NCBI RefSeq assembly: GCF_009914755.1
Contig: NC_060933.1
DNA length: 64,000 bases
From: the human T2T-CHM13v2.0 reference genome, Homo sapiens
Direction: 5' to 3' (one strand)
Made by a program: the position numbers and the translations under genes. This document shows, piece by piece, positions 1 to 64,000 of this stretch (the stretch's first letter is position 1; each line of letters starts with the position of its first letter). The notes under the pieces were generated by a model. It was given only the letters and a program-made list of their open reading frames with translations, was not told where the DNA came from and did not search any database.

Positions 1-1126
1 GGCCAAGTAGATAGCAATATCTCCACCCCCTTTAGGCTTTTCCTTTCTGAGCTGATCATAACAAATGCTCCTGCTGAAACGGTAATGGTTCAGTCCAGTT
101 CCACCCCACTATTCTCATCATCAACATCAACCAACATTTAGCAAATATCTACTGTGTACAAAGTTTTTCAACAAAGTCAGATGGTCCCCACTTCCTTTCT
201 CTGTCCTCCTCCAAGAATATCATTAATGAAATTCCATAGCCTCTCCTTCCCATATATACATCTCTAATATTCTATTTCTGATGTACTTAAAAGTCATTGA
301 TGACGAGAGGGAGAAACGGGGGAATGGAAGGCTTTGCAAACACATGAATATATTGGGAAGCATTCATACTTTTCTGTGTTTTACTTTTGGTTCATTGGGA
401 ATAGGTCCAGTCATTCCTATTCACATGATTTTGATTGGCTATTCTGCCCTTTTGCCTCTAACAGAAGAACCATGAATGTTAAACAATGTTCTAACAGTAA
501 CTTTCTTAGGTAGATCCCCTTTGAAAATTAATATCCATATATTTCTGTGATCTAGTTTATCCTCTGCTGAAATATCTGATCCCCTAGGTTAGATTTATTT
601 TTCCAGTTTGGGGATTAGCTCCAGACCCAGTGGAATTTTTAATGAACATGGTTCTACAATAAATTATATTTTCCCATTGCCAAATTATATTTGCAATTAA
701 GTCTTATATTTGTTTAATAAATTGTAACATATTGGAAAACAAATTTTTCTTGTTTTCCAAACTTTTACAATAATTTCGCATAGCTAATTCTACAGCAGTT
801 GGTTTTTGTAACAACATAACATTTTACATTTTTACATAACATTCAACATTTTACAATTTTGAAAAAGCATTTTCTACTTGGAAATAAGTGATGGGGCAGG
901 TAATGTAATTGTTGGTTTTGTAATTTATTTAGCACTTTCTCCATAAATTTAAAATTAAAATGCTATTAAATATTTGTAAGTATAGATGTCTTTGGGAATT
1001 GAGAGTCTTTTGAGCAAATTAAAAAGAAACCGATCTCCACTCAATTTCAGGTATTAAAAAGCTCTACAATATAGTGTCAATACTGTCAAATCCCCCACCC
1101 AGAGGAAGAAATATCTTATAATCTAC

Positions 1127-1289
1127 CTGACTGGTCTGGAGTATAAACAGGTTTGTCTGTATGAATGAAGAGAAATCCATTGTCATAGGTTATTGGCATT
1201 CTTTTTGATTTTGAAAAATGCTTTGATACAACTTCCAAATACACATAAGAAACTGGGTTTTGTCCTCCAGGCAATTGTTTTGGTTGTAT
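1127..1289 (-). CDS. C5: Complement C5 exon 3 ([54 protein letters not shown]); gene continues beyond the left edge
   Basis: ttttccag| acceptor, |gtagat donor, 163 nt; contains the TDKPVYTP motif typical of the C3/C4/C5/A2M family. Confidence 0.98.
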
Positions 1290-1658
1290 CTGGAAAAGAA
1301 ATTGTTGATGGAAAAAGTATAATAATTCTAAAGTTATTAAACCATTAACTTTCTAAATACAACTGTAATCTCATTAGAACAATCAGTATGTATATGTAAT
1401 CATTTAAAAAGTGATACAGGAGCAAGAAGAGTAAATAAATTTTGCCCGAAGCCCTTCAGTGTCTAATTACATAATAAAAATTTAGCTTTAAGCAATTGAA
1501 AGTCTCTTTGGTTCCATGTTTCCTAAATTTTATATACATTTAGTGAAACTACTACTATAAAAGCCTTTAAGAAACCTTCACTCAATTAGTTTGCTGGGTT
1601 ACCCCATGCTCCCCATTCCCTTTGTGAAACCTCCTGACCGATTCTCTGGACCCTTAGC

Positions 1659-2019
<361 letters not shown>

Positions 2020-2315
2020 TGAGTTGAGATGCTCATTTTCCAATTTATGTTTGTAATTATCCCCTTTACATTCAATGATATGTAAATTTAATGCATGAAA
2101 AGTGATAAAAAAGAAAAGTGTATCTATGAAAAATTAGGCTTTGGAAACACGGGATGAAAGTTAATTACAAAAACCAACTGCTGTAGAATTAGCTATGCGA
2201 AATTATTGTAAAAGTTTGGAAAACAAGAAAAATCTATAAATATTCTGCACCCAGATTGCTTTGTAAGTGCCTTTAAGTTCTTTCTCCCCTTTTAAGAAAC
2301 AGAAACTATAGAACA

Positions 2316-2780
<465 letters not shown>

Positions 2781-2843
2781 TTAAAATATGTATTGACTAT
2801 GATTGCCCCACCTTAATCTAGTTTTTCAGTTAATCATATAGGT

Positions 2844-3040
2844 CAGCACTGTTCAGAGAACTTTCTGTGATGACAGAAATATTCTATATCTATGCTGTTT
2901 ACTATGGTAGCCAATAGCTACCTGGGGCTATTTGAACACTTGAAATGTTGCTAGTGCAACTGAGATACTGCATTTTTAATTTCAGTTAAATTTGTTTGAT
3001 TTAAATTTAAAACTAAGAGCCACAAATACATTGTATCAGA
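2844..3040. mobile_element. MER3-like hAT-Charlie DNA transposon relic
   Basis: gaactttctgtgatga...aatattctatatct...atggtagcca motif resembles MER3. Confidence 0.6.
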
Positions 3041-3064
3041 TAAAAGAGTGTCTTTTGAAAGTAA

Positions 3065-3247
<183 letters not shown>

Positions 3248-4313
3248 TGAATTTTAATTGTTAACAAACCTAATAAGTGGAAGAATTTGTTAAGAGATAT
3301 GAGCATTTACTGCTAAGAACATTAAAGAATTCCTATGTTTGACTAGAAATTTTTTAGATTAGTGTTTCTTAAACTTGAGTAATATGCATAGTCCTTTTAA
3401 AGGACAAAAGTCATGGAGGACCCTCAGCATTGGCTTTTTATTATTTATAACATAATCAAAATAATTTTTGATACAAAGATACTTAAATATATACAAACTT
3501 AAAACGGTACAATCTTATGCTTATGATTTTTGTATAATTAAAAACTCAAAACAAATTTATAAAATAAATTCAAAATGTTACAAAATCAATATAATTCGAA
3601 TTTTAAGCTCTTTATTAAATTTCCATTTTTAATTTCTTTATAAAGAACTCACTTTAGAGAAACTCTGGTCTAAATGAACTGCAGAGCCCATTTTACGTCT
3701 GATATTCTTTGATTTTCTTTATTAAGTATCAGAATTTTTAGTAAAAATAAGTTGCAAGTATGTCTCTAAGCAATCTATACTACAATATCTTAATAGGAGA
3801 GTTATTTGATCAAGGTTGTTCTTTCTATTAACTGCAGGTTGTCAATGAGAGCTATTCACTTTAGTAATCACAAATTTTTTAGTTTTTGAAACTATAATTG
3901 TAGAATATTAGAGTTCAATCGAATGTTCAATAATATCCATGGATTTTTGTGGGCAATGTACTACAGATAAAATCATACTCATATTTCTCAATTTCTTTCT
4001 AATAGTAATTTTCATAGCAAACAAGTATTTTCAATTATCTCCAAATATTTTCACATTAGTACAACTTTATTTTCCAATAAGAATGTGAAAATGGACATGC
4101 ATTGCTCAAAAAGCAGACATAACTTCTGTTTAGAATTTTCTGTTTCTGTTAGAATTTTCACTTACATTATCATTAGTGACTGACATCATCTAATAATCCC
4201 ACAGTGGATGTAAATGATTAAATCTATATGTTATCAATATTCAAACTTTGTACACATTTTTATTGAGAATATTCTGTATATATATATAAAGAAAATAAAG
4301 GATAAATACATAC

Positions 4314-4506
4314 TGTTAAGATTGCAGAGTTTTGGAATTTATTCTCTGAGGATAAATGAACATGGCCTGAGGAGTAACTAAATTTTTTATCAGGATAACT
4401 TTTAATAGAGATTGTTGCATCAAATGCTTCAGTGTATCCATAAACTTGAATCACAATATTTTCAGATGCTCCAACACGGAATATTTTTGGTGCTGAAATG
4501 ACATAT
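4314..4506 (-). CDS. C5: Complement C5 exon 2 ([20 protein letters not shown]...[10 protein letters not shown]1 domain)
   Basis: ttcaacag| acceptor, |gtatgt donor, 193 nt; lies within ORF 4260..4535; in frame with exon 1. Confidence 0.98.
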
Positions 4507-4854
4507 CTGTTGAAAAAGGAAAAGATAAGGCTCAATGTCTTTATATGACATATTTTCTTTTACTTTTGATTTTTTTCTCTCACTTGAGAGATTCCATTTA
4601 AAATACATATATTTCCTCACTTAAAAATGATACTAATAAGTCAAAATGTACTTGTGACCCACCATAACTTCAGCATAATTTCCAAGTAGTTTGGAATTAA
4701 GACCTGAGAAGCTGGAGGTTTAGTTTACATTTAGAAAGTTAAGGTGATAGCAGCACTTTCTCTTAGCTACTGCAGCCAAGGAAGACTTTTAATCATGTTG
4801 ACCAGAACATGTAAATGGGGTCAATATTTTTTGCTCAATGAAGAAAAAAGCAGT

Positions 4855-6240
4855 GATTGAATTCCAGCTGTGGCATCTGCTGGCTGAGTGACCGTGGTAA
4901 AGTCACTAAGTCTTTCTGAGGCTAAAATAACTTACTGTGAAAATAATCACCTTCTTTACCAGGCTCTGGTAAAGATTAAATAAGAACATATATATGAAAA
5001 GGTCTAGCACTCTTAGTACTCAATACATGTTAAGATTTATTAATCTCACTAAATTAGTTTAAAGGGAGTGATCTTAGAAATACTATGTTATACTAGTAAA
5101 CGGATAACGGAAAGGATAGAATATGAGTGAGCTGGGAAGTGCATTTGGAAATGGAAATAGTGATGATGGTCCTTTAAGAGCAAATCATCATCTTCAAACA
5201 ATAATGGTAATTAAGTACTTGCCACATATCAGAGGCTGTATCAGCACTTTACATACAGCTCTTGTTAATTTTTACAATAAGCCAATGATGCTGGTACTAT
5301 CATTATTCGTACTTTGCAAGTGGTAAAAGGCTAACTTGGCTAAGGTTATACGGTTTGTAAGTAAATGGGGGAGGCCTTTATATCAGTTCTCAGTTGTTAT
5401 GTGTACAGTTGAGGTCAAGTTTATATGTTATTCACAACCATAGACTGTTCTCTTATTTTTACTTTTCATGTGATTTATACAATAATGGAAGTGAGTCTAT
5501 ACATGCTTTTGAGTGATTTTTAAAAATTATTTTATTTAAAAACTTACAAATATAAACTGGATTACTAAGTGTATATCACAAAAGTATCTAATTTGAATAG
5601 CGAGAACTACATACGCTATTACATAGGAAAAAAAAGTGTTTTAACCCAAAAGGGCATAGTGATCGACTAATTCAAGTGGCCCAACAAGCTTGGAGGGCAC
5701 CCACCACCCCACCTGGCAGAATTATTCCAGGCTTCTGCCAACATTGTGACATTTTAAGAGTCTGGTAAAAGCAGGAAGTTTTTAGTAACAATGGAATTAA
5801 TTTATCAGCAATTAAATCCTTTAAAGCATCTGACAGTTATCCTGCATTACAATTAATTTGGATCCACTTACAGGCAAATTACAAAAGAGAGGAAAGAATT
5901 TCCAGATTTCCAACCATCATCTGAATTCCCCTTCCCCACATGCCTAGTAGGAGATGGCAGAAAATGAGAGGAGTTCAGTTTTTATGATAATAAGATATAT
6001 TTACTGAAATTTTGCCCTGTGATAAGGCACTATTCTGAATACTTTATTTGTATAAACTCATTGTGTCATTACAACCACTCTGTGAGGAACTATTACTCCA
6101 ATTTTAAGGTGAAGAAACTGCTAATTAATTTTCCCAAGGCCACACATATAGGATTTATGAATTCTATAATTCACAAATTATAGAATTAGAAATCGAACCT
6201 GAGCAGCCCGTTTCCAGAATTAACATTTTCAACTGTTGTA
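4855..6240. mobile_element. Several MIR fragments (about 4855-5030 +, 5200-5350 -, 5990-6240 -)
   Basis: MIR core-like motifs (gtcactaagtctttctgag; attttaaggtgaagaaactg; cccaaggccacaca). Confidence 0.6.
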
Positions 6241-6368
6241 CTAAATGGAATTTATAAAGAGTTTTGTAATTAGAAAAATTTAGGGATATAAGGCTACTTT
6301 AATTTCAGTATTTATAGAAGCTTTATGTTTTTAAGTTTAGTATTGCTTTAATTTTGAATTGTGTATGG

Positions 6369-6710
6369 TAGGGGTCCCCAACCCCTGGGCCATGGACAAA
6401 TACCAGTCCATGGCTTGTTAGGAACCAGGCCACACAGCAGGAGGTGAGCAGTGGGGCAAAGGAGCATTACCACCTGAGCTCTGCCTCCTGTCAGATCAGT
6501 GGTGGCATTAGATTCTCCTAGGAGCATGAACTCTATTGTGAACCGCACATGCGAGGGATCTAGATTGCAAGCTCCTTATGAGAATATAATGCCTGATGAT
6601 CTGAAGTGGAACAGTTTCATTCTGAAACCATCCCCACCCCAATCCTGGTCCATGGAAACATTGTCTTCCACAAAACCTGTCCCTAGTGCCAAAATGGTTG
6701 GGGACTGCTG
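6369..6710 (+). mobile_element. MER1B (hAT-Charlie MITE)
   Basis: Termini aggggtccccaacc...ggttggggactgctg; 8-bp TSD-like gtgtatgg/gtctatgt. Confidence 0.9.
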
Positions 6711-6929
6711 GTCTATGTGATGGTAGCCGTCAAGCAAAAATACATAGTGTTTAGAAGCCCCTAAAAGAATATTCTGGAACCACCCTTTATAAAGATTTTG
6801 GTTCTTATTGACTTATCAGTAGCATAAACTATCCATATAAATAATTTCATAGTTTTCTTTGTCTTTCAATTGCTGCAGAGGATCAGGTTACTGAGCTTGC
6901 AGAGAGGCAAGAATGTTATTTTGGCCTCT

Positions 6930-7262
6930 ATCTGGAATGCTCTTTCCTCAAATATTTGCATGGTTTGCTTCCTCACTTCCTTCAGGCTCTGTTTGAGTGC
7001 AGCCTCCTTAAGAGAACCTTTCCTGGCCACATTTTAAAATAGTGCCCCATAATTATTTTTTAATTCTCATACTCTGCTTTATTTTTTTCTTCATAATACT
7101 ACCTACCTGACCTTACACATTCTTTCATTGGTTCATTCATTCATTACTTGCTTCTCCCACTAGAATGCAAGCTCTAGGAATTGTCTTACCGTTTGCTATA
7201 TCTGCAGTGCCTATCATATGTTTAGATGCTCAATAAATATTTGTTGAATCAATCAATCAACC
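6930..7262 (+). mobile_element. L2 3' end
   Basis: ctggaatgctctt...ccactagaatgcaagctc...gctcaataaatatttgttgaat. Confidence 0.8.
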
Positions 7263-8309
7263 AATTAATTAAAGTGATTGATTGCCATGTTGTAAATGGT
7301 ACACTCTGACTTCTTCAGAGAAAGTGAGGAAATAATTTTTATTAAGGGCTAGTAGAAAGAATTCAGAATAAGTCTGGACAAGAATCATGGAACCCAGGTC
7401 CTAGCCCTAGTTCTGCCACCAATTTGAAGTCACTTAATTTCAGTCTCTCTAAGCCTTAGCTGCTCGTCTTTCAAAAAGAATAAAGGCAGGATGCTAAGGT
7501 AGTTGAGTGCTTGTGGCCATGTAAAAAGATCACAGATCAGAAATACGAGGGTGCTAAAAAAGAATGATATCCTAAGTATGTGTTTATATATAATATATTT
7601 ACATGTATACATTTATGACAAAATGAAAAAAATTGAAGTGATAAACAGGAGACCTTAATAAAAATCCTGTTTCTCTCTCTCTAGAACTGTGACCTTTGGT
7701 CAGTCACTTCCCTTATCTGGACTTATTCTCATATATAAAATGAATAGGTTTGATTAGATGATCTGCAGTTACTTTTCAGTATTAAAATATTTCTAGATAT
7801 AAGATCATTATTTTTAAAACATTACTTAAAATGCATATTATCTCAATAATGACACTAAAAATTGTGAAAAGTCAGCTCATAAATGTATGGTAGAAGTCAC
7901 TACAACAACAGATTTTCAGATCACAGTATTAGATTGACTCCTAAATAACCCTGGTTTAACTGTGTATAGTCTATGAAAAACACAAAGAAAACTAAACACC
8001 AAGTTAAAATAAGCAAAAAATGTCAAGAAAGTTTATTATCTGGAGTTTCTTTTGTGCTTTTTTGAAGAGGAATTTGAATAATCACTTACGTAAATTTTAA
8101 TAAATAACAATTCCATAAAAGCTGTCATGTTGTTAGCTACTCATCAAATCAAAATGCTTCCATGACTTTCTCATTCAGAGATGATACTATTCACTTGCTG
8201 TTCTCAGAAGTAGCAAGTTATTTTCAAGTTAACAGAATCTGTTAAATTTAACTCTTCATTCGTCATAACTAAGATGCATTGAAAAATGAAGATAGCTTGT
8301 TTTACTTAC

Positions 8310-8374
8310 GTTTGCTCCTGTCCCCAGGTTTTCCCCAGGAAGATTAAAAAACAAAGTATTCCCAAAAGGCCCAT
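8310..8374 (-). CDS. C5: Complement C5 exon 1, coding part (signal peptide [18 protein letters not shown] + QEQT)
   Basis: Reverse complement reads ATGGGCCTTTTGGGAATA...GGACAGGAGCAAAC|gtaagt; 65 nt, phase-2 donor; matches the known human C5 N-terminus. Confidence 0.98.
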
Positions 8375-8480
8375 GGTTGGAGGTAGCAGGAAACCACGGA
8401 TATAACACTTTTGAGGATAGTCTCCTTTTAAATAAACTGAACTTGAAGAATTCAGATAATCTGGTTAATTATTAATGTCA
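8375..8480 (-). promoter_or_regulatory. C5: C5 proximal (liver-type) promoter and short 5'UTR, with an HNF1-like site and a TATA-like element
   Basis: GTTAATTATTAAT at 8464-8476 (HNF1 consensus GTTAATNATTAAC, 1 mismatch); TTTATTTAAAA on the minus strand near 8426-8436; directly upstream of the ATG. Confidence 0.7.
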
Positions 8481-9250
8481 GAAAGGTGAACCTCTAAGTG
8501 GGAAAACTAGAATTGGAACTAAAACACCCTTTCATGCCCAGGAATACAGATAGGGAGTACTTTACAGGAACTTACACCCAGGGAATTTATTTTTATTAAT
8601 ACAAATAAAGGGACCCTAAAATGGGAATTTGGCACTATGAAGAGTGGCTCAAAGCTAGAAACCAGTAAGCCCATTGCTTTGGCCTTTCTTCTCTTGCCCA
8701 GGGCATTTGCTTTGATGTTGCATCATCTGCAAGCATACATCTGGCAGGTCCACTCTAATACTGATGAAGACCCACCTGGACTCAGTTTCACACTGAAATG
8801 ATTTTAGAAGGGGCCTGGTTTAGACAGGGCTCACAAGATGATCTTTTTTTGGTGACCTGAATGGCAGTGTCCTTGGTGCTGCAAATGGTCTGAGCATAAC
8901 CTAGCTCTGCAAAGGAGGTCTAGGGAATTGTTCCTTGGTCTGTCTCAGTCTAGAGAACACTAGGTGGAGGAAAGTTGTGACTGGCAATGAAAACGCCATG
9001 TGGAGGATGCTGTCGTCATTCTCTAAGTATTGGAGAATAGATATTCTCCAATATTTATTAAGGCATATACCACTCGTTCAAAGTTTGTCTTTATTCAGAT
9101 ATAGAATATCTTTCTTTTAAAGAAAACACATGTTATACTTTTCAGTGAGGATTTTAATAATTTTAATATAAGAGCTCCAGAAAAACAAAGCTTCCTATAA
9201 CAATTGAGTCTAGTAATTAATTCACAATATACTAAAATTTTATCTTTATA

Positions 9251-9582
<332 letters not shown>

Positions 9583-10302
9583 TTATGTTCATTAGAATTT
9601 TTTTATTTACTACCTTCTCTTTTTTAGTACTATTTTTACCTTAATATATAATATGTACTCTTCTTTAAAATAATAAAACAGATGTCTCTAAACATATTTC
9701 TATAATGAGATATTTATGATATATAAATGAGATATTTATGGTCACATTGGCATTCTTTGCTTTGAATTAATAAATAATAAACCAAAAATATTTATAAACA
9801 CTTTAATGCTGAATTCACTAGGGAAAAAAGGAGCACAAAGGGAAATTTGATATACAAATTTCACTAAAGGTATCTCTTGCATATGTCATTGAAATGACAA
9901 ACATTTGCCACTATTGTCTGATCATCTAGCCCATTTATTTCAAAAGGGAATCTGTGAAATGATTAAGCTGGGTTGCAAAAGATGGGTCAAGTTAAAACAA
10001 ACAGTACTTTTGCCATCATTTTTGGGAAATGAAATTTAAGAGAGAACAACAACACTCAAATCAAGGTAGGTAATATTTGTATTTTAAGTGCAAATAAGTT
10101 TGTTTGCTTGAGCTATAGAGTAAATACTGATAACCAATATTTGCAAGCCATTGTCCTGTTTCTCTGGTAGAAAACATTTAGAGAATGATGGATCTCAAAG
10201 ATTCTCAACAGAACTGAAGTTTAACAATTTATAGATTCTAAGCTGTGTTTAGTCAAAATTTTTTATCTACCTTCTAAATGTGGCTCACAGATGAACTTTT
10301 GA

Positions 10303-10602
10303 GGCTGGGCACGCTGGCTCACACCTGTAATCCCAGATCTTTGGGAGGCCGAGGTGGGTGGATCACCTGAGGTCAAGAGTTCAAGACCAGCCTGGCCAAC
10401 ATGGCGAAAACCTGCCTCTACTAAAAATACAAAAATTAGCCAGGCGTGGTGGCGGGTGCCTGTAATCCCAGCTACTTGGGAGGCTGAGGCAGGAGATTCA
10501 CTTGAACCTGGGAGGTGGAGGTTGAGCACAGATCACGCCACCGCACTCCAGCCTGAGCAACAGAGCCAGACTCCATCTCAGAAAAAAAAAAAAAAAAAAA
10601 AG
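10303..10602 (+). mobile_element. AluS-type SINE
   Basis: Full dimer plus poly-A. Confidence 0.93.
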
Positions 10603-11574
10603 ATGATTTTTTTTCTTTATAATTTAAAATGTGACCTTTGGTAAGCCTTTCATTTTTATACAAATACTGCATTTCTAAAAGAGAAGAAACTCAGATCTGG
10701 CAGAAAGTTTGGTGGTCACCTGACCTTCCTGCTAATGCTGCCTCAATTGTCCCCTCATGATTGAGCCCAAATGACCTAGCCTAGTGCACCAGGCCCCTCT
10801 TGAGCCCTGCTTAGTTCTCCAGCCTCAACATTCCATTCTTCACTCCGGCCAAGGAGCTGAATTACCTGATTATTCCCTGAAGTCACCTTGACACCAAGGT
10901 GCTCCTAGCAGGATAATAATTTTGTATCTTTCAAATGGATATTCTTTAGTTATTTTGTACTTACTTGGTAAAATATGTCTGGACACCAATTTTCTATTAA
11001 TACAAACTACAGAACTCTTTTTTACGTATAATAAAAAGATTTTATCATGTATAATTTTCAAAATCAGACAGCTTACAGGGAGGTATATTAATGGGTTGTA
11101 AATTTAGAGAATAAAAAATAAGTGACATTGTGTTTGTTATTGTTTTCAGAAATTCAGCCCATCAGATTGCGAACTTCAAGTGCCTGCTGGCTGGCTAGAG
11201 TAAGAGAGGTGATGTGACCCATAGCTGCCCCAGGTAATTTTCATGTGCCTGTTCCATGTCCAGAGGCCAGTGGAGAAACAGAGGCGTCTCCTCAGAATTA
11301 AATTATTCTAAATGGAGACACGGGAATCATACAAGTTTTGTTCAAGAGTGGTAGGCTGGCACTAGGCAGGTGGGTTATTCTAAGTAAAACCCAGTATTTG
11401 TCCCTCTGACTGCTTTTTGGCTCAAGCCCGCAGTCTCACGTTTTAATCCTTTAGGAGAAAGGCTCTACTAAAAGGCCAACTGAAATCCAAAAAGAACTAC
11501 TTCAGTAACTCTCCATGGGATATAGAGGAGAAAGGCACTGGAGGCTTCGGTGCCAGCAGTTTAAAGACTGACTG

Positions 11575-15938
<4,364 letters not shown>

Positions 15939-16573
15939 AGAATCCTTTTTAGAAGGCACTCTAAACAGTTTTGTCTCTTGTTATGGCATTGATTGCCTTT
16001 AGTAGATTCCGTGTAACCTACTTCTTTATCTCATAAGTTGTAGAAGTTCTTTGCTCCAAAATATCCTTCTCAGACTTTAAATCCGGTGTTGTTTGAAGCA
16101 TTCTTCTCGCTTCTCAGTAATCAGTCTAGCAATTAAGAGGAAATGCCATAAATGTTAATCACGTCTCAATAAGACCTGTAAACTCCACTGCATTTAAACG
16201 AGATTTTATGAGACTCAGACATACAGGATGTATTCTCAGCCTTTAAGGAGCTTATCCAAATGGTGACAACACAATAGCTACCCATTATTAGCTTCCAACA
16301 TTTATCAGTTATTGTGATAATTAACTTGCTAAATTATCTCTCATCTTGACAACCATGCAGAAGGGTGTTATTACCCTCTGGTTACCAATGAGTAAACTAA
16401 GGCTCAGAAAAATGTAGTGCTTCAGGGAACACATCTAATAATTTGCAGAAATTTCGATTTGATTGTTTGGGATCCATAGAAAAAAGCCAGGAAAGATACG
16501 AAACCATGCTGAAGTCTTACCTTCTCTTTGACACCTTCTCCAGATATATGTGTGTATATATATGTATATATAA

Positions 16574-16963
<390 letters not shown>

Positions 16964-17686
16964 TAGGCAAAGGTTCAAATGCACAAGGTGGGAATAAATG
17001 TGACATAATTGAATACCTAGTCTGGCTTATGTCTGGTTCTCCCTTCCTCAATAGAGCTGGAGCAAGACTGGCTGAAATGACCACCAGGCAGATGGCAGAT
17101 TGGGAAGACAAACTGAAAAGGTGAGAGGTGGAAAGAGTCAGAGAATAACTGGATAAGCCACATTCTGGGAAATACAGTGGTTCAAATCCACCGTGGATAA
17201 ATTTGTATTTGAAGATTGAATGGTAACTGGGAAAAATAGAGAAGGAAGCCATTGCTTAAACTATGCTTGAAAGTCACCAAAGCAGTGGGTTGGAATAGCA
17301 TGTCCCAAAAGGCCACTTCACATCCTAAATAATAATGGAATAGGATAGGATTTCAGATAAGGAAGTAGGGAGGAAGTGGAAAATAATAAGGCTAAGAGAA
17401 AATCCAGTGTTAATAATGGAATTTAGTTAAGCATATTTTCCTTAGAGGAATCAAAAGGAAACAACATACAAGGAGGAGATGCTCACTCTCCCTTTATCTC
17501 TCACAGTTTTATAACCTCACCTGAATCTGTTCTTTCTGTACCCTAGACCTTCTAATGAATCAAGCTCAGCTCATTAACCACCTTCTTTGGTTCCACTGAG
17601 CCACGCTTTTTCAGACAATGTTGCTTTTTGTTCAGCATAAGTTCCTTCATCTAATTCTAATACCTGTTACTCATCCAGTGGCTAAA

Positions 17687-18190
17687 TGTGGTAGCCAGAC
17701 TCCAAGATGGCTCCCAGTGGTCCTTACCTCCCTCGTATTCATGCCTCTGTGTGGTCCCTTCCCACACTGTATCACACCGATTCATCTGACCAATAGAATA
17801 CAGCAAAAGTGAAGATGTGTGACTTCTGAGGTTAGGTCATACAAGACATTGCTGTTTCTGCCTTTTTCTCTCTTGAACGGCCTGTTCTAGGGGAAGCCCC
17901 CATGTAGTGAGCACACTCAGGAAGCCTATGGAGAAGCCCACGTAGAAAGGAACCACGGCCTCCCGCCCAGAGCCATGTGAAGTGAATCCTCCAGCCCTAG
18001 TCATGCCTTTAGGTGGCTGCAGCCCAGCTGTCATCTTGACTGCAACCTCATAAGAGAACCTAACCCAGAATTACCTAGCTAAGCCATTCCTGAATTCCTG
18101 CCCATAGGAACTGGGCAGATAATTAAGGTGTGTTGTTATCTTACGTCATTAAGTTTGGGGGAATTTATTACATAGCAATAGTAATTTTAC
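17687..18190 (+). mobile_element. MLT1F-like MaLR LTR
   Basis: tgtggtagccagactccaagatggctccc start; ttacatagcaatag...taca end. Confidence 0.8.
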
Positions 18191-18351
18191 ACTAGATTAG
18201 CTGTTTTTCTAAAAATATAACTTTCATCAAAGCTCCTTACATTCACTACCACCACCCAAATAGGTCCTTGCTCCTCGGTCATCAATGCTTATAATTTGCA
18301 AGTGTACTTTAAGTTCCTGAAGAGCAGCAGCTTCAGGAGCCTACTTTGAAA

Positions 18352-18365
18352 GCGCCACCTGCTGG
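18352..18365 (-). promoter_or_regulatory. CTCF motif
   Basis: Minus strand CCAGCAGGTGGCGC fully matches the core consensus CCASYAGRKGGCRC. Confidence 0.75.
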
Positions 18366-19033
18366 TATTAACTTAATAGCTTCCCAAAGAAAGCTGGAAT
18401 AATTCGTGCTGATTAAGTCAATGCTTAGGTGCGACAGCTTTTCATGGTAAACTCTGGCTTCTCATCTTACATTAATAACTCTTCTGAGAACCAGCTTCTT
18501 TGCTTCCTTGAGATAACAGCTGCTTTGCCTTCTTCTTAAGAATGCTGAAATGCGATCTTTCTTAGCACTGAAAATCACATAAACATTTATGGAGTTCTTA
18601 TGATTACTCTTTCTAGGATTACTGTTTCTTGCTTTTCCAACTCTTTTCTTTCTGCTTCAATTATTTTTAAAAGAAGACATGCTAAAGTCTCTGTTTTTTA
18701 CAAGAAAAAAAACCAGGTATCACAAAATCTTTGAATTTTTTTTTCCTTCCAAAATAACTGCCAAATCTCTCAAAACACTTAGTCTATCCCTCCCCGCCCC
18801 ACCCAGCTGACTCTAAGTAATTTTATTTCCCCCTATTTATCCTGAGACCCCTAGAATGCTTTCTGGATCTCTTCATAAAAGTTATATAGAAAATATTAAA
18901 TTAATAAAATAATTGCCCAGCAGCAGAAGTCACTTGATGTTGGTTGGAATGATTCAGCATTATACTCATTTTACAGACAAAGAATCTGATAATCAGAAGG
19001 TCTGTATTGCTTCATTTAAAAATCCCAGAATCA

Positions 19034-19744
<711 letters not shown>

Positions 19745-20860
19745 TTAACATCATTGTAAATAAAGGGAAATTAGTAACTTTAATTATTGGCATGACTTTT
19801 ATCATTCATCTTCATATTGTGCACCAGTTTAAGCTGCAAATATAACAGCATTTCACTTGCATGTGCAATTACCAAAATTACACCATTTGTATGTCATAGT
19901 TCATACATGTATATATATTCCATTCTTCCCAGAACAGTGGAAATTATGCACAAAACTAGCTCAGCTGTTTTTATTTTACTTTTTGATATGTGTATGTTCT
20001 ACCCACACTCTCCACCTTTGCTTTCTGAGGACAAGGAAAGCCTGAAAGAAAAAGAAACTGTGAATTATCCTATCTTTCCCTTTCTTTCTATGTTATCATA
20101 TTCAAGGTACACATAATAGTTCCCTAATACAAGGAAATACCATGAGTAAGAAAGGATATGATAAGGCTCCTTGTTTTTTTGTTGTTGTTTTCTTTTTTTC
20201 TTTTTTAGCATGCCTTCACCATCTTTCTGCACTCAAAACAAGTTCCTGTTCCAATGGAGAATGTGGTCTCTTCAGGCTGTCAGTGCCCCGGCTTGCTCAG
20301 CCACAGACATACTTTTCTTAATACTTTGTACTCACTTTGATTCCCACTAAACTTCTGCACCTTGTGAGCCCACTGGAATTCTGTGTTCACAGGGTATTGT
20401 GAATGCTCTGTGTGAATGAGGAGGCAAGGAATTGTGGACATAAATATCGTGCTGTCAGACTTCATTTATAAAAAACAAGCTCAAAGATAAAATTATTAAT
20501 AAATGCAGGACAACAGAGCATTAAACCAAGTGTGGGGCCCTTCTGCGTGTGGGGTTTGGGGTGACTGCATAGGTTGCATGCTCATGAAGCCAGCTTTGGA
20601 GTAGCTAAGTCAGGAGTAAACTCATATCTGACTTCAAAGACAAATCTCTTAACACTTCACAAGGAATCTCCTCTAATAACACAAGGCAAGGCATTGGCAG
20701 AGTAAACAAAGAATGTCAAGAACATGAGAAAATTTTAAGACAACTAGATAACATCAAGCTGCTTCCCTTGGGTTCTGTGATCATTAGTGCTACGGTCTGA
20801 ATGTTTGTGTCCTCTTGAAATTCTTATGTTGAATCTTAATCACCAAAGTGATGGTATTTA

Positions 20861-21780
20861 CAGAATTTTTGGTTGACAGTCTTTTTCTTTCAGCACTTTG
20901 AATATATCATCTTTCTACTTAGTAGCCTCTGTGCTTTCTGATGAGAAATCAGCTGTTAATTTTACTGAGGATCCTTTGTACTATCATGTGTTGCTTTTCT
21001 CTTGTTATTTTCAAGATTATCTCTTCATCTTTGACACTTGACAGTTTTATTATGATGTAGTCAGGTGTGGTTCTCTTTGAGTTTATCATACTTGGAGTTC
21101 ATTGAGTTTTCTTGAATGTGTGGATTAATGTGTCTCATCACATTTGAAAATTTTGACCATTAGTTCTTCAAATATTTTTTTCTGTCCTTTCCTCTCTCTC
21201 TCGTCTCCTTCTGGAACTCTCTTCATGCATATGTTGGTATGCTCGATGGTATACCAAAGGTCTGTCTTTATGTATATGTTTGTGTTTTCTATGGCATACC
21301 AGATGGTCTACAGGTCTGTTCATTTTTCTTAATCCTTTTTTCTTTCTGCTCCTCAGACTGGATAATCTCAATTGATCTATCTTCAAGTTCATTGATTCTT
21401 TTTTTCTCCCTGCTCAAATCTGCTGTTGAGTGTCCCTATTGAATTTTTTATTTCAGTTATTGTAGTTTTCAAATACAGAATTTCTATTTGGTTCTTATTT
21501 ATAATTTTCGTCTTATTCTTTGTATGGTAAGACGTAGCTCTTACACTTCTCTTTAGTTCTTTAGATGTGGTTTCTTTTAGTTATTTGATCATACTGAAAA
21601 TATCTCACGTAAAGTCCATATCTTGGAGATCAAGATTTCCTCAGGTGGTTTTTATTATATCTTTTCCTTGTATGGGCTACACTTTCCTGCATCTTTGCTT
21701 GTCTTGTAATTTTTTGTTAAAACTGGAATTTAAAAAATTTAAAATTAAATAATAGAATAGAGCAACCTGGAAAATTTGAC
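20861..21780 (-). mobile_element. Old L1M ORF1-region fragment, preceded by an MLT1A-like LTR fragment (about 20788-20860)
   Basis: Antisense ORF1 motifs (tctgatgagaaatcagctgttaat; tcagactggataatctcaattgatctatcttcaagttca). Confidence 0.8.
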
Positions 21781-22872
21781 CTGTAGGTTAGATTTGAACC
21801 TTAATTTAGAAATGCTTCTATTTTTATGCTGTAGTGGCAATGTGCAAAATGTTTTTGAAAAATTGTTTGCAGCAATATCCAGAAAGGTCATAGGACTGCA
21901 ATGCTTTTCCATGAAGGTAACCCTTTAACCCTATGAAATAAGATATGATGGTCCCCATTTAACAGGATAAAAAGTTAGTGATTTATTCCAGTGAAAATTA
22001 TAAAAAGATAAGGATGCAAAAATGCCTTCCAAAATCTAGTTAACTTTTAAAACTGGTGGTTATTCTGGGGAAAATGGGGAATATTATCCCATTAATGAAT
22101 CTTGAGATATTTCTTTGTAAGAAGAATTATATCACTGCTTCTCATGAATCTCACCAGCATTGACCTATGACCCCCATCTCTTCCATTTCAGTTCTTTTAA
22201 ATTTTACTTATTCACTTTGTTCTTGTTGTTCTTTTTATTTTTTGTTTTTTTAAATTATTCTTTTTTCCTTTTCCTACTCTATTTCTCATTTCCATTTCTT
22301 TTCTCTGTAATATATAATCGAGTATGATTTTATGTATTTGAGATTTTATGTTTTTCAATCTTAAGTTAACTTCACTTTTTTCATTTGTAGAATAGGAGAT
22401 ATTGTCTACTCTGTCCACCTAACAGGGTCGTTGTAAGTTTTAAACAATACTTGTTATAGCTCCAGAAAACTATAAACTAGCTTCTGTTGCTTCCTAGTTT
22501 ATTTCTTTGAGTGTTTTGTTAACTTTCATATTGAAACTGTTAACAAAAATACATTTCCTGATAGTTCTTATTAGACCCCAAGATTTCAGTATTTCATCTG
22601 TGATAGAATTATTGCTGCAGATTTTCATATGTGATAGAATCTGATATTTTGAATGTCATTTTATACTTTTTCAAATGTTAGCAATTTTTATATTCTCTCA
22701 TAAATTCCTCAAATAATTTATCAACTTTAATTTTGTATTTCTATCAATTAAATTTTTAAAATTTAAATTCAAAAGCATTGGTAAAATATCAGATCTTCTA
22801 AGTTTGACTTCTAAAGCTGAATGTCAATTAAATTAAATTTTAAACATATAGAGTTAAACTTAATTCAAACTA

Positions 22873-25713
<2,841 letters not shown>

Positions 25714-25730
25714 TCAACATTTGAAACATA

Positions 25731-26103
25731 TGGTATGGTTTGGCACTGTGTCCCTACGCAAATCTCATGTCAAACTGTAATCCCCACGTGTCAGGGAAGG
25801 TACCTGGTGGGAGGTGGGTGGATCATGGGGGCAGTTTCCCCATGCTGTTCTTACCATAGGGAGTAAGTTCTCATGAGAGCTGATGGTTTAATAGTGTGGC
25901 ACTTCCCCTCTCCTCCTGCTGCTTCAAAAGATGTGCCTTGCTTCCCCTTTGCCTTCCACCATAATTTTAAGTTTCCTGAGGCCTCCCCAGCCATGTGAAA
26001 CTGTGAGTCAATTAAACCTCTCTTCTTTATAAATTACTCAGTCTCAGTAATTACTTTATAAATTACTCAGTTCTTTATAGTAGGGTAAAAATGGACTAAT
26101 ACA
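25731..26103 (+). mobile_element. MST/THE1-type MaLR LTR
   Basis: tggtatggtttgg start; ctgtgagtcaattaaacctc...atggactaataca end. Confidence 0.85.
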
Positions 26104-29135
<3,032 letters not shown>

Positions 29136-29136
29136 G

Positions 29137-29805
<669 letters not shown>

Positions 29806-30571
29806 ACAAAATCACACTGGCCAGTCACAGAAAGAAATGGCAATAATGAAAGTTGCCATCCCTGTCTGACAAACTAGTCTGTTTCTTCTCTAAAACAAAT
29901 TCGCAAAATGATTAAACTGGGTTGCAAAAAGCTGAGGGAAGTTTAAACAGAATAGCTTTGCTATCATTTGGAAAAAAAAGGACTGAGTAAAAGCTTGGTC
30001 ACCCTGACGTGGCTAATATTTGTATTGTAAATGCAACTCAGAGTACATTCTTCATAATATCAGATAAAGAAAAATAGTGTGGAACGCGAGTTGTCTGCGT
30101 TACTTTCGTATTCTCACTTCTGCTTTGGAGAAGGAAGTTCTTTTAGCATGCTAAGAGAGACAGTTAATATTCAAATTAACTGGAGAAAGGTCTCTCCTTT
30201 GAAGTCTCTAGCTTCGTTAGAGATGATGCTAGACACCAGCAGAGGTCTGTATGAGGAGGAAAAGGGGGCAACATGGGACCGGTGAGTGCCCATCCGCGGC
30301 TAACTGGATACGGACTGAGAGATCACCCAAGAGAAAAGTGTTTTGCGCCACCCTCTGGACTTTTTATGTATATTTGATGGCTATTAATTGATACTAATAT
30401 GATTGATAATGAACTACATCAGCACACCACGGCTTGATAATGGATCCCACGTGAATACCATTACAGACTTTGAGGGACACAGCAATGAGGTTACGCAATA
30501 AATCTAAGTTTCTGGGTACAAGAAACCGAAACGATGGGTGTCAAAACATATGCAAATAGAACTGAAACTCA

Positions 30572-30955
<384 letters not shown>

Positions 30956-31575
30956 ATGAATGTAATCTCCTCTTAAGTGGAGCTTTTCAAAAATTCTGCG
31001 TTTAAACTCCAAGGGCTTCGTTCTGTGTCGTGTAAATAGTTGGGGAGAGGACAGCACCATTCACTTAAATGTCAATGGGAATCACATTTAAGTAAAAGGA
31101 AAAGGAAATCAGTAAATCAAAGTAAATCAAAGACACATCTGCATCCCCATGTTTATTGCAGCTTATTCCCTGTTGGACGTCCCCTGAATTTCCTATAGAG
31201 GTGAAGCCATCTCTGCCTTAAGGAAAAATGAAGTGCCTAATACTGCTTATAATATGGTCCCTTTTCCAGATTTAGCTTCTCCACCCCAGATTTTTGCACA
31301 AGCCATACTGAACTACTTCATGTTTCCATACTCATGTTTTGTTCCAGCCACACTGAATTACTTAACATTCAGCACATTGCCAAGCTCTTTTCCCCCGCTT
31401 CCGGGGTTTGCACAAGTTGTTCCCTTTGCCAAGCAAATTCTTCCCCACCTCCCTACTCCTTGCCTAAACTCTTCTTTTGGGCGTAGAAAGAAGTATTGCT
31501 TCTGGGTAACCTTTGTCTAATAATGAAATATCTAAGACATATTGAGAACTTACTATGGGTCCCTCACTGTTCTAA

Positions 31576-31984
<409 letters not shown>

Positions 31985-32860
31985 TCATAGATAAGGAAAC
32001 TGAGACACAGAGAGAGAGGGAGTTTCTAAAAGTGTTATACAGGTGGCCTATAAACTCTGTAGTGAAGAAAGGAAATGAAGACAGGATAGAATGATCGCGA
32101 GAAAATGGTAAGAACAAGGGACTGGAAGACGCAAGGAAGTTTAGAAATACGCTGGCATAGGGGTCTTTTGAGCAGGCACGCTGCTAAGATGATAGGATTA
32201 TAGTCAAGGATGGGGAGCGATTGCACTGGGGATTTCTGGAGCGGGTGCAGCCTCTGATGGTAACATGGTCCAGGGTATACCTTCAAAACGGGAGGCTACT
32301 GGAGTGAAAGGCGTCAATGGTGATAACACTTTAAAAAAAACTTCAGTGTTTCCCTAGCATCCAGCCCAGTATCTGCTAAATTCTTTAAAATATCTGTTGA
32401 ATGCATGTCGTGAACGCCGTGCTCATGGGCAAGCCCCAGATGAAGCCTGTGCAAGTGCTTCTTGCTTTAACTCCCTTGTAGCAATCAGAGGAACATCCTC
32501 TGCCTAGGATTCCCAAGCTCCCTGAACCTCACGCGACAGCTGGAGCCCAGGCTGCGTCCGCTTTGAGGTTCATCCGAGCCTGGGCAGTTCGGTCCCTGGA
32601 GGGAATTCGCTTTAGATACGACTGTCAGAGAGAAGTGTGCTGATAAGAACACTCGCTCATAGCGCGCAAGCATCAGAAGTGGGGGAGGCCGGGGAGGCGC
32701 TGCGCCGGTGCCTCAGGCCGTCCTCGGACACAGGCCCTGAGAAGCGTGTCCGTGTTTCAGAGGGTGGCGGCGGCAGCTTTGTCTCAGCGAAGGCCACAGC
32801 ACTGCGGGCAGCTGCCGCATGAAACCTCGGCTCCCCCTGACTCTGCACCCGACACTTCAC

Positions 32861-32943
32861 CTGCAACGCAATCCGAAGGCGAAGGCACCGCATCCCGTCG
32901 GCCCCGCGCGGCCGGAAGCCTCGCGCCCAAGACTCCCCGGCAT
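32861..32943 (-). CDS. C5: Alternative C5 first exon (MPGSLGREASGRAGPTGCGAFAFGLRCR), no signal peptide
   Basis: ATG at 32943, 83 nt, CAG|gtgaag donor, phase 2 like exon 1, so it joins exon 2 in frame (AG|A TAT); C-terminal part of ORF 32857..33075; agrees with my recollection of a longer RefSeq C5 isoform (not verified here). Confidence 0.75.
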
Positions 32944-33059
32944 CCTAGCGCGCTGGCTGCAAAAGAGGCGGGAAACGCCTCCGCGTCCCTTCCAACAGTA
33001 CCGGAGAGGGAGAGGGGCGTGGCTGAGACTAGCCCCGACCACGCGCGCGCGGCCCCTCG

Positions 33060-33174
33060 GCAACCGGCACAACACAACAAAATGGCTGCCGCGCCGCTGG
33101 GCCCCTGAGGAAAGAGCCCGAACTTCTCCCGCTCTACCTCAGCCTGCGGGACTGCTCGGCTCGGCTTCTAGGCG
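33060..33174 (+). other. CNTRL: CNTRL non-coding exon 1 (5' end approximate)
   Basis: GCG|gtgagc donor at 33175 within the CpG island, upstream of the CNTRL coding exons. Confidence 0.75.
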
Positions 33175-33679
33175 GTGAGCGTCAGACCTGGCCGAGCCCG
33201 TTCCCCGGCATCCGGCCCGAGCAGTGGGGGCCGGCGGCAAAGGCGGGAAGGCCCGGACCGGGCGTGGTGTGGGCCGGCTTGGGATGGATTCGGGGCGGGG
33301 GCGCGTGTCTGGGAATTGGGATTGGACGGGAAAGAGGGGAGGGCCCGGAACGGGCGTGGGGCGGTGGATGAAGGAGGGAGGTTTGGATGGGAAGAGGTGG
33401 GGACGGCGGGGGCGATTGGGGATGAAGAACCAGAGTGTGGGGAGGTGTGGAAGTTAGGGTGCGGCGCCCAGAAGGTTGTGGGTCCTGCCACCTGAGCTGA
33501 GGGGAGAGCTGGGATGTGCCAGCTGTCTGTGGGGAGTGAGCGGGAGAAAGGACAGTTTGGGCGTCCTGACGGGTTGTCACGGTATCGGACGGAGTACAGT
33601 GCGTGGAGAAAGATGACAGGATATGGGGACGAAATGCTAAAAGAAGGGGAAGAACAAACACTTCCGTTATATTCGTTAA

Positions 33680-34400
33680 GGGACTAGAGAATTTTGAAGC
33701 CAGACAAACTTGGGTTGAAGCCTCAATTCTGCCACCTTGTGTAACTTAACCAGGTCTGTGACCCTGGATATGTGTCTGAGCCTTCCTGATCATGTTTCCT
33801 CATTTGTCCAAATAATTGCGAATCATTTTTGGGTGTTCACTATTTGTCAGATCCAGTTTTAAGCACTTTGCACGTATTAACCTCATTTAGAATTTAAAAT
33901 AACTTGTATGAGGTTATCATCCCCATTTAAAAAGTGATAGCACTGAGGACCAGAGAGGTTAAGTAATTTGCCTAAGATCACACAGTAAGTGGAAAATCAG
34001 AATTTGAACTCAGGCTGTTTCGTTCCAGAATCCAAGCTTTTAACTGTTCAGGTACATTGCCATTTGTAAATCAGGTTAATAATTCTGATCCTATACAGCT
34101 AAATCTTTGAGGATTTAAATTTGGTATTGTCTAAGTGTTTAGTACAGTCCTTCAGTCAACAAATATTTATTGTTTATAGAACAACAGACAAAACCTCTGC
34201 TCTCTTGTAGCTTATAGTCTAGAAGGAGAAACAGGCAACAACCAAGTAGTTTCACAAATAATGGTTATAAAATGCTATGAAGGAGACTGCTTGGTGCAGA
34301 GATCATGGGTAATAGGGAGATAAAATCTTCTGCATCTTGAGCTTAGATTCTAGCATGGTTCTTCCTACATAAAAGTTGCTCAATAAAATTGAATAATTAA
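33680..34400. mobile_element. MIR and L2 fragments in CNTRL intron 1
   Basis: MIR motifs (actgaggaccagagaggttaagtaatttgcctaagatcacacag); L2 motif tcaacaaatatttattg. Confidence 0.7.
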
Positions 34401-35753
34401 TGGAAAGAGATGGGAAGCTTGAGTTTTAGGGTATCTGAGCAGAAGAAGAGAGATGGGAGAGGGGATTCAGGCTTTTAATAGGATGGAGAAGGATACGGGG
34501 GCTAGAGTATTAGGATGGAAAGGCAAATAGGCAGGCAGTTGGGTTGGGATGAAGAGGAATGGATGGAGGTTTGAGTATTTTGTTTAGGGAGGGGAGTAAT
34601 TGGAGGTCAGAGTATTGGAACGCATTAGGATGTCAGGGTATTTTCTGGGGTGAAGAGAGATGAGCAGCTTGGGAAGTCTGGATGGATAGAGAAATGTTGA
34701 GTCTGGGCACAGGAAAGAACCATAGAGAAATGGGGGAGACTATTACTGTGTTAGGGAACTGGGATAGAATTTGTGGGAAAATTGGCAATCAGAATGGGAT
34801 AAAGAAGAATGGGAGGCAGAGGTGGGTGGGCAGCACAGAATGGGGGAATTGGCTTTGGAAAGAAAAATGGCTGGAGACTTTGCAGAGGAATCGGAATCAG
34901 GATATTTGAAAGGAGGAGAAGATTAAGGAGTAAAAGTATTTCAGTAGGTCAGAGGGTATGGGATGAAGTAGACTTGGAAAGTACTGAAATCCAATTAAAG
35001 GGCTAAGGAGAGGGATATGGGGGTTAATAAATGGGGATGGGTATTTGCATATTAGGGAGTCTGTAGAGAGACAGAAGGAGGTCTGCGTTATTTGGAGATC
35101 AGAGAAGATGGGAAGTTAGGAAGGTTAGGAAAGGCTGGATGGAGGTGGAGTTTGCAGTCTGTACTAAGCTGTGATGGACTGAATTGTTAGATCAGAGCAA
35201 CTATCTGGGTTTATAGGTGGCAGGATGGGTAGTGTTTTGTTGCCTGGACGTAGGATTCTGATTATCATGTCATTCCAATGGCTTTCTCTTGCTCTGCAGA
35301 CAGCCTTTAAAATACAACTGCAGCTCTGAACTTTATTTGCTTTTTTTTTCTCTTTATCCTGCTCCTTTACTCGCCCTAGCCTACCTCTCAGTTGTCTTCA
35401 TTTTTCCATTGCTTGCTTGGTCTTTGTTCATGTGATTGCAAACAACATCCTAGATCAAACTACATCCTCATCTCTCCATTAAAATTATAATTCAGCATTT
35501 ACCACCTCCAGGCAGTAGCCTAAGAAATAATGCCAGCCATTCTCAAACACTGTAAACCCCTAAGCCCACTTCACTGAGTTAGCTATTCTCTGAGACTGAT
35601 TACGTCTATCTTGTTTCAGTGTCCAAGCTTTACAGAAGCTGTGGCAACCAAGGGTTTAAGTCTATGAATGAGTAAGCCTGACTTTTACTAATCAGGAGAG
35701 GTAATAAAGGACCTCATGATAGTCTGGTGAGACCTAAAGGGTCTTGATCATTA

Positions 35754-36530
<777 letters not shown>

Positions 36531-36539
36531 AGTATTACT

Positions 36540-37235
36540 GAGACTACAGATTAAACTCAATTTCTCCCACTATACGCTCACAACATGATTCCGTAGGATT
36601 TTCCCCCACACATTAAGCAAGCAGTTAGTTCTGCAGTGGTGGGCACCACAGGACTGTCCTCTAGTTCAGTTCAATTCTGACACTGTCTACCTGGAGACAG
36701 CGTCACATCCCTAAGGTTGAAGGCTGGCTTACAAGACTGCCCCCAAGTTCTGATGCCAACTGTAAGCCTCAGTTTTACCTGTGCTTCTGACTGACCAGCT
36801 ATAAATCAGAGTTCCCACAACTCCCTCCTTGGGTTTGATTAATTTGCTAGAGCAGCTCACAGAATTCAGGGAGCACTTACTTACATTTACTGGTTTATTA
36901 TAAAAGATATTACAAAGGATATAGGTGAAAAGATGCATAGCGTAAGGCAGGTGGGAAGGGGCGTAGAGCTTCCACACCCTCTCTGGGTGGATTCCCCTCC
37001 AGGACCCTCCCTGTGTCCAGCTTTCTGGAGGCTCCCCAAACCCAGTCTTTTAACTTTTTATGGAGGCTTCATTATGTAGGCCTGATTGATTACATCATTG
37101 GCCATTGGTGATCAACTCAACCTTTAGCCCCTCTCCCCTCCCTCTTTCTAGTGACCAGCCACGATCCTGAAGCTGCCTAGAGGTGGCTAGCCATCAGTCA
37201 ACTCATTAGTATACAAAAAGACACTTACGATAGCA
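36540..37235. mobile_element. MER21-family LTR fragment
   Basis: ttcaattctgacactgtctacctggaga...gggtttgattaatttgctagagcagctcacagaa; paralogous to 39400-40180. Confidence 0.75.
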
Positions 37236-37492
37236 AAAGGGACTAAGACTAAGTATGTATTTCATAATATTAAAATTACTAAAAGACTTTTTTCCATGGC
37301 AAAATTGTGTTATAAGGCACAAAAATTGTTTACCACGCTTGAAATTTAGACCAAAAAGCCTTGTGGAAATGGCATAAATAGCAGTTATGTAACTTGGGGG
37401 AGTTTTTCTGATCCATATGTATAGTTTAATATGAGAAAATGAAGGAAAAAGTACAGATACATTTAAGTTCACAGTTTGAAGTACAGGTTGAA

Positions 37493-37783
37493 GGCCAGGT
37501 GTGGTAGCTCATGCCTGTAATCCTAACACTTTGGGAGGTAGAGGTGGGAGGATTGCTTGAGCTCAGGAGTTCGAGATCAGCCTGGACAACATAGTGAAAC
37601 GCTGCCTCCAAAAAAATAAAAATAAAGTACAGGTTGATTATCTCTTGTCCAAAATGCTTGCTATCAAAAGTGTCTTGGATTTTGGATTTTTTCGGATTTT
37701 GGAATATTTGCTTTATACTTGTTTATATTTTTTACATTTATATTTAAATATTTCAGATTTTCAGATTTGGAGTGCTTAACCTG
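37493..37783. mobile_element. FLAM monomer (37493-37625, TSD AAGTACAGGTTGA) adjoining a Tigger4/Zombi MITE (37630-37783)
   Basis: ta|caggttga...taacctg|ta terminal inverted repeats with TA TSD. Confidence 0.8.
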
Positions 37784-38412
37784 TAGTGAATGAGGCTATT
37801 GGAATGGGGCATTTGGCTATATTGTAATGTATGTGAAATAATAATCAACTTTTTAAAAACAAAAAAAGACGGGGTTTTTATTCCTTTCAAACTACTCACC
37901 TTGAGAGACCGGATCATGATATCAGAGATCCTTTCTTTGTATAAAATTTTCTGGGTTTCCTTCAGGATTTTTTTTGTTTTGTTTTTTTGAGATGAAGTCT
38001 CACTCTGTTGCCCAGGGTGGAGCGCAGGGGCACGATCTTGGCTCATCGCAACCTCCACCTCCCCAGTTCAAGTGATTTTTGTTCCTCAACCTCCCAAGTA
38101 GCTGGGATTACAGGCACCTGCCGCCCATGGCATCATGCTAGGCCATAGAGAACAAAGGAAACATAATCTAGACTCCAGGAAACTCAGATAGCTATATGAC
38201 ATGGTCATTAAAAACATGGGTTTTGAATTAAATCACATTTCAAGTTTTGGCTAAACCAATTAGTTAAGGAATTTTGGACAAATTATTTAAGATCTTCATC
38301 TGTAAAATGGGAAATAACACTTATCTCATAGAGTTGTTGTATTCAATTCTTTCAATATGATGATACACATAAAGAGCTTATCACAACATATATTTGTCTG
38401 TCTGTTTTTTAG

Positions 38413-38585
38413 AGACAGGGGCTCCCTGTGTTTCCCAGGCTGCAGTGCAGTGGCCAGTCACAAGGTTGATCATAGCACATTGTAGCCTGGAGCTCCTGGG
38501 ATCAAGCAATCCTCCTGCCTCATCCTCTGGAGTAACTGGGACTGCAAGTATACATACCGTGCCTGACGAAATATCACAATATTTG
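38413..38585 (+). other. CNTRL: Probable CNTRL 5'UTR exon exonised from an antisense Alu monomer (FLAM/AluJ-like)
   Basis: tctgttttttag|AGACAGGG acceptor from the antisense Alu tail; donors TTG|gtgcgt (38586) or GTG|gtaagc (38593). Confidence 0.6.
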
Positions 38586-38887
38586 GTGCGTGGTAAGCCC
38601 TCAGTAAATGTTAGCCACTAGTATGATATTCTTTAGAATTAACTTCAATCATCATCTTTTCATTAAATTTTTGGAAGTAGACAAAATTCATATGGAGTCA
38701 AATTTACTGAGTAAGGTTAGTGATCAAACTGGGAAAATAAAAACAAAGTGTACCTGAAGCGATGGACCCGATTTTCTTGTGAGACTTAAGAATTAGTTTG
38801 AAAGCAGAATCCAAAGAGGAATTCCAAAAATTGAATATATTAATAGATTATATTAGTGTAATCTCTCCTTTATATACTGTATAAGTT

Positions 38888-40573
38888 CTGTAGGGGAGGA
38901 AAGGGAGTAATTCCTTTCTGGCCCATCATAAAGGTCATGGCCAACACCCCTGTAACAAAGACAGGTTGACTAGAGAAAAGCATAGCAAATTTATTCGATC
39001 AAAGCTTTATGTGTCATGGGAGCCTTCAGAATGAAGACCCAAAAAATGCAGAAAAAATTATCCGTTTTTATGCTTAGGATTAGTGAAGTGTGGACAGCTG
39101 TATAGAAATAGGATTGGACAAAATGGGTATGATCTAACGCTAATAGACTGAGTGAGGAAACTCAGCAACACCTACCTCTCCAGATTTCTCTTGGCCTCTC
39201 TGTGCAGCATTCCTTCCTCCTGGGTATTGGGTAGGACCCCTATGGAATGAGAGTCTTAATTTCTTTATGGCCAGCTGTTAGAAAGCTGGGAGTTTGCAGG
39301 AAGTTTCTGTATAATCACAGCTTATATGTACCCATATGCTTGTGAAGTTATATTATCTTTTAATAGAGATATGAAAAACTCAAAATGTTCTTCCTACTGC
39401 CGTACCACACAGTACAATACTTGTGACATCAGACATGTAAGGGTTGTTGCCCCATACACCAGATACTTCTTCAGTGGACACCAGCTGCATGTCCTCTTAT
39501 TCAGTTCAATTCTGACACTGTCTGCCTGAAGATAGCATCAGATCCCACAGGTTAAGGACTCAGTCCCACAAGAGTGCCACCAACTTCAGATGCCCATTAC
39601 AAGTAGTAGATTGCCACCTATACTTCTGACCACCAAGCTATAAATTGGGACTCCCACTGCCCCCTCCTTGGGTTCAATTAATTTGCTTGAGTGGGTCACA
39701 GAACTCAGAGAAATACTACTTACATTTTCCCATTTATTATAAAGGATATTACAAAATAAACAGCCAGAGGAAGAGTTGCATAGGGCAAGGTACGTGGAAA
39801 GGGGTATGAAGTTTTCATGCTCTCGCCAGCATGCCATCTTCCAGACACCTCCACATGTTCAGCTAATTGGAAGTTCTCTGGACCCTGTCCTTTTGGGGTT
39901 TTATGGAGGCTTACTTATGTAGGCGTGATTGCTCACATCATTGGCTACTGGTTATCAAATCAATTTTAGCTGCTCTCCCCTCCTTAAAGGTTGTGGGGTT
40001 GGGCTTAAAGTCCCAACCCTCTAAACATGCCTTAGTCTTTCTGGTGACTGGCCCCCATCCCAAAGCTGTCTGGGTGTCACCAGTCATCTTATTAGTAAAC
40101 GAAAGACACTCTTATCACTGTGGAGAACCCAAAGGTTTTAAGAGCTATGTGATAGGAAACAGGAGGAACATCAAATATATAGGTTAAAAGAGAAATTATC
40201 AACACATTAAATTTAACAGTTTAATTGAACAAAGAATAGTTCACAAATTGGGCAGCCCTCAGAACCAGAAGAGATTCAGAGAGATCCATTCTGCAATGTA
40301 GGCAGGCAGCATTTATGGATAGAAAAGGGAAGTGAGGTACAGAAATAGCTTGATTGGTTATAGCTCTGTGTTTACCTTATTTGAACATGGTACGATCACT
40401 TGACTGCCTGTGATTGAAGCTCAGCTGCTATGATTGGCTGAGACTCAGCTATTACAAAAACATACTCCTAAGTTAGGCTTTCAGTTAGTTTACCTTCTAA
40501 GTTAGGTTGCAGTTCATTATGTAGAGACTTAAAGTACAGAGGCACTTTCAGGCAAAATTTAGTTTAATTTAAC
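38888..40573. mobile_element. LTR cluster: MER21-like (about 38888-40180) plus an adjacent ERV1-type LTR (about 40180-40573)
   Basis: MER21-like internal motifs; AT-rich ...tttaatttaaca terminus. Confidence 0.65.
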
Positions 40574-40576
40574 ATA

Positions 40577-42042
<1,466 letters not shown>

Positions 42043-42636
42043 TATGTATTTCACAATATCACATATATGAAGATGTTTGTCATTCCACTATCCCTTTCTA
42101 ATATCAATTTATATAGCATTAAGACTTGAGCTACTCTAAATCCTTGGATTAAAAACTACTTTAACCTAATATCTTATTTCATTAAATTTTTTTTCTAAAA
42201 AATAATTTCTGTTTTCACATTTTCAGCAGTGACTATAGGGGAAATTAAGGTACTAAGCAAAGATAGCATCATTATTAATGTAGCCTTGCTCGAGATCTAT
42301 ACATCTTATAATATTTTTTGTCCAAAAGTTTGTAAAGTTTATAATTTTTGTACTGTTTTTAGACTAAATGTACTTATAAGAACAACTGTGTATCATGAAA
42401 ATCATTTTTGCATACACCTAACCTTGCAAATGTAGGACTCTTGATGTTAAGGACTAGTATTGCTCATGCAGACATTTTTTGTTGAGATACTAACTAGTAC
42501 ATTTTACATTTTATGTTATTTATGATTAACTCATTCAATAAATGTTAATTATTTACCATTTGCTAGGCTCTGTTCGAGGCCTACAGTGTGCTATATACTG
42601 TACGCACACTGTAGGCACAGCACACTGTATGCCTAG

Positions 42637-42950
<314 letters not shown>

Positions 42951-43779
42951 GAGGATGTAATTTTTAAGGACTAATCAAGTCACAGTGCTAAACCATTCTG
43001 AGCCTTAATGGTCATGAACTTTACCTTTCTTTCATATAGGAAAAGAAATATTTTTATATGAAAACATTTAAAGGAATTTGACCAAGGTCTCTTTCATTAA
43101 CAAATGCTTTAGTTCCTTCTGGAAGATCTATACTTCAATAAAATTGATTTTGTAAATAAGAATAGTAGACACTGAAGTTTGAAGTGATCAGATGTTTTTC
43201 ATATAGCATGAGACAAATATGAATGGATTTCAGAAACGATATTTAACAAAAAAGGCAGATTTAAAAGATATTTTATGGTTTCATTTCTCTAAAGTTCAAA
43301 AATAGTTCAAAAATCTCTGGTGTTGGAAGTCAGGATGGTGATTCCCCATGTGTGGGAGTTAGTGACTGGAAGGGGGCATGAGACGACTTCTGGGATTCTG
43401 GAAATATTCTGTTTCTTTACCTGGATGCTGATTACATAGCTTGTGTTCACTGCATAGAAATTCATGAAGCTATATACACTTATGATTTATGTACTTTATG
43501 TATGATACATTGCAATAAAAAATATGCATACAGAGAGAGAGAGAGAGCACATGCATGAAAGAGCACACTGTTGAAAGTATGGTTTTTAAACAGGGTGAAT
43601 TCTAGTTATAAGATGTTAGATGTATTCATGACCTAGACACCATGGAGCTGCTGGGAATTCAGAGATTACTTCTCCACTTGTGGTTGTTACATTCTGAGCA
43701 AGCAAAAGATATATAGTAGGTATATTCAGTGTAATAAACAGGGAGGATTCATTCTGTAGGAAGAAAGTAGATTTCTGGA

Positions 43780-46080
<2,301 letters not shown>

Positions 46081-46433
46081 ATTCCAGCTTCCTGCATTCT
46101 AGGACCCCGTTATGTGGGTAAAAGGGGCCTTGGGACTAGTTTGGTTCAATAAACAGAACAGGAATGACAACACTTCCAGCTGGAGCATGTGTCAATTCTA
46201 TCCCCTCTGGAGATCCCTTTTCTCTCTGGCAAGGTCATCAGTGATGTTTGATACAGTGTCTGCTCCATCAGCTTGGAGTAGTATGGGTCCTAGCATTTAT
46301 GGCCTCTGAGTTTATAACTTTATAGACCTGAAGGTTCTAGAAAGAATAGTTTTGATAACTCTTAAAAATTAATCTTGTTGAATATACTGAAAACTCTTAC
46401 AGGTTTTGATGAACACCTGGCTTTATTCTTGCA

Positions 46434-46650
46434 ATGAAGAAAGGTTCTCAACAAAAAATATTCTCCAAAGCAAAGATACCATCATCATCTCACTCTCCTA
46501 TCCCATCATCTATGTCCAATATGAGATCTAGGTCACTTTCACCTTTGATTGGATCAGAGACTCTACCTTTTCATTCTGGAGGACAGTGGTGTGAGCAAGT
46601 TGAGATTGCAGATGAAAACAATATGCTTTTGGACTATCAAGACCATAAAG
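46434..46650 (+). CDS. CNTRL: Centriolin first coding exon (exon starts 46403; MKKGSQQKIFSKAKIPSSSHSPIPSS...DYQDHK)
   Basis: cttacag| acceptor at 46402, ATG 46434, AAG|gtatca donor; ORF 46434..46664 matches the centriolin N-terminus. Confidence 0.95.
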
Positions 46651-47158
46651 GTATCACTTTTTAATCTAAGAATTGGTCTGACCACATACTTCAAGTAGAG
46701 ATGGAAAATTTTCGGCTTGCATTTTTGGTCCAACTGTAACATTCTGGTACTAATTTGATCTATTGTTTTTATTAACAGAAATTAAGGACTGTAAGGACAG
46801 TTGGAGGATTGAGGTTTCTGGGTGAGGGTAAAGATGTCAGTGGATTCAAAGAGGGAGTTTTCAGAAAGAGGAAGCTTTGTTTCCTGTGGTAGGAGAGTGT
46901 CTTAAAACTCATCCCAAAACTTGCCATCCTCTTTGGTTAAGGGGAGGGAAGATCTGTTCACTTCAGAGTGGAGCGCCTTAATTCAGTAAAAAAACGTTAT
47001 ACATACTTGGCCTATGCCAGTCTTCTTATTAGCAAACTGCTTATCTGTGAATGGACTGATTTCCACATATGGGACATGTATGTATGTTCCACTAGTGTTT
47101 TAGTTTTTTCTTAAAATCATCTGTTAGTCTAGGAATCTGTTCTCAAAAGTGCATTGTT

Positions 47159-47190
47159 GGGGGTATAGCTTAGTGGTAGAGCATTTAACT
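47159..47190 (+). pseudogene. Tailless retrocopy of a tRNA-Cys(GCA) 5' half
   Basis: GGGGGTATAGCTTAGTGGTAGAGCATTTAACT versus tRNA-Cys GGGGGTATAGCTCAGTGGTAGAGCATTTGACT (2 mismatches); stops just before the anticodon; degenerate flanking direct repeat. Confidence 0.85.
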
Positions 47191-48381
47191 TCAAAAGTAA
47201 GTTATTCTTTGGTAAGTCATGAAATAATAGCCATTAAACTCTAATCAGGTTTTATTAGCATTAACAACACTGAGTTTATACTATATCTTTGCTGCAAGTT
47301 GGCATATTGTTATTTCTAATTTGATTAATATTTTAGAATGTTATCAAATTTAGAATATTAATCAATTTTCTTTCCAAGAACAAGCCAAGTTAAATTTAAA
47401 TATCTTTTTATTTTGCACCAAAATAAATTTAATACTAACTTGTAAATAATCTTAGAGAATCTTTGGCTCACAGCCTGGATCTCAACCCAGGATTAATTTT
47501 TTCTGACTCGTAAGGCAGGAACCAAGAGGTGATTTACTTTTTAGGGCTACTTTTGTAAAATGTAATGTGGCATTAACAGTCTTTGACAACAATATCCAGG
47601 AAAGTTATAAGACCAGATTTGCCATCCATCAAGTGACTGCTCTAGCTCTATAAAATATGTTGTGATTTTCTCTATTTAAAAGTGCAACAAATTTAGAGTT
47701 TCTTACCATAAAAAAATAGGAAAAGAGGATTTTTAAGAATTTCAGTGTTTCTGAACTTTAGATTGGAATTTTCTAAAAAAACAAACAACTAAGTATTACC
47801 AGTTTATTTTTAAAAACTAACACGAAAATATTGCTGAAAACTTCATATAGTTAAAAGTGCAAGTTTTATATTCCTCTGACTGGATTCAAGTTCTGGATTT
47901 GTGCCTTAATTAGCTGTAGGATCTTGAGCAAATGATTTTTTTTAGTAAGTGATGATATTAATAATTTCTATCTCAAAGGTTTGTTGTATAAATTAAATTT
48001 TAAAAATGTAAACCACTTAGCCCAAAGCTTGGCACACACCAAATATTTATAGTGTGTATAACCATTATCATCTTTGTATCATTATAGTTACTACATTACA
48101 ATACGTTATAGTATTACAATACATTAATTGTAATATACAATACATTATAGTTATTACATTATAATACATTATAGTATTACAATCATTACATCATTATTTC
48201 ATTATAATTATGAAATGCTATGAAGTAAAATATTATTAAAACATTATGATTAGAAATAGCCAGCTTTTTTGGTATATTCATGGCTTAATTTTTGTTTTTG
48301 TTACATAACATCAAAACAACTTGTTCTTTGTGATATTCATGTCTTTCCTCTACTGATGATGATCTGTTTCTATAATTTCAG

Positions 48382-48512
48382 GAGCTGATTCACATGCAGG
48401 AGTTAGATATATTACAGAGGCCCTCATTAAAAAACTTACTAAACAGGATAATTTGGCTTTGATAAAATCTCTGAACCTTTCACTTTCTAAAGACGGTGGC
48501 AAGAAATTTAAG
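48382..48512 (+). CDS. CNTRL: Centriolin coding exon (GADSHAGVRYITEALIKKLTKQDNLALIKSLNLSLSKDGGKKFK)
   Basis: tttcag| acceptor, AAG|gtaggt donor, 131 nt, frame continuous with the previous exon. Confidence 0.95.
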
Positions 48513-48717
48513 GTAGGTTACCAACAATTTCTGAGCATAGATACTGTTTTTAACTTTTCTGTGCTTTAATACTGCGAAAAAAAATTATCCTAATGTCACC
48601 TAATTTGTGGCAGACCTTTTATTGTTTCCAGTGAATGTTCTAAATCAGAAGTATATGACATTTCCAAATTAATAAGTTTCTATTACTCAATATTCTTACA
48701 ACATTGACTCTGTAGAG

Positions 48718-49297
48718 AAGGGGTTGGCAAAGTACAGCTTACAGGCCAGATCAGGCCAGCTATCTATTTTTGTAAGTAAAGTTTTATTGGAACACAGTCA
48801 CCCTTATTTGTTTACATATTGTCTGTGGTTGTTTTTGCACTACAGTAGCAGAGCTTAGTAGTTGCCACAGACTATATGGCCCGCAAAGCCAAAAACATTT
48901 ACTATTTGGCCTTTGTATTCGTTCATTTTCATGCTGCTGATAAAGACATACCCAAGACTGGGCAATTTACAAAAGAAAGAGGTTTAATTGGACTTACAGT
49001 TTCACGTGGCTGGGGAAGCCTCACAATCGTGGTGGAAGGCAAAGAGGAGCAAGTCACGTCTTACATGGATGGCAGCAGGCCTAAAGAGAGCTTGTGAAGG
49101 AAAACTCCCCCTTATAATAACCACCAGATCTTGTGAGACTTACTATCACGAGAACAGTAGGGGAAGGACCTGCCCCCATGATTCAATTATCTCCCACTGG
49201 GTCCCTCCCACAACACATGGGAATTCAAGATGAGATTTGGGTGGGGACACAGCTAAACCATATCAGCCTTTTACAGAAAATGTTTGCTAATTCCTGC
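48718..49297. mobile_element. MER58A MITE split by a THE1 LTR (48914-49265, antisense, TSD GCCTT)
   Basis: ggggttggcaaa...tttactatttggcctt | tgtattcgttcattttcatgctgctgataaagac...aaaccatatca | gccttttacagaaaatgtttgc. Confidence 0.88.
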
Positions 49298-49654
49298 TCT
49301 AGAGTGTTTACAGCTTCATTCATAAACTATACAACATGAACACATTATAATAGACAACTTAATTCCTTTAATTGGAAGAAAAAAACCTTAGATTTCTACC
49401 ACGTATTATTCACAAAAAGTATTTCCAGAAGGGTGAAGAACTAAATGAAAACAAAGCAAAATGAAAACACCAAGTAACAGAAATGCTATAAAAGTATTAG
49501 AGAGAGTATATGAGAATATTTTTAAAATCTTAGAGTGGTGAAGGTCCCCCTAAGCAAATACTAACCCTAGTACCACAAAGGAAAAATATTGACAGATTTA
49601 GCCTGCATAAGACTTAAACATTGTGTTTAATGAAAGATGTATTTTAATAAGTTA

Positions 49655-49932
<278 letters not shown>

Positions 49933-50021
49933 CTAGATGTTCATACAGCTGGCTTCTTGTTGTTAAGGTCTCAACTTAGTGAGGTCTTCTCTTTTTTTTT
50001 TTTTTTTTTTTTGAGACAGGG

Positions 50022-50532
50022 TCTCACTCTGTCATCTAGGCCGATGCCCTCTCTTACCACCCAATCACAATTAGTCACCCTCTCCTCAGTCGCACTCTCA
50101 TTCTTTTAGTCAACAAGTATTTATTTAGCACCAGGCAGTAATGCTAGAGTAGTGAAACACAACGGGCAAAATATATATATTTATATATAAATATAAATAT
50201 ATACATATTTTATAGATTTTTATAGCAAACATGTATTGCTTATATATTTATATATGCTTATATATAAATATATACATATTTTATAGATTTTATAGCAAAC
50301 AAGATCTTCAGAAAATAAACAGTGCTAAAAAGGAAATAAAGACATCTTGTGACAGAATGCAAGGCACCAACAGGGCAGATTTTGCCCATTGTGTTCACTA
50401 CTCTAGCATTACTGCCTGGTGCTAAATAAATACTTACTTGTTGACTAAAAGAATGAGAGTGCGACTGAGGAGAGGGTGACTAATTGTGATTGGGTGGTAA
50501 GAGAAGGCATCAGCCTAGATGACAGAGTGAGA
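50022..50532. repeat. Long inverted repeat: arms 50022-50172 and 50379-50532
   Basis: Right arm is the reverse complement of the left with only a few substitutions and small indels. Confidence 0.95.
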
Positions 50533-51134
<602 letters not shown>

Positions 51135-51332
51135 ATATATTTATTTGTTTATTGTCTGTTTCTGTGATTGAGAACAAGAACTTTGTTTTCTTTATTCACT
51201 ACTTTGTTTCCAGTACCTAGAACAGCTCCTGGCCCATAATCCATGTTTGATAAATATTTGTGGAATGGGTGAATGAATTATAATCTTGGAGAGAACCATT
51301 TGATGTGGTAGAAGATATATTGCCTTACCAAT

Positions 51333-51557
51333 ACAGGTTGAGCATCCCAAATCCAAAAATCTGCAATGCTCCAAAATCCAAAACTTTTTGAGCACTGACC
51401 TGATGCTCAAGGAAAATGCTCATTTGAGCATTTTTGGGTTTTGGATTTTTTGATTTGTGTTGCTTAACCAGTAAGTATAATGCAAATATTTCAAAACAAA
51501 TCTGAAATCTGAAACTCTTTAGGTCCCAAGCATTTTGAATAAGGTATAGTCAACCTG
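51333..51557. mobile_element. Tigger4a/Zombi MITE
   Basis: ta|caggttgagcatccc...tcaacctg|ta TIRs. Confidence 0.85.
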
Positions 51558-51899
51558 TAGAATAGGAATGAATGGAAGACAGAATGAACAAATGTAGACA
51601 ATTCGTGTGAGAACATTGGTGGTAGATAAGGAAGATAAGATGATAGCTTCATAGTAAAACAAGTTTAGTCCTAGGTGATTTATATAGAAGAAATCTGAAC
51701 ATATTGAATATAAACTCTGGGCAGCAGGGAAGAATTATCTAGTTCACGCCATATTCCCATTACCTGGTGCAATGCCTCATATGTAGTAAGTGTGTAATGA
51801 ATATATGTTGGAAAATGACTGCTTTTAAACTTGAGGGGAAGATCCAGGAGGGAGAAAGAGGTTGAATTTGCAAGGGCATTGGGGGAGGAGGTGAGATCA

Positions 51900-52580
<681 letters not shown>

Positions 52581-52915
52581 TATCTTTTGGAAGAAAGGAG
52601 GGGAATGAGAGGGAGAGGTATGGCAAAAGTGAGGTAGAGGGAATGACAGTGAGGGAAATCTTGTTGGATAGTCTTGAGCTTCTTAGTATATAGACAATGT
52701 TGTTGTCAACTGAAGGGCAAAGAGAGTTTGGTAGCTTGAGTAGAGTTATTACTCCTAGTCAAGGAGAGCTGCATCAAGGGATTCTCCAGGAGAGCAGTAA
52801 GGGTATATTATTTTCTGATGACTGATCAAACAGACCCTGATGCACATAAGTAAATGTTGTACTTTATGTCAAGTCATCTGTTGTGTAAAGTATTCATTCA
52901 TTTGTTTCCAATTAG

Positions 52916-53046
52916 TATATTGAGAATTTGGAAAAATGTGTTAAACTTGAAGTACTGAATCTCAGCTATAATCTAATAGGGAAGATTGAAAAGTTGGACA
53001 AGCTGTTAAAATTACGTGAACTCAACTTATCATATAACAAAATCAG
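52916..53046 (+). CDS. CNTRL: Centriolin LRR exon (YIENLEKCVKLEVLNLSYNLIGKIEKLDKLLKLRELNLSYNKIS)
   Basis: attag| acceptor, CAG|gtgagt donor, 131 nt; SDS22-like LxxLxLxxNxI repeats. Confidence 0.96.
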
Positions 53047-54449
53047 GTGAGTTATATAACAAAATCTTTAGGCAGCATTGCAGATAGCTTTGTTAGAGAG
53101 GTAGATTAATGTTATCCACATTACTGAAAGAATGATTTGACAGAAACAGAAGATATTTTTATCTTTATTCATCAATCAAATGAATGTCTGTCTCTTCACA
53201 TATGGTAGGTAACTGTCTTTATGTTTTGGCATTACTGAAGTACAGAATAACATCTAGCATTATCAAAGAGATATATTTTTGAGCACCAAATTGTATCTTA
53301 ATTTCATTTCTGACAGGAAGTTTTCCCAGATATTGTCTGTGATTTATTACCTTATTACATTAAGAATGTTGACATGAAGCAGAATGTTTTAACCCTGCCA
53401 TTTTGACCCCCAAGATGTTCTAATCTGTTTTGATTCTGATGTTCTTTGCTTATTGCTACAAGAAATATGCTCTCAATCCTGTTTCCAATTCATAATATAT
53501 ATTACTGTGAGAAATAAACATACTAAAACTGACACTGGCTAAAACTTCATATAGAAAACTTGTTATAGACAAAATGATACAAGAATCAAATCTTGAAATT
53601 CTTAATATCTGCATGCTTTTCCCCCAAGTTAGACTTGGTAAATATGATGGCCAAGAAAATGACTAGCAATGGCAGAAGTTCTGATATGACAAAACTGAAA
53701 TGAAAAAAAATGATTAATGAACCAAACCCTTATTATAAAATTTGTATAAAAAGTTGACTCTGATGAAAATATTTTCAGCAAAATAAAATTGAAAGTAGAG
53801 AAGCTTAGAAATATTTACCCAGTGTAGATAGAGGCTTTGAAGTATTTGTGCAGTATAGAAAATTGACCAAAGAATTAAATTGACAAATAAATTAGAAGTG
53901 ACTTGGGAAAAACCTTCATCAATCAGAATTCATTAATATGTGTGATAAATGCTTTATTTAAAAGTTCTGGTTAAATTACTTATATTCCTAAATACAGTAT
54001 CATCTATGGGCTCCCATATCCTGCTGGCATAGCTAATCTTTTTATGATAACTTAAGACAATAATTAGGAACATCTTTTGGACAGGAATGTAGCAGATAGG
54101 ACAGGGTGCTATTGAGTTTCCCAGGTCTCCACTGGCTGTTTGCTAGTACTGTTCACAGTAGTCGGTGAGAATGCCATGGTCACATTTTTCTTTTCTATGT
54201 TATGGAGTTGCAAAGTCTAATAATAAGATTGATAGGATTCCTGGGCATAGTAATAAAAAGTTGGCAGTTTAGCTGTTCTGGTAAATTTGGCTTTAGCCAC
54301 TTTTCTTTGTTCTCATTTATGAAAAGAGTTGATAAATTATCATTATGAAAAGTAATCTAACATGGAGCTAAAGCTGTTTATTCTAAAAATACAATGGAGA
54401 GACTCTATAATTGTACTCACTAAATTTTATTTTATCCTTTGCTTTCCAG

Positions 54450-54591
54450 CAAAATTGAAGGCATAGAAAATATGTGTAATCTGCAAAAGCTTAACCTTGC
54501 AGGAAATGAAATTGAGCATATTCCAGTATGGTTAGGGAAGAAGTTAAAATCTTTGCGAGTCCTCAATTTGAAAGGCAACAAGATATCATCG
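54450..54591 (+). CDS. CNTRL: Centriolin LRR exon (KIEGIENMCNLQKLNLAGNEIEHIPVWLGKKLKSLRVLNLKGNKISS)
   Basis: tttccag| acceptor, TCG|gtaagt donor, 142 nt; LRR consensus. Confidence 0.96.
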
Positions 54592-56413
54592 GTAAGTTAT
54601 TCAAAATAGCAGGAATTTTTAGACTTGTTAAAAAATAAAAGATTAAAAATATCTAAGTTTTTTAAAAATGGGATTTCTTCTTTTAAAGATTTTGCTCCTT
54701 TGACTAAACACTAGATTCAGACATAGCCCATGATTTTCTAGATTAATTAAATACAAGCAGTCCTCATTTTGCATGGGTTCCTAGGTCAACCTAGGGTTGA
54801 CCTCTTAGCATTTTTACATTTATCATTTCATGTAAGCCTCATAACATTCTTGTTAAGAAGGCAGTACAAGGATTATTTTTGTAACACTATGAGTTAGGTA
54901 GTAGCAAGTAAGGTCTAGGACAGGTTAAGTCCCTTATCTAGAGTCACATTTTGTGCCAGGATCCAGATCACTGAATGCCTAGAAGAAAGTTCTGGGTTTT
55001 TTTTTTTTTGACAGTATTAACTTCCAATTTCAAATTTACCAGTTTATTTTGATTATAATGTTAGGTGTTATAGGAGGTTGATCACTAGCTTTTCATAATA
55101 GAGCAACTTTGTTATGATTTACATATTTGGATGATGTTGTATATTTTTCTCTGGAATATAGTTTATGATTTTCTTATGGTATTTATTCACAGCTAGGTAT
55201 TTAATAAGCATTTGCTTAGTAAATTTGTTAATTTATTTAAATTTGTATTAAAATTGGGAAAATTGTGCCATAATTTAATGAACATCAGTTGTAGAATAGA
55301 AAATGAAAGATGTGACTTCAAAGATGGGCCTCTATAGAATTGCCTTCCATGACCTTGGAGAATTCTTTAATCCCTCTAAAACCACTGTTTGGGGAAAACA
55401 ATCCCTATACTGCCTCCTTTACAGGGGTATTATGGGGGCTCAGATGAAATGATAGATGTGAAAATGCTTTAAAAAAAACTTTAAAACACTAAATAAGTCT
55501 AAAGCTATATTCTTTAAGCCTTCACCAGTGGAGGCCAATAATAATAAGCAATATTCATTTAATGCCATGTTGTTAACAATACCTATGCTTTCTAATTTCA
55601 TCCTGTGACAGTCAAGAGCCTCAGAGCCCAAGCCCAACCCCATGTTGTACAGCATCACCTTGGGGCTGTTGATGCTATGGGATGATGGGAAGAGGTAGCC
55701 ATAGATCTAAAATTTGCCATAAATATTCCTGAAGTAGTTGATCCTTAGATAGTGTCAACTTAGTGTCAGCTGTGCAATAGGAAAATCAATAAATATTTAT
55801 TTCTAATTTTGTATGATGTCCTCACCCCATTGATATTTGACATTGGCATTATGAAGAGTGCTGCACATTCACTTGGGAGAGAAGATTTATTTGTACTAGC
55901 TATTTGGAGTACTGTTTCTCAGCCTTTTTAGGTTGAGAATAAACTATCTGAATAAACTGTCAATTATAGCACAGTTATCTGAAGATTTACCAAAATATTT
56001 TTTATAACTATTCATTTTTTTGATTTGTTAAATCAGTATAATGAAAAGACAAAGTTGAGAGTTACACAAACTTGAATTCAAATCCTGTTTCATTCACTTA
56101 CAAGGCTTTGAGCTTTGGGCAAGTCGCCTAACTTCTTTGATCCTGAATTTCTTCATCTGTAAAATTAAGATGATACTTACATGATAAGTTGTTGTGAGGA
56201 GTCACAAATGAAATAGTGTATGGAAAATACCTAATACTGCCCAAATACACTATAAATACTCATATACTCCCTTTCCTGACACCACTACTTTTGGGTAATT
56301 GGCTTCATGAATAGATTCCTTGCCATGTTAAATTTCCTTGATTTGTAACTTCCTTTAAGTATGTTATGATTTTTAAATTAAATTATACCAATACTAATGT
56401 TATATCATTTCAG

Positions 56414-56600
56414 CTCCAAGATATAAGCAAGTTGAAACCGCTTCAAGATTTGATTTCTCTGATCCTAGTTGAAAATCCAGTTGTGACCCTTCCTCATTAC
56501 CTCCAGTTTACCATTTTCCACCTCCGTTCATTGGAAAGTTTGGAAGGTCAGCCAGTAACCACTCAGGATAGACAGGAGGCTTTTGAGAGATTCAGTTTAG
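56414..56600 (+). CDS. CNTRL: Centriolin LRR/LRRcap exon (LQDISKLKPLQDLISLILVENPVVTLPHYLQFTIFHLRSLESLEGQPVTTQDRQEAFERFSL); gene continues beyond the window
   Basis: tttcag| acceptor, TAG|gtaaga donor, 187 nt; within ORF 56366..56623. Confidence 0.96.
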
Positions 56601-57057
56601 GTAAGATTAAATTTAAAAAATAATAAATTTGGGTGAGGGAGGAATTTATTTTCAGAAGTTATCTAGAAATATGTATCATGAACTTTATAATGCTATTAAA
56701 ATGTACATGGGAAATGGCAGCATAAATCAATTCAACAAATATTTACTGAGTGTGTACTGTGCACCAGGCAACTGGATTTGGCACTAAGGATACAATGGGA
56801 AGGAAGACATATGGTGCTGCTGTCCATGCAGCTTATGTTTTGGCAGAGAAGACAGACAAAAAAAAAAACAAAAACAAAGTAACAGGGGAACCCTCTTTGT
56901 GGCATAGAGGAATGGCTTTCTGAGGGAGTGACATTTAACCCGAAAGCAAAGAGAAGAGAGGGTTAGCCATGTGAAGAATGGCAGTAAGGGGAGGGAGCAG
57001 CTTGTTCTTTGAGGCTCAAAAGACCCTGTGAGTTTAAGGAAGTGAAAGAAGATTAGA

Positions 57058-62600
<5,543 letters not shown>

Positions 62601-62662
62601 AAGAAAATCAGATAGACTGGAGGACAGCTCAATAAAAAGTGTGTAGACATAAGTAGGTGTGA

Positions 62663-63037
<375 letters not shown>

Positions 63038-64000
63038 CCATTGACAGTTTTTTAAAAAGCAGCAATAGGACATCATTTTTGATACAGAGAATGATTTGGA
63101 GCAGGGAAAATGGAGATGAAGGGACCTGTTAGGAGGCTAGCGTAGCAATCTAGGCTGGAGTCTATGCCATACCATCTGAATACATTCACAAGATCTTGAA
63201 AGCTAAGCAGAGTCAGCCCTGGTTAACACTTGGATAGGAGTGATCCAGGTTGGAAACGTTTATGGCCTGTAGTTAACATGCTGGATGTGGAAATGAAAGA
63301 TAGATGGATCAGTTTTGAAGGTAGAAGCAGCAGCATTTTCTAATGGATTGGATAATTCCCAGGCTTTTGGCTCAAGTAAGTAAGTGGCTAGATGGTGATA
63401 TCATTTATAAAAATGAAGAATTCAGAGTTTTATTTAGGACATATTCAGTTTGAAATGTCTGTGAGACAACTAAGTGGAGGTGGCATAGAGTCAGAAATGT
63501 GAGTCTGGAATTTAAAGAGATCTGGACTAGTCATACAAATTTTATGCTCAGTCACATCAGCATAAAAATGACATTAAATTGCATGGGAATCAGCTCACTC
63601 AGGCAGTGGTTGGGAGACGAAAGAAAAGCAGTCCGCTAAGGAAGCTGAGAAAGAGAGGCCAGCAAGGTAGGAGAAAACCAGGAAATAGTGGGAAATAGCC
63701 CAGAGAAGTTTTCAAGAGAGGAAGTGGTCAACTCTGTTGAATGTTGCTGAGATATGAAGTGAGAAGCAGAGAAGTGCTTTAGATTGGCAACAGGTGATAA
63801 TGATCTTGACAGGAGTAGTTAAGGAATAGTGGGGACAGATGCTAGATTATAATGGCTTGAAGAGTGAATAGGAGAGAGACATTTGGCTGGAGATTTGAAA
63901 TTTTTTCCCATAATGTCTCTTGTAGTACTTAATAAATCATTTTTTTAAAAAGATCAAAAATTAAAACTGAAAAATTCACCAGTGGCTTCCAGACCAGGAA

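What the first reader, a model, noticed from the sequence alone, without database searches (positions are those of the whole stretch)
32861..32943. Signal-peptide-less C5 isoform from the CNTRL housekeeping CpG-island promoter
SEEN: an ATG-initiated 83-nt exon with a CAG|gtgaag donor, in phase with C5 exon 2 about 28 kb away. It replaces the hydrophobic signal peptide with MPGSLGREASGRAGPTGCGAFAFGLRCR, which lacks a hydrophobic core. KNOWN: canonical C5 is secreted via its exon-1 signal peptide, and intracellular complement activity has been reported in immune cells. I recall a RefSeq C5 variant with this N-terminus, so the exon itself may already be annotated. INFERENCE: divergent transcription from a broadly active centrosomal-gene promoter could make non-secreted C5 outside the liver.
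Basis: partly seen in the sequence, partly recalled or inferred. Interest (0 to 1): 0.7.

Follow-up and report, generated by a model that had tools for sequence, protein, structure and literature searches.

The report
Known alternative first exon of C5
This is an already annotated alternative first exon of the human complement C5 gene, driven by the CpG-island promoter it shares with CNTRL; it swaps C5's secretion signal for a weakly hydrophobic leader, but whether it yields a working intracellular C5 is untested.

Summary
On the minus strand, ATG 32943 opens an 83-nt coding stretch ending at 32861 with donor CAG|GTGAAG. It is in the same phase as canonical exon 1 and open into C5 exon 2 across a 28,354-nt intron. 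The hub's RefSeq table already lists this exon (32861-32972), so it is not new.

It lies 89 bp head-to-head from the CNTRL start, inside a 1,090-bp CpG island. The canonical C5 promoter is CpG-poor.

The new N-terminus replaces the 18-residue signal peptide plus four mature residues. Its best hydrophobic 7-mer scores 1.74, against 3.53 for the canonical leader. A functional signal peptide is therefore unlikely but not excluded.

Nothing in the sequence shows selection for coding. Open and in phase is expected about 19% of the time by chance, and the peptide's composition is typical of a translated CpG island.

None of my ten answered literature searches, nor the five complosome reviews and one commentary I queried, links this exon to intracellular C5. 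The functional idea is plausible, has precedent (IL1RN, C3) and is untested.

The parts
32861..32972 (-). Alternative first exon of C5 (RefSeq bounds): 29-nt leader plus 83-nt coding part
   Evidence: Hub RefSeq table ('exons of other transcripts 32861-32972'). Sequence read. Unique in the genome: 1 match of 1 candidate, the window itself.
32861..32943 (-). Coding part: ATG plus 27 codons plus 2 nt, phase 2. It encodes a Gly/Ala/Arg-rich 28-residue leader.
   Evidence: The -3 position is A (GCTAGGATGC). There is no other minus-strand ATG between 33210 and 32944, and the nearest in-frame stop upstream is at 33139.
32855..32860 (-). Intronic half of the splice donor (GTGAAG)
   Evidence: 7 of 9 matches to the recalled donor consensus, and the only site at that level from 32980 to 32300.
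4507..32860 (-). 28,354-nt intron of the alternative transcript. It contains the canonical C5 promoter and exon 1.
   Evidence: The first minus-strand AATAAA/ATTAAA lies 1,815 nt from the alternative start, and there are 44 such hexamers in total.
8310..8403 (-). Canonical C5 exon 1 (signal peptide), bypassed by the alternative transcript. Its promoter is CpG-poor.
   Evidence: The 1 kb around 8403 has GC 0.37, 4 CpG and o/e 0.12.
4314..4506 (-). C5 exon 2, the shared acceptor exon. It encodes residues 23-85 of the 1676-residue precursor (residues 5-67 of the mature beta chain).
   Evidence: 8 distinct PDB sequences matched, all complement C5, the best with E 7.4e-37 and all 63 residues identical in the printed alignment. 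Acceptor read.
32461..33550 (.). CpG island covering both transcription starts
   Evidence: 1,090 bp, GC 0.66, CpG o/e 0.79, 92 CpG. One search shows GC 0.65-0.72 across it.
32973..33061 (.). 89-bp core between the two annotated, divergent starts
   Evidence: Hub table. There is no TATA or CCAAT match in 32850-33200. A GC-box-like match lies at 33015-33022, and an E2F-like match at 32968-32975 overlaps the alternative start (the consensus motifs are recalled).
33062..33174 (+). CNTRL exon 1 (non-coding), the partner of the divergent promoter
   Evidence: Hub table. A YY1-like match lies at 33079-33086 (the motif is recalled).

Best explanation
The feature is the RefSeq-annotated alternative first exon of human C5. 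I recall the transcript as variant 2 and the protein as 'complement C5 isoform 2'. It is transcribed from the minus-strand side of the bidirectional, TATA-less CpG-island promoter whose plus-strand side drives CNTRL. A 5' splice site 112 nt from the start joins it to C5 exon 2, 28.4 kb downstream, skipping the liver-type CpG-poor promoter and the signal-peptide exon. The first AUG is in frame. The mRNA therefore encodes full-length C5 in which residues 1-22 (the 18-residue signal peptide plus the first four mature residues) are replaced by a 28-residue Gly/Ala/Arg-rich leader, giving an inferred 1682 residues. That leader most likely does not engage the ER translocon. Any protein made would then stay in the cytosol as unglycosylated, uncleaved single-chain pro-C5. 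This parallels what is described for C3 expressed without its signal peptide. Shown here: the exon anatomy, the phase, the CpG island, the divergent arrangement and the weak hydrophobicity. Inferred: cytosolic fate, expression outside the liver, expression level, and any function. My expectation is low-level expression.
For: The ATG, the 83-nt coding part, the donor and the phase are as stated, and the frame is open into exons 2 and 3. Exon 2 encodes C5 residues 23-85. The exon is in the hub's RefSeq table. The island is 1,090 bp and the starts are 89 bp apart, whereas the canonical promoter has CpG o/e 0.12. The hydrophobic peak is 1.74 (7-mer) and 1.59 (9-mer), against 3.53 and 3.23 for the canonical leader. 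A proteomics table prints the RefSeq-style name 'Complement C5 isoform 2' without 'preproprotein', while C3, C4-B and C2 in the same table carry it (PMC10853944, passage). The AUG is the first on any minus-strand transcript starting between 33210 and 32944, and it has A at -3. The first poly(A) hexamer is 1.8 kb downstream, and the minus side has fewer of them (44) than the equal length on the CNTRL side (70). Precedents exist. IL1RN makes intracellular icIL-1Ra1 through an isoform-specific first exon that removes the signal peptide (PMC8009184, passages). C3 without its signal peptide is a cytosolic, unglycosylated pro-C3-like protein (PMC10086947, passages).
Against: No expression, translation or protein data could be consulted. 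Open and in phase is expected about 19% of the time by chance. The peptide looks like any translated CpG island: its G+A+R+P fraction is 0.59 against an island mean of 0.49 (sd 0.10), and 23% of 1175 stop-free windows reach it. GC by codon position is 0.67/0.78/0.74, with no coding-like pattern. The leader has two Arg before a 13-residue uncharged stretch, and its hydrophobic peak is in the top 13% of island windows, so weak ER targeting is not excluded. Reported intracellular C5 processing involves cathepsin D, and complement proteins are reported in endosomes and lysosomes. That is lumenal topology, which canonical C5 or uptake would explain. C5 is a large disulfide-containing protein (recalled) and may not fold in reducing cytosol; the reviews raise this concern for C3.
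Confidence: 0.55

Rival explanations
1. Transcriptional by-product. Divergent initiation at the CNTRL CpG island happens to meet a usable 5' splice site and the strong exon-2 acceptor, giving a rare mRNA. No stable or functional protein results, because a signal-less C5 misfolds and is degraded.
For: The chance of open and in phase is about 0.19. Peptide composition and codon-position GC are indistinguishable from translated CpG-island sequence. None of my ten answered literature searches found a paper on this isoform's biology. The five complosome reviews and one commentary I queried do not mention it in the matched passages.
Against: RefSeq lists it under the gene. I recall it as a curated NM_ record, which would need transcript support. 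The first-AUG position, A at -3, a leader that folds no more stably than shuffles (z +1.61), and the late first poly(A) hexamer all permit productive expression.
Confidence: 0.3
2. The new leader still works as a weak signal peptide or uncleaved signal anchor. The CpG-island promoter then simply supplies secreted or membrane-tethered C5 in non-hepatic cells.
For: Arg7 and Arg12 precede a 13-residue uncharged stretch. The 7-mer hydrophobicity of 1.74 is in the top 13% of island-derived peptides. Local extrahepatic C5 production and lumenal (endo-lysosomal) C5 processing are reported.
Against: The hydrophobic peak is half that of the canonical leader. The uncharged stretch holds four Gly, one Pro and one Thr, and its longest run of strongly hydrophobic residues is 4. 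The RefSeq-style name lacks 'preproprotein'.
Confidence: 0.1
3. The transcript matters mainly as transcription, not as protein. Read-through from the upstream promoter crosses the canonical C5 promoter at 8403 and modulates it (transcriptional interference or opening), or it balances CNTRL output.
For: The 28.4-kb intron contains the whole canonical promoter and exon 1. The hub table lists enhancer and silencer elements at 32326-33466.
Against: Nothing in the sequence bears on this. The coding frame is intact, which interference would not require.
Confidence: 0.05

Closest known systems
IL1RN: secreted sIL-1Ra versus intracellular icIL-1Ra1
   Same: One gene and two promoters. An isoform-specific upstream first exon removes the signal peptide, and the protein is then considered intracellular (PMC8009184, passages).
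   Different: icIL-1Ra1 splices into an internal acceptor within the signal-peptide exon, and its protein and cell types are established. Here the whole signal-peptide exon is skipped and no protein evidence was seen. C5 is also a large multidomain protein that normally needs ER and Golgi processing.
Cytosolic C3 (cC3)
   Same: A paralogous complement protein made without its signal peptide. It ends up in the cytosol as an unglycosylated pro-form and is proposed as a source of intracellular complement (PMC10086947 and PMC12165798, passages).
   Different: cC3 arises from the same mRNA by downstream, possibly non-AUG, initiation. Here a separate promoter and exon supply a new upstream AUG and a 28-residue extension. 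PMC9095555 had none of my five C5- or promoter-related terms.
CD59 intracellular (IRIS) splice isoforms
   Same: A complement gene whose alternative splicing yields isoforms that act inside the cell.
   Different: Those isoforms keep the signal peptide, differ at the C-terminus, and reach the cytosol by retrotranslocation.
Bidirectional CpG-island promoters of head-to-head gene pairs
   Same: Opposite-strand starts 89 bp apart inside one TATA-less CpG island.
   Different: The minus-strand partner here is an alternative start of a gene whose main promoter lies 24.6 kb away and is CpG-poor. Divergent activity was not measured.
Gelsolin plasma and cytoplasmic isoforms (recalled, no call)
   Same: Secreted and cytoplasmic forms from one gene by alternative 5' ends.
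   Different: Both gelsolin forms are abundant and well established. This comparison rests on memory only.

Membership tests
Alternative first exon of human C5 (RefSeq, other transcript) | Exon bounds 32861-32972 on the minus strand within the C5 gene span | tested here: met
   Hub RefSeq table. The sequence at those bounds was read.
Alternative first exon of human C5 (RefSeq, other transcript) | ATG in the exon, open and in the same phase as canonical exon 1 into exon 2 | tested here: met
   83 nt and 65 nt, both phase 2. The translation is open through exons 2 and 3.
Alternative first exon of human C5 (RefSeq, other transcript) | GT donor and AG acceptor | tested here: met
Alternative first exon of human C5 (RefSeq, other transcript) | The downstream exon is C5 | tested here: met
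   the exon-2 translation equals residues 23-85 of 1676-residue C5 chains such as 3prx_A.
Alternative first exon of human C5 (RefSeq, other transcript) | Identity with accessions NM_001317163 / NP_001304092 | not testable with these tools
   The accession numbers are recalled. Searches show only that they are human C5 records used in papers, and one search shows the name 'Complement C5 isoform 2'. I did not see the record's sequence.
Bidirectional CpG-island promoter | Opposite-strand starts less than 1 kb apart | tested here: met
   32972 (-) and 33062 (+), with 89 bp between them (hub table).
Bidirectional CpG-island promoter | A CpG island spanning both starts | tested here: met
   32461-33550, GC 0.66, o/e 0.79.
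Bidirectional CpG-island promoter | Measured divergent transcription | not testable with these tools
   No CAGE or RNA-seq data are on hand.
ER (Sec) signal peptide | Positively charged n-region | tested here: met
   Arg7 and Arg12, with one Glu.
ER (Sec) signal peptide | Strongly hydrophobic h-region of about 7-15 residues (criterion recalled) | tested here: not met
   The best 7-mer scores 1.74 and the best 9-mer 1.59, against 3.53 and 3.23 for the canonical C5 leader. This is a crude scale, not a trained predictor.
ER (Sec) signal peptide | Predicted cleavage site / SignalP call | not testable with these tools
   No signal-peptide predictor is available.
Secreted-to-intracellular switch by alternative first exon (IL1RN type) | An upstream isoform-specific first exon removes the signal-peptide coding sequence | tested here: met
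.
Secreted-to-intracellular switch by alternative first exon (IL1RN type) | Intracellular protein demonstrated | not testable with these tools
   No data. The peptide strings were found in 0 papers (main texts only).
Cytosolic C3-type alternative translation initiation | Same mRNA, with initiation downstream of the signal peptide | tested here: not met
   Here a different first exon supplies an upstream AUG.

The most novel reading that the evidence does not exclude
The CpG-island-driven isoform is the main cell-intrinsic source of cytosolic pro-C5 in non-hepatic cells such as T cells, macrophages and tumour cells. If so, it feeds the reported intracellular C5a/C5aR1 signalling. Intracellular C5 would then be genetically separable from serum C5: the exon or its donor could be deleted without touching the liver promoter or CNTRL. 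This would answer the 'where does it come from?' question that complosome reviews leave open for C5.
Probability: 0.1. Interest if true: 0.75.

Novelty: already known. Interest (0 to 1): 0.3.

Why it matters
Reviews of intracellular complement ask openly how secreted complement proteins come to act inside cells. They cite an alternative start for C3 and splice isoforms for CD59. In the passages I matched, none mentions that the C5 gene itself carries an annotated signal-peptide-free first exon behind a CpG-island promoter. If that isoform is expressed and translated in immune or tumour cells, it gives a clean genetic handle on intracellular C5. If not, it is one more example of a divergent-promoter transcript captured by a downstream acceptor.

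There is also a practical point. Two papers took NP_001304092 as 'the' human C5 reference for modelling. If that record is isoform 2, as I recall, its numbering is offset by +6 from the canonical precursor (28 against 22 leading residues).

Tried and rejected

(2) Ten literature searches were answered. None returned a paper on the biology of this exon or isoform. One search was too loosely framed to be informative: 12,783 papers, and none of the 20 listed held 'intracellular C5'. One search hits were almost all protocadherin, acylcarnitine or CDC25C 'C5'. Supplementary tables were not searched, so isoform-level atlases may hold data I did not see.

(3) The accession search found 4 papers. In the three I opened or saw listed in detail, the accession served only as a generic C5 reference. 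I did not open PMC11341789 or PMC8500505.

(4) I asked which promoter the 'C5 promoter' reporter papers used. The passages seen do not say. The ChIP primer printed in PMC10091882 has no match in the window with fewer than 2 mismatches. The single 2-mismatch hit at 24902-24916 is at chance level, since 7 of 100 shuffles gave one. The ChIP was done in mouse cells. Dropped.

(5) PMC8902698 (mitochondrial C5aR1 paper) is not held.

(6) Rfam found 0 families at gathering score in 31500-34500.

(7) RNA fold of the exon gave -46.7 kcal/mol, and 194 of 200 shuffles fold at least as well. There is no special structure.

(8) A repeat or duplicated origin is rejected. The 301-bp query matched only its own place in the genome, and the hub lists no masked stretch of 100 bases or more between 30968 and 40760.

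(9) Mitochondrial targeting by the Arg-rich leader was considered but not tested. No predictor is available, and the many Gly and Pro argue against an amphipathic helix. I hold it at a few percent.

(10) Cross-species conservation could not be examined, because no vertebrate genomes other than the window's own are held.

Full report
WHAT IS THERE. On the minus strand an ATG sits at 32943-32941. From it, 83 nt run to 32861, where the exon ends in ...TTGCAG and the intron begins GTGAAG. The 83 nt make 27 codons plus 2 nt. The coding part of canonical C5 exon 1 (8374-8310) is 65 nt, also leaving 2 nt. Either first exon therefore reads C5 exon 2 (4506-4314) in the same frame.

A script that joined the exons by coordinates gave an open frame through exons 2 and 3 for both versions. 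The acceptor of exon 2 has a long pyrimidine tract followed by CAG. The intron of the alternative transcript is 28,354 nt, against 3,803 nt for canonical intron 1. The hub's RefSeq table lists 32861-32972 under 'exons of other transcripts' of C5 and lets the gene span end at 32972.

WHAT IT CHANGES IN THE PROTEIN. The translation of exon 2 matched 8 distinct PDB sequences, all complement C5. It covers residues 23-85 of the 1676-residue precursor chains (e.g. 3prx_A) and residues 5-67 of mature beta chains (e.g. 6rqj_B).

The alternative exon thus replaces residues 1-22, that is the 18-residue signal peptide and the first four residues of the mature beta chain. In their place comes a 28-residue leader with 7 Gly, 4 Ala, 4 Arg, 2 Pro and 1 Glu. 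The inferred length is 1676 - 22 + 28 = 1682 residues.

On the Kyte-Doolittle scale the best 7-residue window of the new leader averages 1.74 and the best 9-residue window 1.59. The canonical leader gives 3.53 and 3.23. The leader has two Arg ahead of a 13-residue uncharged stretch, but that stretch contains four Gly, a Pro and a Thr. I read this as probably not a signal peptide, at roughly three to one. No trained predictor was available.

One piece of indirect support exists. A proteomics table that uses RefSeq-style names prints 'Complement C5 isoform 2' without 'preproprotein', whereas C3, C4-B and C2 in the same table carry that word (PMC10853944, passage).

THE PROMOTER. A 1,090-bp stretch (32461-33550) meets the usual CpG-island criteria: GC 0.66, o/e 0.79 and 92 CpG (the GC profile is). 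The annotated alternative C5 start (32972, minus) and the CNTRL start (33062, plus) are head-to-head with 89 bp between them.

The kilobase around the canonical C5 start has GC 0.37, 4 CpG and o/e 0.12. The kilobase around the alternative start has 91 CpG and o/e 0.84. C5 thus has two promoters of opposite character.

In 32850-33200 there is no TATA or CCAAT match. There are single matches to recalled consensus motifs: E2F (32968-32975, overlapping the alternative start), ETS (32912-32919, inside the coding part), a GC/KLF box (33015-33022) and YY1 (33079-33086, in CNTRL exon 1). These are pattern matches, not evidence of binding. That the promoter is broadly active is general knowledge about CpG-island promoters and CNTRL. 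It was not tested here.

CAN THE TRANSCRIPT BE PRODUCTIVE? On the minus strand there is no other ATG between 33210 and 32944, and the nearest in-frame stop upstream is at 33139. Any start within that range would therefore use the same first AUG, which has A at -3. A second ATG at 32893 is out of frame and terminates inside exon 2. If the donor is not used, the frame stops at a TGA straight after it, giving the same 28-residue peptide.

The donor is the only site with 7 or more of 9 consensus matches in the 680 nt examined. The first AATAAA/ATTAAA on the minus strand is 1,815 nt from the start. There are 44 such hexamers in the 28.5 kb to exon 2, against 70 in the same length on the CNTRL side. 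By the recalled U1/poly(A)-site logic of divergent promoters, this is a permissive arrangement.

The exon RNA is not unusually structured: -46.7 kcal/mol, and 194 of 200 shuffles fold at least as well. No Rfam family reaches threshold in 31500-34500. The 301-bp region matches only itself in the genome.

IS IT MORE THAN CHANCE? As an annotated exon it is real. As evidence for a selected coding function, the sequence is silent.

In the island, 1175 of 2018 windows of 27 codons are stop-free. With the 1-in-3 phase requirement, about 19% of arbitrary ATG-donor pairs would be 'open and in phase'. The peptide's G+A+R+P fraction (0.59) lies within the island's distribution (mean 0.49, sd 0.10; 23% of 1175 stop-free windows reach it). 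GC by codon position is 0.67/0.78/0.74, without a coding-like pattern. Its hydrophobic peak is in the top 13% of island-derived peptides, and none of them reaches 3.0.

Conservation, which would decide this, could not be examined, because no other vertebrate genome is held.

WHAT IS IN PRINT. The accession numbers I recalled exist in the literature as human C5 records (4 papers). Two papers took NP_001304092 simply as the C5 reference for modelling.

Five reviews of intracellular complement and one commentary were queried by term. They are JCI 2025 PMC12165798, IJMS 2026 PMC13163260, Immunometabolism 2019 PMC6642051, Br J Pharmacol 2020 PMC8359399, Immunol Rev 2022 PMC10086947 and Br J Cancer 2023 PMC9902547.

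- Four of them cite the alternative start of C3: PMC12165798, PMC6642051, PMC10086947 and PMC9902547.
- PMC12165798 and PMC10086947 also cite the CD59 splice isoforms.
- PMC10086947 has a section headed 'Where does it come from?'.
- PMC13163260 had no occurrence of 'isoform' or 'signal peptide'. PMC8359399 had none of 'signal peptide', and its one 'isoform' hit concerns CD46.
- None of the six mentions an alternative C5 first exon in the matched passages.
- The C3 paper PMC9095555 had none of my five C5- or promoter-related terms.

Isoform-specific peptide strings occur in 0 papers (main texts only). I saw passages, not whole texts, and no supplements. An isoform table somewhere may list this transcript. 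With that caveat, I found no published link between this exon and intracellular C5.

HOW IT MOST LIKELY WORKS. I commit to the following, at about 0.55. Minus-strand initiation at the shared CpG island gives a spliced mRNA, and its first AUG yields C5 without a working ER signal. Any protein made stays cytosolic as single-chain, unglycosylated pro-C5. [quoted passage not shown] I expect the level to be low.

Against a functional role, four points stand:
- There is no sign of coding selection.
- Folding a large disulfide-containing protein in reducing cytosol is difficult, a concern the reviews raise for C3.
- Reported intracellular C5 cleavage involves cathepsin D, a lysosomal protease by my recollection. 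Complement proteins are also reported in endosomes and lysosomes. That compartment is reached by signal-bearing or internalised C5.
- Making C5a from unprocessed pro-C5 would need cuts on both sides of the C5a segment (recalled C5 architecture).

Three rivals remain: a by-product without stable protein (0.3), a weak signal or anchor that still gives ER entry (0.1), and a mainly regulatory read-through across the canonical promoter (0.05).

COMPARISON AND VERDICT. The mechanism class is well known. An upstream isoform-specific first exon that removes a signal peptide is how IL1RN makes icIL-1Ra1 (PMC8009184). It differs from cytosolic C3, which uses the same mRNA and a downstream start, and from CD59-IRIS, which keeps the signal peptide and changes the C-terminus.

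The exon itself is annotated, so novelty is 'already known'. What is not in print, as far as my searches reach, is the proposal that this isoform explains intracellular C5. That proposal is a testable hypothesis of moderate interest rather than a finding. I score it 0.3 overall. The bold reading, that isoform 2 is the principal source of cytosolic C5, gets about 0.1 probability and 0.75 interest if true.

Noticed in passing
window 32857-32862 (minus strand): If the donor is not used, the frame runs into a TGA immediately after it. An unspliced divergent transcript would therefore encode the same 28-residue peptide as a stand-alone micropeptide.
   Followed up: partly
window 32893 (minus strand): The second ATG in the exon is out of frame. 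After splicing it would terminate inside exon 2 after 25 codons, so leaky scanning would not give C5.
   Followed up: yes
window 32968-32975, 32912-32919, 33015-33022, 33079-33086: There are single matches to recalled E2F, ETS, GC/KLF-box and YY1 consensus motifs. The E2F-like site overlaps the annotated alternative C5 start, and the ETS-like site lies inside the coding part. These are pattern matches only.
   Followed up: no
window 4507-32972 (minus) versus 33062-61528 (plus): The poly(A)-signal hexamers are asymmetric: 44 on the C5 side and 70 on the CNTRL side over equal lengths. The first minus-strand hexamer is 1,815 nt from the start.
   Followed up: partly
literature: Two papers took NP_001304092 as the human C5 reference for structure modelling. 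If that record is isoform 2, as I recall, its residue numbers are 6 higher than canonical numbering.
   Followed up: no
literature: Reporter and ChIP studies of 'the C5 promoter' (STAT1) do not say, in the passages seen, whether they cloned the CpG-poor canonical promoter or the CpG-island one. Tools that take the most upstream RefSeq start would pick the latter.
   Followed up: partly
window 30601-30880, 31581-31960, 32121-32320: Small CpG-rich patches lie upstream of the island on the C5 side. The first lies almost wholly within a stretch the hub lists as repeat-masked (30614-30967).
   Followed up: no
window 10985-17132 (plus strand): The predicted lncRNA LOC124902261 lies antisense within the 28.4-kb alternative intron (hub table). 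It was not examined.
   Followed up: no
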